A stretch of DNA of 64,000 bases, from NCBI GenBank assembly GCA_049325335.1, contig JBMOMC010000001.1:32001-96000 (forward strand), read 5' to 3'. How positions within the stretch are numbered: position 1 is the stretch's first letter; each line of letters starts with the position of its first letter. The stretch is from Nitrospirota bacterium. Its GTDB lineage: Bacteria > Nitrospirota > Nitrospiria > 2-01-FULL-66-17. A program made the position numbers and the translations under genes. The notes under the pieces are model-generated. The model was given only the letters and a program-made list of their open reading frames with translations, did no database searches and was not told the DNA's origin. Below, piece by piece: positions 1 through 64,000 of the stretch.

Positions 1-498
1 CGCGCCCCGAGGGCCCGGGATATCGTCGCGATCCAGCCAGTCCACGATCGCGTCCGCCAACTCGGGATCAAGATCTTTGAGTGCCAGGAGACGTTTGAGT
101 TGTTCGATCCGGAACGGGTTGGTCGGTTTGTTCCCGTCTTTGGTGACGAGGGCGTTGAGGTTCAATTTCCCGCCCTCGTCTTGGGCGGCCAGCGACACGG
201 CGCCGTCACCCACCGGATACGGCGGGAACGGAGTAGCCCACAATTCGTCGAGGCTGTCGACCGCACCGGTTTTGACCATGTCGTCCTTGAGCACGGCTTG
301 CGCCGCGGCCACGCCGGACGTTGCGAGGTGGAAGGCTTTCATACCGTCGCGGAAATTGCCCGCCGCGCGCATCGCGGTGCGCGTGGATCGGTCGAACTCC
401 AACACCGCGGTCACGAGCAAGACCAACACCAGCAGGGTGAGCACGAGCGCGAGACCGCGCTGGCCGCGACCAGCCGGCACATCAAACGAGTTGTTCAC
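1..498 (-). CDS. gspK: T2SS minor pseudopilin GspK (5' part; runs off the window edge)
   Basis: Manual translation from GTG at 498: VNNSFDVPAGRGQRG|LALVLTLLVLVLL...DEGGKLNLNAL...LADAIVDWLDRDD, which carries the GspK motifs (DExGKLNLN, AIxDWxD); last gene of the gsp operon. Confidence 0.88.
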   Translation of the reverse strand, partial: MNNSFDVPAGRGQRGLALVLTLLVLVLLVTAVLEFDRSTRTAMRAAGNFRDGMKAFHLATSGVAAAQAVLKDDMVKTGAVDSLDELWATPFPPYPVGDGAVSLAAQDEGGKLNLNALVTKDGNKPTNPFRIEQLKRLLALKDLDPELADAIVDWLDRDDIPGPRGA

Positions 499-511
499 CC
501 CCCTACTCGGT

Positions 512-1060
512 TCAGGACATGCGCTCATAGGTCGAGACCACGAACGACCCGTCCAGGAGTTTGGGGTCCGCGTATCGCGTCTTGAGGCGCAACGATTTGA
601 TGCGGAGGCGCTGCGGCGCCCGATCAAGCCTTTCCAAATACGCCACGATCTGGGCAAGGGTGATGGCTTCGAGTTTGACCTCGGCCGTGACCTCGCGGTA
701 CGGAGCCGACGTCTGCGCGGGCTGCGGCCGGATCGAAGTCAGTCGGTTGCGGATCTGCTGCACGGAGGCGGACTCTTCCAAAAACGATAAGAGCGCGAAG
801 GCCCCGGTATTGGCCACGCGATGATCCAGGACCGCGACTTGGTCCACGGCCACGCGGTACTCCGCCCCCAGCCGCGTGACCCGATCCAGATCCTCCTGGC
901 GGTGGAGGATTCGACGATCCAACCGCGCGCTGCGCTCCAGCAGCGGGTCCACCACCAGGCCGTAGACCGCCAAGAGCGCGGCCGCGGCGCCGCCGACCCC
1001 GAGCACCACGCGTTCGCGCTCCGTGCGCTCGCGCCACCAGTTCGACCATTGCGCCTTCAT
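512..1060 (-). CDS. gspM: T2SS inner-membrane platform protein GspM
   Basis: WxxRTERERxxL motif, one TM segment, coiled coil; follows gspL. Confidence 0.8.
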   Translation of the reverse strand: MKAQWSNWWRERTERERVVLGVGGAAAALLAVYGLVVDPLLERSARLDRRILHRQEDLDRVTRLGAEYRVAVDQVAVLDHRVANTGAFALLSFLEESASVQQIRNRLTSIRPQPAQTSAPYREVTAEVKLEAITLAQIVAYLERLDRAPQRLRIKSLRLKTRYADPKLLDGSFVVSTYERMS

Positions 1061-2556
1061 ACGCCCTCGGCAAGCGTGATGGTCATGATGAATCGCACCT
1101 TGGATTGGTCGGCCGTGGTCTTGGCGTCGCTGACCGTCACGGTCTTGACCATCGGCGACTTGGCCACCGCGCCCTCGATTTTGTTGACCCAGTCGAAGGA
1201 CACGGTCTCCGCCTCCACGCGGACCTTGTCCTGATCGATCACGAGTTCCGACACCGCGATGCCGCTCTCCGGCGGAATCGCGTCGGTCAACGCCAACAAC
1301 ACGTCCAAGACGCCCAGCTCGCCGCCCAAAAAGGCCCGTTGTTTCCTCACGGCGTCGATCGCGGATTGGAGTTGCTCGGGTTCGCTGACCGCCGCGGTCC
1401 CGGGCAATGCGCGCTCGAACGCGGCGCGAACTCCGGCGTTGATGTCCGTCAATCGCCGTTCTTTCAACGCAAGACGCAGGCCGGCGTCCACGCCCGCGGC
1501 GGCCAGTGCGAACACGGTCACGGCGGCCAAGGCCGCCAACCGCCGACGCAAGACCGCGCGCTCGCGGCCGTGGATGAACGCGCCGCGACGGAAGTTGATC
1601 CGGTCCGCTCCGCGCGCCGCCAGCAAACCGAGCCCCGCGGCCAACGCCACCGGGCCGAGCGGTCGCTCAACCCCGCCCACCGGCGCGGTCGGCCACGGCA
1701 CCCAATCCAGTCCCAACACGGCCGCGACGGCTTGCCCGGTTTCGGGAATCGCGGACCACGACCCGCTCACCGCGACCGCAGTCACTCGACGCGACGATTC
1801 GACGCGGTCCGCGCGCAAGGTGCGGGCGACCTCATCGAGCACGGGTTTGAGCGCGGACACCAAGGCATCCGCCACCACTCCGCCGGGAACCTCCGCCCGG
1901 CGATCGCCGATCGCCAGCTCGTCGAGCGCCGCGTCGGACCAGCCGCAGCCTCGCTCCACCGCGGCACGCGCGGCCGCGCCGTCCCAGAGCACGGCGCGCA
2001 TGGCGCGCACGCGGCCTTGCGCGATCAACGCGAGCGTGACCGCCCGTTCATCAAGATGCACCAGCGCCAGATCGATATGAGCGGGCAACCACTCGCCCGC
2101 CGCGGCGGCCAAGGCTTCGGCGTCCACGGTCACGAGCTTGGGGTCCACGCCGCCTCGGGCCGCCTCCTCCAGGCGCGCGCGCAACGTGGTTTTCGGCAAG
2201 GCCGCGGCCAACACTTTGGACTGATTGCCCGCACGCTCCACCAGGGTCCCGTCGATTACCACGTCGTCCAGATCAAACGGAATCTGGCCCTCCAGCTCCG
2301 AGGGCAACGCCGCGTCCCACTTGGACTGCTGTGCGAACGGTAACGTCACGACCCGACCCGACACCTGATATACGGGCACCGCGATCGCCGCGGGCGCGGC
2401 CCGCAGCTTCAGCGACCGGAGCAGGCGAGCGCGATCGTCCTCGCCCTCGGGCGCCCGCGACGAGCGCATGGCGTCGAGTTTCACGCTCTTGAGTCCGACG
2501 TTCACGACCACGGCCGTCAACGTGGATCCCCCGATATCGAACCCGATTCCTCGCAT
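1057..2556 (-). CDS. gspL: T2SS protein GspL (PilM-like actin fold + TM + PilN-like domain)
   Basis: N-terminal GFDIGG actin-like start, ELEGQIPF motif, INFR then a TM segment and periplasmic domain. Confidence 0.82.
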   Translation of the reverse strand: MRGIGFDIGGSTLTAVVVNVGLKSVKLDAMRSSRAPEGEDDRARLLRSLKLRAAPAAIAVPVYQVSGRVVTLPFAQQSKWDAALPSELEGQIPFDLDDVVIDGTLVERAGNQSKVLAAALPKTTLRARLEEAARGGVDPKLVTVDAEALAAAAGEWLPAHIDLALVHLDERAVTLALIAQGRVRAMRAVLWDGAAARAAVERGCGWSDAALDELAIGDRRAEVPGGVVADALVSALKPVLDEVARTLRADRVESSRRVTAVAVSGSWSAIPETGQAVAAVLGLDWVPWPTAPVGGVERPLGPVALAAGLGLLAARGADRINFRRGAFIHGRERAVLRRRLAALAAVTVFALAAAGVDAGLRLALKERRLTDINAGVRAAFERALPGTAAVSEPEQLQSAIDAVRKQRAFLGGELGVLDVLLALTDAIPPESGIAVSELVIDQDKVRVEAETVSFDWVNKIEGAVAKSPMVKTVTVSDAKTTADQSKVRFIMTITLAEGV

Positions 2557-2557
2557 C

Positions 2558-3442
2558 TTATCCCACGGACAGTCCGTTCACGCTCACCCCGGGGCGAACC
2601 AGTCGCCCGCTTACCCGCACCGTGATCGCCCCGTCTTTTTCCCCGGCCAACGCCAACATCGGCATCCGAGCTTTGGCCTCGGCGGACGGCTCCACGCGCA
2701 GCGTGACGTTCACCACGCTCTCGGTCCACGGCGCGCGTATCAAGATGGTGCCGTCGCCCGACACCGTGCCCAACGGCCCGCGACCCGCGATTCGCTGCAA
2801 CGTCAATGTCCCTCCCTTGAGCGTGAGTTGCCCGGTCACCGTGTCGAACTCGATGCCGTTGACCGGGAACCCCGACACCGTGATGCCGTCAACCTTGAGC
2901 CCCGAAAGCTCCACCGACCCCGTCCCGTCCCCAAGCCACCACGCTTCATTGAGCCACCGACAGCTCAGGTCAACCTGCAGCGTCCCGCGCCACGAGCCGC
3001 TCGGCAGTCCGGGAAGTTTCGCGAGATCGAATCCGCGCCCGAACTGATCCAACGCGGACCGCATCCCGTCCGCCTCGCGCCGCAACGCGAAGCCGCCGCG
3101 GGCGGTGCCGCCGTACGCGTCCCAGGCCACGTCCGCTTCGACCCGTCGGCTGAGCAACGGAATCACCGCGACCTGAATCCGCACCGCGTCCAGATCCACG
3201 CCCCGCTCGGGCCGATCGCGCTGGGCCGCATGAACGCCGCGCCACGACACGCCGACCGGGAAGCGCCACGTGCGCTCGTCCACCGTGATCACGGCCTTGG
3301 CCCGCTGTTGCACCTCCGCCAATAGCCGGACCTGCAGCGCCTCGACCGGGAATTGCCACGCCAAAAACACGAGGAACACCGCCAACGTATACAGCGCATA
3401 CGCGGCAACGGTCCCCCACGGTATTCGCCGACCGAACCGCAA
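2558..3442 (-). CDS. gspN: T2SS protein GspN
   Basis: N-terminal TM followed by FP motif, beta-rich body, C-terminal GxLxxP; operon position. Confidence 0.75.
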   Translation of the reverse strand: MRFGRRIPWGTVAAYALYTLAVFLVFLAWQFPVEALQVRLLAEVQQRAKAVITVDERTWRFPVGVSWRGVHAAQRDRPERGVDLDAVRIQVAVIPLLSRRVEADVAWDAYGGTARGGFALRREADGMRSALDQFGRGFDLAKLPGLPSGSWRGTLQVDLSCRWLNEAWWLGDGTGSVELSGLKVDGITVSGFPVNGIEFDTVTGQLTLKGGTLTLQRIAGRGPLGTVSGDGTILIRAPWTESVVNVTLRVEPSAEAKARMPMLALAGEKDGAITVRVSGRLVRPGVSVNGLSVG

Positions 3443-3455
3443 GGCGTCGCCGGGG

Positions 3456-4214
3456 TTACTGCCTTGCCAGCGGCAACGGCACCGTGGTGCGAACGCGTTC
3501 GGCCGGCGCGGATCCGGACCCCGCGAGCGCCACCGTGACCTCCACCGCTTCCGGAAGCGCCGTCCGTTGGGATGCGTCCCACTCGTCCACCCACTCGCCG
3601 CGAGTCAGGTACCGCAACCGGAACGTGGTCACGCCCGCGGCCAGTTCGTCCGTCTGCAGCGCCCATCCCCCATCCGCCAGCGGATTCACCCGTTCATCCC
3701 GCACCAATCGGCCGCCGGCTTCTCCCGAACCCGGCTCAACCCGGTAGGTGACCTCCGCCACGTCGGACTCCGGGCGATCCCCCACGTAGCGGCGATGCGC
3801 GAACGTGGTCCATGCCAGTTGATCTCGTCGTTCCTCCTCCGGTGACGCCGTATCTTTGCTCCCGAGAAACCGCCCCCGCGCGGTCTGGTCCGTTGCCCCC
3901 GGCACGATGCCTTCCCGGAACCAATACGCGGACGACAGTTCATCAATCAAACGCTCCATGATCACCTGGACCTGCCGGACGCGATCCGTGACCTCCGCAG
4001 TCTCCCGCGTCACGTCCATGCTCCGGGCAAACGCCCCGTACACGATCGTCATCACCACGGCCAAAATCCCCATCACCACCACGACTTCAATGAGAGTAAA
4101 TCCGTAATGCGCCGAGGGCGCAACTGACGATCGTGTCGCTCCTCGCGGATCGCGCAGCAACCCGCACTGCGCTAAGGGCGCAACTGATACTCGTATTCCT
4201 CCGCGCTCGCGCAC
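3456..4214 (-). CDS. gspJ: T2SS minor pseudopilin GspJ with a 38-aa repeat-containing leader
   Basis: G|FTLIEVVVVMGIL N-methyl-Phe motif; C-terminal W.DEWD...LPEAVEV typical of GspJ. Confidence 0.88.
   Translation of the reverse strand: MRERGGIRVSVAPLAQCGLLRDPRGATRSSVAPSAHYGFTLIEVVVVMGILAVVMTIVYGAFARSMDVTRETAEVTDRVRQVQVIMERLIDELSSAYWFREGIVPGATDQTARGRFLGSKDTASPEEERRDQLAWTTFAHRRYVGDRPESDVAEVTYRVEPGSGEAGGRLVRDERVNPLADGGWALQTDELAAGVTTFRLRYLTRGEWVDEWDASQRTALPEAVEVTVALAGSGSAPAERVRTTVPLPLARQ
4099..4214 (-). repeat. About two units of a 60-bp palindromic repeat in the gspJ leader
   Basis: 4099-4158 and 4159-4214 share AA(T/C)CCG..TGCGCnnAGGGCGCAACTGA; internal hairpin TGCGCC-nnn-GGCGCA. Confidence 0.9.
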
Positions 4215-4218
4215 GTGG

Positions 4219-4719
4219 TCACCGTCCCGCCGGTTTCTGGAACACGTAGCGGACTAGGTCCACTCGCTCGGATTGCGCCGGGGCCCAGGTCACGCTGACC
4301 CGCACCTCGCGCACGAAATCAAACGGCGTGGCCGCGACGTCTTGTCGCCACGCATAGCCGGCATGGTCATCATCAAAACGACCTTCGCTTGACCCGATCT
4401 CCGGGAACGGCCCCACCACCGTGTCGCCCAGACGCTGCTGCGCCAAGGCCGTGGCTTGGATCATGGCCCGCGCCCGGTCGTGCATCACGATGTCGCTATT
4501 GCGCAGCCCCAGCAAGGCCACGAACGCCACCGCAATAATGGCCAAGGCGATCATGATTTCCAGCAAGGTAAACCCGCACTGCGCCGTAGGCGCAGAATCA
4601 GATGGCCCCATTCCCTTCGGGTGGCGCAGCAATCCACGTTGCGTCGAGGGCGCAACTGGTAATAGTCCTTTTCCTTGCGGATCGCACAGCAACCCGCACT
4701 GTGCCGACGACTTGTTCAC
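4219..4719 (-). CDS. gspI: T2SS minor pseudopilin GspI with a 49-aa repeat-containing leader
   Basis: G|FTLLEIMIALAII motif; GTGA overlap with the gspH stop. Confidence 0.88.
   Translation of the reverse strand: MNKSSAQCGLLCDPQGKGLLPVAPSTQRGLLRHPKGMGPSDSAPTAQCGFTLLEIMIALAIIAVAFVALLGLRNSDIVMHDRARAMIQATALAQQRLGDTVVGPFPEIGSSEGRFDDDHAGYAWRQDVAATPFDFVREVRVSVTWAPAQSERVDLVRYVFQKPAGR
4571..4707 (-). repeat. Two and a quarter units of the same 60-bp repeat in the gspI leader
   Basis: Units at 4571-4630 and 4631-4690 plus a partial at 4691-4707; exact 60-bp period; same family as in gspJ. Confidence 0.9.
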
Positions 4720-5327
4720 GTCGTCCCCACGACCTCCACGTACCCATCGGTGACCGCGACACGGCCCGTGACCGGGTTGATGGATACGGTGTACTGCGCG
4801 TCACGCTCGTCTTTGAGATGGATCGTGGTGCGGGTGGTTGCGCCGGACGGGAAAAACTGCGTGAACGCGGTGCCGGACGTGATCAGGCCTTGATGAGCCG
4901 TCACCACGTCCTCGAACCGCACGTCGGACGGCAGGCGCCGCTTCGATCCGACCGGTGCGCTCTCTTCCAACACCCCGCCGACCGGAGTGAGCACGGTGAC
5001 CCAGTATTCGCGTTGATCCAAATCGTAATACAGCCGCTGAATCGTGTGTCTCGCCACCGCCTCCTGCACCAGCGCGGACGCCACGCCCGTCAACTCGCGC
5101 GACGCGGCACGCGCGTCACCGCCGGCGAACCGGTGCAAGCTCGGCGTCACCAACATCGCCATGAGCGCGAGAATGAAGACCACGATGGTGATTTCGATGA
5201 GCGTAAAACCGGACGATTGATCGATGCGGGCCCTACCCGGGAAATCCCCGGGTGCTCCCCGATGACACGGGGGGGCGGGGGAGATTTCGCGTGGGCGCGT
5301 CTGATCCGATGGTCGATCGAACGTCAC
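4716..5327 (-). CDS. gspH: T2SS minor pseudopilin GspH with a 40-aa leader
   Basis: G|FTLIEITIVVFIL motif; GTGA overlap with the gspG stop. Confidence 0.85.
   Translation of the reverse strand: MTFDRPSDQTRPREISPAPPCHRGAPGDFPGRARIDQSSGFTLIEITIVVFILALMAMLVTPSLHRFAGGDARAASRELTGVASALVQEAVARHTIQRLYYDLDQREYWVTVLTPVGGVLEESAPVGSKRRLPSDVRFEDVVTAHQGLITSGTAFTQFFPSGATTRTTIHLKDERDAQYTVSINPVTGRVAVTDGYVEVVGTT
5219..5306. repeat. Long imperfect inverted repeat within the gspH leader
   Basis: GATCGATGCGGGCCC..GAAATCCCCG pairs with CGGGGGAGATTTC..GGGCGCGTCTGATC. Confidence 0.65.
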
Positions 5328-5803
5328 TTCAGGTCCCAGTTCTCCAAGTCCGCGTCCTTGCCGTCGCCCCCGCGCTCACCATCCCCGCCATAGGAGAGCA
5401 GGTCGAAATCCCCATGCGTTCCCGGCGACAAGTACACGTAGGCGTGACTCCAGGGGTCCTTGGGCACCTTCGGCAAATACCCACCGGTTCGCCAACGCTC
5501 GGGAACCGGGCTCGACGTGGGTTTGGTCACCAACGCCTCCAACCCCTGCTCCGTGGTTGGGTACACGCCGCTGTCGAGTTTGTACAGGTGCAGCGCCTGT
5601 TCAAGATTCTTCATCTCCACCACCGCCGCGGTGCGCCGCGCATCGTCGGTCCGGCCCACGATCTTGGGGACCACGAGGATCGCTAAAATCGCCAAGATCG
5701 TCACCACCACCATGACCTCGATGAGAGTGAACCCGGCCGTGGCGATCACCGGCTTCATCCCGCGAACCATGCCTCTCACCAACCACCCCGACGGACTTCT
5801 CAC
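5324..5803 (-). CDS. gspG: T2SS major pseudopilin GspG
   Basis: GFTLIEVMVV; LYKLDSGVYPTTEQGLEALV; GGYL..VPKDPW; FDLLSYGGDG. Confidence 0.97.
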   Translation of the reverse strand: MRSPSGWLVRGMVRGMKPVIATAGFTLIEVMVVVTILAILAILVVPKIVGRTDDARRTAAVVEMKNLEQALHLYKLDSGVYPTTEQGLEALVTKPTSSPVPERWRTGGYLPKVPKDPWSHAYVYLSPGTHGDFDLLSYGGDGERGGDGKDADLENWDLK

Positions 5804-5807
5804 GGCA

Positions 5808-7016
5808 TCACCTCACAATCTGACTCATTTCAAAAATCGGCAGCAGGATCGCCAACACAATGAACAGAATCACGCCGCCCATCACCAGAATCATGACCGG
5901 CGAGAGCAATGACGTGATCGAGCCCAATGTGGTTTCGACCTCGTGATCGTACGTGTCCGAGACCCGCTTCAACATCGTCTCCAGCTCACCGCTCAGCTCA
6001 CCCACCGCGATCATGTGCGTGACCAAGGGAGGAAAGACCCCGCTGGCGCGCAACGGCTCGGCGATGCTCTGCCCCTGCCGGATACGCTCGCGCGCCGAGT
6101 CGATCGCCTCGGCGATCACCTCGTTACGCACCACGTGCCGGACGATCTCCAGCGCGGTCAACAACGCCACGCCACCGGCCAGTAACGTGCTCAACGTCGA
6201 GGAGAATCTCGACAAGGCGATGAGGCGGTTCAGCCGACCCATGATCGGCAGTCGCAACGCCAGCGCGTCGAGCCGCCGTCGGCCCAGCGGCGTGCGGGCG
6301 TACCGAGCGAACGCGATGCCGCCGACGACCGCCGCCAGCGCGAAGACCCACCACCCCACCCGCACCACGTCGCTGGCCGCGATGAGGATACGCGTGGGCC
6401 ACGGCAACGCCTGCTGAAGATCCGCGAACACGGCTGTAACCTTGGGCACCACGAACGCCACGAGAAAGACGAGGATTCCCAGGCTCACCGCCAGCATCAG
6501 CACTGGGTACGTTAATGCGCTCACGACCGCGTTGCGCACCTTGGCCTGCCGTTCGAGAAAGTCGGCCAAACTCGCCAACACCCGATCCAATGTGCCGCTG
6601 GCCTCGCCGACCCGCACCATGTTGACGTACAGCGTCGAGAACACCGACGGGTGGGCCCCGAGGGCTTCGGCAAAGGAGCCTCCCTCGCGAATGCGCTCAC
6701 GCACCGCCGCCACCACGCGTTTGACCGCGGTGCGCTCGACCTGTTCCCCCAACGCGGTCAACGCGTCGATGAGCGGGAGCCCCGCCGCCAGCAATGTGGC
6801 GAGCTGCCGCGTCAGGACCGCGGTTTCGACCGCGGACACGCGTTCGCCCCACACCGGACGACCGGCCGCGGGGCGCGCCGCGGTCGCGGCCACGTCCACG
6901 GGAAACACGCCCGAACGTTTGAGTTTTTGCCGCGCGTCCTTGGGGCTGTCGGCGTCGATCACCCCCGAAACCGTTCGGCCTTCCGTGGTCAATGCGGTGT
7001 ATTCAAAGACGGGCAT
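5808..7016 (-). CDS. gspF: T2SS inner-membrane protein GspF
   Basis: Start trimmed to MPVFEYTAL; TRQLATLLAAGLPL, GEASGTL, MIAVGELSGEL, AILLPIF. Confidence 0.96.
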   Translation of the reverse strand: MPVFEYTALTTEGRTVSGVIDADSPKDARQKLKRSGVFPVDVAATAARPAAGRPVWGERVSAVETAVLTRQLATLLAAGLPLIDALTALGEQVERTAVKRVVAAVRERIREGGSFAEALGAHPSVFSTLYVNMVRVGEASGTLDRVLASLADFLERQAKVRNAVVSALTYPVLMLAVSLGILVFLVAFVVPKVTAVFADLQQALPWPTRILIAASDVVRVGWWVFALAAVVGGIAFARYARTPLGRRRLDALALRLPIMGRLNRLIALSRFSSTLSTLLAGGVALLTALEIVRHVVRNEVIAEAIDSARERIRQGQSIAEPLRASGVFPPLVTHMIAVGELSGELETMLKRVSDTYDHEVETTLGSITSLLSPVMILVMGGVILFIVLAILLPIFEMSQIVR

Positions 7017-7071
7017 GGCGCGACGGTCACTTAGGCGGCGGACGGGTTCCGACGATCGCCGGTCGGGGACA

Positions 7072-8850
7072 TCATCCGACGTCCTCGGCGGTGACCCGCA
7101 GCACCTCTTCGGTGGTCGTGATTCCGGACACGACTTTCTGCGCGCCGTCTTCGCGGAGGGTTCGCATCCCGTGCTCCATCGCGCGGGCCTTGATGGTGTT
7201 GGCGTCGGTCTTGGCGAGGACCAACGCCCGCAACTCGTCGTCCAAGACCAGAATTTCGTAGATCCCGGTCCGCCCACGGTACCCGGTCGACAGGCATTCA
7301 GCGCACCCGCCAGCACGAAACCAGGGGGTCGCCGACGCGCGCTCCGCGCTCATGCCGAGTTTGGCCAATTCGTCCGGCGAGGGGTGATACGGTTGGCGGC
7401 AGGCCGCGCACAGGACGCGCACCAGGCGCTGTGCCACGATCGCCACGAGCGACGACGCGACCAGGAACGGCTCGATCCCCATATCCAGCAACCGCGTGAT
7501 CGCGCCCGCCGCGTCGTTGGTATGAAGCGTGGAGAAGACCAAGTGTCCGGTCAACGACGCGTGGATCGCGATCTCCGCGGTCTCGCCGTCACGGATTTCG
7601 CCGACCATAATGACGTCCGGGTCCTGGCGCAGGATCGACCGCAGGCCGGCCGCGAACGTGAGGTTGATCTTTGGATTGACCTGCATTTGCCCGACCCCGC
7701 GAAGCTGGTATTCGATGGGGTCTTCGATGGTGATGATGTTCTTTTCCGGGGCATTGATGGTATTGAGCGCGGCGTAGAGCGTGGTCGTCTTCCCACTCCC
7801 GGTCGGGCCGGTGACGAGCACGATGCCGTGACTGAGGCGAACGAGGTGGCTCAATGTTTTGAGCCGTTGCTCGTCGAGCCCGATCTCGGTCAACTGCAGG
7901 AGGAGATTCCCCTTGTCCAACAACCGGAGGACCAGCCGCTCGCCGTGCGCGGTGGGAATGGCCGAGACGCGGATATCCACGTCCCGTCCGGCAATTTTGA
8001 TGCTGATCCGCCCGTCTTGCGGTAGCCGCTTTTCCGCGATATTGAGTCCGCCCATGATCTTGACGCGCGAGATGATGCTGGCCTGGAGCCGCTTGGGCGG
8101 GGTCAACACGTTGTACAACACGCCGTCGATGCGGTACCGAATGAGCAGGTCCCGTTCGAACGGTTCGATATGGATGTCGCTCGCACGCTTCTTGGCGGCC
8201 TCAAACAGCAATGAGTTGACCAACTTGATGATCGGCGCCTCGTCCGCCGCCTCCAACAAGTCGCGGGGTTCTTCGCGCAAGGCCGTGGCCAAGGAGTCAA
8301 GCGATTCCGCGCCGAGATCTTCAATCACTTGCTCGGCCGAGTCCCCGGAACGTTCGTACGCCTGGTTGATGCACGAGACAATGGAGCGGGACGGGGCAAC
8401 CACGGTGCTCACCGGCTTGGCCAACAACAGACGGATGTCATCGAGCGGCGCCGTCACCAGCGGCTGCGCAGTCGCCACCCGGACCACGCCCCCGACCTCG
8501 CGCAGCGGGAGGATCTCGTACCGTTTGGCGAACGCGATCGGCACTTTCACGAGCAGTGCGCGATCGACATCGACAGTGGACACGTGGGACAGATACGGCA
8601 CGCCGAGTTGTTCGGCCAGCGCTTCCAGTACCGCCTCTTCCGTGACGTAGCCCAGGCGCACCAAAATTTCTCCGATGCGCCCGCCCTTGTCCCGTTGCAC
8701 CGCGAGGGCTTCGTCCACCTGCGCGGGCGTCACGCCGAACTTGGCGGCCAAGATGTCGGACAGCCGCCCCGACGCCGCGCCAGGTCCGGTTGACGCGCGC
8801 GCGGAACCGGACGCGTTATCCGGCGTTCCGACGGTGTCGGCCGGTTTCAT
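7072..8850 (-). CDS. gspE: T2SS ATPase GspE
   Basis: ASDIHIEP, Walker A GPTGSGKTT, LRQDPDVIMVGEIRD, tetracysteine motif; N-terminal MshEN-like RIGEILVRLG. Confidence 0.97.
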   Translation of the reverse strand: MKPADTVGTPDNASGSARASTGPGAASGRLSDILAAKFGVTPAQVDEALAVQRDKGGRIGEILVRLGYVTEEAVLEALAEQLGVPYLSHVSTVDVDRALLVKVPIAFAKRYEILPLREVGGVVRVATAQPLVTAPLDDIRLLLAKPVSTVVAPSRSIVSCINQAYERSGDSAEQVIEDLGAESLDSLATALREEPRDLLEAADEAPIIKLVNSLLFEAAKKRASDIHIEPFERDLLIRYRIDGVLYNVLTPPKRLQASIISRVKIMGGLNIAEKRLPQDGRISIKIAGRDVDIRVSAIPTAHGERLVLRLLDKGNLLLQLTEIGLDEQRLKTLSHLVRLSHGIVLVTGPTGSGKTTTLYAALNTINAPEKNIITIEDPIEYQLRGVGQMQVNPKINLTFAAGLRSILRQDPDVIMVGEIRDGETAEIAIHASLTGHLVFSTLHTNDAAGAITRLLDMGIEPFLVASSLVAIVAQRLVRVLCAACRQPYHPSPDELAKLGMSAERASATPWFRAGGCAECLSTGYRGRTGIYEILVLDDELRALVLAKTDANTIKARAMEHGMRTLREDGAQKVVSGITTTEEVLRVTAEDVG

Positions 8851-8856
8851 GATGGA

Positions 8857-10386
8857 CTACGGTTTGGGGTCCGGGGGGTTGACGCCATCCAACAAGGCGC
8901 GTTGGATGTCGCTCTTGGTGATGTTCAGCGCTTCCAAAAAGCGCCCCATTCTATGGCTCTTGACCTCCCGGAGTTCCGCCATTTCGGTCGGGCTCTTCAC
9001 GATCGTCGGCGTGAGAAAGATCAGGAGATTCGTTTTCTCGGTCCGCTTGCTGCGAAACTTGAAGAGCCAGCCCAGGACCGGGATGTCCCCCAACAATGGG
9101 ATTTTGCGTTCGCCCGTAATTTCGTTGTCGCGAATCAGGCCGCCGATCACGGCGGTCTGTCCGTCGCCCACCAGCACCGACGTGGTGGCGGACCGCTTGT
9201 TGGTCACCACGCCCAACGCAACGGTTCCGGCGGTCTGGGACTCGCTGGACACGCTCGAAATTTCCTGAAACACGTCCAACTTCACCTGGTTGCTCTCAAG
9301 AATTTGGGGGGTCAGCCGCAGCGTGATCCCCACGTCGCGACGCTCGATGGTCGTGATGGTGTTCCCGCCGGAGGTTTGGCTCTGCCCGGTTGGAAACGGA
9401 CGATTCTCGCCCACCACGATCTCGGCTTTTTGGTTGTCGCTGGTCAGGATTTGCGGCGTGGACAGGATGTTGACGTCGTCTCGACTCTGGAGCGCGCGGA
9501 GGACCGCCCGAACGTTGAACGCGCTCACGTCGGTAAAGTCAATGTTGGGGATCTCCGCGAACGTGGGCGGCGCTTCGTTGAGCCCAGCCACGGCCGTCAG
9601 ATTTCGAGCCGGCGTTTGCGTGCCGAACAACGTGGTCACGTCGGCCCCGAGTTCCTTCAGCCGCGCGACCGAGACCTCCATGATGACCGCTTCCACGTAC
9701 ACCTGCCGCCGCGCGGTGTCCAACTTGCGCACGATGTCCTTGAGAATCCCCAAGTCGCGCCCGGTGCCGGTCACGATCAACGAGTTGGTGGGTTTATCGG
9801 CCAAGACTTGGATTGCGCCCTCAAAGTCTCCGGCCGACCGTAACCCGGGCCGGGCAGGACCGGCTTGCGCCGGACGCGCCACCACCACGTTGAGCACCTT
9901 GACCAGCTCTTCCGCGTTGGCATGGGCCAACGGATACACTTCCACCACCCGATCAGACGGCACTTCCGCCACGGGGAGAATCTGGGTCACCTCCCCGGAC
10001 GGCACCGCGGAAAATCCCTTGAGTTCGAGCACCGAGAGAAAGACGCGGTACGCGTCATCCACCGAGAGTTTGGACGGAGAAAAAATCGTGACCTTGCCTT
10101 TGACCTTCTCATCGATCACGAAATTCTTTTGGGTCAATTCCGAGAAAAACTTGACCAATACGGGAAGGTCCACGTCTTTAAAATCGAGCGAGATTTTGGA
10201 ACCCGGCGCGGCGGACTTGGCCTCCGGCGCGGCAACCGGGACGGGATCTTGCGCCGCGACCAGCGCGGGCGCCCACAACATCGCGGCGACCATGCCGCCC
10301 TGCGCAAGGCGCACGCCCAGCGTTCGGAAACGTGTTGACAGGAACCGATGAAGCGGGCGCGAGCCCCGTCGCGTCATGCCGCGCAA
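8857..10386 (-). CDS. gspD: T2SS secretin GspD (compact form; start may lie slightly downstream)
   Basis: N0 domain (ISLDFKDVDL..KNFVID), QVYVEAVIMEV, NILSTPQI, KIPLLGDIPVLGWLF, LIFLTPTIV. Confidence 0.93.
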   Translation of the reverse strand: MRGMTRRGSRPLHRFLSTRFRTLGVRLAQGGMVAAMLWAPALVAAQDPVPVAAPEAKSAAPGSKISLDFKDVDLPVLVKFFSELTQKNFVIDEKVKGKVTIFSPSKLSVDDAYRVFLSVLELKGFSAVPSGEVTQILPVAEVPSDRVVEVYPLAHANAEELVKVLNVVVARPAQAGPARPGLRSAGDFEGAIQVLADKPTNSLIVTGTGRDLGILKDIVRKLDTARRQVYVEAVIMEVSVARLKELGADVTTLFGTQTPARNLTAVAGLNEAPPTFAEIPNIDFTDVSAFNVRAVLRALQSRDDVNILSTPQILTSDNQKAEIVVGENRPFPTGQSQTSGGNTITTIERRDVGITLRLTPQILESNQVKLDVFQEISSVSSESQTAGTVALGVVTNKRSATTSVLVGDGQTAVIGGLIRDNEITGERKIPLLGDIPVLGWLFKFRSKRTEKTNLLIFLTPTIVKSPTEMAELREVKSHRMGRFLEALNITKSDIQRALLDGVNPPDPKP

Positions 10387-10434
10387 CAGACCGCCCGTTG
10401 GGACAACGCTCCGCGGGTACTCCGCGGCGACCGG

Positions 10435-11343
10435 TCAGCGAATTTCATAACTAAAACTCTCGCGTCGGTTATTGCGCACGAAATCCAGCGCGATGCGGGT
10501 CTCGTCCTTGAGTTGTTGAAACACCCGCATGAAATTCTCCGGATCTTTGATCTCCACCCCGTTGATCTGCTGCAACACGTCGCCGTTTTGCAGTCCGATC
10601 TTCGCGTACAAACTATCGGGCGCGATCGAGAAAATCTTGAATCCGTCGGGCTTGCCGTCCGAGAAATTGGGAATGACCCGGGCTTTGGTCAACAGTTGCG
10701 AAAGATTCCCCAATGCGGCGTTGACCTCTTGTTTATCCAGCACCCACTGATTCGGCTGCACCTGCCGAATGCCCGCGGTCGCGGACGCGGGATCGAACGT
10801 GGGACGAGACGGAGACGCGGCCCCCGGCCCCGGCGGCGCCACGTCTTGCGTGCCGTCGGTATAAATCGACAACGTCTGCTCCTGAGTCCCCAGCCGCAAC
10901 ACGGCCTGATTGCGCTCGATCTTCGCGAGGATGGCGCCGTCCCTGACCATGTCGCGCAGACGGTAGACCTGTTGTTCGCGCGTCACCTTATCCTCGAAGA
11001 TGGCGTACGATCCGGCCCCGTCTCCCATGCCCGTTCCCACCAAGGTCAGGGGGACATCCAAGGGCGTCACCACCACCGGCGTGGCGGTCTCGGGCTGCAG
11101 GATCGGTTGACCGCGCAGCGCCGGATGAAAGAGATCGCCTTCCAGAATACGTTGGTACGACGGGCGCGTGGGCGCGGACACGCCTCGGTTCCCGATTGCC
11201 TTGGGAAGGGCGGCTTCGGGACGGATCGAGGCTTCAAGCGTGCGTGCGATGCCGACATTCACCGCGTCGGCGATGCAGTAAGCCCCCAGGGTCAGGAACG
11301 CGAAGTGAACCCCTAAAAACAGCCGTGTATGCCACCATGCCAT
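10435..11343 (-). CDS. gspC: T2SS protein GspC with C-terminal PDZ domain
   Basis: TM segment, HR domain (LTLVGT..AIFED), PDZ (GFKIFSI..GLQNGDVLQQINGV). Confidence 0.93.
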   Translation of the reverse strand: MAWWHTRLFLGVHFAFLTLGAYCIADAVNVGIARTLEASIRPEAALPKAIGNRGVSAPTRPSYQRILEGDLFHPALRGQPILQPETATPVVVTPLDVPLTLVGTGMGDGAGSYAIFEDKVTREQQVYRLRDMVRDGAILAKIERNQAVLRLGTQEQTLSIYTDGTQDVAPPGPGAASPSRPTFDPASATAGIRQVQPNQWVLDKQEVNAALGNLSQLLTKARVIPNFSDGKPDGFKIFSIAPDSLYAKIGLQNGDVLQQINGVEIKDPENFMRVFQQLKDETRIALDFVRNNRRESFSYEIR

Positions 11344-11433
11344 GTGCTGGAACGCCCCCTGGAAGGACCGCCCGGCGGCGCCGACTCATCCCGGAATCAA
11401 CGCCTCGCGTATTTCAGTCCGCTACGCTGCATA

Positions 11434-11463
11434 ATTATCAGAGAACATTGGCAAAGTTGTCAA
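11434..11463 (-). promoter_or_regulatory. Putative sigma70 promoter of the gsp operon
   Basis: TTGACA-18-GATAAT on the minus strand. Confidence 0.6.
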
Positions 11464-12152
11464 GAAAACGACCGGGAACGCGGTCGGTCGGACCGCGGCG
11501 TGCGCCGAATGAACAGCTTCACCACCACCAGGCCCGTGACAAAACCGCCGACATGGGCGAACCACGCGACCCCGCCTCCGGCTCGCCCAAGACTCATCGT
11601 CCCATTGAGAAACTGGAGCGCGATCCAGAACCCGAGCAGCCATGCCGCGGGAATGTACTCCATCCGCGAGAACACGCCCAACGGAATCCACGTGAGCACC
11701 CGGGCCCGCGGAAACAAGAGGAGATAGGCGCCCAACACCCCGGAGATAGCTCCGCTCGCCCCGATCATCGGCACCGTGGAGCCGGGCGCGGTCACGGCGT
11801 GGGCGTAGGCCGCCACCACGCCGCAGAGGACATAAAACACGACAAACCGGCCATGCCCCATCGCGTCTTCGATGTTGTTCCCGAAAATCCACAGATACAA
11901 CATGTTCCCGCCGATGTGCATCAGCCCGCCGTGAAGGAACATCGCGGTCAGGAGGGTCGCCGACGGCGGGATCGGGGAAAACGCGTCCCCGCCGAACATG
12001 GCCGCCGGCACGGCGCCGAACATGGCGACAAACCCTTCTCCCTGCGCTCCGAGCGACAGTTGATAGAGAAAGACCGCGACATTGACCGTGATCAGCGTCA
12101 CGGTCACGATCGGCGTAATGGTCGTGGGGTTTTCGTCGCGGATGGGGATCAT
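11460..12152 (-). CDS. Rhomboid-family intramembrane serine protease
   Basis: MIPIRD start, HIGGNMLYLWIFG, GASG catalytic Ser, AHVGG catalytic His. Confidence 0.95.
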   Translation of the reverse strand: MIPIRDENPTTITPIVTVTLITVNVAVFLYQLSLGAQGEGFVAMFGAVPAAMFGGDAFSPIPPSATLLTAMFLHGGLMHIGGNMLYLWIFGNNIEDAMGHGRFVVFYVLCGVVAAYAHAVTAPGSTVPMIGASGAISGVLGAYLLLFPRARVLTWIPLGVFSRMEYIPAAWLLGFWIALQFLNGTMSLGRAGGGVAWFAHVGGFVTGLVVVKLFIRRTPRSDRPRSRSFS

Positions 12153-12173
12153 CGGGAGGGTCCTGGAAAACCC

Positions 12174-12263
12174 CGTGGTGGTCCTTCGACGGGCTCAGGA
12201 CGAACGGAAGTGACATTGAAATAACGACGCTTAATCCGTTCGTGGTGGGCTCGTCGAACCACG
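12174..12263. repeat. REP-like paired palindromic element (CTTCGAC-nnG-CTCAG-nACGAACGG family)
   Basis: Two inverted half-units form a long hairpin; a single half-unit recurs at 62254-62277. Confidence 0.75.
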
Positions 12264-12285
12264 CTCAAGATGTTTTCAGAGGAGG

Positions 12286-13872
12286 TTACGACCGACCAAA
12301 CTGAACCAGCGGCCGGCCAGTCATCTCCGCCGGCTGCGGGATCCCCATGAGCGCGAGCAGCGTGGGCGCCACGTCGGCGAAGATGCCGTGGGAAGCCACG
12401 GCCGGACGGTTCGCCGCGTCCAGCCGGAGGCGGCGGTCGATCAAAATACAGGGCACGGGATTGGTGGTGTGCGCGGTATGCGGTCCGCCCGCCTCATCGA
12501 ACATCTGTTCCAAATTCCCGTGATCCGCGGTCAGCACCACGGCACCCCCGCGCGCCAACACCGCGGTCACCACCCGTTCGAGGCAGCGGTCGATCACCTT
12601 GACCGCCTCGATCGCGGAGTCCAGTTTTCCGGTGTGGCCCACCATGTCGGGGTTGGCGTAGTTGATCAAAATAAAGTCATACGCGCCGGAGGCGACTTTG
12701 GCGACGACCGTGTCGGTCACCTCGGGCGCCGACATGGCGGGTTTCTCGTCGTAGGTAGCGACTTCGCGCGGCGACGGGATGAGCACCCGCTCTTCTCCCG
12801 GGTACACGGTTTCCACCCCGCCGTTGAAAAAATACGTCACGTGCGCGTATTTCTCGGTCTCCGCGATCCGCAATTGTTTCCGCCCCAACCCGCTCAACAC
12901 GTCGGCAAAAATGCGCGTAAGCGCCACCGGTTCGAACGCCGCGGGCACGGCCAATCGTTCGTCGTATCGGGTCATGGCGGCGAAACCGGCCCACCGAACG
13001 CGGCGCGCGCGCGCAAACCCGTCGAACGACTCCTGGGTCAGCGCCGCGGTCAACTGCCGCGCGCGATCCGCCCGGAAGTTAAAAAAGATCGCGCTGTCCC
13101 CGTCGCACATCAGCCCCACCGGACGCCCCTCTTCGCAGATGACGATCGGGGCGACGAACTCGTCCGTGACGCCTTGGCGATAACTCTGCTCCACCGCGCC
13201 CACCGCTTCCTTGGCCGTCACGCCGATGCCGGACACCATCGCGTCGTACGCCTTGCGCACGCGGTCCCATCGCTTGTCGCGGTCCATCGGGTAATACCTC
13301 CCGGACACCGTGGCCAGACGCCCCACGCCTTCCGCGGCCATGCGGGCTTCGAGCGCCCGGAGATATCCCAGCGCGCTCTGCGGCGGCGTGTCGCGTCCGT
13401 CCAAAAACGCATGCACCGCGACGCGCGACGCCCCCCGACGCTTGGCCATCGCCAGCACCGCGAACAGATGATCCATATGGCTGTGCACGCCGCCGTCGGA
13501 CAGTAACCCAAGCAGATGCAGGGTGGCGCCGGGAGTTCGCGCCGCGTCCACCGCACCGCACAACACCGGATTGTCCGCGAACGAGCCGTCGGTCACGCTG
13601 CGGTTGATGCGCGTGAAATCCTGGTACACCACGCGGCCGGCCCCTAAATTGAGGTGGCCGACCTCGGAGTTGCCCATCTGTTCGTCGGGCAGCCCCACCG
13701 ACTCCCCGGAGGAAGTGAGTTCGAGCGACGCGTAATCGCGCAAGAGTCCGTGGTAGAACGGCGCGCCCGCGAGCGCGATCGCGTTGCCTTCGCGTTCACG
13801 GCGAACGCCCCATCCGTCCAGAATAATGAGCATGACCGGACGCGGCGCGGGGTGACTCGCCTGGGTTACCAC
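12286..13872 (-). CDS. gpmI: 2,3-BPG-independent phosphoglycerate mutase
   Basis: LIILDGWG, MGNSEVGHLNLGAGR, AETEKYAHVT, DMVGHTG, ADHGN; start set at the GTG overlapping the upstream stop. Confidence 0.97.
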   Translation of the reverse strand: MVTQASHPAPRPVMLIILDGWGVRREREGNAIALAGAPFYHGLLRDYASLELTSSGESVGLPDEQMGNSEVGHLNLGAGRVVYQDFTRINRSVTDGSFADNPVLCGAVDAARTPGATLHLLGLLSDGGVHSHMDHLFAVLAMAKRRGASRVAVHAFLDGRDTPPQSALGYLRALEARMAAEGVGRLATVSGRYYPMDRDKRWDRVRKAYDAMVSGIGVTAKEAVGAVEQSYRQGVTDEFVAPIVICEEGRPVGLMCDGDSAIFFNFRADRARQLTAALTQESFDGFARARRVRWAGFAAMTRYDERLAVPAAFEPVALTRIFADVLSGLGRKQLRIAETEKYAHVTYFFNGGVETVYPGEERVLIPSPREVATYDEKPAMSAPEVTDTVVAKVASGAYDFILINYANPDMVGHTGKLDSAIEAVKVIDRCLERVVTAVLARGGAVVLTADHGNLEQMFDEAGGPHTAHTTNPVPCILIDRRLRLDAANRPAVASHGIFADVAPTLLALMGIPQPAEMTGRPLVQFGRS

Positions 13873-15206
13873 GAGACGCGGACGACCTCCCCCTCCGGCT
13901 TTCGTTTGATCACGATCGGCAACGCGGACATGGTATTCCAGGCCTTGCAGCGCGCGCACCGACCCAAGTACTTCGTGCTGTGGTAATCGCACACGGGGCA
14001 GTAGTACGACACGATCACCCGTTTTTTCAGGCCCAACGCCCGCTTGAACTCCTCGATCGCGGCGGCGTCGTGGCCCTGACGTTGCGCCAGGTTTCCAAGG
14101 AGCCGGTGCAGATCCGGAAAGTGCTCGTCGCTCGCGTCGATGCCCGCCAATACATCCTGCGCCTCGTCGAGCATTTCGAGACGGTAATAGACTTTGCCGA
14201 GGTAGAACCGAAGGGCGTGGTTGTCGGGGTCCTTGCGGACCGCGTCGTGGTAACACCGAAGAATTTGTTCGGGTTCGCCCATATCGATGTACAGATCCTC
14301 TAGCCGGTGCAAGAGAATGATGTCCGGCACCGCGGCGTAGGCCTTTTCGTACAAGGCCACCGCGTCGCGGGGACGGCCCTCCTGCACGATCAACTCGCCC
14401 CACCCCACGTACGCGGGCACGAAGCGTTGGTCAAGTTTGACGGCGCCCCGAAACGCCCGCCGCGCACGATCGCGATCTCCCTTGGCCGTCCACATCCGTC
14501 CGAGTTCGTACTTGATCCCGCACAAGATGCGTTTCGCGTCGGCCGCCTCGGCGGGTGCCTTGGCCGCGCCCACGATCCGTTCTTGCAGGCCGTGCGCGTC
14601 TTCCCACCGCTCCAGTTTCATATACAGGTCGCGCAGCCGCGCCGTCACCGCCGGATTCCCCTCATCGTCCTTGAGCGCCTCGCGGTAGAGCGCGATCGCG
14701 TCGTCGGAACGGTTCGCGGTTTCCAACGTTTCGCCCAACGTCATCACGACTTCGAAATTCTGTTCGTCTCCCGCGCGGGCACGACGAAGGAACCGGATCG
14801 CGTCGTCAAGACTCCCGGTCCGATTTTTGATGGTCCCCAGTTGCACCAACGCCGGCACGTGATGGGGATTAATGTCCAGCACCCGACCAAGGTGCGATAC
14901 CGCTTCCTTAGTGCGCCCGGAGAACCACGCGTGGTGCGCGGCCGTCAAGTGCTCCTGCACCTTGCCCGCCACCTGGCGCTGGCGGCCCACCCGCCAGTTG
15001 GTCCACCAGCGCCTCACTTCGCGCATCCCGAGCGTGGACAACACCAGCGCCCCGCCGAATGCGATCGCACCCAACACGAGCACGGATAGGGCGACCTCGG
15101 TTGAACGGGCCTCCGAAATCCGAAAACTCACTGGCGTGGGATTCAAGTGGGTCAGATACGCCAGAACCCCGAGCAACACCATGACGATCGTGACGAAAAA
15201 ACGCAT
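13866..15206 (-). CDS. lapB: LPS assembly regulator, LapA-LapB fusion (TM + TPR repeats + rubredoxin)
   Basis: N-terminal LapA-like two-TM segment, multiple TPRs, C-terminal YxCxxC...CxxCxxW. Confidence 0.8.
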   Translation of the reverse strand: MRFFVTIVMVLLGVLAYLTHLNPTPVSFRISEARSTEVALSVLVLGAIAFGGALVLSTLGMREVRRWWTNWRVGRQRQVAGKVQEHLTAAHHAWFSGRTKEAVSHLGRVLDINPHHVPALVQLGTIKNRTGSLDDAIRFLRRARAGDEQNFEVVMTLGETLETANRSDDAIALYREALKDDEGNPAVTARLRDLYMKLERWEDAHGLQERIVGAAKAPAEAADAKRILCGIKYELGRMWTAKGDRDRARRAFRGAVKLDQRFVPAYVGWGELIVQEGRPRDAVALYEKAYAAVPDIILLHRLEDLYIDMGEPEQILRCYHDAVRKDPDNHALRFYLGKVYYRLEMLDEAQDVLAGIDASDEHFPDLHRLLGNLAQRQGHDAAAIEEFKRALGLKKRVIVSYYCPVCDYHSTKYLGRCARCKAWNTMSALPIVIKRKPEGEVVRVSW

Positions 15207-15212
15207 GCAGGG

Positions 15213-15656
15213 TTACCCCGGCTCAGAGGGAGTGATGAGACGTTGGCGGTCGCGGGATGACGGCGAGCGGGCCGAACGGGAATCCGGACGCGATACCGGC
15301 AAGTCGATCAACGGCGCGTCGGCCCACAGCCGCTCGATCCGATAGAACTCTCGCGCCTCCCGATGAAACACGTGGACCACGAGGCCCCCATAATCCAAGA
15401 GCACCCACCGGCCGTGCTCCAGTCCTTCGCTGCGCAGTAGTCGCGCGCCTTCGGTGTCGAGCGCCTCGTCCACGGCCTCGGCGATCGCCTTGACCTGCCG
15501 AACGGAATCGCCCGACGCGATCACCAAATAACTGGTCACCGTGGTCAACGCCGCCACGTCAAGCACCATCACGTCGTCCGCAAGTTTGTCGCGGGCGACC
15601 ACGCCGGCGAGGATCGCGATGGTTTTATCCGTCAGAGTCGTGCGGGCTCCCAGCAA
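15213..15656 (-). CDS. rsfS: Ribosome silencing factor
   Basis: DKLADDVMVLDV, RQVKAIA, WVLLDYG.LVVHVF..EAREFY.IERLW. Confidence 0.95.
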   Translation of the reverse strand: MLGARTTLTDKTIAILAGVVARDKLADDVMVLDVAALTTVTSYLVIASGDSVRQVKAIAEAVDEALDTEGARLLRSEGLEHGRWVLLDYGGLVVHVFHREAREFYRIERLWADAPLIDLPVSRPDSRSARSPSSRDRQRLITPSEPG

Positions 15657-16359
15657 CGCGATTGGAGAGTTCGTTCGTTTCGCGAACTCCGTACAGCCTA
15701 TTTTGGAGTATATAAGACTGTACCGGAGCGGGCAAGACTTTTTTCACGGACCGCCCGGCCGCGAGGTCGCGACGGATCTGGGTGGACGACGCGTCGCACG
15801 GGATGGGCCGAATCAGGCACACCGGAGCGTGCGGCGACAGATCCAAGACCGCCTCGCCGGCCTGGGCATCCAATCGTTCCAATGCCTCGCGCGGGGTCTC
15901 GGCCATCCACGGCAGACCGACTAAGCCCGCGAACGGCGTCCCTTGTCGTCCGATCACGAGCAACCGGCAGGCCGCCACCAACCGGTGCGGATCGCGCCAA
16001 GCGGATAACGTCCGAAACATCTCGATCCCCAGCAGGAACGAGAGATCCGCGTCCGGGTAGCGGCGGCGAAAAACCTCCATGGTGTCGGCCGAATACGACG
16101 GTCCTTCGCGGGTCAGTTCGAGGTCATCAACTCCAAACCTCGGCCAACCGGCCACCGCCAGCTTGACCATCTCGAATCGGTGAGCGGCCGGCGCCAGGTC
16201 CCCGGCTTTATGCGGCGGGATCGCGGCGGGCACGAAGATGACGCGGTCCAATCCCGCCAGCTCGCGCACGCGAGCCGCGATCCGTAGGTGGCACACATGG
16301 ATGGGGTTGAAGGTGCCCCCGAATACCCCGATTCTCGGTGGGGCACGACGCGTCGACAC
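15625..16359 (-). CDS. nadD: Nicotinate-nucleotide adenylyltransferase
   Basis: GVFGGTFNPIH, PPHK, GPSYS, SSTQIR. Confidence 0.95.
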   Translation of the reverse strand: MSTRRAPPRIGVFGGTFNPIHVCHLRIAARVRELAGLDRVIFVPAAIPPHKAGDLAPAAHRFEMVKLAVAGWPRFGVDDLELTREGPSYSADTMEVFRRRYPDADLSFLLGIEMFRTLSAWRDPHRLVAACRLLVIGRQGTPFAGLVGLPWMAETPREALERLDAQAGEAVLDLSPHAPVCLIRPIPCDASSTQIRRDLAAGRSVKKVLPAPVQSYILQNRLYGVRETNELSNRVAGSPHDSDG

Positions 16360-16361
16360 GC

Positions 16362-17621
16362 TTAGGTTCTGATCTGGCCGGAACCGAACACGACGAACTT
16401 CGCGCAGGTGAGTTCTTCCAGCCCCATCGCGCCCCGCGCGTGCAGGCGCGACGTCGAGATGCCGATTTCCGCGCCGAGCCCGAACTGGTACCCGTCGTGT
16501 AACCGCGTAGAGGCGTTGATCAACACCGCCGCGGCGTCCACTTCGCGCAGGAACCGCTGGGCGCGGCTATAGTCGGCGGTCAAGATCGCCTCGGTGTGTT
16601 GAGACCCGTAGCGCGCGATGTGAGCCATGGCGTCGTCCATCCCGTCGACGACTTTGACCGCCAAGATCAGATCCAAATACTCCGCGGACCAATCCTCCTC
16701 CGTGGCCGCGACCGCACCCGGCGACGCGGCGAGAGTCCGGGGGCACCCGCGGACCTCCACGCCCGCGCGGCGCAACCGCTCGACGAACGCGGGCAGCCAC
16801 GATCCCGCATGGGCGTGGTGGACCAACAGCGTTTCCAGCGCGTTGCAGGTCCCGGGACGTTGCGCCTTGGCGTTCAGGCACACGGCCTCGGCCATGGCGA
16901 GGTCCACGGGCGCGTCCACGTAGATATGGCACACACCCTTGTCGTGTTTGATCACCGGCACCGTGGCTTGGCCGGCCACGGCTCGGATCAACCCCTCGCC
17001 GCCGCGCGGAATGATTAGGTCAACGTATTGATCGAGTGTGGCCATGACGCGCACGCCCTCGCGCTCGGTCCGCTCGATCAGCGACACCGCGCCGTCGGGC
17101 ACGCCCGCTTTCGCGGCCGCGTCGGTCAACAATCGCGCGATCGTCCGGTTGGACTGAAGTGACTCGGAGCCCCCCCGCAACAACACGGCGTTGCCGGACT
17201 TCAGGCACAACGCCGCGGAATCCGCGGTCACATTGGGACGGGATTCGTAGATGATCCCGATCACACCCAGCGGCACGCGCATCCGCCCCACCTGCATCCC
17301 GTTGGGCCGCACCACCAGGGACGAAATCGCGCCGACCGGATCAGGCAGGTCCGCCACCTCGCGCACGCCCCGGGCCATGTCGTCGATGCGTTGCGGAGTG
17401 AGGCTCAGACGGTCCACGAAGGCCTGGGGACGACCCTCGCCGCGCGCGGTCTCCACGTCGCGGCCGTTGGCGTCCAGGATCTCCGCGCGGTGGGCAACGA
17501 GGGCGTCGGCCATGCCGCGCAGCGCGCGATTCTTCACGTCGCTGGAGAGCACCACGAGCGCGGCGGCCGCGCGTTTAGCCGCCCGAGCCTTCTCCGTGAT
17601 ATGCGCGACCAACTCGTCCAT
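16362..17621 (-). CDS. proA: Glutamate-5-semialdehyde dehydrogenase
   Basis: PLGVIGIIYESRPNVT, CNALETLL, GAEIGIST; start trimmed to MDELVAH. Confidence 0.97.
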   Translation of the reverse strand: MDELVAHITEKARAAKRAAAALVVLSSDVKNRALRGMADALVAHRAEILDANGRDVETARGEGRPQAFVDRLSLTPQRIDDMARGVREVADLPDPVGAISSLVVRPNGMQVGRMRVPLGVIGIIYESRPNVTADSAALCLKSGNAVLLRGGSESLQSNRTIARLLTDAAAKAGVPDGAVSLIERTEREGVRVMATLDQYVDLIIPRGGEGLIRAVAGQATVPVIKHDKGVCHIYVDAPVDLAMAEAVCLNAKAQRPGTCNALETLLVHHAHAGSWLPAFVERLRRAGVEVRGCPRTLAASPGAVAATEEDWSAEYLDLILAVKVVDGMDDAMAHIARYGSQHTEAILTADYSRAQRFLREVDAAAVLINASTRLHDGYQFGLGAEIGISTSRLHARGAMGLEELTCAKFVVFGSGQIRT

Positions 17622-17622
17622 C

Positions 17623-18777
17623 TCAATCCTCGCGGGAATCATCCAGGACCACGAGATTGTCGCAATGGATGACCTCGTCATAATATTTGTATCCCAATCG
17701 TTTTGCAATCTCGGACGTTTTGAGGCCGCAAATCTTCGCCACGTCCGAGGACGAGTAGTTGACCAGCCCACGCGCCACCACTCGGCCGGCGGAATCCAGA
17801 CACGCCACCGCGTCGCCCGCGGCGAATTCCCCCGACACCTTGGTCACGCCGGAGGGCAACAGGCTTTTCCCGGAATCCACCACCGCCCGCACCGCGCCCG
17901 CGTCCAGCCACACCTGGCCGGAGACCCGCACCGCATGCGCGATCCAGCGTTGCCGGCTATTTAAGCCCCGGGCGCGCGGGAAAAACATCGTGCCCACCGG
18001 TTCGCCCCGCAGCGCACGGTTTAACTCCCCGGTGCGATGACCGCTGACGATGATGGTTGCGGCTCCGCACGCGGCCGCGCGTTTGGCCGCCGCGAGTTTG
18101 GTCACCATCCCCCCGGTCCCCTCGCTGCGGCTCGACCCGCCCGCAGCGCGCTCCACCTCGGGCGTCACCCGCTCCACGTTGACCAACCGCGCGGCCGCGG
18201 GATCGCGGTGCGGATCCCCGGTGTACAAGCCGTCCACATCGGACAGGATGACCAAGAGATGCGCGTCGATCAACCCGACCACCAAGCTCGCCAACGCATC
18301 GTTGTCCCCGAACTTAATTTCATCCACCGAGACCGTGTCGTTTTCGTTGATGATCGGGACCACGCCGAGGCCCAACAACGTCAGCATGGTATGGCGCGCG
18401 TTGAGAAATCGCGTGCGCCGCGAGAGGTCATCGCCGGTCAACAGAACCTGCGCCACGTGCCGTTTGTGGCGCGCGAAGGCCCGTTCATACGCCCACATCA
18501 AGCGGCTCTGTCCGACCGCGGCCGCGGCCTGTTTGAGCGGCAAACTCTTGGGACGTTCGGTCAGTCCCAGCGGCGCCAGGCCGGAGGCGATCGCGCCGGA
18601 CGACACCATCGCCAGTTGGTAGCCGTCGGCCGCGAGCGCGGCGCATTCGCGCGCGAGCGCGCCGATCCGTCGGACGTTGATCCCGCGCGCGTGCGACGCC
18701 AGGACGCTGCTGCCGACCTTGATCACCACGCGCCGAGCGCGGCTCAACACGGACTGTCTTTGGAATGGACCCGTCAC
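17623..18777 (-). CDS. proB: Glutamate 5-kinase
   Basis: [36 protein letters not shown] domain. Confidence 0.97.
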
Positions 18778-19826
18778 CGCGTGTCCGAAGATATGGCCGC
18801 GTCGGGCGCGTTCACCGCCGATGCCGACTGTTCCGCGCGGGACACACGGGAGCCCACCGCCCGCAACAACGCGTCGATCCCTTGCCCCGTGGCAGCGGAG
18901 ACTTCAAAATACGGCCAACCGCGCCTGCCGCAGTACTCGCGCAGGACATCCACCGCGCCGCTGCCGGCCGCGTCCAGTTTGGTCGCCACCACCACGAACG
19001 GTTTGGCCGCGAGTTCAGGGCTGGTCAGCGCCAACTCTCGCCGCACGGACTCCATGTCCTCGACCGGCCGTCCGCCCGCCGCATCCGACACGTCCACCAG
19101 ATGCAACAAAAAAGCCGTGCGCTCGACGTGACGGAGAAATTGAATGCCCAACCCCTTGCCTTCGTGCGCGCCTTCGATCAGCCCCGGAATATCCGCCGCG
19201 ACAAAACTCCGGCCTTCGGCCCACGTGACCACCCCGAGCGCGGGTTCCAACGTCGTGAACGGGTACGCCGCGATCTTGGGCCGCGCGGCCGAGATCGTGG
19301 ACAACAAGGTGGATTTGCCCGCGTTCGGCAACCCCACCAAACCGACGTCCGCGAGCAATTTCAACTCCAGCGTCAGGCTGCGCTCCTCGCCCGCCCCGCC
19401 GGGCTCGGCAAACGTGGGGGCCTGACGCGTGGGCGTGGCGAAGTGCTGGTTGCCGCGTCCGCCGCGTCCGCCACGGGCGACCACGAGTTCCTGATCGGCC
19501 GCGATCAAATCAGCCAACACCTCGCCCTGGGACGCGTCGCGCACGATCGTGCCGACCGGCACGCGGATGATCAGATCTTCGCCGCGTTTTCCGCTCTGGT
19601 CCTTCCCGCGGCCGTGTTCTCCTCGTTGCGCCGCGTACAGCCTGCGATAGCGAAGATCTAATAAGGTATGAAGTTGGGGGTCGGCCCGGAGAATGACGCT
19701 GCCGCCGTGGCCGCCGTCGCCGCCGTTGGGGCCGCCGCGGGGGACAAAGGCTTCGCGACGGAAGCTGACGCATCCGTTTCCGCCGTCACCGGCCTTGACG
19801 TGAATGGAGAGATAGTCGACGAACAT
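18774..19826 (-). CDS. obgE: GTPase ObgE/CgtA
   Basis: MFVD, Gly-rich Obg domain, [19 protein letters not shown]. Confidence 0.98.
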
Positions 19827-19892
19827 ACCAGGCAGAGGCGCGAATCGCCGACCAATTTCGACGGGGCGCGCCGGCCCCGTGTAGCCAAGGGG

Positions 19893-20153
19893 TTACGCGG
19901 AGACGGGGTAGACGCTCACGCGTTTGCGATCGGTGCCTTTTCCTTCAAAGGTGACCACGCCGGCGATCTTGGCGAACAACGTGTCGTCCCCGCCGCGACC
20001 CACGTTGAATCCGGGGTGGAACTTGGTTCCGCGCTGGCGAACCAAGATGGAGCCCGCCGTCACGACTTGGCCGCCGTACCGCTTGACGCCCAACCGTTGG
20101 GCGTTGCTGTCGCGCCCGTTTTGAGTCGATCCCTGCCCTTTTTTATGCGCCAT
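19893..20153 (-). CDS. rpmA: 50S ribosomal protein L27
   Basis: [20 protein letters not shown]. Confidence 0.99.
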
Positions 20154-20171
20154 ACGTCCTCGTGTCGCCCG

Positions 20172-20486
20172 TTATGCCGCGGCGATCTGCGTAATTTTAA
20201 TGGTCGTCAGTTCCTGGCGATGGCCCCTAGTCTTGCGGTGATTCTTGCGCCGTTTCTTTTTAAAAGCGATCACCTTGCGCCCGCGAGTCTGCGCCACCAC
20301 CTCCGCGGCCACACGCGCGCGCTCCACCACCGGCGCCCCGAGCACCAGCCCCTGGCCGCCCTCGACGGCCAATACACGATCAAATTCCACCGTGGCGCCA
20401 ACCGGTTGATCCAACCGCTCGATCTGAACCAGCTCACCCGGCGCCACCCGGTATTGCTTGCCGCCCGTTTCAATCACCGCGTACAT
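20172..20486 (-). CDS. rplU: 50S ribosomal protein L21
   Basis: MYAVIETGGKQY...GHRQ; start trimmed. Confidence 0.98.
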   Translation of the reverse strand: MYAVIETGGKQYRVAPGELVQIERLDQPVGATVEFDRVLAVEGGQGLVLGAPVVERARVAAEVVAQTRGRKVIAFKKKRRKNHRKTRGHRQELTTIKITQIAAA

Positions 20487-20524
20487 AAGGCCTCCCCAGC
20501 GCAATCCAGTGAAATAAGCTGAAT

Positions 20525-20554
20525 TTTTTAGCACGGGGCATGGCTTAAAGTCAA
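20525..20554 (-). promoter_or_regulatory. Putative promoter of the rplU-rpmA-obgE operon
   Basis: TTGACT-18-TAAAAA with an extended -10 TG. Confidence 0.45.
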
Positions 20555-20793
20555 GCAGCCGCTGATCGGCAGCCGCGAATCGGAGATGGCGACGTCATTC
20601 GCGACACCGCGCCACCTAAGCGCCTCGGATGTCGAACGGAGGACGCTGGCGTCGATCTTGGCATCCTCCGCCGAGCCATCGAACGACGCGAGACCACGGC
20701 ACGGATTCAACAAACGGCCAGCGTGGAAGCGATTGCCGATTGTTGTCGGGTGTTGTCGGAACGACTTAAGGTACGAGAACCCGTGTGAACCGA

Positions 20794-22266
20794 TCAGCCC
20801 GACACCGTGGCCACTGTTTCGGTTCCGGGAAGAGCGACAGGGGAACCGGGCGCTGGGTGGCCGACCTCGCGCGCGATCCGGTCGGCAAGCTGGAGTCCGT
20901 GGGTCAGACAGTCTCGGACCGAAACGCCGCGCAGGTAGTTGCCCGCCAGGTAGAGTCCGGGGAGCGGGGTCAGGAGACGGTCGATGGCGGCCACGCGCGC
21001 GGCGTGACCGATGAGATACTGCGGGATCGCACGCGGGTGACGGACGACGCGGGCGAATTCCGGCCGCCCCGCGAGCCCCACGAGGCCGCGTAGCGCCTCG
21101 ACCGTCCGCCCCACCAGTTCCTCGTCGGTCCACTTCAGCACGTCGTGATCACGCATGCCGCCGAGATAGTTGGTGAGCAACACTCGGCCTTGTGGCGCGC
21201 GATCCGGATACACGTTCGAGCTCCACAGCGATCCCAGGATCGGCAGTTCCTCGCGTTTCGGCACCAAACAACCGGAGCCTTCCGGCAACCGGGGGCAGGC
21301 GTCGCGACGTACGCCCAGGTGCACCAAGCCGACCGGCGCATACGGGATTTGTTCGAGCTGATCCGCCAATAACGGGGAGAGGTCGGTCGTGAGTTTGGCC
21401 GCGACGTCCGCGGGCGTGGCGATCACAAGACGATCCGCGACCAGTTCGCGCGGCTGGCCGCCGACATCCACCCGCGCGAGAAATCGCGCAATGCCGTCGC
21501 GGACCTCTCGGCGCACGCCCAGCACCCTCGCGCCGGTGACCACCCGCTCGCCCAGAGCGGCGCGTAACGCCTCCGGCAAGCGCCCCACCCCGCCGCGGAA
21601 CGAAAAGACCTGGAGCGGACGCCGCGCGCGGCCTTGTTTCATTCTCGTGCGCAGCATGCCCCACACCACGCTCCCGTATTCGCGCTCCAGGGCTACGAGT
21701 TGGGGAAAGCTACTGGACATGGACAAATCATCGGGGTTCCCGCCGAAGATTCCGGCCACGAACGGTTCCACGCCGTAGTCCACCATCTCCGCGCCGAATC
21801 GGCGCCGAACAAACGCGGCCACGCTTTCATCCGACCGCGACTTGGACGAGGGGATCAGGGGTTCGGCCAGCGCGCGCAGTTTGGCCCACGGTCCCCACAA
21901 GGGCGAGCGCGGAACGTCACCCAACCGCGAGGGCACTGGAACCAGCGCGCGGTGTTTGACCAGATACCGGCGGCGGGTGAATGCCTGCTGGAACAGCCGT
22001 TCGTTTTCGAGGCCCAGCTCACGGCACAACCGGTCAACGGCCGGGCTCAGATTGAGCAGGCTGTTGGGGCCGTTTTCAACCAGATACCCGTCCGGCGTGC
22101 GTTCGCTGTGCACGCAGCCGCCCACGCGGGCGGCCTGCTCGAGCACGGTGACGCGCCAGCCAGATTGCGCCAAGCCATACGCGGTTGCCAGGCCGGACAC
22201 GCCAGCGCCGATGACCACTACTTGGTGTTCAGGTTGCACGGTCCAGATCCTCGTTCTGAGGACCAC
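20794..22266 (-). CDS. hemY: Protoporphyrinogen/coproporphyrinogen oxidase (HemY type)
   Basis: GAGVSGL FAD motif, E.GPNS, AIPQY..GH, GNY..GVSV.DC. Confidence 0.92.
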   Translation of the reverse strand: MVLRTRIWTVQPEHQVVVIGAGVSGLATAYGLAQSGWRVTVLEQAARVGGCVHSERTPDGYLVENGPNSLLNLSPAVDRLCRELGLENERLFQQAFTRRRYLVKHRALVPVPSRLGDVPRSPLWGPWAKLRALAEPLIPSSKSRSDESVAAFVRRRFGAEMVDYGVEPFVAGIFGGNPDDLSMSSSFPQLVALEREYGSVVWGMLRTRMKQGRARRPLQVFSFRGGVGRLPEALRAALGERVVTGARVLGVRREVRDGIARFLARVDVGGQPRELVADRLVIATPADVAAKLTTDLSPLLADQLEQIPYAPVGLVHLGVRRDACPRLPEGSGCLVPKREELPILGSLWSSNVYPDRAPQGRVLLTNYLGGMRDHDVLKWTDEELVGRTVEALRGLVGLAGRPEFARVVRHPRAIPQYLIGHAARVAAIDRLLTPLPGLYLAGNYLRGVSVRDCLTHGLQLADRIAREVGHPAPGSPVALPGTETVATVSG

Positions 22267-22337
22267 GCCCCTCGGGTCGTCGCAACACCGAGGAAATCGT
22301 GTACGTCATCGCCGTTACCGGATGATAACGCACGAGG

Positions 22338-22366
22338 ATTAGAAATGAATCCGAAAGGAAAGTCAA
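22338..22366 (-). promoter_or_regulatory. Putative hemY promoter
   Basis: TTGACT-17-TCTAAT. Confidence 0.55.
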
Positions 22367-22392
22367 GCGACGCCGGAACGAGACCGCTCCGG

Positions 22393-23643
22393 CTATTTGT
22401 TCATCGATTCCAGGAATTCACGATTGGTCTTGGTTCCGCGGATCTTGTCGAGCAAGAACTCCATGCTCTCCACCGTGCTGAGTGGGCTGAGCACCTTGCG
22501 GAGGATCCACATCTTATTCAGATCGTCCCGCTCGACCAACAACTCTTCTTTACGGGTGCCGGATAAATTGATGTCGATCGCCGGGAAAATACGCTTGTCC
22601 GCCAGTTTACGGTCCAAGTGTAACTCCATATTGCCGGTGCCCTTGAACTCCTCGAAAATCACGTCGTCCATCCGGCTTCCAGTGTCGATCAAGGCCGTGG
22701 CCATAATGGTCAGGCTTCCGCCGTTCTCGATGTTGCGCGCCGCGCCGAAGAATCGTTTGGGCCGCTGCAACGCGTTGGCGTCCAACCCCCCGGACAGCAC
22801 CTTGCCGCTCGGCGGCGCGATTGTATTGTAGGCACGCGCCAGACGCGTGATGCTGTCGAGCAGGATCACCACGTCACGACGGTGCTCGACCAGCCGCTTG
22901 GCCTTCTCCAGGACCATCTCCGCCACCTGCGCGTGCCGTTGCGGGGGCTCATCGAACGTGGAACTCACGACCTCGGCCTTGACTTGTCGCTGCCAATCGG
23001 TGACTTCTTCCGGCCGTTCGTCGATCAGGAGCACGATCAGCGTGATTTCCGGGTGATTTTTCATGACCGCTTTTGCGATGTTTTGCAGTAACACGGTCTT
23101 CCCGGTACGGGGAGACGCCACGATCAATCCGCGCTGGCCTTTCCCGATCGGCGCCACCAACTCCATCACCCGGGTGGAAATGTCGTCGCCGCCCGGGGCT
23201 TCGAGTCGAACCTTCTCCATCGGATATAGCGGCGTGAGGTTGTCGAACAAAATTTTATCGCGCGCCACTTCCGGATCTTCAAAGTTGATCTTCTCCACTT
23301 TGAGCATCGCGAAGTACCGTTCGCCTTCTTTGGGCGGACGGACTTGGCCCGACACCACGTCGCCGGTGCGCAGGTTAAACCTGCGGATCTGTGACGGCGA
23401 GATATAGATGTCGTCCGGGCCCGGCAGATAGTTGTAATCCGGGGAGCGCAGGAAGCCGAACCCGTCCTGGAGCGTCTCGAGGACCCCTTCGCCGTAAATG
23501 GTCCCGTTCTTCTCCGCCTGCGCCTGAAGGATGGCGAAGATCAACTCCTGCTTGCGCAGATTGCTCGCGCCTTCGATCTTGAGATCCTTGGCGACTTCGT
23601 TGAGGTCGGCGATCGTCTTCTCTTTGAGTTCGCTTAGATTCAT
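22393..23643 (-). CDS. rho: Transcription termination factor Rho
   Basis: [44 protein letters not shown] before the ATG at 23643. Confidence 0.99.
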
Positions 23644-23877
23644 GGGGTCTCCTGCGGGCCCAAGGTCATGCCGCGCCGCATCATGTCGCACGCGACCCGC
23701 GTCGCGTCCACGTCATCATGCCTCCGGCGTCGGAAATGACGTTGCTTCGTGTAGTGGTTAATTCGTCCTACTGCAAAATCCGTTGGTCTTCAACGCGTCT
23801 TTGGGGATTGATTCGGATGTCCGTGCCACCGCGACAGTAAATTGGGGTTAACGCCTGGAAGAAACAGAACCGTTGTG

Positions 23878-23906
23878 AGTATACGAAGCCTCATGACAGT
23901 TGTCAA
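23878..23906 (-). promoter_or_regulatory. Near-consensus sigma70 promoter of rho (about 230-nt leader)
   Basis: TTGACA-17-TATACT. Confidence 0.8.
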
Positions 23907-23933
23907 ATTGCCTCCGACCCGGCCGGCGGCGGC

Positions 23934-24116
23934 TTACACGATATCGCGCGCCTTCACCGTCTTGCGGCCGTCGGCGCGCGCGCGTTCGATCGCGTCGAGA
24001 CACATTTTTTCAACGCGCTGACTCAACGCGTCGAGCGTCTCCGCCGATGTATTAAAGTCCGCTTTTTCACGGACCAACCGTTTAATTTTCGACGACACCA
24101 CCAACATCTCCGCCAT
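23934..24116 (-). CDS. Bacterial histone-fold protein (Bd0055/HBb-like, 60 aa)
   Basis: MAEMLVVSSKIKRLVREKADFNTSAETLDALS...ARADGRKTVKARDIV: histone L2/alpha3 signature RKTVxxRDI; strong GGAGGAGG RBS. Confidence 0.9.
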   Translation of the reverse strand: MAEMLVVSSKIKRLVREKADFNTSAETLDALSQRVEKMCLDAIERARADGRKTVKARDIV

Positions 24117-24150
24117 ACGCGCCTCCTCCCGGGTTTCGTGACTCGTTGCG

Positions 24151-24747
24151 TTACACAAACAGTGAAATATCGCTGCTCGACGCGAATTCCAAAAACGTGG
24201 CCGCGCCGACCGGCTCCTGCAAGCCGTCGATCAAGTCCTCGCGCTTGATGTTCATCATGTCCATCGTCATCTGACAGGGCCACAATTTCACGCCAGACTC
24301 CTTGGCGACGTCCATGAGTTCCGGCAGCGAGGCAATGTGTTTTTGTTTGATGGTCTGCTTCATCATCAATGTGGCGAGTCCCGTCATGCCGGGCAACGCG
24401 CCCACCAAGTTGGGTATCGGCATCGGCATCGCCGGGTTGGCCACCGGCACGAACTTGAGGTTCTCAACCCCGCCCTTTTTGACGATCTGCAACCCGAAAA
24501 ACGTAAAAAACACGCCGACCTCCATATCGAGCGCGGCCGCGGTGGTCGCCAAGATCAACGGAGGGTAGGCCGCGTCCAGCGTGCCCTTGGACGACACAAT
24601 GGCGATCCGCTTCGGTCGGGTCTTGCGCGCTTCGGCGTCGAGCGCCGCCTTCACCTGCGCGCGCACCAGTTCCTCGAGTCGGTGCTCGGCCAACTCCCTG
24701 ACCTTTGCGGCCACCACTTGGTCGAGTTCTTGCGACGTCAATCCCAT
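24151..24747 (-). CDS. DsrE2/DsrE-like sulfur-relay (peroxiredoxin-like) protein
   Basis: SKGTLD.AYPPLILA.TAAA, FFTFFG, CQMTMD, VGAATFL. Confidence 0.85.
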   Translation of the reverse strand: MGLTSQELDQVVAAKVRELAEHRLEELVRAQVKAALDAEARKTRPKRIAIVSSKGTLDAAYPPLILATTAAALDMEVGVFFTFFGLQIVKKGGVENLKFVPVANPAMPMPIPNLVGALPGMTGLATLMMKQTIKQKHIASLPELMDVAKESGVKLWPCQMTMDMMNIKREDLIDGLQEPVGAATFLEFASSSDISLFV

Positions 24748-24796
24748 GTTCACTCCTCGGCAACCGCCGGACGACGAGCCGAACGGTTGCGCCGGC

Positions 24797-25042
24797 CTAC
24801 TTGGTCTTGCGGATAAAAAACGTGTACACGCCGGGTTCCTCGCGCGTCTCCAGGATTTCGTGTCCCGTGCTCTTGGACCACGCCGCCATATCGGGCTTAG
24901 AGCCCGGATCAGTCGCGATCATTTGGAGCACTTGCCCGAGGGACATCTGTTCAAGCGCCTTCTTGGTTTTGATCACCGGCAGAGGGCAGTTCAGCCCCTT
25001 ACAATCGAGCACTTGCGAAACCGTGTATGCCGCCCCCATCAT
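24797..25042 (-). CDS. tusA: TusA/SirA-family sulfur carrier
   Basis: LDCKGLNCPLPVIKTKK, ATDPGS..D. Confidence 0.93.
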   Translation of the reverse strand: MMGAAYTVSQVLDCKGLNCPLPVIKTKKALEQMSLGQVLQMIATDPGSKPDMAAWSKSTGHEILETREEPGVYTFFIRKTK

Positions 25043-25093
25043 TCGACCTCGGTATGTGTCACGTTCAGTGGACCAATCGATCTCGCGATATCG

Positions 25094-25360
25094 TTACCAC
25101 ACGGTCACGGTCGCGGCATTGACCACCATGCCGGCGATCTCGTCGTACCCGACTTGCCGGTGCGGGGTGGTGATCCCGCGGGCCTGCGCGTCTTCGTCGT
25201 TGACCCAGACCGTCGTCCCGGCGGGCGGCTCCGCGAACACGCCGTCCTGCACCAACACCACGTCCACGGGTGATTCGCGGCCCTGCGCCGCGATCACGGC
25301 CCAAGCCACGTCATCGGCGCGGCGGCGCACGATGTGGAGCGCGCGACCGCCCGTCACCAC
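25094..25360 (-). CDS. DsrH/TusB-like protein
   Basis: LVQDGV, D..ARG, Y.EI..MV...VTVW. Confidence 0.75.
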   Translation of the reverse strand: MVTGGRALHIVRRRADDVAWAVIAAQGRESPVDVVLVQDGVFAEPPAGTTVWVNDEDAQARGITTPHRQVGYDEIAGMVVNAATVTVW

Positions 25361-25698
25361 GGAATCACCACATCGGACGCGGCCAGAAGTGCGGTGAGGT
25401 CCGCGCGCTCGATCGGCTGCACGCGGGCGCGCACCCCCCCCCGATACCGGACGGGCAATGCGTCGCGCTCCACCACTTCACGAATATGACACGCATCGAA
25501 CAACTCCAGGGAATCGGTCAAGCCCGGACGCTGAATGCGGTCGCTCTGTAACGCCAACGCCGCGCACGCGCCGTCGCCCGTGTACGCCACGGTCACGCGA
25601 TGATTGGACAATGTCATGCCCAACGCCATACGCAGCGCTTCATGCACCCGTCCCGTGGTCAGCGGGTTGCTCCGAACAGCGACCACGACGTGTTTCAC
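25354..25698 (-). CDS. DsrF/TusC-like protein
   Basis: EALRMALG, GDG motif, C-terminal DVVIPW; lies between the dsrE-like and dsrH-like genes. Confidence 0.7.
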   Translation of the reverse strand: MKHVVVAVRSNPLTTGRVHEALRMALGMTLSNHRVTVAYTGDGACAALALQSDRIQRPGLTDSLELFDACHIREVVERDALPVRYRGGVRARVQPIERADLTALLAASDVVIPW

Positions 25699-25704
25699 CG
25701 GTGA

Positions 25705-26043
25705 TTACGACCCAAACGCGAGAAATCGATCAGCTCGGTCAACAATCCGGGACAACTCGTACTGGCTGGCAATTTCAGTCCCAGGGTACAGGTCGGCCTC
25801 GGAGAGCCCCCGGGCTTCAGCGGTCACTCCGCACACCGACACCTTGGCCCCCATACTCATCACGGTCGGAAACGCCGTGTACGCCCGCTTGGGCGACGAA
25901 AACGCTTGCGCATGATACACGCCATCACCCATCAAGAACAATTCGACCTCGTGTCCCTCTTTTAACCAGGCCTCGGAGAGCTTCGCCACGAGATAGCCGT
26001 CCTCATAATCGTCGCTACTCGTCAACAACAGGCCGATTTTCAT
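25705..26043 (-). CDS. DsrE/TusD-like sulfurtransferase
   Basis: GHEVELFLMGDGVY, active-site C in VCGVTAEARG, ADRFLAF. Confidence 0.85.
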   Translation of the reverse strand: MKIGLLLTSSDDYEDGYLVAKLSEAWLKEGHEVELFLMGDGVYHAQAFSSPKRAYTAFPTVMSMGAKVSVCGVTAEARGLSEADLYPGTEIASQYELSRIVDRADRFLAFGS

Positions 26044-26048
26044 GGCAA

Positions 26049-26078
26049 ATTGTATGATGGCCCGAAAACGTTTGTCAA
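26049..26078 (-). promoter_or_regulatory. Sigma70 promoter implying a leaderless dsrE-operon mRNA
   Basis: TTGACA-18-TACAAT ending 5 nt before the ATG; no Shine-Dalgarno. Confidence 0.65.
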
Positions 26079-26161
26079 CAGAATCCCGCAGAGAAATAAT
26101 TCGCGTCTATGATACAATGCGCTGGCGCACGACGCGCGCGACGACCGGAGGGACCCGTCTT

Positions 26162-26893
26162 ATGGCAGCGCAACCGACGTTTCAAGAACAACTCCTACGC
26201 GTGATGGACCGGAAGGACCACTGGGCGTGGAAAGCGTTTTCCAGCGGAGCCGTCACCGTTGACCAACTCAAAATTCACTTTCAGCAAGAATACGTGGTCT
26301 ACGTGCGCGACTTCCCCGTGTTCCTGGCGCGCGTCCACGGGAAAAATCCTCCGATGCCGGTTCGCCGCGCATTGGCGGAAAATCTTTACGAAGAGGAAAC
26401 CGGCGGGCTCACGCGCGGCCGGGCCCACCCGGAAATGTTTTTATATCTGATGGAAGGCCTGAAATTTGCCGCGCGGGACTTCGAGGAGATCCACCTGCTG
26501 CCCGAAAGCGCGGGATACCGACGATGGCTCGACCAAGTCACCGCCGCCGCGTCCTGGATCGAGGGCGCGGCGGTGACCACGATCTTCGTGGAGGGGAGCG
26601 TGCATGAACGCGCGGTCTTCGACGACTCGGTTCGGGAGGAGCCCAACATCGAGCGGAAAATCGCGGAACACCCGTTGGTCAAATACCACGGAGTCCCGCC
26701 CCGTCACTTGGAACTGGCCCGCGCGCACGGCGCCATCGAAGGGCTGCACCGGCGCGACGCGTGGAAGATCGTGTTGGACCACGCCACCACCCCTGAAACG
26801 CAGCAACGCGTGCTCCACGCCATGGAGCGGTCGCTGGAGCTGTGGTTGGCGTATCGGGATGGGGTCGCCAAGGCCTGCGGCATCACCCGATAA
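26162..26893 (+). CDS. Heme-oxygenase-like diiron enzyme (CADD/PqqC/TenA superfamily)
   Basis: ENLYEEE..G....H, VEG, H...E..H diiron ligand pattern; GGAGG RBS; start trimmed to MAAQPTF. Confidence 0.8.
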   Translation: MAAQPTFQEQLLRVMDRKDHWAWKAFSSGAVTVDQLKIHFQQEYVVYVRDFPVFLARVHGKNPPMPVRRALAENLYEEETGGLTRGRAHPEMFLYLMEGLKFAARDFEEIHLLPESAGYRRWLDQVTAAASWIEGAAVTTIFVEGSVHERAVFDDSVREEPNIERKIAEHPLVKYHGVPPRHLELARAHGAIEGLHRRDAWKIVLDHATTPETQQRVLHAMERSLELWLAYRDGVAKACGITR

Positions 26894-26897
26894 CGTG

Positions 26898-27079
26898 GGA
26901 GCCTGTCCATGAGTGGCCATCTGCAGCGTTGTCACTTCGGCTTCGCCACCTGTCGAGGAAGCAACGATTGCATTCCGCGCCTCTGGCGCGGTGCAGGTTC
27001 CGCCTTGCGACCTACCGCCAGAAATTCAAAAGTCGGAAGTCCCCGAAGGGGGCAGCTGACGCGCTCCTGAACAGGCTCC
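26898..27079 (+). mobile_element. MITE-like element, copy A (TIR GGAGCCTGT...ACAGGCTCC)
   Basis: Terminal inverted repeats; internal CCATCTG..CGTTG and CGCCTTGC motifs shared with copies B and C. Confidence 0.75.
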
Positions 27080-27116
27080 GGTTCCCGGGAACCTCAATCC
27101 ACTCCGAAAATCTCTC

Positions 27117-28037
27117 GTGCCCACACCCACCACAATCGGGATAGCCTGCGCCGTGGTCACGTGCGTGACCTGGGGCGTGGCGGATTATCTGGCTGCGCGG
27201 ATTACGCGCCAGGTCGGCGAGGTCGTTGCGCTACTGCGCGTCCAACTGGTGGGCGCGCCGGTCCTGATCCTCTCGTGGGTGATCCTGCGCCCCCCGCTGC
27301 CCGGCGCCGCCGACCTCGTGTGGATCAGCGCGGCGGCCGCATGTTTTCTGGTCGGGTATGTAAGCTTTTTCTATGGGCTGCGGGTGGGCGTCATCTCCCT
27401 CGTGAGCCCGATCAGCAGCGCTGGCGCTTTGATCCCGGCGCTTGCGGGCATGATGCTGTTCGGCGAAGTGATCTCCGGCGTTCGTTTCGGCGCCGCGGCG
27501 CTGGCGTTGTTGGGCGTTGTGGTTCTCACCGCCGATCCCGCGGCCATCGGATCGCTGGCCGCGGAGGGCCGGCGAAACGGTGTTAAGGCCGGGATCGTGA
27601 CCCTGGTGGCGTGGGGGTCCGGAACCGCACTGCTCTTGCCCGCAATCCGGCATGTCGGCGCGTTCGCTCCCATCGCCGTCCTACGTCTGGAAATTCTGGC
27701 GCTGCTCGCCGGGTGGTGGCTCGCGCGCCGCGCGATCGTCCAACACACGCCCGCCGCGCCCGGTGTCCCGGCCCGCGATACGCCGTTCGCCGGCGGGTGG
27801 AACCTTGTGGTCCCCGCCGCGTTGCTCGACCTGACGGCTTTCTTTGCGTACGGGGTCGCGTTGCGAGACGCGCCGGCCGTGGTCGCGGCGCCCATTGCGT
27901 CCGCGTATCCGTTGGTGACCATTTTGATCGCGCGGCATCATCTCAGCGAGAGGTTGTCGGGCCGCGAGTGGCTCGGCGTCGGCCTCACCCTCGCCGGCGC
28001 CGCCTTGCTCGGCGCGGACTGTTGCGATGCGCCCTGA
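27117..28037 (+). CDS. EamA/DMT-family transporter
   Basis: About 10 hydrophobic segments in two repeats; WG.ADY, SPISS, L.ERL. Confidence 0.88.
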   Translation: MPTPTTIGIACAVVTCVTWGVADYLAARITRQVGEVVALLRVQLVGAPVLILSWVILRPPLPGAADLVWISAAAACFLVGYVSFFYGLRVGVISLVSPISSAGALIPALAGMMLFGEVISGVRFGAAALALLGVVVLTADPAAIGSLAAEGRRNGVKAGIVTLVAWGSGTALLLPAIRHVGAFAPIAVLRLEILALLAGWWLARRAIVQHTPAAPGVPARDTPFAGGWNLVVPAALLDLTAFFAYGVALRDAPAVVAAPIASAYPLVTILIARHHLSERLSGREWLGVGLTLAGAALLGADCCDAP

Positions 28038-28061
28038 CGGCCGGACTGCGACGACGATCGG

Positions 28062-28090
28062 TTGAAAAGGCGCCAAGCGCCTGCTAAGAT
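28062..28090 (+). promoter_or_regulatory. Putative glmM promoter (near-leaderless)
   Basis: TTGAAA-17-TAAGAT with a TG extension, 9 nt before the GTG start. Confidence 0.55.
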
Positions 28091-28099
28091 CAACCCATT

Positions 28100-29494
28100 G
28101 TGTCCAAGCTCGCCGTAGAACGCAGATTATTCGGCACCGATGGGGTCCGTGGCACCGCCAATATCGAGCCCGTCACCGCCGAAACCGCCATGAAATTGGG
28201 GCGGGCTGCGGCGTATCTCTTCAAAAAGCACCACACCGGCCACCACCGCTTCGTCATCGGCAAGGACACCCGTTTGTCCGGGTACATGATCGAGAGCGCG
28301 TTGACCGCGGGCGTGTGCTCCATGGGGGTGGACGTGCTCCTCGTGGGTCCGATGCCCACCCCGGCCATCGCGTTTTTGACCAAGAGCCTGCGCGCGGACG
28401 CGGGGGTGGTGATTTCCGCGTCACACAACCCGTTCGAGGACAACGGCATCAAGTTTTTTTCGCACGACGGTCTGAAACTGCCGGACGGCGTTGAACAGGA
28501 GATTGAGAACCTGGTGTTCTCCGGCGCGATCGAACACGAACGCCCGACCGCCCGGGAGATCGGCAAGGCGTTCCGCGTGGACGACGCGGACGGCCGGTAT
28601 ATCGAATTCGTGAAGAACACGTTGCCCAAGGGCGTGCAGTTCGACGGCCTCAAGGTCGTGGTAGACACGGCCAACGGCGCGGCGTACAAGGTCTCGCCGA
28701 CCGTGTTGCGGGAATTGGGCGCGGAGGTTATCACCATCGCGGACCGCCCGAACGGGACCAACATCAACCAGCATTGCGGCGCGCTGTACCCGGAAACGCT
28801 CCAGAAAGCGGTAGTCGCGCACCAGGCCAACATCGGCATCGCGCACGACGGCGACGCGGATCGCGTGGTGTTCTGCGACGAACAAGGCAAGATGGTCCAC
28901 GGGGACCAGATCCTCGCGTCGTGCGCGCTGGAGTTGGAACGCGCGGGTCGCTTGGCCGGGCACACCGTGGTCGCCACCGTGATGAGCAATCTAGGCTTGG
29001 AGCTGGCGTTGCGACCGGCCGGGATCTCGCTCGTTCGCACCGCGGTCGGCGATCGATACGTGTTGGAGCGTATGCTCAAAGACGGGTACGTCTTCGGCGG
29101 CGAGCAGTCCGGACACGTCATCTTTCTCGACTACAACACCACGGGCGACGGCCTGATCACCGCGCTTCAGGTCCTGGCCACGATGGAACGCACGGGCAAA
29201 TGTCTGTCTGAATTGGCCGCATGTATGACCGTGTGCCCGCAAGTGCTGGTCAACGTGCGGGTCGCGGAACGCCGTGATTTGAACGCGTTCCCCGGCTACA
29301 CGACGCTGCTGTCGGACTTTGAGCGCCGCATCGGTCCGCAAGGCCGCGTGTTGATCCGCTACTCGGGCACCGAACCGTTGCTGCGCGTGATGCTCGAAGG
29401 CGAGGACTTCCACACGATTTCGTCGGTGGCCGAGGAACTCGCGGACAGCCTCCGAACCCTCTTGGGCGCTCCTCCCGCAACCGGAGCCGCATGA
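28100..29494 (+). CDS. glmM: Phosphoglucosamine mutase
   Basis: [44 protein letters not shown]. Confidence 0.97.
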
Positions 29495-30183
29495 CCACGC
29501 TGCTGACCGTCGCGTTGCTCCTCGCCGTAACGTGGCCCGGTCCGTCCGCGGCCGCTGACGCGTACGACGCGGTGCTCAACAGCCCCCACAACTTCTTCGC
29601 GCGTTCCGAGTTTCCCGTCGGCCGTCGGGTCTGCACCGGGTGTCACGCCGACGAGCCGGCGCCGATGACTCCGGACGCCGCGCCGCCAGCCGAGAACGAG
29701 ATCGCCCCGGCAGGGGACGCGTTGCCCCCACCCCTGTGGCAACGCGAGGCCGCAGCCTATACGGTCTCGGCGGTTCGATCGACCGACGCGTCGAACGCCT
29801 GTTTGGGGTGTCACGACGGCGTGCTGGGCGGGGAAATCCACCAGACCGTCGCGCGCGGCGCCAAATCGTTCGACCACCCCAATAACGTGGTGTACCCGCG
29901 TCGCGCCAACGGCCAGTTCGTGCCGGAGCGGCCCACAGTCAACGTGTATCGGTATTGGTCGATTCCTGATCTGCGCGACGGCGCGTTGGTGTTGCCCACC
30001 GGGCCGACATCGACCCGCCTCACGTTGCCGGCGGCGGACCAGACGAGTTCCGGCGCGCGATTGGTCCGCACCTCGCAGGGCATGGTCCAGTGCGACAGCT
30101 GCCACGACCCGCACGATAACGCGAGCGCGCCGTTCCTGCGCGCGCCCGCCCAGGATCTCTGCTTCATCTGTCACGACCGCTGA
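29491..30183 (+). CDS. Secreted tetraheme c-type cytochrome (doubled CXXCH family)
   Basis: Signal peptide; [23 protein letters not shown]. Confidence 0.88.
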
Positions 30184-30287
30184 CAGACCCGCGCTCGCGT
30201 CCTCCCGACGCGAGTTCACCCCGACCCGACGTTCAGATCTCGGCGGACACCAGGGTCCGCCGACCGCTTATTCCGTTCGCCCTGGCC

Positions 30288-32810
30288 ATGGGGATCGGCA
30301 TCGCGCTGGGGACGGTCGCCGACCGGTTTCCTCTCAGCGCCCTCCTGACGGCGCTCATCGTCATCGCCGTCACCGCGTTCGGTCGCCGCTGGCTGCCCCG
30401 CGCCCTCTCGTTTGGTCCGAAACATTGGCTGATCCTCTTGGCCGCCGCGGCCTACACGATCGCCACCCCGCCCCCCGCCCAGGATCCCAGGCTGCTCGGT
30501 GAACCGGTCGCGGTGGAGGCGGTTCTGGACGAGCCGATCCGTCACATGCCCGACTGGAACTCCGGCACCGCATCAAACCTCCGGCTCTCGGGCAAGACAC
30601 CGGCCGACGTGCCGGGACGGATCAAACTCTCCGGCCCGCCGGAGGCGTTCTTGGGGCTTCGGTACGGCGATCGCGTGCAACTCACCGCCCAGTTCCGTCC
30701 CCCGCGCGGCTTTCGCAACCCCGGGCTCTTTGACTACGGCCGTTGGTTGGAACAACGCGGCATCGTGGCGACCGCCACGGTCAAACCCGGCGTCATCAAA
30801 CGCATCGGGCACGTCCCGTCGCCCCTGCTCGATCCCATCTACGACTGGCGGGAACGGATCCGCGTCGCGGCGATCACCTCCTTGCCGCCGGCAACCGCGC
30901 CGATCTTTCTTGCCATGGTCACCGGAGAAACCGGCTACCTGACGTCGGAACTGCGCGAACGATTCATGGCGTCGGGCACGGTCCACCTCTTGTCCATCTC
31001 CGGGTCGCATCTCGGCCTCATCGCGCTGATCATCTTCGCCGTGGTGCGGCTGGCCGTGCTCCGGTTGCCGGAGCGACTCTTATTGCGCGTGACCATGCGC
31101 GTCATCCCCTCGCAGATCGCCGCGGCGGTCACCGTGGTTCCGGTGACCTTCTATGCATTGCTCGCGGGCGGCCAGATCGCCACCATGCGGTCGCTACTCA
31201 TGATCCTGGTGTACCTGTTCGCCGTGCTCATCCACCGCCACGGCGATCTGTTGAACCTGCTGGCGTTCGCGGCGATCGCCCTGCTCGCGTGGGATCCCCA
31301 CGCGCTGGCCGACGTGTCGTTTCAACTCTCGTTCCTGTCGGTCTGGTGCATCGCCGTGGCGCTGGAGTGGTCATCCGCCCACGAGCCCGCGCCGGAAGAA
31401 TCCGATGCGACCCGCCGCCGACAGCGCCTGCGGTCCACGGTCGCCGCGCTTTTGATCACCTCGCTGGCCGCGGGCGTGGGCACCGCGCCCTTGGTGGCTT
31501 ATCATTTCCAACAGGTCAACTGGGTCGGCGCCATCGCCAACCCCGTCATCATTCCCTTGGCCGGCGCATTGGTGGTCCCGCTCGGCCTGGTCTCCGGCGT
31601 GGCCGCGGCGGTGGCCGCGTCACCCACCCTACCCCTTGCGGAGTGGAATGCGGCGGTGTTGGACCTCTTGCTCCGCGCGGTGGACTTCTTTGCGTCCTGG
31701 CCGCTGGCGACCATCCACGTCGCCGCGCCGTCGATCGCGGTGTTGGCCGCGTGGTACCTCATCATGTCGATGCTGGTGGATCGACGCGTCAAACCCTGGA
31801 AGCGGGGACTGGCCGGCGGTCTGCTAATACTCCTCGCGGTTCCCGCGCTGGTCGGCACACCGAGCTGGATGTCGTCCGCCAAACTCGAAGTCACGTTCCT
31901 CGACGTGGGACAGGGCGACAGTGCGGTGGTGCGATTTCCCTCCGGACGGATCATGGTCGTGGACGGAGGCAAGCGGTTTCACGAGCTGGATGCCGGGCGC
32001 CTCGTGTTAGCCCCCACGCTGTGGAATCAGGGCGCGCGGCGGATCGACTACCTCGTGGCCACGCACCCGCAGCTTGACCACATCGGCGGGCTGGCGTTCG
32101 TGGCGGATCGCTTTCCGATCGGCGAGGCCTGGATCAACGGCCGCCGACCCGACACCCGGGCGGCCCAGGCGTTCGACGCGGCCCTCACCGGACGCGGCGT
32201 GCCGACGTCCGTTGTTCCCCGCGCACAACCCCTCTGGATCGACGCGGTCCGCGTCTGGCGCGTGAATCCCTTGGCCGAGGCGCCGTTCACCCCGTTGCCC
32301 CATCGCGCGAGCGACAATGATCGGTCGATCGTCGTGCGCGTGGAATACGGCCGCGCCTCATTTCTGTTGACCGGCGACGTGGAATCCGAGGGCGAGCGCC
32401 TCATGGCGGCCGCTGACCCGCGGTGGCATCTGCTGCGCAGCACCGTGTTGAAGATCCCCCACCACGGCAGCCGGGGCGCGCTAGACCCCGACTTCCTCCG
32501 GGCGGTGGCGCCCAAAGTTGGCGTGATCTCGGTCGGCGCCACGAACACCTACGGTCACCCAGACCCGAAAACGCTCAAAGCGTATTCGCGCCTCAAGACC
32601 GCGCTGTTTCGAACCGACGTGGACGGCGCGATCACGATGGTCACCGACGGCACGCGGCTCCACGTGTTCCGCTACGAAGATCTGACCGCGGCGAACGTGG
32701 CCTGGGACCGCGGCATGGCGGAGGCGGAATGGCGCAACATCCGCACCGCGCTCGGTTCACCGACTCCGGCGTTGTCGCTGGATCTGACGAAGACCGAACC
32801 GCCGCTGTAG
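30288..32810 (+). CDS. comEC: DNA uptake protein ComEC/Rec2 (true start probably upstream)
   Basis: OB domain (RNPG.FDY), HLLSISGSH, SFQLSF, beta-lactamase domain (DVGQGD, THPQLDH, PHHGS, YGHP). Confidence 0.95.
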   Translation: MGIGIALGTVADRFPLSALLTALIVIAVTAFGRRWLPRALSFGPKHWLILLAAAAYTIATPPPAQDPRLLGEPVAVEAVLDEPIRHMPDWNSGTASNLRLSGKTPADVPGRIKLSGPPEAFLGLRYGDRVQLTAQFRPPRGFRNPGLFDYGRWLEQRGIVATATVKPGVIKRIGHVPSPLLDPIYDWRERIRVAAITSLPPATAPIFLAMVTGETGYLTSELRERFMASGTVHLLSISGSHLGLIALIIFAVVRLAVLRLPERLLLRVTMRVIPSQIAAAVTVVPVTFYALLAGGQIATMRSLLMILVYLFAVLIHRHGDLLNLLAFAAIALLAWDPHALADVSFQLSFLSVWCIAVALEWSSAHEPAPEESDATRRRQRLRSTVAALLITSLAAGVGTAPLVAYHFQQVNWVGAIANPVIIPLAGALVVPLGLVSGVAAAVAASPTLPLAEWNAAVLDLLLRAVDFFASWPLATIHVAAPSIAVLAAWYLIMSMLVDRRVKPWKRGLAGGLLILLAVPALVGTPSWMSSAKLEVTFLDVGQGDSAVVRFPSGRIMVVDGGKRFHELDAGRLVLAPTLWNQGARRIDYLVATHPQLDHIGGLAFVADRFPIGEAWINGRRPDTRAAQAFDAALTGRGVPTSVVPRAQPLWIDAVRVWRVNPLAEAPFTPLPHRASDNDRSIVVRVEYGRASFLLTGDVESEGERLMAAADPRWHLLRSTVLKIPHHGSRGALDPDFLRAVAPKVGVISVGATNTYGHPDPKTLKAYSRLKTALFRTDVDGAITMVTDGTRLHVFRYEDLTAANVAWDRGMAEAEWRNIRTALGSPTPALSLDLTKTEPPL

Positions 32811-32845
32811 GTCGGGGCACGGCATGTCTTGCCCCGACAGATGTG

Positions 32846-33628
32846 TTACCGGGGCTGGGACTGGTAGATCTTCAGCGCCTCGGGCATCCAGCCCTCGATC
32901 CGCGCGATGCGGGTCCGATCGCTGGGGTGGGTGGAGAGGAACTCCGGCGGCGCGCCGTCCTTGCCTTGCTCCATGCGCGTCCAAAATTCGATGGACTGGC
33001 GCGGGTCGTAGCCGGCCTTGGCCATCAACAACAAACCGATTTCATCGGCTTCGGACTCCTGGTGTCGGCTGAACGGCAGGAGTACGCCCACCCCGCTGCC
33101 GATGCCGAACGCTTGTTCGACCTGTTTCTCGGTCTCCGGATTCCCGCCGCCGAAGATGATCCCCGCGGTCTTGCCGGCGACATCAGCCAACTGCCCCGTG
33201 GACATCCGCTCCGCGCCGTGACGCGCCAGCGCGTGCGCGATCTCGTGCCCCATCACCACGGCTAAGCCCGCCTCGTCTTTGGTGAACGGTAGAATGCCGG
33301 TGTAGACCACCACCTTGCCGCCTGGCAGGCAGAACGCGTTGGGCGTCTTGTCCTCAACCAGGTTGAACTCCCATTGATAGTTTGGTCGATCCGCCGCCTT
33401 GGCGATCCGGTCGCCCACACGCCGAACCATCGCGGCCGCCGCGACGTCGGCGCTGAGTGTGGATGACTTGAGGGTTTTCTTATACGCCTCCGCGCCGAGA
33501 CCCAGTTCTTGCTCGTCGGAGATCAGAATCAATTGATGTCGCCCCGTGAGCGGGACGGTTTGGCAGGCGGCCAACAATAGCGCCAACGCGCACGCCACGG
33601 TCACCCACCAGCGGTCGATCGCGGTCAT
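32846..33628 (-). CDS. M48-family Zn metallopeptidase lipoprotein
   Basis: Lipobox LAAC, PNAFCLPGG, HEIAH, ESEAD, FLSTHP; GGAG RBS before the ATG at 33628. Confidence 0.95.
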   Translation of the reverse strand: MTAIDRWWVTVACALALLLAACQTVPLTGRHQLILISDEQELGLGAEAYKKTLKSSTLSADVAAAAMVRRVGDRIAKAADRPNYQWEFNLVEDKTPNAFCLPGGKVVVYTGILPFTKDEAGLAVVMGHEIAHALARHGAERMSTGQLADVAGKTAGIIFGGGNPETEKQVEQAFGIGSGVGVLLPFSRHQESEADEIGLLLMAKAGYDPRQSIEFWTRMEQGKDGAPPEFLSTHPSDRTRIARIEGWMPEALKIYQSQPR

Positions 33629-33727
33629 ACCCGACTCCATTCGGTTGGCGGATTATGGCACAGGGGGATGGATCGTCTCAACCCCAAGGCGCAGGAATCC
33701 TGCGTCAACGACGGACCGCTGCGAGAG
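33573..33727. repeat. Direct repeat copy 1 (M48 5' end + promoter + degenerate relE 3' end)
   Basis: Core CACGCCACGGTCACCCACCAGCGGTCGAT...GGATTATGGCACAGGGGGATGG is near-identical to 36074-36230. Confidence 0.92.
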
Positions 33728-33765
33728 GGACGGCAAACTGTCCAGTCAATGACCGGACCATCGCG

Positions 33766-34208
33766 TTACCCCGGAATCTCAGATTCGACCAGGTGCACAA
33801 GCAGAGAGAGAGATTCTTGCCAGCCGAACACGCCTCCGGTGAAATGGCGCCGGGTATGCCTTCGTGCACGATGTGCACCTCGGTTCCGCAGAACACCTTC
33901 TTCAACGAGGCCGTTGTCTGCAGTTCCCCGGGCATGTTCGGATCATCGAATGCGTCCGTGTGACGAATGCGTTCATTGGGTATCAATTCAAGATAGGTTC
34001 CACCGAACGAATGGCTGTGGCCGGTCGTGAAGTTGGTGAACGACATCTTGTAGGTTCCGACGACTTTGGCCTCGAGATGATGAACTCTTCCCGTGAAGCC
34101 GTTCGGAGGAAGCCATTTGGTCATGGCGTCGGCATCAAGGAACGCCCGATAAATTCTCTCCGGCGTCGCACGAAGAACTCGGTGGAGACGGATGGTGTTC
34201 GTAGGCAT
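33766..34208 (-). pseudogene. SRPBCC/AHSA1-family protein, frameshifted near the C-terminus
   Basis: MPTNTIRLHRVLRATPERIYRAFLD...; after ISPEAC the expected GWQESL...VESEIPG* continues in another frame (shift near 33825). Confidence 0.75.
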
Positions 34209-34228
34209 GATTACCACTCCTTTCGATG

Positions 34229-34837
34229 TCACCCTGGCCGTTTGAAACCTTTGCGTGCGCGCTCAACTTTGGCTCTGATCACACAATCCGCGACATGATC
34301 GTTGATCAGCCCCATGGCTTGCATGAAGGCATACACCGTGGTGGGACCGACGAATTTCCAGCCCAGTTTTTTCAGATCTTTCGACAACGCCAGCGATTCC
34401 GCCGAGGTCGAGACGGTCTGCGGTTCCGGAAGTTGTTTCATGTCAGGTTCGTAACGCCAGATGAAGGCGGCCAGCGAGCCTTCCCGTTTGACGAGTTCCC
34501 GGGTCTGCCGAGCATTATTGACGACGGCCTCGATCTTGCCGCGGTGGCGGACGATCCCTTCGTCTTTGAGCAGACGATCGAGGTCGCGCTGGGTGAAGCG
34601 CGCAATCCTGTCAAAATCGAGATCATGGAAGGCGGCGCGGAAATTCTCGCGCTTGGCGAGGATGGTGCGCCAACTCAGTCCGGATTGAAAACCCTCCAGA
34701 CTCAATTTCTCGAACAAACGATGATCATCGCTGACCGGAACCCCCCATTCAGCGTCATGATAGGCGAGAAACTCCGGTGCGGCACCGCACCAGCGGCAAC
34801 GTGACTTGCCGTCGGGACCGACGATCGTCGCGCTCAT
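34229..34837 (-). CDS. tag: DNA-3-methyladenine glycosylase I
   Basis: RC.W, YHD.EWG, LEGFQSGLSW, FVGPTT.YAFMQAMG..NDH...C. Confidence 0.95.
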   Translation of the reverse strand: MSATIVGPDGKSRCRWCGAAPEFLAYHDAEWGVPVSDDHRLFEKLSLEGFQSGLSWRTILAKRENFRAAFHDLDFDRIARFTQRDLDRLLKDEGIVRHRGKIEAVVNNARQTRELVKREGSLAAFIWRYEPDMKQLPEPQTVSTSAESLALSKDLKKLGWKFVGPTTVYAFMQAMGLINDHVADCVIRAKVERARKGFKRPG

Positions 34838-34866
34838 GTGCTTGCTGTCCTCGGCTTGAAAGTGAC

Positions 34867-35152
34867 TCAGCTGAGCAGAAACTTCAGTCGTTTATCGGCT
34901 TTTGACGGCGTGATTTCAAGAATTTCCGCGCTGACCACATTTTCCGCGTCAAACGGATCGTCGCTCACCCTGTGTTGAAGATCTGACAGCGACGTATTGT
35001 GTACCGTAATCCCACCGCCCGAATGAGGCTCAAGACTACCGACCAACAAAAATACGCCGTCGTCAAAACCCCGTTTGATCCATTCTTGGTGGCCTTCCAT
35101 GAATTGGTCCGCTTGGCCTTTTGCCAGAAAATTTCAGAAGTGCGATAAACCT
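34867..35152 (-). pseudogene. YciI-like protein with a damaged 5' end
   Basis: GHQEW..RGFDDGVFLL.GS...DDPF; upstream FIALLKFS is out of frame and preceded by AGG instead of ATG. Confidence 0.6.
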
Positions 35153-35157
35153 AGGAT

Positions 35158-35437
35158 TTATTCTCCGATCAAATTTGAAGGCGCGCCCGCGTCATCATTC
35201 TGGTACGGCCCATCGAACGCGGAGAGGTCCACGTCGTGATCGATGAGATCGTTGAGGGTGTACTCGAAGATACCTGGGAGGAGATGGCGATCGAGGGGGG
35301 CGTGCGAGCAACTGACCTTGCTCGTAGGAGTAGTCCTTGCGTATCGCCATCCGAACCTTCTTCGCCGCCTGAGCGGTCTGCGGGGGGGCACTAGCCAGAT
35401 GCGGTATTATAGCGGATTATAGACTCTTTCTACAGAC
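35158..35437 (-). mobile_element. IS1182-like remnant (left end + frameshifted transposase N-terminus)
   Basis: MAIRKDYSYEQGQLL / LDRHLLPGIFEYTLNDLIDHDVDLSAFD..Y.ND..GAP; terminus GTCTGTAGAAAGAGTCT. Confidence 0.7.
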
Positions 35438-35451
35438 GCAAGGCTTAGGCA

Positions 35452-35916
35452 CTACTCGCCTCCTTGTTGGCTTTGCCTCTCCTTGAGAAGCCAATAAGTT
35501 GCTCCCAAGGCCAGTGTGGCGGCCGCGAGGCCAAATACCTGACCCTCAGTGACTGTATGCAAATCCAAAATTATAAACTTTCGCGCAAGGGCCAAAAGAG
35601 CAATAAGCAGCACAACAGAAGTTTGGATGAAGCTCTGCTGACGCGTGACCACGTACTGCAGCGTGTGGTTGAACTCCAACGCAATCAGGAGAGTCATGAT
35701 TTCGCCAAAGACGGTCTGAAATACATCGTGATCCAACGGGTCAAGGGCACCCAGAATGAGGCCGGAGACCACCGTAAAGGTGAGTCGGAAGAGCGCCACT
35801 ACGACAATTAGCCCGATGATCAGAGTCAAGATCAGGGCGACAACGCCCTCGAACTTCTGGTAGTAGGTCAGGAGCGGCCAGTCATCCTGCAGACGCCTGA
35901 ATCCAGATAATGACAT
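35452..35916 (-). CDS. PsiE-family (phosphate-starvation-inducible E) membrane protein, cassette-like
   Basis: Four TM segments; FGEIMTLLIALEF, IALLALARKFIILD. Confidence 0.85.
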   Translation of the reverse strand: MSLSGFRRLQDDWPLLTYYQKFEGVVALILTLIIGLIVVVALFRLTFTVVSGLILGALDPLDHDVFQTVFGEIMTLLIALEFNHTLQYVVTRQQSFIQTSVVLLIALLALARKFIILDLHTVTEGQVFGLAAATLALGATYWLLKERQSQQGGE

Positions 35917-35942
35917 GGTGATCTTCCCCTCTCGCCTGCGGT

Positions 35943-35982
35943 GCCTTACTACAATTCGACATCCGACTTATTTCGACAATCC
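35943..35982 (-). other. attI-like site no. 2
   Basis: 33-nt body matches 39301-39333 at 29/33 positions; ends in degenerate core GTAAGGC just before the psiE RBS. Confidence 0.55.
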
Positions 35983-36073
35983 AAGTGAAAAACAGGGTCA
36001 GAGTGCTTTTTCACGTCGTGCTGGATTCCGCCCTACCTAAAAAAAGTACCCTGAGCCACCCCAGTTTCTCCCA

Positions 36074-36230
36074 AACAACAACGCCGCCGCACACGCCACG
36101 GTCACCCACCAGCGGTCGATTGCGGTCATACCCGACTCCATTCGGTCAGCGGATTATGGCACAGGGGGATGGTTCGGCTCAAGCCCGAGACGGCGAAATC
36201 TCGCGTCAACGATAGACCGCGTTGCGATGA
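36074..36230. repeat. Direct repeat copy 2 (truncated M48 5' end + promoter + relE 3' end)
   Basis: Encodes MTAIDRWWVTVACAAALL and then diverges; keeps TTGAGC-18-CATAAT. Confidence 0.92.
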
Positions 36231-36459
36231 GCGGCCGATGCGATCTCGACCCTTCGTTCGGCGTCGTCGATGACGTACAACATCCGATAATCACCCACTC
36301 GGACTCTATACCCTTCACGGCCTTGGAGTTTCTTCCCCGTCACGGGGCGCGGATTGAATTTCAAAGAAAGGAGCTGATCGACAACCTTGTCGTGGATTCT
36401 TCGAGGAAGTGTGTCGCGTCTTTTTCCGCCGTTCGCTTGAGAACAACGGCGTACGGCAT
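36206..36459 (-). pseudogene. RelE/StbE-type toxin, frameshifted
   Basis: MPYAVVLKRTAEKD / LPRRIHDKV..NPRP..GKKLQGREGYRVRVGDYRMLY.IDD....V....HR..VYR*. Confidence 0.8.
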
Positions 36460-36668
36460 TAACGCGTCTTTCGAGGCCGGTGAGCGAGGGAGTCGTCGAG
36501 CAAGTGGGACCGCTCCTTCACCTGCTGATCGAGACTCGCCAGATCAATCAGGTCCTCTCGGAACTCCCGATCCGCGAGCATGCGTTCCATAGTCGCGGCG
36601 CGCTCCTTCTTAGACAGTGTGCGGAACGCGGTCTAAACAACCTCGGCGGTTGCGTCAACGGCAGTCAT
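36459..36668 (-). pseudogene. Cognate antitoxin with an internal TAG at codon 12
   Basis: MTAVDATAEVV*TAFRTLSKKERAA..RML.DREFREDLID...; TAATG overlap with the toxin start. Confidence 0.7.
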
Positions 36669-36879
36669 CGTCGTCATCCCGATTTTGTAAGAACCTCGCG
36701 GCCCACGGTCGGATTCCCGACGAACGGCACGATGTCCCACACACCTCGGACCGGATGGACACGGAGTGTCGCAACTCTCTAGCCCCATCCCGGTCGGCCC
36801 CGCTGCGTTCAGACTTCGACGTGGTGTCGCCTGTACAACCGCACGGCGACGAGAAACTACGCTCCGACCCCAATTTTCT

Positions 36880-37998
36880 TTACACCACCGCGACCTTCAC
36901 GCAGTGGATCGGCGGAAGCGAGTCGAACAGGCAGCCCCACTCCTCGCCGCCGTCTCGCCCCATCCAGAGCTGGCCGGTCGTGGTCCCGAAGTAGAGCGCG
37001 GGCGACTTGAGCTCGTCGATATCCATCGCGTCGCGCTGGACCGTGAAGAAGCTCTCTTTCTTGGGCAACCCCTTGGCGAGCCGCTTCCACGAGGCACCGC
37101 CATCCTCGCTGCGCCAGACCGCTGGTGCGCCGCTGGGACAGGTGCGCGTCGCCGGCTCGAGCGGCAGCACGTAGACCGTGTCGGCGTCGTGCGGGTGCAC
37201 CACGATCGGAAAGCCGAAGTCGGAGGGCAGCCCCTTGGCGATCGAGCGCCACGTCTTGCCGTAGTCGTCGCTGCGCAGGACCCCGATGTCCGGGCGCGGC
37301 CCACCGGGCCCATCCCACTCGGCCCAGCCGCCGTGGTTCTGCATGTAGAGCCGACCGGGCGCGTCCTTGTGGCGCGCGATCTTGTGCACGCACTGGCCAA
37401 ACTCGGGATAGGGATCAGGCGCGAAGCCGGCGCCGACGCCCTGGTTGGATGCCGTGAACGTCGTACCGCCGTCCTCGCTCAGGTAGTGGCCGCCGGTCGA
37501 AATGCCGAGGTGCACCCGATCCCCGTCGCGCAAGATCGTGTGCATGCAGAGCCCGCCGTTCCCGGGCTGCCACTTGCGGGCGTGGTCGTGGTTGCTGATG
37601 CCGGGAACCATCTCCCAGGAATCGCCGGCGTCGCTGCTCGTAAAGAGTGACGCCGGCTCGGTGCCGCACCACAGATCCTTCTTGTTGTCGCCCGCTTCGA
37701 GCGACCAAATGTTGGCGAGCGCGCGCCCGTCCTCCTTCGGAAAGGCGGGCGCCGACTTCGTCTCCTTGAACGTCTTCCCGAGATTGGTCGAGCGCAACAC
37801 CTTCATGCCGAAGAAGGGGTTGCAGCTCGAGGCGTAGAGGCGCGGTGTGCCGCGCGTGTCGATCAGCGCGGCGTAGACGGCCACCCCTGATCCGAACGGC
37901 CCACGCAGAGCGAACCGGCCCCGGGTCTTCGCCGACTCGGCGACGAACAGGCCCTTCTTGGTCCCGATGCAGAGAATGACGCGTTCCGACATGGTCAA
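36880..37998 (-). CDS. BNR/Asp-box beta-propeller (sialidase/VPS10-like) protein
   Basis: IGTKKGLF and repeated SxDxGxxW Asp-boxes. Confidence 0.88.
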   Translation of the reverse strand: MTMSERVILCIGTKKGLFVAESAKTRGRFALRGPFGSGVAVYAALIDTRGTPRLYASSCNPFFGMKVLRSTNLGKTFKETKSAPAFPKEDGRALANIWSLEAGDNKKDLWCGTEPASLFTSSDAGDSWEMVPGISNHDHARKWQPGNGGLCMHTILRDGDRVHLGISTGGHYLSEDGGTTFTASNQGVGAGFAPDPYPEFGQCVHKIARHKDAPGRLYMQNHGGWAEWDGPGGPRPDIGVLRSDDYGKTWRSIAKGLPSDFGFPIVVHPHDADTVYVLPLEPATRTCPSGAPAVWRSEDGGASWKRLAKGLPKKESFFTVQRDAMDIDELKSPALYFGTTTGQLWMGRDGGEEWGCLFDSLPPIHCVKVAVV

Positions 37999-38270
37999 CC
38001 TCCTGAGATCGCGGGTAGTATCATGATAACGTCCCCTGGCGCCAACGCCGTATCGAGCCCTTCTAAGTCGCGCACGTGCGACGTGTTCACGAACAAGTTG
38101 ACGTGGCGCCGCACCGTCCCCGTCTCGTCGCAGACGCTCCGGTACAGCGATACGTGGCTCCGCTCGAGTTGCTCAAGAGCGGCACGCACGCTCGGGGCCG
38201 ACAGAACAAGCTCCGAGGCGCCCTCGCAGTAGGCACGCAGCGCCCCTGGAACATAGATCGTGATGGTCAT
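37995..38270 (-). CDS. MoaD/ThiS-family ubiquitin-like protein
   Basis: VNLFVN, LAPGD, C-terminal PAISGG. Confidence 0.9.
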   Translation of the reverse strand: MTITIYVPGALRAYCEGASELVLSAPSVRAALEQLERSHVSLYRSVCDETGTVRRHVNLFVNTSHVRDLEGLDTALAPGDVIMILPAISGG

Positions 38271-38420
38271 AGCTCGATCCATCGCGGAACAAAGCGCCGC
38301 CCGCTGACGGCGCTGCGGTCAATCGAGCAAAATGCCGCCATCCTCACGAATCAGACACCTTCCATATGTTCCAAGGGGGCATTGCCTTTCGAACGCTCGA
38401 CACTGAGCCGCCACGCATAG

Positions 38421-38481
38421 ACAGAACGAGCGAAGCTAGTGGCCCTGCTGTCGAGAGGTCGGGTCCAGTGTGTTGTTATGC
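38421..38481 (-). other. Degenerate attC-like site
   Basis: Inverse core GCATAAC overlaps the stop, then a 5-nt spacer and L''-like ACTGGACC; the right half pairs poorly. Confidence 0.5.
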
Positions 38482-39279
38482 CACAAGTTCACGAACATTT
38501 ACGTCAAACTCTCGTTCAAGGAAAGCAATGGTTTTTGGTTGGCCATCAAGAGACGCACGCACATGTGTGGTCGTGTAGATACCCGCCTTGGCCTTCCACT
38601 TAGCCTGACCGCGATCCACAGCGGCGACCCATTTTACTGGCGCAACATATTCACAGAGTGAATTTGACTCGGCATTATCGGACATCTTCTGACAGCGGAG
38701 GCCATGACCGAGTAGCGGCTTGCCCTTAATTGCTACCTCACGTATTGGTTTGGCACGATCAGTGAGAACGCCGATTCCGACAAAGCCGTGATTCTTCAGA
38801 TAGGCCGCCACAACATCGCCTTTTTGAAACCCGAGCATTGCATCGCGCCAACGGATGCCTTGACCGGCCGAGATAAAACCAAGCTCCCTGTAATCGTCCC
38901 AGTTTCGGTGTGACCCCTCACCAACGTTGTAGTAGTAGATCCCAGACTGATAATCAAACCCCGAAAGTTCGAGGTGCATTGTGTTGTGGGGTCTGAAATT
39001 CTCCGAATAGTGCCCGGAGGAAACATTTGTCAGTTGTCGTCCAAGCTTCCATAACAACGTCTTTTCTACCAGGAACGCATCGTGTTCGGAGAGATCACGA
39101 GCGATCACGCGGATGATCGGTTTGAGCCCGGCCTTGTGTATCGCCGCGATACGGCGAGCTTTTTCCGAGTCTGACGTATCTGACAGGTGTGTGTCTTTTC
39201 GGGAGCCTCTACCCTTGCCAAAATAAAACTCTTCAAGGTTGCGAGGATCAATGTAAACGTAGACGTAGAAATTGTTCAC
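38476..39279 (-). CDS. GIY-YIG (LEM-3-like) nuclease-domain protein, cassette-like
   Basis: FYVYVY.DPR...FY.GKG.G.R, A..VE..L, LTN; lower GC; bounded by GTTATGC and GCATAAC. Confidence 0.85.
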   Translation of the reverse strand: MNNFYVYVYIDPRNLEEFYFGKGRGSRKDTHLSDTSDSEKARRIAAIHKAGLKPIIRVIARDLSEHDAFLVEKTLLWKLGRQLTNVSSGHYSENFRPHNTMHLELSGFDYQSGIYYYNVGEGSHRNWDDYRELGFISAGQGIRWRDAMLGFQKGDVVAAYLKNHGFVGIGVLTDRAKPIREVAIKGKPLLGHGLRCQKMSDNAESNSLCEYVAPVKWVAAVDRGQAKWKAKAGIYTTTHVRASLDGQPKTIAFLEREFDVNVRELVA

Positions 39280-39293
39280 GGCTTCTTCTTAGG

Positions 39294-39334
39294 GCATAAC
39301 TACAATTCGACGTCCGAATGATTTCGACAAACCC
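39294..39334 (-). other. attI-like site no. 1
   Basis: GGTTTGTCGAAATCATTCGGACGTCGAATTGTA-GTTATGC: GTTRRRY-like core plus two GTCGAA direct repeats, 14 nt before the cassette start codon. Confidence 0.6.
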
Positions 39335-39405
39335 AGCGCTCACAGCGTCCTAACCGCCCCGACGGTCCTGCGATGGGAAACATCACTCCCGTCAACAATA
39401 CAAAA

Positions 39406-39434
39406 ATATTATTTTCATTCCGAGAGCTGGTCTA
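39406..39434 (-). promoter_or_regulatory. Candidate Pc-like promoter facing attI-like site 1
   Basis: TAGACC-17-TAATAT in an AT-rich patch. Confidence 0.35.
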
Positions 39435-39518
39435 CATGGGCACACGCCCGCCAGCATACCGATTTTGCTTGGCGTGATCAACCGCGATACGCGCGGCGGA
39501 ATACGGACGGGGTGGGGC

Positions 39519-40985
39519 TTACGGCCCGACGAGGCCGGCGAAAAGCGACGCGGAGGAAACCGCCCACTCGATGAACGGGCCGGGGTAGATGCCGAGGATC
39601 ACGGTGCCGGCGAGCGTGGCGAGGACCACGGCCTGCATGGACGCGGAGACCGGGATCGGGCGGCGGTCCGTGGGTTCGTTGATGTACATCTTCTTGACGA
39701 TGACGATGTAGTAGTACATCGAGATCACGATGTTGACCAACCCCACACACACCAACGCGATCAAACCTTGTTTCATGGCCGCGGCGAACACGTAGATCTT
39801 GGCGATAAAACCCGCGAACGGCGGCACGCCCGCCAGCGAGAGCAGAAAGACCAGCATCGCGGCGGCCAGGAACGGCGCGCGGCGGGCGAGACCACGATAG
39901 TCGTCGATCTTGTCGCTGCCGGTGAGGTTCGAGAAGACGATCACCACCGCGAACGCGCCCACGTTGGCCATCAGATACGCCAGCAGGTAAAAGAGCACCG
40001 CGTTGCCGCCCATTTGGCTCCCGGCGGCCAAGCCAATCAGGATATTGCCCATCTGCGCGATGCCGGAGTACGCAAGCATGCGCTTGATGTCAGTCTGCGC
40101 GATGGCCACGATGTTGCCGTAGGTCATGGACAGGGCCGCCATGCCGATCAACAACCACACCCACTCCGGCTTGAACTGCGCGAAGGTGGAGAAGAACACG
40201 CGCAGCACGATGGCCAGGGCCGCGGCCTTGGGCGCGATACCGAGGTACGCGGTGATCGGCGTGGGCGCGCCCTGATAAATGTCGGGAATCCAGTTGTGGA
40301 ACGGCACCGCGCCGAGCTTAAAGCCCAATCCCACGACCAGGCACAGAAAGCCGATGACCAGGCCGCCGGTCAGCACCGGCTTGGCCGCCGCGATCTCCGG
40401 GAAGATGATGGTCCCGGTTTCGCCGTAGATCAGGCTGATCCCGAAGACCATGATCGCGGCGGTGAACACGCTCAGCACGAAGAACTTCAGGCCCGCTTCG
40501 CTCGAGAACAGATTGTCTTCGCGCAGATACGCCACCAGGATATAGAACCCGAACGTGGAGAACTCGATGGTGATGAACATGGTCAGCAAATCGTTGGCGG
40601 AGGCCATGAACAACATGCCCAACGCAGACAGCAGGACCATGAGGTAATACTCGCCGCGGAACAGGACGATCCGCTTGATGTAGTCGAGCGAGGCCAGCAC
40701 GATCAGGATCGTGGACAGCACCACGATGATCTTGAAGAACACGGCGAACGGGTCGAGTACGAACGTCTGCTTGAACAACGCACCCTGCACGTCGTTGCCC
40801 CACATCCACGCCAGGCTCGCGAGCACGCCGCACAACCCGACCACGGTCACCCACGCGAGCGTGTTCTTGCTGACCTTGGGAAAACTGAAGTCCACGACCA
40901 GGACCACGCAGATCAGTCCCAGAAGGAGCAGCTCCGGAAGCAGGAACAGTAGGTCGCCCCATGTAAACGCGAGCGTAAATTCCAT
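39519..40985 (-). CDS. nuoN: NADH-quinone oxidoreductase subunit N
   Basis: EAGLKFF, FKLGAVPFH.W.PD.YQGAP, KRMLAYS. Confidence 0.95.
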   Translation of the reverse strand: MEFTLAFTWGDLLFLLPELLLLGLICVVLVVDFSFPKVSKNTLAWVTVVGLCGVLASLAWMWGNDVQGALFKQTFVLDPFAVFFKIIVVLSTILIVLASLDYIKRIVLFRGEYYLMVLLSALGMLFMASANDLLTMFITIEFSTFGFYILVAYLREDNLFSSEAGLKFFVLSVFTAAIMVFGISLIYGETGTIIFPEIAAAKPVLTGGLVIGFLCLVVGLGFKLGAVPFHNWIPDIYQGAPTPITAYLGIAPKAAALAIVLRVFFSTFAQFKPEWVWLLIGMAALSMTYGNIVAIAQTDIKRMLAYSGIAQMGNILIGLAAGSQMGGNAVLFYLLAYLMANVGAFAVVIVFSNLTGSDKIDDYRGLARRAPFLAAAMLVFLLSLAGVPPFAGFIAKIYVFAAAMKQGLIALVCVGLVNIVISMYYYIVIVKKMYINEPTDRRPIPVSASMQAVVLATLAGTVILGIYPGPFIEWAVSSASLFAGLVGP

Positions 40986-40986
40986 G

Positions 40987-42603
40987 CTATCCCCCGCCTC
41001 CCGCCGAGGCCACCGCCCCGGCGGAGTGGATCTGCTCCAAAATCGGCTGCATGCCCGCGCTGATCACGTGGATGAATTGGGTGGGGAAAAGGCCGAAAAA
41101 GATCGCGAAACTGATCATAATCAGGATCGGCACACGATCCACCAATTTGGCGTCATGGGCGTGCTCCCACTTGGGATCCATGCCGCCGAGAAACAGGCCG
41201 ATGAACATGCGCAGCAGGTATCCGAGCGTGATGGTGATGCCGACCACCGCGATCACCACCTGGACCGGGTACTGGTCCCAGCTCCCGACGAACACCATCA
41301 ACTCGCCGATGAAGTTGACCGTGCCCGGCAGCCCCACCGAGGCCATGAGCCCCACCACGAACGCGCCCATGATGAACGGCATCTTCTTGCCGAGCCCACC
41401 GAGCGACGGGATATCCCTGGTGTGCGTCTGGTCGTACACATAGCCGGCCATGGAGAAGAGCATGCCGGTGGCGAGCGCGTGCGCGAACATATAGAGCACG
41501 GCGCCGGTCATGCTGATCATGTTGAGCGCGGCCATGCCCAGGAAGATGTAGCCCATGTGGCTGGAGCTGGAATAGCCGATCACGTACTTGGTGTCGCGCT
41601 GGAAAAACGCGACCAGTCCGCCGTAGATGATCGAGAACACGCACAGGATCGCGATCAGCCACGCCCACTCGGCCGTGGTCTGGGGGAACAACCAGTACCC
41701 CACGCGGATGATCGAGAAATGCCCCAGCTTCATCAACACGCCCGCGTGCAGCATGGATACCGCGGCGGGCGCGGCCGCGTGGCCCACCGGCGACCACGAG
41801 TGCATGGGCCACAAGGGCGCGATCGACGCGAACCCGAAGAACAACATCAGCCAGATCGCGCTGCGCATCACCGGGGAGAACTTGTCTTCGTGGCCTTGCA
41901 GCTCGATCAGGTTGAACGTGTTCAGCCCGGTGCCTACGTAGGTCAGGAAGATGCCCAACAATGCCACCACGGCCCCGGCCGACAGGAACAACGTCAGCTT
42001 CATGGCCGCGTACTCTTTACTATTGGAGCCGAAGTTGAAGATAAAGCCCACGGAGTCGCGCTTGGCCGTGTCCTTCATCTCCAGGTAGCCCTTAGTGTGG
42101 CTGCCCCAGATACCCAGCAGCGGGTACATCGGCACCACGGACATTTCATAGAAGAAGTACAGGAAGAACAGATCGAGCGAGACATAGACGCCGATGGTGG
42201 CGGACGCGAGAATCAGCAGGAAGATGTAGAACTCGCGCGCGCGGTCCTCGATATGCCACGACACGAACACCCCGGCGAACAGCAATAATGACGAAGCCAG
42301 CACCAACGGCACGGACATGCCGTCCACGCCCAGGAAGAACGAGATTCCTATGTCCTTGGACCACTCGTACTGTTCGAGGAACTGAAACTGCGCCGACCCC
42401 GTCGCGTAGTTGAACGCGTACAGCAGGTAGATCGACGCGGCGAACGACACCCCGCTCGCGCCAGCCGCGATCCCGCGAATGGCCGCGAGGTTCTTGCCGT
42501 CCACGAACAGCAGCACCGCCGCGCCCACGAACGGTGCGAATAGAATGATCGACAACAGGTGCGGGTCGACGATCGACGCCAGATACTGGCTGATGGCGAG
42601 CAT
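40987..42603 (-). CDS. nuoM: Complex I subunit M, second copy (M2)
   Basis: LGVDG.S, FFYE, PMHSWSP..H, LMKLG, YSS.SH; has a loop insertion. Confidence 0.9.
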   Translation of the reverse strand: MLAISQYLASIVDPHLLSIILFAPFVGAAVLLFVDGKNLAAIRGIAAGASGVSFAASIYLLYAFNYATGSAQFQFLEQYEWSKDIGISFFLGVDGMSVPLVLASSLLLFAGVFVSWHIEDRAREFYIFLLILASATIGVYVSLDLFFLYFFYEMSVVPMYPLLGIWGSHTKGYLEMKDTAKRDSVGFIFNFGSNSKEYAAMKLTLFLSAGAVVALLGIFLTYVGTGLNTFNLIELQGHEDKFSPVMRSAIWLMLFFGFASIAPLWPMHSWSPVGHAAAPAAVSMLHAGVLMKLGHFSIIRVGYWLFPQTTAEWAWLIAILCVFSIIYGGLVAFFQRDTKYVIGYSSSSHMGYIFLGMAALNMISMTGAVLYMFAHALATGMLFSMAGYVYDQTHTRDIPSLGGLGKKMPFIMGAFVVGLMASVGLPGTVNFIGELMVFVGSWDQYPVQVVIAVVGITITLGYLLRMFIGLFLGGMDPKWEHAHDAKLVDRVPILIMISFAIFFGLFPTQFIHVISAGMQPILEQIHSAGAVASAGGGG

Positions 42604-44225
42604 CAGGGCGCTCCCTCACCATCGCCGTGCGCCGCGGGCACGGACTCGGGCGGCGCCTGGTGCGGGTTCAGGCTCGCGTCAAGCGGCATGGACATCTGTC
42701 CCGGGGGTTGGAGCCTCGCGTGCAATGCCTCGACCGAGCCGTTGATCCGGTGCAGGAACGGCGACGGATAGACCCCAATCCAGAACACCAACGCCACCAA
42801 CGGCAGCGTGATCGCCAGTTCCCGACGGTTCAGATCCGGCAGCCGCTCGTTGATCGGGTTGGTTACGGGCCCGAAGATCGCGCGCTCGTAAAACCACAAC
42901 ATGTACGCCGCGCCCAGGATCACCCCTAGCACGCCGACCGCGCCGTACACCCAGTGCGCCTTGAACGCGCCCAGCAGGATCAGGAACTCGCCGATAAACC
43001 CGTTGGTACCCGGCAGCCCGATCGACGAGAAGATCATGATCAAGAAGAACGTGGCCAACAACGGCATGGTCTTGGCCAGACCGCCGAACTCCGCAATAGT
43101 CAACGTTCGACGACGCGTATAGAGAAATCCCGCGAAGAAGAACAGGCCGGCGGTGCTGATCCCGAGGTTGATCATCTGGATCAACCCGCCCTGGATACCT
43201 TGGTACGTGAGCGCGAAGATGCCGACGGCCACGTATCCCAGGTGGCTGATCGACGAATACGCCAAAAGCTTTCGGAAATCGGCCTGCATGATCGCGATGT
43301 ACGCGCCGTACAGAATCCCGATTAGCCCCAGCCACATCATGATCGGCAGCGCGGCGCGGGCCGCGTCCGGCGCCAGCGGGATCGAGTAGCGCACGAACCC
43401 GAAGGTGCCGAGTTTGACCCCGGCCAGGATCACGCTCATGGCGATCGGTCCGGAGTACAACGCGTTGGGCATCCAGGTGTGGAACGGAATGATGGGCGTC
43501 TTGAACGCGAACCCGAAGAACAGAAACACAAAGACGGCGATCTGCACCTCGAGCGGCATGAAGGCGCGCGTGCGCATCAGGTCCAGCAGATCGAACGACA
43601 GCGCGGACCCCATGCCGTGGAACGACGCGAAGTTCCAGTGCTGGAGGTACAAGATCACGATGCCCACCAACATCAGCACGCTGCCGAGCAATGTGTAGAC
43701 CACGTATTTGACCGCCGCGTACTCGCGCCCTTCCGTGCCCCAAAGCCGGATCATGAAGTACGACGGGACCAGCATCAACTCCCAGAACACGAAGAACAAC
43801 ACCATGTCCAGCGACACGAATACGCCGAGCATGGTGGTTTGCAGCGCAAACAGGGCCATCAAGAACCCGCGGACCCGCTCCGTGATCACGCCGTAGGAGT
43901 AGCCCAGGATCAACAGGCCCAGCAACGTGGTCAACACCACGAACAACATACTGATGCCGTCCACGCCCACGTGGTAGCTGATGCCGATGCTGGGAATCCA
44001 CTGGTACTGTTCCACGAACTGCAGGGCCGAGGAATCGAGCGTGAACGCGGTAAACAACGGGATGCTGACCAGAAAATCCACGGCCGCCACCGCGAACCCC
44101 ACCTTCCACGCCAAGGCCTCGTCGCGCAATATCCAGATCACCAGCGCCCCCAGCAACGGGAGGAACGTGACGATGGTGAGGATCGGAAACCCGATCTGCT
44201 GATCCGCGAAGACCTGTTCCATCAT
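42603..44225 (-). CDS. nuoM: Complex I subunit M, first copy (M1)
   Basis: GVDGIS, FWE, PFHTW.P, LLAYSSISH, GLPGTNGFIGE; start trimmed to the ATGA overlap with nuoL. Confidence 0.93.
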   Translation of the reverse strand: MMEQVFADQQIGFPILTIVTFLPLLGALVIWILRDEALAWKVGFAVAAVDFLVSIPLFTAFTLDSSALQFVEQYQWIPSIGISYHVGVDGISMLFVVLTTLLGLLILGYSYGVITERVRGFLMALFALQTTMLGVFVSLDMVLFFVFWELMLVPSYFMIRLWGTEGREYAAVKYVVYTLLGSVLMLVGIVILYLQHWNFASFHGMGSALSFDLLDLMRTRAFMPLEVQIAVFVFLFFGFAFKTPIIPFHTWMPNALYSGPIAMSVILAGVKLGTFGFVRYSIPLAPDAARAALPIMMWLGLIGILYGAYIAIMQADFRKLLAYSSISHLGYVAVGIFALTYQGIQGGLIQMINLGISTAGLFFFAGFLYTRRRTLTIAEFGGLAKTMPLLATFFLIMIFSSIGLPGTNGFIGEFLILLGAFKAHWVYGAVGVLGVILGAAYMLWFYERAIFGPVTNPINERLPDLNRRELAITLPLVALVFWIGVYPSPFLHRINGSVEALHARLQPPGQMSMPLDASLNPHQAPPESVPAAHGDGEGAP

Positions 44226-46213
44226 CGCTGCGCCATCAAACTGGACACGTCGCCCCCGGTCCACCACCAGAACACGTACGCCAAAATCGCGAGACCGATG
44301 ACGATGATCAGCGCGTAGTGGTGCACGAACCCGGTCTGGAGCCGGCGGAACGCGCGCGCGCCCAAGTGGTTCGAGTAGCCGATCACGTTCAAGAACGCGT
44401 ACAGCACGTATTTCTCGATCCAGGTGGAGAGCCACGCTCCACCCTGCGCGGTGGTAGCCACGCCCCGCACCAGGCCGTCGATCACCGTGTTGTCGAACCA
44501 GGCCCAGGCCTGGCTCACACGTTTGGACGGCTCGACCACCAACCAATCGTACAGTTCATCCACCCAGTACTTGTTGAGCAGCAGCCGGTGCGCGCTCCGA
44601 TACTTCTCGCCCCAGGCCTGAGCCATGTCTGGCCTGCGCACGTACATGCTGTACGCGAGCCACCACCCGGCGATCGCAATGAGCACCGACGCGCCCATCA
44701 ACACAATGTCCACCATGCCGAAATGGTGCGCTTCCCCGCCGTGCGGTGCGGCCACCGGCGCGAGGAAGTGGTGGAGCAGGCCGCTTTCCGGGGGCACCCC
44801 GAGGACCAGGCCGCCCAGCAGGGACAGGCCGGCGAGGATCATCAACGGCACGGTCATGACTTTTGGCGACTCGTGCACGTGGTGCGCCACGTGCGGATCC
44901 ATCCGCGTGGTGCCGGTGAACGTCAGGTAGAACAGACGGAACATGTAGAACGACGTCAGGAACGCGCCGGTCATGCCGATCAACCACAACACCTGATGAT
45001 CGCCCTTGTACGCCATGCCCAGAATTTCGTCCTTGCTCCAGAATCCCGCCAACGGCGGCAGGCCCGCGATCGCGACCGTGCCGACCAGGAACGTGGCCGT
45101 AGTGACCGGAATTTCGGCCTTCAACCCGCCCATCTTGCGAATGTCCTGCTCCCCACCCAGTGCGTGGATGACGCTGCCCGATCCGAGGAACAGGAGCGCC
45201 TTAAAAAATGCGTGCGTGACCAAGTGAAAGATCGCCGCGGTGTACGCGCCCACCCCGCAGCCCAGGAACATGTACCCGAGCTGACTGACCGTGGAGTATG
45301 CGAGCACGCGTTTGATGTCGGTCTGCACCAGGCCGATGGTGGCGGCAAAGATCGCGGTGATCCCGCCGATCACCCCCACCACCGCCAACGCGGTGGGCGC
45401 CAGGTCGTAGATCGCGTGGTTGCGGACGACCATGTACACGCCCGCCGTAACCATGGTGGCGGCGTGGATGAGCGCGCTGACCGGCGTGGGACCTTCCATC
45501 GCGTCCGGCAACCATGTGTACAACGGAATCTGCGCGGATTTGCCGATCGCGCCGATGAACAGGCACAGGGCAATCGCGGTAGCCATGCCCTCGGAGAGTT
45601 CGTGCGCACGGTCGAAAACTTCCACATAATTGAGCGTGCCGAATTCCTGGATGACCAGGAAGATCGCGATCAAAAACCCCGCATCCCCGATTCGGTTCAC
45701 CACGAACGCCTTGGTGCCCGCTTTGACGGCCGAGGGCTTGTCGAAGTAGTATGCGATCAACAGGTACGAACACAGGCCCACGCCCTCCCACCCGATGAAC
45801 AGGACCAGGAAGTTGTCCCCCATCACCAGCAGGAGCATGGAGACCATGAACAGGTTCAGGTACGTGAAGAACCGGTAGTACCCCGGGTCCCCGTGCATGT
45901 AGCCGATCGAATAGATGTGGATCAGCAACCCCACGCCCGTCACCACCATCAGCATCACGGCCGAAAGCGGGTCGATCAGAAATCCGAGATGGATGTCCAA
46001 TCCGCCGCCGAAGATCCACGAATACACCGGCACGGAAATCGGCGAGTCGCCGCCCATGACGCGCAGCAACAACGAGATCGACAACACGAACGCGATCGCC
46101 ACCGACCCGACCGCGAAATAGTGTGACGCCTCTTTGAGGTACTTGCGGCCGAACAGGCTGTTGACCAGAACGGCCAACAACGGAAGCAAGGGAATGAGAA
46201 CGACAGAAAGCAT
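44222..46213 (-). CDS. nuoL: Complex I subunit L with an extended amphipathic helix
   Basis: GWEGVG, NRIGD, GKSAQ.PL..WLPDAMEGPTPVSALIHAATMV, THAFFK. Confidence 0.97.
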   Translation of the reverse strand: MLSVVLIPLLPLLAVLVNSLFGRKYLKEASHYFAVGSVAIAFVLSISLLLRVMGGDSPISVPVYSWIFGGGLDIHLGFLIDPLSAVMLMVVTGVGLLIHIYSIGYMHGDPGYYRFFTYLNLFMVSMLLLVMGDNFLVLFIGWEGVGLCSYLLIAYYFDKPSAVKAGTKAFVVNRIGDAGFLIAIFLVIQEFGTLNYVEVFDRAHELSEGMATAIALCLFIGAIGKSAQIPLYTWLPDAMEGPTPVSALIHAATMVTAGVYMVVRNHAIYDLAPTALAVVGVIGGITAIFAATIGLVQTDIKRVLAYSTVSQLGYMFLGCGVGAYTAAIFHLVTHAFFKALLFLGSGSVIHALGGEQDIRKMGGLKAEIPVTTATFLVGTVAIAGLPPLAGFWSKDEILGMAYKGDHQVLWLIGMTGAFLTSFYMFRLFYLTFTGTTRMDPHVAHHVHESPKVMTVPLMILAGLSLLGGLVLGVPPESGLLHHFLAPVAAPHGGEAHHFGMVDIVLMGASVLIAIAGWWLAYSMYVRRPDMAQAWGEKYRSAHRLLLNKYWVDELYDWLVVEPSKRVSQAWAWFDNTVIDGLVRGVATTAQGGAWLSTWIEKYVLYAFLNVIGYSNHLGARAFRRLQTGFVHHYALIIVIGLAILAYVFWWWTGGDVSSLMAQR

Positions 46214-46236
46214 CTAAGTGCGGGGGCGGACGGACA

Positions 46237-46542
46237 TCACCATTTCAATAGATTGATTTGATCGACATTCGTGGCGATCTTGCCGCGGAAAATGACCACG
46301 ATAATCGCGAGTCCCACCGCGGCTTCGCCCGCCGCGATCGCGATCGTGAACAAGGCCACCATCTGGCCGGTGAGCGAGTGCAGGTGGTGCGAGAACGCCA
46401 CCAGGTTCAGGTTCGCGGCGTTGAGCATCATTTCCACGGCCATGAGCACGATGATGAAGTTGCGTCGGATCAACACGCCCAGCAGTCCGAGGGAGAAGAT
46501 GATCGTGCTGACCACGAGGTAATGAGTGAGCGTGATCTCCAT
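46237..46542 (-). CDS. nuoK: Complex I subunit K
   Basis: RRN, E.MLNA, AAGEAAVGLAI. Confidence 0.96.
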   Translation of the reverse strand: MEITLTHYLVVSTIIFSLGLLGVLIRRNFIIVLMAVEMMLNAANLNLVAFSHHLHSLTGQMVALFTIAIAAGEAAVGLAIIVVIFRGKIATNVDQINLLKW

Positions 46543-47162
46543 CAGTGGCCGTGGCCTCCGTGGTGCGCCCCCACGGTTTCCACCGGCGCCTCGGGCTCGG
46601 GACCCGGCGCGCCGTTGCCATTGCCCGCGTCGGTCGCGGAAGGCTCAGCCGGGCGGCCCGCCATCGCGGGCGTCTTGGCGAGCACGATCGCGCCCACGAT
46701 CGCGGCCAACAAATAGATGCCGATCAACTCGAACGGCAACAGGTAGTCCCGGAACATCACGATGCCGATGGCCTTGGTCTGGCCCACGCCCAACACCACT
46801 TCGGGCGTGGCCTCGCCGGTCAGCCCGGCGTACGGCGAGCGTAATAGGAGCACGGCCGCCTGCGCGATGATGGCGATCGTGATCAAGCCGATCCCGATGT
46901 AGCGCTTGTGAAAGACGCGCTCGTCGGTCTTGAGGTTCAATAGCATGATCACGAACAGGTACAGGACCAGGATCGCGCCCGCGTACACGATCACCTGCAC
47001 CGCGGCGATGAACTCCGCGTTGAGCAACACGAAGAACCCGGCCATATGCACGAGCATCGCCACCAGCGCCAGCCCGCAGTGCACGGGGCTGCGCAGCGTA
47101 ATGGTCAACACGCCGGACACGATGGTCACCGCGGCAAGGTAATAAAACGCGAGCGCGGTCAC
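46542..47162 (-). CDS. nuoJ: Complex I subunit J
   Basis: AEFIAAVQVIVYAGAILVL, YLLPFE. Confidence 0.95.
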   Translation of the reverse strand: MTALAFYYLAAVTIVSGVLTITLRSPVHCGLALVAMLVHMAGFFVLLNAEFIAAVQVIVYAGAILVLYLFVIMLLNLKTDERVFHKRYIGIGLITIAIIAQAAVLLLRSPYAGLTGEATPEVVLGVGQTKAIGIVMFRDYLLPFELIGIYLLAAIVGAIVLAKTPAMAGRPAEPSATDAGNGNGAPGPEPEAPVETVGAHHGGHGH

Positions 47163-47167
47163 TCCGA

Positions 47168-47719
47168 TCAGCCCTTCCTCGACGGCGCGTGGGGGAATTT
47201 ATAGCGATACTGCCGGGCGGCCTCGTCGCTCTCCTCCTGGTGATGGGACACCAGGTAGCTCTTGGCCTCGGCGTGGAGTTGATCGCCGATCTGATAGAGC
47301 CGGTCCTTATCGAACATCAAATCGCGCTTGTTCATGGTGGAGAACTCGTACATCTTGGTCATGGCCAACGCGTTGACCGGACAAGCCTCCACACAAAATC
47401 CGCAAAACACGCACTTGGTGATGTCGATGTAAAATTCGGTCGCGATCCGGGTCAGCGGGGTCACGGGGTCTTCCTCGCTCACGACCTTAATGCAACGCGA
47501 GGGACACGCTGCTTCGCACAGATCGCACCCCACGCAGCGATCCTTGCCGTCCTCGTACCGCAACAGGCACAACGCGCCACGATGGGTGTCCGGGATCGCG
47601 CGCTTCTCGTGCGGGTACTGGAACGTCACGGGCTTGACGAACATGTGCTTGAACGTGGTCTTCATCCCGTCCAAAATTTCGCGCAGCACCGCCTTATCGA
47701 ACAGTTCCTTGAGCGTCAT
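47168..47719 (-). CDS. nuoI: Complex I subunit I
   Basis: T.QYP, two CxxCxxCxxxCP motifs. Confidence 0.95.
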   Translation of the reverse strand: MTLKELFDKAVLREILDGMKTTFKHMFVKPVTFQYPHEKRAIPDTHRGALCLLRYEDGKDRCVGCDLCEAACPSRCIKVVSEEDPVTPLTRIATEFYIDITKCVFCGFCVEACPVNALAMTKMYEFSTMNKRDLMFDKDRLYQIGDQLHAEAKSYLVSHHQEESDEAARQYRYKFPHAPSRKG

Positions 47720-47753
47720 GCGTTCTCTATCGGTTGACCGATCTTCCGCCTTC

Positions 47754-47777
47754 GTAGGGGCGTATGGCCATACGCCC
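47754..47777 (+). repeat. GTAG-type REP (GTAGGGGCGTATGGCCATACGCCC)
   Basis: GTAG followed by a palindrome; second copy at 62409-62436. Confidence 0.75.
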
Positions 47778-47797
47778 GCCTTGGTCCGACCACGTCC

Positions 47798-50467
47798 TTA
47801 CCCGACCTTCACGATCTTCACCCGCCCCGCCTTGAACACCGGGGACTTCGTGACCGGATCCACCGCCATCGCCAACACGTCTTTGACCGCCGGATTATTG
47901 AAATGCTCGGGGAACCGGCACGAGCCAGCCGGCAGATCGAGATTGATCTCCACGCCGACTTCGACCGATCCCAACGGTGACGTGACCTTCACGCGACCGT
48001 CGTTGCCCACGCCCAATGCCTCGGCGTCCTTGGGCGAAATCTGGAGGAGTTTCTTGGCGTTGATCTCAAGCAAGCCCTTGTCGCGGGTGGACATCTTGCC
48101 CGAGTGATAGAGCACTTGATACAGCGACAGTTCGAACGGGGATTCCGCGCTCGCCGGGCCAGCCGCCACCGCGGGTCGCGCGTACCGCGCAGCCGCGTCG
48201 GCGGTCAGTCCGGCCGCGGGATGGGTCGCGCCCGGCAACTCGAACGCCGCGGGCGCCACTTGCAACAACTCGCGACGAATCTCTTCCGCCTCGGTGTAAT
48301 CGAATGACGCGCCCAACAGTTGCCCCAGCTCGGAGAAAATCTCCCAGTCAATCCGCGCTTCGCCCGGGGGATCGAGCGCGCGCACCACCGGCTGCAACGA
48401 GCCCTGACCGTCCAGGAACGTCCCGGACTTTTCCGCGGCCAGGGCCGCGGGCAACACCACGTGCGCGGCCGCGCCCATCTCGGTGAGGAACGCGTCTTGA
48501 ACGATCAACAGATCCAGTTTGGCCAACGCCTCGCGCACGCCCGCGCTCGCCGGCAAGGTCCCCAAGGGGTTCTCGCCCACCGCGTACAAGGCTTTGATGC
48601 GGCCCGCGCGGATGCCGTCGAGCATCTCGGTCAGCGTGGCGCCGTTGGTCGGCAGCGTCGCGCCCCAGGCGGATTCGATCCGCGCACGCGCCGCGGGATC
48701 GTCGTATCGGAACCCGCCAGGCAACCGGCCCGCCAGCGTACCGGTTGCCATGGCACCGCGTTCGTTGTTCTCTTCGCACGTGCGCACCACGCCGGACCCG
48801 GGCTGCCCCACCATGCCGCTGACCAGCATCAAGTCCGCGATCCGCAACACGTTCGCGTACCCGTCCGGCCGGTTCACGATCTGCTCGCCGAGCACGATCG
48901 CCCGCGTGTCGCCGGATAGAAACACCGACGCAGCCTCGGCAAACTGCTCGCGCGACAGCCCGGTGGCGGCGCGGAGCGCATCCCACGACAGGCCGGCCAA
49001 CGCGGATGTCAGCGCTGAAACGGTCGTACCTTGCTCCGACGTGACGCGGGCCGGCACCAAACCGCCTTCGACAATCGCCTTGGTGAGCCCTTGCACGAAC
49101 GCGCCCTCTGAGCCGACCGCGACCTGATATGGGTACGGTGCGAGTTTGGCCAGGTTCGTGCGCATGGAATGCGTCACGATCAACTGCGCGTGGAAGTTGC
49201 TGAACGCATCCTTGACGCGCAACGCGAGAATCGGATTGGTCTCGGTTAGGTCAGACCCGACGACCAGGATCGACCGCGCCATCGTCAAATCACGGAACGA
49301 GAGCGTGGGCTGGACCACGCCCAACGCACGCTCCATGGCTTCCACGTACACCGCGTGGCCGTACCGCGCGCTCGAATCGATATTATTGGTCCCCACCGCC
49401 TGGCGCATGAACCGCTGGAACGCGTAGAGATCTTCATTCGTGCAGCGGGCCGTGATCAACCCCGCGATGGCATCCGGGCCGTGTTCGTTCTTGATGGCTC
49501 GCAGGCGTTTTGCGATGTCAGCCGTGGCTTCGAACCAGGACGATTCCACCAGCTTGCCGCCCTTGCGCATCAATGGCTTCTTCAACCGATCCGGGCTGTT
49601 CACGTATGCAAAGCCGAAGCGACCCTTCACGCACAACCCGCCGTGCCCGTCAACCGTGGAGGTGTGGTCGTCCCACTTATCCTTCCACGACAACTGCGAC
49701 GTGACCCGCACCACCGCGTCGTCCTTGACCTCCACGCGCATCTGGCAGCCGTCCGCGCAGTAGTTGCAGGCGGTCACAGTACGGTTGAGCTGCCACGGCT
49801 TGTACAGGTACTTGGAGAACTTGTTGGTGATCGCGCCCACCGGGCAGACCGCCAGGCAATCCCCGCAGAATTCGCAATCCAGCGCGTTGTCGCCCTTGGC
49901 CACCACGTGGGTGAACCCGCCCTTCTTGAAAAACTGCAGGGCGTCCACCATCACCACTTCCTTGCAGATGTTGATGCACTGCGCGCACAGGATGCAGCGG
50001 TTCATGTTGAAGTCGAGCACGGTGCTGCGCCGATCCTCGGGCAGGCCCTTTTGCTTGACCTCGCCGATCTGCACGATCCCGAAGTTAAAACTCATGTCCT
50101 GCAGCTCGCAGTGCCCGTCCGCGTCGCACACCGGGCAATCCAACGGGTGCGTCTGTAGGTGTTTTTCGACCGCCTTCTTGCGCGCATCGAACATGGCCTT
50201 GTTGTCCACGCGCACAATCATGCCCGCCGCCACCGGCGAGGTGCACGAGCGCACCGGCGCCTTCTTGCCCTCGACCTCGACCAAGCACACGCCGCACGAC
50301 CCGAAGGGGTTGAACGTGTAGTGGTAACACATGCTCGGAATGGTCTTGCCCATCCCCACGATCGCGTCATAGATCGACGTGCCTTCCGGCACGTTCACGA
50401 CCTCGTCGTCGATCGTGAGCTGCACGTTCGCCTTGTCGGTTGTTATAGATATCAGTTCTTGACTCAT
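47798..50467 (-). CDS. nuoG: Complex I subunit G (long; molybdopterin-oxidoreductase fold)
   Basis: 2Fe-2S motif, HPLDCPVCD..G.CELQD, two CxxCxxC motifs, CNYCADGC cluster. Confidence 0.88.
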   Translation of the reverse strand: MSQELISITTDKANVQLTIDDEVVNVPEGTSIYDAIVGMGKTIPSMCYHYTFNPFGSCGVCLVEVEGKKAPVRSCTSPVAAGMIVRVDNKAMFDARKKAVEKHLQTHPLDCPVCDADGHCELQDMSFNFGIVQIGEVKQKGLPEDRRSTVLDFNMNRCILCAQCINICKEVVMVDALQFFKKGGFTHVVAKGDNALDCEFCGDCLAVCPVGAITNKFSKYLYKPWQLNRTVTACNYCADGCQMRVEVKDDAVVRVTSQLSWKDKWDDHTSTVDGHGGLCVKGRFGFAYVNSPDRLKKPLMRKGGKLVESSWFEATADIAKRLRAIKNEHGPDAIAGLITARCTNEDLYAFQRFMRQAVGTNNIDSSARYGHAVYVEAMERALGVVQPTLSFRDLTMARSILVVGSDLTETNPILALRVKDAFSNFHAQLIVTHSMRTNLAKLAPYPYQVAVGSEGAFVQGLTKAIVEGGLVPARVTSEQGTTVSALTSALAGLSWDALRAATGLSREQFAEAASVFLSGDTRAIVLGEQIVNRPDGYANVLRIADLMLVSGMVGQPGSGVVRTCEENNERGAMATGTLAGRLPGGFRYDDPAARARIESAWGATLPTNGATLTEMLDGIRAGRIKALYAVGENPLGTLPASAGVREALAKLDLLIVQDAFLTEMGAAAHVVLPAALAAEKSGTFLDGQGSLQPVVRALDPPGEARIDWEIFSELGQLLGASFDYTEAEEIRRELLQVAPAAFELPGATHPAAGLTADAAARYARPAVAAGPASAESPFELSLYQVLYHSGKMSTRDKGLLEINAKKLLQISPKDAEALGVGNDGRVKVTSPLGSVEVGVEINLDLPAGSCRFPEHFNNPAVKDVLAMAVDPVTKSPVFKAGRVKIVKVG

Positions 50468-50490
50468 TGTTCCCACCTACCCCGCGTAGC

Positions 50491-50616
50491 GGAGCCTGTT
50501 CAGCAACGCGCCAGATGCAAGGCGGAGCGAGCGCCCGCACCGCAACGTACTAAGTCGTACGTGAGGAGCGGAAGCGCAGCGGCAACGCCGCAGATGGCCC
50601 TTCATCGACAGGCTCC
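50491..50616 (-). mobile_element. MITE-like element, copy B
   Basis: GGAGCCTGT...ACAGGCTCC TIRs; body shared with copies A and C. Confidence 0.8.
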
Positions 50617-50618
50617 CC

Positions 50619-51836
50619 TCACCGATCGCACTCCCCCATCACAATATCGTACGTTCCGAAAATGGTAATCACGTCGGCGATCATATACCCCCGCGCCATC
50701 TGATCAAACGCGCCCATATGGATAAATGACGGGGAGCGAATCTTCAGCCGATAGGGTTTGCCCTCGCCGCTGCTCACGATGTAAAAACCCAATTCGCCCT
50801 TATGCGCCTCGGTGCCGCAGTAGATCTCCCCCTTGGGCGTGGGAAAGCCCACGGAGAAGAATTTGAACTGCATGATCATGCTCTCCAGGTTCGTGAACAC
50901 GCGATCCTTGGTGGGCGCGACCACCTGCGGCACGTCGGCCATAATCGGGCCGTCGGGCAATTTATCCAGGCACTGCCGGACGATTCTGCTGCTCTCCTTG
51001 AGCTCTTCGATGCGAATCCAGTACCGGTCGTAGGTGTCGCCGTTGGTGCCGATCGGCACGCTCCACTCCACGTCCGCATACGCGCCGTACGGTTCGGCCT
51101 TGCGCAGGTCGTACTCCACACCCGAGCCGCGCAACGTGGGACCGGACAACCCGAAGCTCAACGCGTCTTCGGCCGAAATCACCGCGATGCCCTTGGTGCG
51201 CGCGATCCAAATCCGATTCTTCTCGAGGAGCACGTTGTACTCTTCGACTTTGCCCGGAAAATCTTTGATGAACGCGTTGAGCCCATCGATAATATCCGGC
51301 GTGAAGTCCCGCTCCACGCCGCCGATCCGATACCAGCTCGTGGTTAGGCGCGCGCCGCACAGCTTGTCGAACAGGTCCAACAGCACCTCGCGCTCACGGA
51401 ACGTGTAGAAGAACACGGTCATGGCACCGATGTCGAGCGCCTGCGTGCCCAGCCAGAACAGGTGCCCGATGATGCGTTGCACCTCGGCCACGATCGTGCG
51501 CAGGTACTCGGACCGCGGGGGCACCGTGATGCCCATGAGTTTTTCCACGGCACGGACGTACGCGAAGTTGTTGTACATCGCGCAGACGTAATCCAGGCGG
51601 TCCGTGTGGGGAATGAACTGGTGGTACGTCCCGTCCTCGGCGAGTTTCTCCACCCCGCGGTGCAGAAAGCCCATGACCGGCGTGGACTTCATGATCCGCT
51701 CACCTTCCAACTCAAGGACGACCTTCAACACGCCGTGCGTGCTGGGGTGCTGCGGCCCCATGTTGAGCATCAACTCCTCGGTGCGCAGGAGCGGCAGCTT
51801 CTTTTGCGAATACGGGGTGTGAACCGGCCTGGTCAT
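50619..51836 (-). CDS. nuoD: Complex I subunit D
   Basis: NMGPQHPSTHGVL, LHRG.EK, DRLDY, GECDR. Confidence 0.98.
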   Translation of the reverse strand: MTRPVHTPYSQKKLPLLRTEELMLNMGPQHPSTHGVLKVVLELEGERIMKSTPVMGFLHRGVEKLAEDGTYHQFIPHTDRLDYVCAMYNNFAYVRAVEKLMGITVPPRSEYLRTIVAEVQRIIGHLFWLGTQALDIGAMTVFFYTFREREVLLDLFDKLCGARLTTSWYRIGGVERDFTPDIIDGLNAFIKDFPGKVEEYNVLLEKNRIWIARTKGIAVISAEDALSFGLSGPTLRGSGVEYDLRKAEPYGAYADVEWSVPIGTNGDTYDRYWIRIEELKESSRIVRQCLDKLPDGPIMADVPQVVAPTKDRVFTNLESMIMQFKFFSVGFPTPKGEIYCGTEAHKGELGFYIVSSGEGKPYRLKIRSPSFIHMGAFDQMARGYMIADVITIFGTYDIVMGECDR

Positions 51837-51839
51837 GAC

Positions 51840-52358
51840 TTAGGAGGACCTAGGCGGAACGGGCGGCGCGGGCGTGTCGAGAAACTCGAACGTGTCGCGC
51901 CAACCTTTGCCCACCATGGGGAAATCCTTGCGCAGCGGGAAACCTTCGGTGTAGTCGTCCGGCATCAGGATGCGACGCAGGTCGGGATGGTGCAGAAAGC
52001 GGATGCCCATCATGTCGTAGACCTCGCGCTCCATGAAGTCGCATCCCTTCCAGAACGGGGTGAGCGACTCCACGACCGGTTCGGACTCCGGTACGCGCGT
52101 CTTGAGGCGCAGGCGGTGGCGACGGCGCACCGAATACACCTCCCACACGACCTCGAAGCGAACCGGCTCGCCGAGCCAATCCACCGAGCTCACGTGTACG
52201 ATGTAGTCGTAATCCATCTCCGGGTCCTCGCGCAAAAACCGCGCGACATCGAGGACCGCGTCGGGCCGAACTTCCACCGCCACATCCCCGCGAAACTCCG
52301 CAGCCCGGAGGAATGCATCCGGGAACCGCGCTTTAATTTGTTCGGCGACCGGATGCAT
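51840..52358 (-). CDS. nuoC: Complex I subunit C
   Basis: EREVYDM.GI.F..HPDLRRILM, PLRKDFP. Confidence 0.97.
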   Translation of the reverse strand: MHPVAEQIKARFPDAFLRAAEFRGDVAVEVRPDAVLDVARFLREDPEMDYDYIVHVSSVDWLGEPVRFEVVWEVYSVRRRHRLRLKTRVPESEPVVESLTPFWKGCDFMEREVYDMMGIRFLHHPDLRRILMPDDYTEGFPLRKDFPMVGKGWRDTFEFLDTPAPPVPPRSS

Positions 52359-52888
52359 CAGGCTTTAATTCCGCCAAAAGACTCTCGTTGGACGAACACC
52401 CGTTGTTGCATGATCTTTTCTTGAAGTCTCAAAATGCCGTCGAACAATGCTTCCGGCGTGGGCGGACAACCGGGCACGTAGATATCGACCGGCACGAACC
52501 GATCCACGCCTTGAACGACCGGGTAGCTATTGTAAATGTTGCCGGACGTGGCGCAGGACCCCATCGCGATCACGAAGCGCGGCTCCGGCATCTGGTCGTA
52601 GACCTTGCGGATGACCGGCGCCATGCGGCGGCAGACCGTGCCCGCCACGATCATCAGATCGGACTGGCGCGGCGAGGCGCGAAACACCCCCGCGCCGTAG
52701 CGGTCCATGTCGTAGCGAGAGGACACCGCCGCGATCATTTCGATGGCGCAACAGGCCAACCCGAACGTCATGGGCCAGAGCGAGCCCTTGCGCGCCCAGT
52801 TCACGGCCTGTTCGAGCTTCAACGTCACGAAGCCCACATCCCCGGTCTTGCCGTCCCCGGAGCGTGGGCTGATATTGATCAATCCCAT
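52358..52888 (-). CDS. nuoB: Complex I subunit B
   Basis: [22 protein letters not shown]. Confidence 0.98.
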
Positions 52889-53262
52889 TCGAGCGCTCCC
52901 TTGCGCCACGCGTACGCGTACGCGGCCACGAACAAGAGGATGAAAATGATCATCTCGATCAAGCCGAACAGTCCGATTTTGTCGAACGCCACGGCCCAGG
53001 GATAGAGGAAGATCAATTCCACGTCGAAGATCACGAACAACATGGCGATGATGTAGTACCGGACCGGGAACGGCATCCGCGCGTCGGAAATCGGCTCGCT
53101 ACCGCACTCGTAGGCGGAGAGTTTTTCCGACGAATCGATGCGCGGCTGGATGACGTAGCTGAAGATCAGAGTCCCGGCGCCGAATGCCGCCGCGATCGCC
53201 ATGAAAATGACGACCGGCCCATAGTTGGACAGATACGCCGTGAGTACGGAATCGAGACCCAT
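52879..53262 (-). CDS. nuoA: Complex I subunit A
   Basis: YECG, FVIFDVE..FLYPWA, KGALEWD. Confidence 0.97.
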
Positions 53263-53303
53263 AACCCCTTCAATGGACTCCGATTTCACTGATCAGAAGG
53301 CAG

Positions 53304-53333
53304 GTTGTAGCACGCCCCATTTTAGGCAGTCAA
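53304..53333 (-). promoter_or_regulatory. Putative nuo operon promoter
   Basis: TTGACT-18-TACAAC with a TG extension. Confidence 0.5.
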
Positions 53334-53446
53334 GCGGCTAAAGGACCTAACCCCCGACTTGGGGCAAAGGGCCTAGAAGGGCCGAGGGGGGATGGGGAGA
53401 GGGGGGAAGGAACGAACCGGGGAGCCGGGGAACTGGGGAAAGGGCG

Positions 53447-54136
53447 TTACTCCAGCTTCGAGAGGCGATCCAGATCCTCCTCCTTGCCCACGATCACCAT
53501 GACGTCGCCCTTCTGGAGGATGTCGTCGGCATCAGGGTTCACGTTCATCTCCTCCACGCTCTTCCACTCCCCGCGCACGAGTTTGGTCACGCGGCGTTTG
53601 ATGGCGATGACGTTGATGCCGTAATTGGTGCGGATGGACGCTTCTTTCAACGGCCGGCCCACGAACTGGCCCGGCACTTCGATCTCCTCGATGCTGTAGC
53701 CCTGGGCCAACTCCAGGTATTCCAGCACATTCGGCGCGATCAAACGGTGCGCCAGGCGGATCGCGGCGTCGCGCTCCGGGTAGATCACTTCGGTGACGCC
53801 CATGTTCGCGAGGATTTTGCCGTGCAGCGGAGTGACCGCCTTCGCGATAATCTCCTTGACGCCCAGCTCCTTGAGCGTCATGACGATGAGGATGCTCGCT
53901 TCGATGTTCTCGCCGATGCTCACCACCGCCACGTCCACGTTCTGGATGCTCACGGCCTTGAGCGCGCGCTCGTCCGTGGCGTCGCACTGCACCGCGTACG
54001 TCGCGAAATCGCTGACGGCCTCGATCTGCGCCTCGTTGCTGTCGATGGCCAGCACTTCGTAGCCTTTTTTAATGAGCGTCTCGGCCACGCTGTAGCCGAA
54101 GCGACCCAGACCAATTACCGCAAACTGGCGCGCCAT
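53447..54136 (-). CDS. ktrA: K+ uptake regulatory subunit KtrA/TrkA
   Basis: GLGRFG RCK_N domain, IIAKA, PERD, RCK_C domain. Confidence 0.92.
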   Translation of the reverse strand: MARQFAVIGLGRFGYSVAETLIKKGYEVLAIDSNEAQIEAVSDFATYAVQCDATDERALKAVSIQNVDVAVVSIGENIEASILIVMTLKELGVKEIIAKAVTPLHGKILANMGVTEVIYPERDAAIRLAHRLIAPNVLEYLELAQGYSIEEIEVPGQFVGRPLKEASIRTNYGINVIAIKRRVTKLVRGEWKSVEEMNVNPDADDILQKGDVMVIVGKEEDLDRLSKLE

Positions 54137-54144
54137 GTGTGCTC

Positions 54145-55521
54145 CTAGCCGATGAGAACGCGTTCCGGAGGATACCGAAACCGTCGCGTTTCTTCCAATC
54201 GGACCAATGCGACGCTGACCGTCAGCGGGCCCACGCGGCCAATGACCATTGTCAGCATGATCATAAACTTCCCGAAATCGGAAAACAGCGCGGAATAACT
54301 CAGCACGCCTCCGTCCCCGGTCGACATCCCCACGGTGCCAAACGCCGACGTGACTTCGAACAGGGTGCGAAGAAAATCTTGCCGTTCACTGACCTGAAGC
54401 ACCAACGTCATGCCCGTAGTCAACGCGAACGCCACCAACGCCAGGGAAAACGCCCGGATTACGGTTTCTTGAGGAATCCGCCGGTGGAACGCGGTCACGT
54501 CGCTTCGTCCCCGAATGCCGGCCCAGATCCCCACCAACATGGTCCCGAACGTCGACGTCTTGATCCCGCCGCCGGTGCCGCCCGGTGACGCGCCCACGAA
54601 CATGAGCAGCACCAGGATATACAACGTGGCGGCGGTGGCGCCCCCCAAATCCACGGAGTTGAAGCCGCCGGACCGCGCGGCCACGGAGTGAAAATACGAC
54701 ACCATCAGTTGGTCGGCCAACGGCAGCGACCCCACGGTCTTGGGGTTACCCGCCTCGAACGCCCAGAACACCAACGTGCCCACCACAATCAGCGCGGCCG
54801 TCAGACTCAACACCATCCACGTATGCACGGTCAGCCGAAACGTCTCGCGCTTCGCGAGTCGAATGAGGTCCCGATACACGATGAAACCGATACCGCCCGA
54901 GATGATCAGGACCGTGATCACGATGTTCACGAGCACGTCGCTTTGGTACGCGATCAGGTTGGTGGGAAACAGCGAGAACCCCGCGTTGTTGAATGCCATC
55001 ACGGAATGGAACACCCCCAGGTAGATCGCCTCTGGACCCGGCACGTCAAAGGAGAAACGAATCGCCAGCAGCACGGCGCCGATGCCTTCCATCACTAATG
55101 TCATCCACAAGATGCCCTTGAGTAGTCCGATCAACCCCTCGACGGTCAACACGTTGAGCGCCTCCTGCATCACCAGGCGCTGCTTGATCCCGATCTTCTT
55201 CCCCAGCAAGATGATGATGACCGTGGACAGGACCATGTATCCCAGCCCGCCCAACTGCGCCAACACGAGAATGATGACCTGGCCCGTAGTACTGAAGTCG
55301 GTCGCCAGGTCCTTGACCGCCAGACCGGTAACGCAGACGGCGGAGGCGGCCATGAACAAGGCGTCGATAAATCGGATCGAGTGATCCGGGGCTGACGCCA
55401 CTGGAAGCGACAGTGCGATCGTCCCGATGGCGATCGCCCCCGAGAACCACAACACGAGAATCTGCGAGGGCGTCAGGCGGTAGACGCCGATGCGGCCTTG
55501 GTGGGTGGCGACGGGTTCCAT
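54145..55521 (-). CDS. ktrB: K+ uptake membrane subunit KtrB/TrkH
   Basis: CVTGL, FNNAGF, GTGGGIK, SAFGTVG, GRVG. Confidence 0.93.
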   Translation of the reverse strand: MEPVATHQGRIGVYRLTPSQILVLWFSGAIAIGTIALSLPVASAPDHSIRFIDALFMAASAVCVTGLAVKDLATDFSTTGQVIILVLAQLGGLGYMVLSTVIIILLGKKIGIKQRLVMQEALNVLTVEGLIGLLKGILWMTLVMEGIGAVLLAIRFSFDVPGPEAIYLGVFHSVMAFNNAGFSLFPTNLIAYQSDVLVNIVITVLIISGGIGFIVYRDLIRLAKRETFRLTVHTWMVLSLTAALIVVGTLVFWAFEAGNPKTVGSLPLADQLMVSYFHSVAARSGGFNSVDLGGATAATLYILVLLMFVGASPGGTGGGIKTSTFGTMLVGIWAGIRGRSDVTAFHRRIPQETVIRAFSLALVAFALTTGMTLVLQVSERQDFLRTLFEVTSAFGTVGMSTGDGGVLSYSALFSDFGKFMIMLTMVIGRVGPLTVSVALVRLEETRRFRYPPERVLIG

Positions 55522-55522
55522 C

Positions 55523-56146
55523 TCACGCCGTCTCCAACATGCCCATCACCCCGCGGCGGATCATACTGACGGCAATCGCCGCCAGCAACAAATAAAACAC
55601 CTTGGCGATTGCGGTTGCGCCGTTCACGCCCAACACCCCAATCACGCGGTCCGCGTAGCGGACGACGACCCACGCCAGCAGCAAATTGAGCGCCAGCGAG
55701 AGCACCACCAGCCCGATCCCGTACGTGCCCATCAGCATCAGCGACGTGGTGAGCGTGGCCGGTCCCGCGATAATCGGCGTGCCCAACGGCACCACGCCCA
55801 GCGTCTGTTGCGACTTGGGCGAGGCCGCGCGCGTGCCGTCGCGCAACAGGTCCCAAATCGCAAACACCAACAGCAGCACGCCGCCGGCGATCATGAAGTC
55901 CTCGACCCGCACACCCAAGATCGAAAACGTGGCCTTGCCCAACAGGATGAACGACACCGTCACGGAAAACGCCGTGACCACCGACTGCCGCGCGATGCGC
56001 GGCTTGTCCGCGGCCGGGAGCGGCTGCGTGAGCGAATAATACGTGGGCAACACGCCGATCACGTCGATCGCCACAAAGATCGGCAGGAACACCAACACGA
56101 ATCGTTCGAGCGCGTCGGGACTTTGGAGGAACGTGAGCGCGTCCAT
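55523..56146 (-). CDS. MarC-family membrane protein
   Basis: IAGG.LL, VVPLGTP.IAGP, LLLAAIAV. Confidence 0.9.
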   Translation of the reverse strand: MDALTFLQSPDALERFVLVFLPIFVAIDVIGVLPTYYSLTQPLPAADKPRIARQSVVTAFSVTVSFILLGKATFSILGVRVEDFMIAGGVLLLVFAIWDLLRDGTRAASPKSQQTLGVVPLGTPIIAGPATLTTSLMLMGTYGIGLVVLSLALNLLLAWVVVRYADRVIGVLGVNGATAIAKVFYLLLAAIAVSMIRRGVMGMLETA

Positions 56147-56213
56147 GTGTGCGTGGGCCGCGGCCGCTCATCTCCCTATCCGGCCGACACCGACCCCTCG
56201 CGATACGGCGGGG

Positions 56214-56242
56214 ATCATAGGCCCGCCGGTCTATGCTGTCAA
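56214..56242 (-). promoter_or_regulatory. Sigma70 promoter of marC-ktrB-ktrA
   Basis: TTGACA-17-TATGAT. Confidence 0.75.
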
Positions 56243-56368
56243 GGAATCTCGATGTCGTGGTTCCACGGCAGGGCTGACGGGAGCGCAGATTTGACACGTT
56301 GCCGCCCGCTGGGGTCCAATACGGCAAACGTGTGTCGGCAACACGAAAACCAACAGGAGCATGTGACG

Positions 56369-56701
56369 ATGAACTATTACGAATCCAAAGACCTCGGTCG
56401 TTTCACGGAAGTCGGGAAATTTTCCGGCGACCTCATGAAGAAGTTTTTCGACTACTACACCGAGGCCACCGGCAAAGACGGCGCGCTGACCAAACGCGAA
56501 AAAGCGCTGATCGCGTTGGCGGTCTCGCACGTCAAACAGTGTCCCTACTGCATCGACGCCTACACCACCCAGTGTTTGGAAGCGGGCTCGAATCCCGAGG
56601 AGATGACCGAAGCCGTGCACGTGGCCGCGGCGATGGAAGCCGGGATGACATTGGTGCACGTGGTGCAAATGCACAATTGCCTCGAACGCCAGGGAGGGTA
56701 G
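56369..56701 (+). CDS. AhpD/CMD-family peroxidase-like protein associated with ArsS
   Basis: GALT.REKALIALAVSH..QCPYCIDAY, EAVHVAAA; AGGAG RBS. Confidence 0.88.
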   Translation: MNYYESKDLGRFTEVGKFSGDLMKKFFDYYTEATGKDGALTKREKALIALAVSHVKQCPYCIDAYTTQCLEAGSNPEEMTEAVHVAAAMEAGMTLVHVVQMHNCLERQGG

Positions 56702-56706
56702 GCCCG

Positions 56707-57696
56707 ATGCCGACCGAGGCCAAATTTTCGTTCGAGAGCACCCTAGAGCAACACTGCATCGACCTCGCGCCGTTGGCCATCGACACATTGCAGGTCAATA
56801 CCGGCAAGTTCTGCAACCAGGCGTGCCACCACTGCCACGTGGACGCATCGCCGTACCGCACCGAAGAAATGGACCGGCGGACCATGGAGCAGTGCGTGAC
56901 CATCCTCCGAACGCACGCGTCGATCACCACCCTCGACATCACGGGCGGCGCGCCGGAGATCCATCCCCATTTTGAATACCTGGCGACCGAAGCCCGCGGG
57001 CTCGGCAAACACGTCATGGTCCGCCACAATCTGACGGTGACCCTGGACGGCAACCCCAAGACCCACGAGGCCAAACGCCATCTGCCGGAATTTTTCGCCG
57101 CCAATCACATGGAGGTGGTGTGCTCGCTCCCGTATTACCAGGAGTATTTCACCGACAAACAGCGCGGCAAAGGCGTCTTTGCCAAGAGCATCGACAGCCT
57201 GAGACTCCTCAACGCCCAAGGATACGGCCAGGACGGTACGGGCCTCGTCATCAACCTCGTGTACAACCCGGTGGGGGCCTTTCTCCCGGCCGCGCAGCCG
57301 AGCCTCGAAGCGGAATTCAGGCGGCACCTGGCGCAGCACGGCGTGGTCTTCAACAAACTCTACACGATCACGAACATGCCCATTCACCGATTCCGCACCC
57401 AACTGGAGCGGCTCGGCGTCTACGACGACTACATGGGCAAACTGGTCACGGCGTTTAATCCCGCGGCGGCCGAAGGCGTCATGTGCCGCTCGTTGATCAG
57501 CGTGGGATACGACGGCAAGTTGTACGACTGCGACTTCAATCAGATGCTGGAGATGCAGATCGAACAGAGCGAACCCATGACCGTCTTTAACTTCGACCTG
57601 GCCAAACTCGCGAACCGCCGCATTCGATTCGACTCCCACTGCTTCGGCTGCACCGCGGGCGCGGGCAGCAGTTGCGGAGGCGCAACAGCGTTGTAA
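56707..57696 (+). CDS. arsS: Radical SAM protein ArsS (DUF3641 family), Cys form
   Basis: TLQVN.G..CNQAC.HCHV, DITGGAPE, YDCDFNQM, HCFGCTAGAGSSCGG. Confidence 0.88.
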   Translation: MPTEAKFSFESTLEQHCIDLAPLAIDTLQVNTGKFCNQACHHCHVDASPYRTEEMDRRTMEQCVTILRTHASITTLDITGGAPEIHPHFEYLATEARGLGKHVMVRHNLTVTLDGNPKTHEAKRHLPEFFAANHMEVVCSLPYYQEYFTDKQRGKGVFAKSIDSLRLLNAQGYGQDGTGLVINLVYNPVGAFLPAAQPSLEAEFRRHLAQHGVVFNKLYTITNMPIHRFRTQLERLGVYDDYMGKLVTAFNPAAAEGVMCRSLISVGYDGKLYDCDFNQMLEMQIEQSEPMTVFNFDLAKLANRRIRFDSHCFGCTAGAGSSCGGATAL

Positions 57697-57707
57697 GGTC
57701 AACCGCG

Positions 57708-58256
57708 ATGGGAAGAGTCCACGATCACATCGACGATGCCCTCGCGGCCTGGATCGACCAGCAACGCGTGTTCTTCGTCGCCACCGCGCCGCTTTCAGGT
57801 GACGGGCACGTCAACTGCTCGCCCAAAGGCGGCGACGCCTTCCGGGTCCTCGCCCCCCGGACCGTCGCGTACCAGGACGTGACCGGCAGCGGGGTCGAAA
57901 CCATCGCGCACCTCAAAGAAAACGGGCGCATCGTGATCATGTTCTGCGCGTTCGACGGCTCACCCACTATCCTGCGACTGTACGGCCGGGGCGAGGTCAT
58001 CGCCCCGGGACACCCGGAGTTTACCGCGTTGCTGGCTCGTTTTTCGGACCGGACCGGCACCCGCGCCCTCATCAGGGTTCACGTCACCCGCGTGTCCGAC
58101 TCATGCGGCTTTGGCGTGCCATTGTTCGACTACCGCGGCGACCGGGACGGACTCGACCAATGGGCGCAGTCAAAAGGGCTGGCCAAACTCCAAGAATACC
58201 GCGGAGAGAAAAACGCGCGCAGCATCGACGGCTTGCCGGGGCTGGATCGGACCTGA
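57708..58256 (+). CDS. Pyridoxamine 5'-phosphate oxidase-like FMN-binding protein
   Basis: FFVATAP, N.SPKG, TGSG.ET.AH..ENGR, SCG.GVP. Confidence 0.88.
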   Translation: MGRVHDHIDDALAAWIDQQRVFFVATAPLSGDGHVNCSPKGGDAFRVLAPRTVAYQDVTGSGVETIAHLKENGRIVIMFCAFDGSPTILRLYGRGEVIAPGHPEFTALLARFSDRTGTRALIRVHVTRVSDSCGFGVPLFDYRGDRDGLDQWAQSKGLAKLQEYRGEKNARSIDGLPGLDRT

Positions 58257-58730
58257 GTGCGCGCGCAAACCGTGACACACACGCGGTACGCGCTGACCTT
58301 AGGTGCCCTGACCGGGCTGTTCACCCTGCGTGTCGCCGGGCAAGGCCTTGTCGCGTTTCTCGGCGTCGAATTCCTGCCGCCGATGGAACAGTGGTATTCG
58401 GGCGTGATGCCCTACCCCATCCTGCTGCCGACCCAACTGGCGATGATCGTGGTCATGGTCGTCATCGTGGGTGATGTCGCGCGCGGCAGCGGAACGTTCG
58501 CGATGCCGCGGCGCTGGGCCGGCCCCGTGCTGCTGTGGTGTAGTTACGCATACGCCGCGGCGATGGCGGTCCGGTACGTGGTGAACATGACGCTCCACCC
58601 TGAGCGCCGTTGGTTCAGCCACACCATCCCGATCTGGTTTCACGTCGTGCTCGCCGCCTTTCTCTACACGTTGGGGCGCTACCACGTAAATTTCGCGACC
58701 CGCCCCTCCGAGTCGGGGCGGCGGCCATGA
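58257..58730 (+). CDS. Hypothetical four-TM membrane protein
   Basis: Hydrophobic; W.SG..PYP.LL motif; in the operon. Confidence 0.65.
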   Translation: MRAQTVTHTRYALTLGALTGLFTLRVAGQGLVAFLGVEFLPPMEQWYSGVMPYPILLPTQLAMIVVMVVIVGDVARGSGTFAMPRRWAGPVLLWCSYAYAAAMAVRYVVNMTLHPERRWFSHTIPIWFHVVLAAFLYTLGRYHVNFATRPSESGRRP

Positions 58731-59383
58731 GCGTGCTGGAACCGGACGTCACGTTCACGGACTACGGGTTGGCGGTGGAATGCGCGGTGCTCTCCGCTTG
58801 GGTCGTCCGTCGTGGGTCGCCGGGCGATCCGCTCCGCATCTGGCTGACCATTTTCTTCGTCACGCTCGGGCTCGCGGCCCTGACCGGCGGCACGGTCCAT
58901 GGTTTCTTCCCCGAGGAGCGGTCCCTCGGGTTTCGGATCCTGTGGTCGGTCACCTTGCTGGCGATCGGAGGCGCCGCGGTGTCGGCCTGGGCCATTGGCG
59001 CGGGGCTCGTCCTGCGGGACCGCGCGACGGCTCGGGTGATCGCGACGGCCACGGCCGTGTTTGCCGGCTACGCCGTATTGGTCCTGTTCGTCACGCAGTC
59101 CTTCGCTCTGGCCATTGCGCATTACGCGCCGTCCGCGCTCTTTCTCCTGGGCGCGTTCGCGGTCCGCTACGCGCGAACCCGCGTCCCGCACCTCGGACTC
59201 GGCATCGCAGCCGTGGCGCTCATGGTGATCGCAGCCGCGGTACAACGGCTCGGCGTGGCCCCGCATCCGGTGTATTTCAATCACAACGCGCTGTACCACG
59301 CGATCCAGGCCCTTGCATTGCTTCTGCTCTATCACGGCGTCAGGCCGCTCATTCATCCGAACATGCCGAACATGGGAGGTTGA
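58727..59383 (+). CDS. Seven-TM membrane protein (DUF6962-like; His motifs)
   Basis: EPD..TDY, GG.VHG, FNHNALYH; ATGA coupling. Confidence 0.7.
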   Translation: MSVLEPDVTFTDYGLAVECAVLSAWVVRRGSPGDPLRIWLTIFFVTLGLAALTGGTVHGFFPEERSLGFRILWSVTLLAIGGAAVSAWAIGAGLVLRDRATARVIATATAVFAGYAVLVLFVTQSFALAIAHYAPSALFLLGAFAVRYARTRVPHLGLGIAAVALMVIAAAVQRLGVAPHPVYFNHNALYHAIQALALLLLYHGVRPLIHPNMPNMGG

Positions 59384-59384
59384 C

Positions 59385-60938
59385 ATGCTCACGCGACGGA
59401 CATTCCTGGGAGTCATGGCGCACGGCGGCGCCGGACTCGCGCTGCTTCCGACCGGCTGTTCGTGGCCCGTCCGCCGCGACCGCGGCGTCTTAGTCAACGA
59501 CGTGCACGCGCAACTCAACCCTACGCGCGTGGCGCGGGTGGTCCCGGTCAATTCGCTCTCGGCGCTTCAAGGCGCCTTGGCTACGGCGCGGCAGTACGGC
59601 AAGGCCGTGAGCGTTGCCGGCGGACGACACGCCATGGGCGGGCAACAATTTGGGACCGACACCGTGCTCATCGACACGCGCCCCATGAACCGCGTCCTGG
59701 GTCTGGACATGGCCCGCGGTATCGTGGAAGTCGAAGCCGGGATTCAGTGGCCCGAGCTGGTCAACGCGTTGCTCGCTCTCCAAACCGGGGACGCGAAGCC
59801 GTGGGGCATTATCCAAAAACAGACCGGCGCCGACCGTCTCACCATCGGCGGGGCGTTGGGCGCCAACATCCACGGTCGCGGCTTGCGCCTCCGGCCCATG
59901 ATCGGCGACGTGGAATCGTTCGACCTGGTGGATGCCGGTAGCCGCGTGCTGACGTGCAGCCGCACCGAGAACGCGGAGCTGTTTCGCCTGGCCATCGGCG
60001 GATACGGCAACTTCGGAGTCATCGCGCGCGTGCGTCTCCGCCTGATGCCCCGCACCAGGCTGGAACGCGTGGTACAAGTCATCGACATCGACGAGCTCAT
60101 GCCGGCGTTGGACCACCGCATTGCCGAGGGTTTCTTGTACGGCGACTGTCAGTTCTCGATCGACACCCCGTCCGACACGTTCCTCAAGTCCGGCGTGTTT
60201 TCCTGCTACCGCCCGCTGCCGGATGACGCGTCCATGCCCGACGTGGAAAAAGAACTCGCTCCCAACGACTGGCGGGAGTTGTATTACCTCGCTCACACCG
60301 ACACGAAAAAGGCTTTCGAGCGGTACTCGTCCTACTATCTCACCACCTCGGGCCAGCGCTACTGGTCGGATACCCACCAGCTCAGCGTCTACATCGACGA
60401 CTATCACTCGGAAGTGGATCGCCGCCTGGGCGCTGCCGCCGCCGGCACCGAGATGATCACCGAGGTGTACGTCCCGCGGCCCCAACTGGGATCATTTCTC
60501 GCGGCCCTCCGGGAGGATTTCCGCCGGCACGGTGTCCAGGTCATCTACGGCACGATCCGACTGATCGAACCCGATGACGAGTCCTTTCTCGCGTGGGCCA
60601 GCGAGGCGTGGGCCTGTACCGTGATGAACCTGCATGTGACACACACCCCGGAAGGGCTGGCGCGCGCCGAAGCCGACTTTCGACGGATTATTGCCCGCGC
60701 CGTTGAACGCGGGGGCAAGTATTTCTTGACCTACCACCGGTGGGCCACCCGCGAGCAGGTCGAGGCGTGTTACCCTCAGATGCCGGAGTTCCTCCGGCTC
60801 AAACGCGAATACGACCCCGAAGAACGGTTCCAAAGCGACTGGTACCGGCACTACCGGACCATGTTCGCGTACCGCCTGTCGAGGCGCCGAACACCGACGC
60901 CGAAACCACTCGCGTCTCGTGCGTCAGAGCCGGTCTAA
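59385..60938 (+). CDS. Tat-exported FAD-linked oxidase (DprE1/aldonolactone oxidase-like)
   Basis: TRRTFL twin-Arg, possible lipobox PTGC, GGRHAMGGQ, GG.LGANIHGR, AIGGYG..GV, DP...FQS. Confidence 0.88.
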   Translation: MLTRRTFLGVMAHGGAGLALLPTGCSWPVRRDRGVLVNDVHAQLNPTRVARVVPVNSLSALQGALATARQYGKAVSVAGGRHAMGGQQFGTDTVLIDTRPMNRVLGLDMARGIVEVEAGIQWPELVNALLALQTGDAKPWGIIQKQTGADRLTIGGALGANIHGRGLRLRPMIGDVESFDLVDAGSRVLTCSRTENAELFRLAIGGYGNFGVIARVRLRLMPRTRLERVVQVIDIDELMPALDHRIAEGFLYGDCQFSIDTPSDTFLKSGVFSCYRPLPDDASMPDVEKELAPNDWRELYYLAHTDTKKAFERYSSYYLTTSGQRYWSDTHQLSVYIDDYHSEVDRRLGAAAAGTEMITEVYVPRPQLGSFLAALREDFRRHGVQVIYGTIRLIEPDDESFLAWASEAWACTVMNLHVTHTPEGLARAEADFRRIIARAVERGGKYFLTYHRWATREQVEACYPQMPEFLRLKREYDPEERFQSDWYRHYRTMFAYRLSRRRTPTPKPLASRASEPV

Positions 60939-61469
60939 GCGCTTTTTTGTCTTCCGATCGGACTTGGACAGCCGTCGCGGGTTGCCGCGTTTGTCGTGTG
61001 GATCATGTGGCCCGTCATCACCATCGCGGTCTTTGTCGGGCACGGCCCGGAGGCCGCCAGATACGTTCCCTTCGCCGGCCAGGGCATCCGCTAATCGCTG
61101 ATCAAACACCTGCGCGCCCAGCACCACGCCGCCGGACGATCGGCAGGCGTCGCGCACTTCCCGGTCGGACGACACGATCGTCCCCTGCTCGCGAAGGCGT
61201 TGCGCCAACCGGATGATCACGTCGTCGGCGCGTTCGTGCTCGGCGAACAGGACGCGCAGCCCGGCCGGAGACGCGGCGATGCCCGACGCCCGGCCCGCTG
61301 CGGTGGCGACGCCCGGCGGGAAGCCGTCGAACACCACAGTGACCGCGTGGCCTTTGAGGCGCGCGTAGCGGGCCAGTTCCGCGATGAACGCGTCGCGTTT
61401 GGCCGCCACGTCGCCGTACAGTCCGCCGCGACTCCCGATCACGTTATACCCGTCGATCACGATCTCCAC
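60924..61469 (-). CDS. NYN/YacP-like PIN-fold RNase
   Basis: IDGYN, VVFDG, ADD.I, VSSD, KRGNPRR. Confidence 0.85.
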   Translation of the reverse strand: MEIVIDGYNVIGSRGGLYGDVAAKRDAFIAELARYARLKGHAVTVVFDGFPPGVATAAGRASGIAASPAGLRVLFAEHERADDVIIRLAQRLREQGTIVSSDREVRDACRSSGGVVLGAQVFDQRLADALAGEGNVSGGLRAVPDKDRDGDDGPHDPHDKRGNPRRLSKSDRKTKKRLDRL

Positions 61470-61551
61470 GCGCGCCCCCACGCCGGCCCCATTGATCGGC
61501 GATGAGGCCTCATGGTACAGAAGCGCAACCGTTCCTGTCACGGAGGCTCCG

Positions 61552-62244
61552 ATGCCCAAACGCCCGCTCACACCCAGTCGCACGCCGCCCGCCACCATCG
61601 AACCCGTTCACCCCAAGATCTTCGCGTATCTGGCCGGCCTGCATCAACGCCACGACGAGCCGGTGCTGATCGAGATGGAAGCCGAGGCCGAGACGCGCGG
61701 GTTTCCCATTGTGGGCCGGGTCGTGGGGGCGTTCCTTGAAGTGATGGCGCTCAGCGTGGGCGCGAAGCGCATCTTTGAGTTCGGCAGCGGATACGGCTAC
61801 TCCGCCTATTGGTTCTCACGCGCGGTCGGCCCAGACGGCGCAGTCATCTGCACCGACGGCAAGGCCGAGAACGCCCGTCACGCCCGCTCCTACCTGGAAC
61901 GCACAGGCCGGTGGGACCGCATCGACTTTCGGGTAGGCTGGGCGCAAGACGTGTTTCAAGCCACCGACGGACAATTCGACGTGATCTACAACGACGTGGA
62001 CAAGGACGCCTATCCCGAGGTCTGGCGCCTGGCGCGCGAACGCGTCCGCCCCGGCGGGCTCTATATCGCGGACAACACGCTCTGGTATGGTCGCGTGGTG
62101 CAACAACGGGTGGTCAACGACGTGGCGCCCGGTTGGACCGAAGCGATCCGGGAACATAATCGGTTGATCGCGTCCGATCCGGACTACGACTGCTTTCTCA
62201 ATCCGATCCGTGACGGCGTGATGGTGGCAAGACGCAAAACGTGA
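61552..62244 (+). CDS. SAM-dependent O-methyltransferase
   Basis: EFGSGYGYS, DVDK, PGG..IADN.LW.G, RDG. Confidence 0.9.
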   Translation: MPKRPLTPSRTPPATIEPVHPKIFAYLAGLHQRHDEPVLIEMEAEAETRGFPIVGRVVGAFLEVMALSVGAKRIFEFGSGYGYSAYWFSRAVGPDGAVICTDGKAENARHARSYLERTGRWDRIDFRVGWAQDVFQATDGQFDVIYNDVDKDAYPEVWRLARERVRPGGLYIADNTLWYGRVVQQRVVNDVAPGWTEAIREHNRLIASDPDYDCFLNPIRDGVMVARRKT

Positions 62245-62253
62245 ACGCGCGTA

Positions 62254-62277
62254 CTTCGACAAGCTCAGCACGAACGG
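62254..62277 (+). repeat. REP-like half-unit (CTTCGACAAGCTCAGCACGAACGG)
   Basis: Matches 12184-12207. Confidence 0.7.
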
Positions 62278-62311
62278 GAAGTATAAGCTTTAGGTTTTCC
62301 GACCGCGGAGC

Positions 62312-62498
62312 GGAGCCTGTTCAGGGAAGGTCAGATGCCCCCTTCGGGGACTTCCAATAATTCGATTTTATAACGGTGGGTCGCAAGGCGGAGCGAGCGC
62401 CCGCACCGGTAGGGGCGTATGGCTATACGCCCCTACGAAACCGTGAGGAGCGGATGCGCAGCGGCAACGTAACAGATGGTCTTTCATGGACAGGCTCT
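62312..62498 (-). mobile_element. MITE-like element, copy C, with a nested GTAG REP (62409-62436)
   Basis: GGAGCCTGT...ACAGGCTC; long blocks shared with copy B; extra block shared with copy A. Confidence 0.8.
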
Positions 62499-63123
62499 AA
62501 AACACGCCGAGGCGTGTAAGGCCCGCCTCGCCTAACAGCCACAACGACGCAATATACGTCCACGCCGCCCCAGCCATCATATACCCCAGAAGGATCACCG
62601 CGCCGTCTTCCTCCATCATGCCCAAGGCGAGCAGGAGGATCGACCACGCCGGAATGGTGTTGGAAAACGGGATCGGCAACGGCAACATGAGCAGGAACGC
62701 GCTCGAAGCGATCGCCAAACCGTTGACCGCGTTGAAGCTCCACCAGTGTTTCATGAACCGCAGTCGCGGATGGATCAGTTTTTCCAAACGTTTGGCCACC
62801 GCCACCGCGCCGTTCACGATCTTGGCGAGCGTCTCGTGCGAGATTTCCCGCCGCAGCAGCCAGTCGGGCAACCACGGCCGCTGGCGCAACGCGATGCGGA
62901 AACCGAAGAACATCAGGGCGAGCCCGAACGGCGTGGACAAGCCGGGCAACGGGATCGGCTGGCAAAACGGCAACACCAAGACGATCACCAGCACGTCGAA
63001 TCCGCGGCCGTGAAGGATTTCAACGATCCGCCGCAGCGTCAACGCGTTACCCGCGGCGCGATCGAGGATGGTGCGGAGATCGTCCGACAGCTTGGTAGGG
63101 CGGTGGTCGGCTCCCGGCGTCAT
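62497..63123 (-). CDS. exoD: Exopolysaccharide synthesis ExoD-family protein
   Basis: RG...L....LPF..P.P.PG.S..FG, PWLP, LP.PF.NT.P, DG. Confidence 0.85.
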   Translation of the reverse strand: MTPGADHRPTKLSDDLRTILDRAAGNALTLRRIVEILHGRGFDVLVIVLVLPFCQPIPLPGLSTPFGLALMFFGFRIALRQRPWLPDWLLRREISHETLAKIVNGAVAVAKRLEKLIHPRLRFMKHWWSFNAVNGLAIASSAFLLMLPLPIPFSNTIPAWSILLLALGMMEEDGAVILLGYMMAGAAWTYIASLWLLGEAGLTRLGVF

Positions 63124-63181
63124 GGAACAGGCGTGCGGTGGGGCGCCCGGTTCGAGCGCCCCACACGTGGAACGCCCCTCG

Positions 63182-63883
63182 TTATTTTTTGATCGTCAAC
63201 AACTCCACGTCGAAGATCAGCGTGGCATTGGGACCGATCGTCGGGCCGGCGCCCTGCCCTCCATACGCCAGGTCGGACGGGATGAACAGTTGCCACTTGG
63301 ACCCGACCGGCATGAGTTGCAGCGCCTCGGTCCAGCCTTTGATGACCTGGTTGACCGGGAATTCGGTCGGCTCGCCGCGTTTGATCGAACTGTCGAACTC
63401 GGTGCCGTCGATCAGCGTGCCGCGGTAGTGGACGGACACCGTATCGGTCGCCTTGGGTTTGGCGCCCTTGCCCTCCTTGACCACCTTGTACTGCAACCCG
63501 CTCGGCAACGTCACCACACCCTTTTGTTTTTTGTTGTCCGCAAGAAACGCGTCGCCCTTTTTCTTGTTGTCGTCCGCGGCCTGCTGCGCGGCCGCGGCCA
63601 TACGGTTGCGTATCTCTTGTTGGAAATCCGCCAAGACTTTTCGGACCTCGTCTTCGGACAACGCGGGTTTGGCCCCGGATAATCCGTCGTTGATTCCGGC
63701 GGCCAGCGCCTTCGCGTCGAGTTCGACCGACTGTCGTTTAAAATTGGTGCCGATGTCCAACCCGATGCTGTAACTGACTTTCTCGTTATCGGTTTTCAAC
63801 GACGGTTTGCTTTGCGCCTGAGCCGCGCCCGCAAACGCCCCGACCAGAATCGCCGCCGCCACCGCCGTCCATCGCATCCGCAT
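63182..63883 (-). CDS. FKBP-type peptidyl-prolyl isomerase (FkpA/Mip type)
   Basis: Signal peptide, SYSIG, SGLQY, VHYRGTL.DG.EFDSS, VIKGWTEAL; AAGGAG RBS before 63883. Confidence 0.95.
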   Translation of the reverse strand: MRMRWTAVAAAILVGAFAGAAQAQSKPSLKTDNEKVSYSIGLDIGTNFKRQSVELDAKALAAGINDGLSGAKPALSEDEVRKVLADFQQEIRNRMAAAAQQAADDNKKKGDAFLADNKKQKGVVTLPSGLQYKVVKEGKGAKPKATDTVSVHYRGTLIDGTEFDSSIKRGEPTEFPVNQVIKGWTEALQLMPVGSKWQLFIPSDLAYGGQGAGPTIGPNATLIFDVELLTIKK

Positions 63884-64000
63884 CCGTTCTCCTTTCATTC
63901 GTCTTCTTCGTCGTTCGCCGCCCAACGCGGCGATCAAACCGCTCGTTGGCCATCCGTGTCGGCATCTGGCCGCCGAAGGCCCGCGTAATCGGGCACCACA

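Follow-up and report, generated by a model that had tools for sequence, protein, structure and literature searches.

Why should a histone gene stand directly behind a set of genes for sulfur carriers? The question arises from a stretch of 64,000 nucleotides from a Nitrospirota bacterium (the whole of it referred to here as the window), in which a DsrE/F/H-TusA-DsrE2 sulfur relay is followed on the same strand by a small histone gene and then by rho. A first-pass annotation had proposed that the two parts work together, the relay either persulfidating the single cysteine of the histone or coupling sulfane-sulfur or redox state to nucleoid structure, and had allowed that the adjacency might be chance. 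The gene order is real and both of its parts are of known kinds, with no sign of chemical coupling between them. The features concerned are these:

22393..23643, minus strand: rho (profile match)
23878..23906, minus strand: separate sigma-70-like promoter of rho (11/12 consensus match)
23934..24116, minus strand: bacterial dimer histone of the HBb/Bd0055 type, 60 aa, with the Cys39 codon at 24002-24000
24117..24150, minus strand: dsrE2-histone gap of 34 bp, with a strong ribosome-binding site at 24129-24122 and no promoter-like site
24151..24747, minus strand: DsrE2-like sulfur carrier, 198 aa, Cys158 (PF13686, E 6e-51; NF047629, 179.5 bits against a cut-off of 210)
24797..25039, minus strand: TusA-family sulfur carrier with a CPLP motif (Cys18; PF01206, E 1e-24)
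25094..25360, minus strand: DsrH-like protein, 88 aa, no Cys (PF04077, E 0.008, below cut-off; TIGR03011, E 7e-4)
25354..25698, minus strand: DsrF-like protein, 114 aa, Cys70 (PF02635, E 2.6e-5; TIGR03010, 21.4 bits against a cut-off of 94.15)
25705..26043, minus strand: DsrE-like sulfur carrier, 112 aa, Cys71 (PF02635, E 1.7e-15)
26049..26078, minus strand: sigma-70-like promoter at the operon head, TTGACA-18-TACAAT (11/12 consensus match)
26162..26893, plus strand: CADD-like (haem-oxygenase-like di-iron) gene, divergent from the relay (PF14518, E 2e-18)

The minus-strand order is thus dsrE-dsrF-dsrH-tusA-dsrE2-histone, and the spacing from 5' to 3' is 6 bp, a 7-bp overlap (dsrF/dsrH), 54, 49 and 34 bp; the third of these becomes 51 bp if an upstream ATG is used for tusA, and the fourth 43 bp with an upstream GTG for dsrE2. 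The annotated picture of co-oriented genes with gaps under about 55 bp is confirmed by these gene calls, which place the largest gap at 54 bp. An Rfam scan of 20000-30000 and a tRNA scan were both empty. A distant homologue of the CADD-like protein (23%) lies 2 kb from tusA-dsrE2 in a genome of another family (L197, family f4).

The histone is single-copy in its genome and aligns without gaps to the Bdellovibrio structure 8FVX over residues 1-60 (E 4e-21), with 63% identity to Bd0055/HBb over 60 aa. It is predicted to take the histone fold (pLDDT 87), the top five structure matches all being HBb, and the model has helices at 2-19 and 25-48 followed by a 3-residue helix, that is, a short alpha2 and a one-turn alpha3. 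Its residues include S9, K10, K12 and R16, R51-K52-T53-V54, R57-D58 and A48, and so supply the S9-K10 pair, the basic residues of alpha1, the RKTV motif of L2 and the RD clamp, with alanine where the tetramer histidine would stand. The 'bacterial dimer' category, marked by high sequence similarity to HBb, has been defined by sequence clustering (PMC10627809, PMC11390915). By sequence and predicted fold, our histone fits every criterion tested for that group and would be a DNA-bending nucleoid protein of the ordinary HBb type, its function as a dimer being a prediction. It is under purifying selection (pN 0.063 against pS 0.649 over 45 pairs of the 10 linked copies). In Bdellovibrio, HBb is abundant and probably essential.

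Nitrospirota are absent from the main text of PMC10627809, PMC11390915 and bioRxiv 10.1101/2023.02.26.530074, the supplementary histone tables of the first two of which may list members, and the main text of the bioRxiv report makes no mention of Cys, operon or Nitrospir*. A literature search, with subscription journals mostly outside its scope, found nothing uniting Nitrospir* with bacterial histones among the matches listed. The present set widens the range of HBb-type histones to several families of Nitrospirota, Manganitrophus included. Two genomes of family f10 (L023, L024) have a second, distant histone-like gene of 38-43% identity.

The relay looks intact at its active sites. The DsrE cysteine is present in 16 of 16 aligned homologues, that of DsrF in 15 of 16, and those of TusA and DsrE2 in 31 of 31 each. 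By profile score the proteins are further from the reference groups: DsrE, DsrF and DsrH fall far under the NCBIfam TusBCD/DsrEFH cut-offs (23.6 against 89.25, 21.4 against 94.15 and 19.7 against 49.2 bits), TusA matches PF01206 with the CPxP cysteine and stays under the E. coli-type equivalog cut-off of NF001423 (58.1 against 78), and DsrE2, which misses the NF047629 cut-off (179.5 against 210 bits), passes PF13686 (173 against 25) with its cysteine invariant. DsrE2 also has an N-terminal extension of ~45 aa. As a histone-binding adaptor this extension was considered and dropped, since it occurs where the genes are unlinked or no histone was found; several families with an unlinked histone carry it too.

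The first-pass annotation had remarked that dsrAB, dsrC/tusE and mnmA are missing from the window, and the search of the genome (99% complete) agrees. No DsrC/TusE acceptor was found (0 matches to PF04358, with a positive E. coli control), neither DsrA nor SoxY was detected anywhere in it, YeeE/YedE (PF04143) gave 0 matches and TIGR02064 none over the cut-off; MnmA is encoded on the same contig as the relay, ~535 kb away. A DsrEFH-TusA-DsrE2 set whose cysteines are intact, encoded where DsrC, DsrA, SoxY and YeeE gave no match, raises the side question of what the acceptor of this relay is.

Several related loci occur elsewhere in the source genome. A second dsrEFH-like trio, ~30-35% identical to the window copy and with no adjacent tusA, lies at G000:C2:391250-392210 (L227). 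TusA-like domains were seen as a C-terminal fusion to a sulfite/nitrite-reductase-like protein beside ATP sulfurylase (G000:C2:54675-57176), in or just before the frame of an ABC transporter ATPase beside an NMT1-like binding protein (G000:C7:172636-172854), and as a stand-alone protein (G000:C43:170492-170737). An Fe-S subunit and a two-CCG protein adjoin malate dehydrogenase at G000:C2:40283-42111 (L224:6283-8111); of the three CCG loci checked, this one resembles a CCG-type succinate dehydrogenase more than it does sHdr.

How widely is the histone tied to the relay? A search of 41 related genomes recovered the histone in 22. Within the Nitrospirota family of the window, the order relay-histone-rho is present in all seven genomes, and in three of three close metagenome contigs as far as the contigs extend. 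No relay gene was seen near the histone in any of the 15 histone-bearing genomes of five other families, inspected across 9-16 kb in 14 cases and 3 kb in one; 12 of these genomes have dsrE2 on a separate contig, and the other three gave no match to it. Among the 80 best GTDB histone loci, of at least 488, profiles for the five relay proteins had no match at 76, which are mostly from Bdellovibrionota and other Nitrospirota and hence not 76 independent lineages, and of which 69 hold at least 3 kb upstream and seven less than 3 kb. The four with a match all carry the gene block of the family and are hence not independent cases. Of 25 metagenome loci, 22 hold distantly related histones (33-65% over short stretches) and gave no relay match, a phylum-wide profile search of 301 genomes turned up 8 with a histone and no case of linkage beyond those already counted, and no fusion of histone and relay domains was present among 210 histone homologues. 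Five genomes of family f6 (82-96% complete) carry the full five-gene relay and have no histone match with the same profile that matched eight genomes elsewhere. Conservation of the linkage across histone-bearing bacteria, on which the first-pass annotation had let its idea of a pairing depend, did not hold up: synteny confines it to one Nitrospirota family, where it spans two genera (identity 94-99% for Rho and as low as 57% for DsrH). Among the loci compared, the linkage has one origin only.

Within that family, the surroundings are just as stable. The genes glmM, eamA, cadd, rho and hemY keep the same places in seven of seven genomes, and the positions of comEC and a cytochrome gene are kept in four of four checked; the histone-dsrE2 adjacency is no more conserved than that of eamA and cadd. 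In addition, rho has moved. In other families rpmE-prfA comes next after rho in 19 of 21 genomes, the remaining two reaching a contig edge, but none of four genomes of this family has that order; in the source genome rpmE-prfA is on another contig (G000:C44:75527-76867). As annotated at first, rho has its own promoter downstream of the histone (the 11/12 site at 23906-23878), and a site of 11-12/12 precedes it in six of six other family genomes. The rho leader, ~235 nt, has C-rich blocks that are conserved within the family and may serve Rho autoregulation. The histone itself may still be close to where it stood before, because genes of the rpmA-obg-proB run are near it in two settings: in family f10 (L036, L038, L039, L041) histone and proB converge where that run ends, and in the window the same genes (17623-20534) are 3.4-6 kb downstream of it. 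The equal conservation of unrelated neighbours and the displacement of rho both suggest a reshuffle particular to this lineage, accompanied by capture of a promoter.

The promoter pattern bears on how the histone is now transcribed. A scan of 22000-28000 gave three promoter-like sites (shuffles: mean 1.2, sd 1.2), two of them 11/12 matches, and none before the histone, as the first-pass remark on a 34-bp gap with no obvious promoter had it. No terminator-like site was detected in that gap; the one minus-strand match (24211-24199) falls within the coding sequence of dsrE2. For comparison among loci, the sigma-70 consensus was scored in the 200 bp upstream of each histone gene against 200 shuffles. 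The best score was at most 7 in all 10 linked loci (shuffle p 0.45-0.99), whereas all 15 unlinked class members reached 9-11, nine of them at p <=0.005 and six at p 0.055-0.215, although kin within these sets are not independent. Because the unlinked loci have a sigma-70-like histone promoter of their own and none of the 10 linked loci does, co-transcription is likely, with the histone gene as the probable last cistron of a single relay-histone transcript. The first-pass placing of the gene in the operon thus stands as to order, and as to transcription it is made probable by the promoter scores (at most 7 against 9-11). Purifying selection on the histone, together with its strong ribosome-binding site, makes its expression a fair presumption, and read-through would be the simplest route.

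At the head of the operon, the promoter hexamers and the 18-nt spacer are identical in eight of eight family loci examined. In the seven family loci with a mapped start, 5-6 nt separate the site from the ATG of dsrE, 5 nt in the window, and from this distance between -10 box and ATG the relay mRNA is probably leaderless. A short palindrome lies just after the -35 box. This promoter is not specific to the linkage, because three of three family f10 loci have a similar site before dsrE, with the histone elsewhere.

Taken together, we consider it likely that a reshuffle put an HBb-type histone gene behind the relay operon, where it was captured by the operon promoter and now travels as a passenger on the transcript. 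A rearrangement of the chromosome in the ancestor of the family would have placed the gene behind a pre-existing dsrEFH-tusA-dsrE2 operon and, in the same event, separated rho from rpmE-prfA. The histone gene would then have lost its own promoter, being read from the near-consensus operon promoter and translated from its own strong ribosome-binding site. Relay sulfur would pass among the active-site cysteines of the relay to acceptors encoded elsewhere, and the histone would not be a substrate, C39 being a core residue. That an own promoter is the ancestral state of the histone gene is suggested by its presence in five other families; the Rho tree recovers the family as monophyletic (100/100) and does not resolve the backbone of the others. 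Against this account it counts that the arrangement has endured across two genera and that no promoter has been regained in any of the 10 linked histone loci. The alternative of chance adjacency, which the first-pass annotation had raised itself, is the best fit to a linkage limited to one family and to the dissociation of C39 from the relay described below. The locus would thus be a tidy case of promoter capture, in which a conserved chromatin gene is left with no promoter after a rearrangement.

It is unlikely that the histone is a mere neighbour of the relay, outside its transcript and started from a weak or non-sigma-70 promoter in dsrE2 or in the gap. The gap ranges over 34-171 bp in the 10 family loci, and the eight longer ones (82-171 bp) fold into strong, GC-rich hairpins that could end or split the transcript; moreover, the histone loci of Bdellovibrio are mostly also devoid of a good sigma-70 match, so that the scan can miss real promoters. 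However, in two of the 10 loci, the window included, the gap is only 34 bp, the hairpins have no U-run, the aligned gaps have no motif in common besides the ribosome-binding site, and members of the class use sigma-70-like sites for the histone gene. The hairpin of several of these gaps is seen also at an unrelated place in an f2 locus, with 0 exact-pattern copies in the source genome, and we take it for a short palindromic repeat and not for a terminator.

Another potential reason for the arrangement is selected co-regulation, in which histone expression was handed to a sulfur-carrier promoter that senses sulfur or redox state, so that histone dosage and nucleoid compaction follow it with no covalent modification. 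We regard this as quite improbable. The absence of a histone promoter in all 10 linked loci, the purifying selection on the histone and the conservation of the promoter hexamers and of the leaderless spacing would all fit such control, but the linkage arose once, unrelated neighbours are as conserved, and the promoter, close to consensus and with no clear operator to the eye, is present in f10, where it has no histone behind it. If true, a histone dosage tied to sulfur would be a regulatory link that our literature search did not find for any prokaryotic histone; among the matches listed, with subscription journals mostly outside the scope, none joined a prokaryotic histone to DsrE, TusA or persulfide. 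To our knowledge, little has been established about the control of bacterial histone levels, and for this reason the captured promoter would matter more if it were sulfur- or redox-responsive.

Direct persulfidation of C39 by TusA or DsrE2, switching DNA binding, is a much less likely form of the sulfur link, and we give it very little credence. It has in its favour the adjacency and likely co-transcription, the intact relay cysteines, the lack of the usual acceptor (no DsrC found in the genome) and the retention of Cys at position 39 in 78 of the 80 best GTDB loci, of at least 488. The single cysteine does align with a cysteine of Bd0055, as the first-pass annotation had stated. Yet 74 of 76 unlinked loci keep it as well, and cysteine and relay dissociate in both directions: two Bdellovibrio genomes have C39 and no DsrE, DsrE2 or TusA match, while two Manganitrophus-group genomes (L086, L087) have tusA beside dsrE2 and Ala39, a natural Cys-free variant, and the full relay occurs in the five f6 genomes, which gave no histone match. 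A further genome, tested alongside the Bdellovibrio and Manganitrophus-group pairs, combines C39 with matches to DsrE and TusA, its DsrE2 match being weak. The conservation of C39 is thus independent of the relay.

The column itself is of the core type. Across 190 histone domains (150 cluster representatives), position 39 is occupied by C106, L24, A20, I14, V11 and T8, with 0% charged residues and a mean hydropathy of 2.6. It resembles core positions 31, 35, 42 and 46, whereas surface positions 36, 37, 40 and 41 are 47-69% charged, and it lies on the hydrophobic stripe of alpha2 (28, 31, 35, 38/39, 42, 43, 46). Judged by these substitutions, C39 behaves as a buried core residue, which argues against the exposed, reactive cysteine that an acceptor tracking the relay would offer. 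With histone-relay fusions also missing among the 210 homologues, the sequence evidence does not support the proposal that the relay persulfidates the histone, nor the wider idea of a functional pairing, the linkage being confined to one family.

Equally improbable is that the histone fills a slot for a terminal DNA-binding regulator, like the Rrf2-like gene that stands close behind the relay in five of five f6 genomes (L064-L068; one copy confirmed as PF02082), which lack the histone, for the gene after dsrE2 varies and non-regulators take that place in f10 (PyrE-like, recognised by eye) and f2 (DsrE-like), the histone keeps the HBb residues with no family-specific gain, and HBb is described in PMC11390915 as an abundant general DNA-bending protein.

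Relay and histone can both be set beside known systems. In TusA, DsrE and DsrEFH proteins elsewhere, sulfur passes between the proteins' own cysteines, according to PMC13293266 and PMC11094781. The window cluster has the dsrE-dsrF-dsrH order of type I DsrEFH (Allochromatium vinosum) and TusBCD, but its scores are below their cut-offs and DsrC was not found. It can also be compared with DsrEFH type II with TusA, which comes mainly from Desulfobacterota and Nitrospirota in the account of PMC13293266: the conserved DsrE cysteine, the dsrEFH order and the adjacent tusA are all present, a likeness of gene order and cysteine rather than of scores against the type II HMMs. Unlike type II as characterised there, our cluster has dsrE2 attached, and the usual partners (PF04143, TIGR02064) were not found. 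A CPxP TusA adjoins a DsrE2-family gene both here and in the TusA-DsrE2 modules of rDsr/sHdr sulfur oxidisers, for which see PMC11094781 and PMC4175335; unlike those organisms, the source genome yielded no Dsr or Sox marker.

On the histone side, the S9-K10 pair, RKTV, the RD clamp, Cys39, the short alpha2, the one-turn alpha3 and the absence of the tetramer histidine are all in common with HBb/Bd0055 of Bdellovibrio bacteriovorus (PDB 8FVX, 8FW7, 8CMP, 9EZZ, 9F0E). The gene differs from the Bdellovibrio one in its Nitrospirota host, its position behind a sulfur-carrier cluster and the lack of a sigma-70-like promoter of its own. The IHF-related histones, as PMC11390915 outlines them, are likewise prokaryotic histones that share an operon with other genes; their pairing, however, defines a whole histone category, whereas the arrangement described here is the exception of one family in an otherwise unlinked category.

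Follow-up and report, generated by a model that had tools for sequence, protein, structure and literature searches.

Does the short frame on the minus strand of this contig encode a genuine bacterial histone, and if it does, how would its product act on DNA in a cell that also carries conventional nucleoid proteins? The preliminary description of the window, by which we mean the whole 64,000-nucleotide stretch that was analysed, had proposed a 60-residue protein with a strong ribosome-binding site and had assigned it to the Bd0055/HBb type of histone. Translation of the window reveals an intact gene of 60 codons followed by a TAA stop, read on the minus strand from 24116 to 23934, and the encoded protein terminates in DGRKTVKARDIV; the plus strand over the same interval is an unrelated frame. 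An AGGAGG lies 5 nt before the ATG, and for this reason we place the start at ATG 24116 and not at the upstream TTG (24158) of the mechanical 74-aa open reading frame. At all 42 loci examined, GGAG or a longer match occurs within the last 16 nt before the histone start, a count made without a background control. A second histone was not found in the 3.25-Mb, 45-contig genome by tblastn and a six-frame profile search, the next profile match having an E value of 2.8. The features discussed below are collected in Table 1.

Table 1. Positions in the window of the histone gene, its neighbors, and the associated signals.
Feature	Position	Strand	Remarks
Sigma-70-like site, TTGACA-18-TACAAT	26049..26078	minus	head of the sulfur-relay cluster; also in L021-L024 and L035
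Five-gene sulfur-relay cluster	24151..26043	minus	possibly co-transcribed with the histone gene
DsrE-like	25705-26043	minus	upstream of histone
DsrE/TusC-like	25354-25698	minus	upstream of histone
DsrH/TusB-like	25094-25360	minus	upstream of histone
TusA	24797-25042	minus	upstream of histone
DsrE2	24151-24753	minus	ends 34 nt before histone
Shine-Dalgarno GGAGGAGG	24122..24129	minus	5 nt ahead of the histone ATG; read from the sequence
Histone gene, 60 aa, Bd0055/HBb ("bacterial dimer", α3-truncated) type	23934..24116	minus	sole copy found in the genome
Sigma-70-like site, TTGACA-17-TATACT	23878..23906	minus	27 nt after the histone stop; 11/12 matches; predicted rho promoter
rho	22393..23643	minus	290 nt after the histone stop; PF07497, PF07498, PF00006

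Comparison of the gene with six close orthologues gives dN/dS values of 0.018, 0.063, 0.091, and 0.094 in four cases, and in the other two dS is saturated, so that these give no ratio. The frame is intact in each of the six genomes of the same family, and of the 63 candidates in a protein search, 62 reach E≤0.001, the query being one of them. The histone gene is real and under strong purifying selection. The one observation that might speak for a chance open reading frame or a decayed gene is that the protein matches the histone-fold profiles below their curated Pfam and NCBIfam cut-offs (PF00808, 19.7 bits vs 21.4; NF043032, 33.3 bits vs 50). However, the match to a solved histone at E 4e-21, the dN/dS values below 0.1, and the persistence of the intact frame across the family effectively rule such an origin out. 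The profile search that had been suggested as a check recovers both histone families, neither at a curated score. These sub-cut-off scores are also the reason that annotation can miss the gene, as the preliminary description had anticipated; a precomputed Pfam domain is present on only 1 of the 62 related proteins listed.

The closest PDB matches are Bd0055/HBb (8FVX, 8CMP), to which residues 1-60 align without a gap at E 4.3e-21, with 38/60 residues identical (63%) when counted by hand from the printed alignment. The start and end given for Bd0055 in the preliminary description match the PDB chain. Weaker matches are seen with the MJ1647-type histone 8BDK (5.6e-8), HTkC (3.5e-7), HLp (2.6e-5), and archaeal nucleosomal histones (0.008-0.1). 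An AlphaFold2 model built from a 41-row alignment has a mean pLDDT of 87.4, with helices at residues 2-19 and 25-48 and a three-residue α3, and Foldseek places HBb chains at ranks 1-5 (TM 0.82-0.85), followed by HTkC and HLp (TM 0.76-0.77). The α3-truncated family is defined by a shortened α2 and an α3 of only 3-4 residues, and the "bacterial dimer" is a category of that family defined through sequence clustering (both as described in PMC11390915). Members of this category would also be expected to bind and bend DNA without sequence specificity and to be abundant, nucleoid-located, and essential. The predicted model and the ungapped alignment to Bd0055 display the short α2 and the 3-4 residue α3. 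Identities to the Bdellovibrio-like proteins at L058-L060 number 34-36 over 59 aligned residues; those to four singlets with R45 and N49 that end at D+1 number 27-28, and 32 over 56. Judged by these alignments, the window protein clusters with the Bd0055/HBb "bacterial dimer" histones. The hallmarks of archaeal nucleosomal histones (a full-length α3, the tetramer histidine, and scores above the family cut-offs) were not seen in the protein, which has A48 and scores below the cut-offs, and neither a ZZ nor a doublet architecture was found in what is a stand-alone 60-aa open reading frame with its own ribosome-binding site and stop.

Other histone forms appear in the surrounding searches. One relative of the same class carries a second histone with a Cys/His-rich, ZZ-like N-terminal region (L101:760-1299, G426:C72); long-frame ZZ-like matches occur in four genomes of the class, and none was found in the genome of the window. 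Another same-class relative carries a divergent second singlet histone of about 63-72 aa with 43% identity to the query (L102:48-266, G033:C54). The copy at L055:747-923 is interrupted by a stop after codon 32 and shares its Manganitrophaceae-titled bin with an intact histone (L027); it is either a pseudogene or a product of faulty assembly or binning. Doublet histones in which two Bd0055-like folds follow in tandem (129-132 aa) are found mostly in Bacteriovoracaceae-titled records (L074, L076, L079, L080, L082, L083, L087, L090-L093, and L097). Records titled Klebsiella pneumoniae or Bifidobacterium breve (L065, L088, L096) contain histones that group with Myxococcota rows; probably the titles are wrong or the contigs misbinned.

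The residues through which HBb contacts DNA have been described (bioRxiv 10.1101/2023.02.26.530074): one interface is formed by K12, T23, S24, A25, K52, T53, and R57, a second by T8, S9, and K10, with a clamp between R51 and D58 together with D49, and a dimer core of V11, L31, I35, L38, and I59. Nine of the ten DNA-contact residues are identical in the window protein, the single change being T8 to S, and the R51-D58-D49 clamp is wholly kept; the dimer-core positions are I11, L31, V35, M38, and I59. The protein accordingly carries R51, K52, T53, and D58 in an RKTxxxD arrangement, the S9-K10 motif, and the basic α1 residues K12, R13, and R16. In a comparison of 38 Nitrospirota sequences (the window and 37 Nitrospirota loci, with L055 dropped for its premature stop and L077 for its position at a contig end), no variation is seen at S9, K10, T23, S24, R51, K52, T53, R57, and D58, and the pI has a median of 9.4. 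The histidine of archaeal tetramers is absent from position 48 in all 38 sequences.

An AlphaFold dimer model had also been put forward as a check, and a four-copy homodimer prediction scores 0.88 against 0.06 for the best control, with at least 91% contact agreement between runs and a partner pLDDT of at least 87. The mark applied to this score was reached by 20/30 proteins solved as pairs and by 1/23 solved as single chains, counts that are only roughly applicable here since a four-copy job with a custom alignment differs from the calibration. The interface named in the prediction is the ordinary histone dimer between two chains, and the pass may for this reason reflect memory of the solved HBb dimer. 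With this qualification, a homodimer formed through antiparallel α2 helices is predicted.

The reading that we consider reasonably probable is that the protein is a Bd0055/HBb-type homodimer that binds and bends DNA without sequence preference, and that it probably works in the nucleoid alongside HU/IHF. Models predict its fold and its pairing into a dimer, and we infer DNA binding, bending, and the cellular role from HBb. By this analogy, two L1-L2 sites, each composed of T23, S24, and A25 of one chain and K52, T53, and R57 of the other, plus K12, would grip the phosphate backbone, as would the paired α1 starts (S8, S9, K10), while the R51-D58-D49 clamp would hold loop L2 and the dimer as a whole would bend the DNA irrespective of its sequence. 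Since no histidine is present at position 48, the dimers would not be expected to stack into a hypernucleosome of the archaeal type.

Whether such a dimer bends DNA or lines up along it is a point on which the two groups with Bd0055-DNA structures disagree (bioRxiv 10.1101/2023.02.26.530074; PMC10627809). The same dimer could coat straight DNA as a nucleohistone filament, contacting it edge-on through L1-L2 with one dimer per 2.5 bp and with N-terminal tails exchanged. This mode was seen in the first Bd0055-DNA crystal (PMC10627809), and the window protein retains both the hydrophobic N-terminus and the residues of L1-L2, with His48 absent from 38/38 sequences. However, the later HBb crystal and solution work reports the second interface and bending (bioRxiv 10.1101/2023.02.26.530074), and S9 and K10 of that interface are invariant in 38/38 sequences, so that we hold the filament to be unlikely. 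A different departure from a bending dimer is suggested by position 45. According to PMC11390915, bacterial dimers lack both of the face-to-face (FtF) residues, Arg and Asn (R48 and N52 in HMM numbering), which map to positions 45 and 49 on the basis of the PDB alignments and the HLp residues given in PMC12701072. At these positions Bd0055 has S45 and D49, the window protein has R45 and D49, and the crystallised HTkC has R and E; R45 of the query aligns with the FtF dyad arginine R49 of HLp and with the arginine of HTkC. Two dimers might on these grounds close into a ring-shaped FtF tetramer like those of Leptospira HLp and Thermococcus HTkC, wrapping ∼60 bp. Across the 38 Nitrospirota sequences position 45 is R or K in 33 (R in 17, K in 16), and in 32/38 the chain stops 2 residues past D58, compared with 6 residues past it in the three Bdellovibrio-like proteins. 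Of the FtF signature, the window protein has the dyad Arg but neither the Asn, having D49, nor a C-terminal carboxylate directly following the clamp Asp, since its chain ends at D58+2. HTkC itself lacks the Asn, so the signature is not absolute; as HTkC has Glu at the 49-equivalent, an Asn there is not essential. Against a tetramer, the residue at 49 is Asp where FtF histones have asparagine, only 1/38 sequences combines R45 with N49, none of the 38 ends one residue after D58, and position 45 varies among R, K, Q, and N, unlike an interface residue. HBb is, moreover, far closer to the window protein (E 4e-21, TM 0.82-0.85) than HTkC and HLp are (E 3.5e-7 and 2.6e-5; TM 0.76-0.77). The four-copy model gives confident contacts for one chain pair only and leaves residues 45, 48, 49, 57, and 60 unnamed, which is to be read as uncertain rather than excluded and speaks neither for nor against a tetramer. 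On balance, a face-to-face tetramer appears quite improbable. These relationships also bear on the earlier statement that histones of the Bd0055 type are found in both Bdellovibrio and Leptospira: it holds for Bdellovibrio, but the characterised Leptospira histone, HLp, belongs to the face-to-face tetramer subfamily (PMC12701072).

The surroundings of the gene speak to its expression. The order on the minus strand is DsrE-like, DsrE/TusC-like, DsrH-like, TusA, DsrE2, histone, and rho, followed by a flavin oxidoreductase that we take to be of the HemG/HemY kind. This order is kept in 7/7 loci of the family to which the window belongs, the window included, and in 5 of the 41 loci L021-L061; it is absent from 13 loci of other families with 1.5-kb flanks. 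No dsr, tusA, or rho neighbors were found at the other 36 of these 41 loci, several of which lie on short contigs. Outside the closest relatives the neighbors of the histone vary, and it often stands alone. A functional tie between the histone and the sulfur relay, for instance through Cys39, which is present in 36/38 Nitrospirota sequences, was considered and set aside, because the neighborhood is confined to the closest relatives and Bd0055 has the same Cys.

Several further features of the region were observed. The sulfur-relay cluster diverges from a gene for a CADD-like iron redox enzyme (26159-26893, plus strand), an arrangement kept in L021-L024 and L035, and back-to-back sigma-70-like sites lie between the two at 26049-26100. 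In four of seven aligned close relatives (L023, L024, L035, L006) a GC-rich inverted repeat, which could be a terminator or an mRNA-stabilising stem, occurs just past the dsrE2 stop; it is missing in the window, where the dsrE2-histone gap has shrunk to 34 nt. In other lineages (L031, L032, L040, L041, L044) the histone adjoins proB-obgE, with rpmA-rplU in four of the five, all four genes being named from sequence recognition. The proB-obgE block lies 3.4 kb downstream of the histone in the window (17623-20534), and this recurrent proximity hints at an old chromosomal position. Farther along the plus strand, the 230-aa product of 29491-30183 carries CXXCH motifs in duplicate and is a small cytochrome c of the multiheme kind (PF09699).

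The near-consensus sigma-70-like site past the histone stop has both hexamers conserved in 7/7 aligned close relatives, which argues that rho likely has its own promoter; with a conserved promoter-like site between the two genes, a shared histone-rho transcript need not be invoked. On the upstream side, a sigma-70-like site within 250 nt of the histone was found at none of the six closest loci, and the nearest strong site on the histone strand is that at the head of the sulfur-relay cluster, ∼1.9 kb away. High expression of the histone in this lineage therefore draws no support from a promoter of its own. With four HU/IHF genes also in the genome, the histone-based chromatin put forward in the preliminary description stays a conjecture. 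In the window's family the sulfur-relay transcript may extend to the histone as its last cistron, or the histone may use a promoter of a type that is invisible to the scan, which is blind to promoters of another sigma type. Across a wider set, promoter-like sites upstream of the histone occur at 13/40 loci, compared with 5.7 expected from base shuffles. Rfam gives no match at E≤1 in 20000-27500, and the sole terminator-like match, inside dsrE2 at 24211-24199, is within chance (1 found vs 0.7 expected).

These results raise the possibility that the histone is present but minor: a modest-level accessory or condition-dependent DNA-binding protein made at the end of the sulfur-relay transcript, with HU/IHF organising the nucleoid. 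The 34-nt gap to dsrE2, the position of the nearest strong upstream site at the cluster head, the lack of a sigma-70-like site in the 250 nt upstream at all six closest loci, and the four HU/IHF genes of the genome are all in line with such a role. However, the dsr/tusA/rho neighborhood is not conserved (again, none was found at 36/41 loci, several on short contigs), the histone elsewhere mostly stands alone and shows promoter-like sites more often than the shuffles predict, the ribosome-binding site is strong and selection tight, and a promoter of another sigma type would escape the scan. Bdellovibrio, too, has HU, yet Bd0055 ranks 12th among 2,125 proteins and comes first in the nucleoid fraction (PMC10627809), so that a major role for the histone would be compatible with four HU/IHF genes. 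We thus regard a minor role as rather unlikely and retain the DNA-bending nucleoid protein as the preferred reading.

How widely the gene is shared was addressed in a scan with one genome per species, in which 196 of 326 candidate stretches were confirmed and the best 80 of the 196 were kept. The top 37 of these 80 loci are all Nitrospirota-titled (Nitrospiria, Ca. Manganitrophaceae, Troglogloeales), as are 39/80 overall, in agreement with the Nitrospirota host guessed from the sequence at the outset. The histone is present in 22/41 related genomes, including 6/6 of the same family. A profile search matches 51/301 genomes of the class, which represent 9 of its 19 families (6/6, 8/8, 1/1, 14/15, 1/2, 6/7, 8/9, 1/1, and 5/6); in three of these families there are second, weaker matches as well, and the count for one genome rests on a 15-residue fragment. 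By the same search the histone was not found in the searched genomes of the other ten families, including the two largest (0/157 and 0/66), and in a phylum-wide draw 12/401 genomes match, all of them in the class of the window. The list of genomes searched by Hocher 2023 includes Nitrospira defluvii, moscoviensis, and inopinata, and among the matches listed its histone table has two "Nitrospir" rows, neither of which is a Nitrospira (PMC10627809). As three Nitrospira genomes were searched and none appears in these rows, the largest histone-free family is probably that of the nitrifying Nitrospira. L048, a locus titled "uncultured Nitrospira sp.", has a histone, though the tree places it in a pair with a row that is Manganitrophaceae-titled.

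Two histone trees were built, both from only 60-68 columns, with sampling that favoured query-like proteins, and neither included L055 (premature stop), L077 (contig end), or any of the full-length doublets. The window protein falls with L035, the locus of OGW62712.1, in a starred 6-row clade (99/97). In the 79-row tree three Bdellovibrio-like proteins are nested among the Nitrospirota in a 96/91 clade, together with two long-branch archaeal rows. An AU test on 76 rows (L094, L098, and L099 removed) gives no grounds to reject the Nitrospirota as one clade (p 0.60), and we consequently do not propose which way a transfer between Nitrospirota and Bdellovibrio would have gone. The trees are compatible with descent inside Nitrospiria, without proving it.

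One could go further and propose that nine Nitrospiria families have inherited histone chromatin and that their histones, through the basic residue 45 and the short tail, form face-to-face-like tetramers linking dimeric benders to tetrameric wrappers. Taken jointly, we consider this improbable. If it were true, these uncultured or barely cultured families, which include Ca. Manganitrophaceae and Troglogloeales and whose histones are the nearest kin of Bd0055, would join Bdellovibrionota and Leptospirales as a third lineage of bacteria in which histone chromatin is inherited, and the large nitrifier families would be without it. One Ca. Manganitrophus species has been grown in co-culture. A Ca. 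Manganitrophus protein (P0048, of the NKE72072.1 cluster) is 73% identical to the window histone, so that such a co-culture would make histone abundance testable. A non-predatory lineage with histone-bearing and histone-lacking sister families also offers a natural comparison for the benefit of a histone beside HU.

As a single gene, the locus matters little, for the family has solved structures and a tabulated close relative. Some relatives are already named histones in public sources, and Supplementary Table 1 of Hocher 2023 holds two Nitrospirae rows, one of which is of the Bd0055 type (PMC10627809). "Nitrospir" is absent from the main texts of PMC10627809, PMC11390915, and PMC12701072, and no paper on histones in Nitrospirota was found in literature searches that covered few subscription papers. 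The Bd0055/HBb histone family is thus already known, with an 83%-identical relative tabulated since 2023; the slight novelty lies in its persistence across whole families in part of Nitrospiria and in the question posed by Arg45.

Among known systems, the window protein most resembles Bd0055/HBb of Bdellovibrio bacteriovorus (8FVX, 8FW7, 8CMP, 9EZZ, 9F0E), with which it is collinear over residues 1-60 at 38/60 identities and shares the short α2, the one-turn α3, RKTxxxD, the R51-D58-D49 clamp, S9-K10, and A48 in place of a tetramer histidine. It differs from Bd0055/HBb in being four residues shorter at the C-terminus, in having R45 for S45 and R13 for K13, in its Nitrospirota host, and in the placement of its gene between a sulfur-relay cluster and rho, and it is known here from sequence and models. 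The closest tabulated protein is OGW62712.1 of Nitrospirae bacterium RIFCSPHIGHO2_01_FULL_66_17 (Hocher 2023, Supplementary Table 1, row 52; PMC10627809), which is identical to the protein of L035. It likewise has 60 aa, is 50/60 identical (83%), and shares the dsrE2-histone-rho-hemG order, but it differs by ten substitutions and by a dsrE2-histone gap of 169 nt vs 34 nt in the window. The FtF histones HLp (Leptospira perolatii, 9QT0) and HTkC (Thermococcus kodakarensis, 9F2C) share the α3-truncated fold and the 45-equivalent Arg, whereas their identity to the window protein is 33-40% and the window protein has neither Asn49 nor a chain end one residue past the clamp Asp; HLp and HTkC are proven tetramers, and HLp wraps ∼60 bp (PMC11390915, PMC12701072). 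The archaeal HMfA, HMfB, and HPhA (PF00808, NF043032) have in common with the window protein the histone fold, the RKT loop, and the RD clamp, but the match is weak (E 0.03-0.1) and below the cut-offs, and the window protein has a shorter α2 and α3 and no tetramer histidine.
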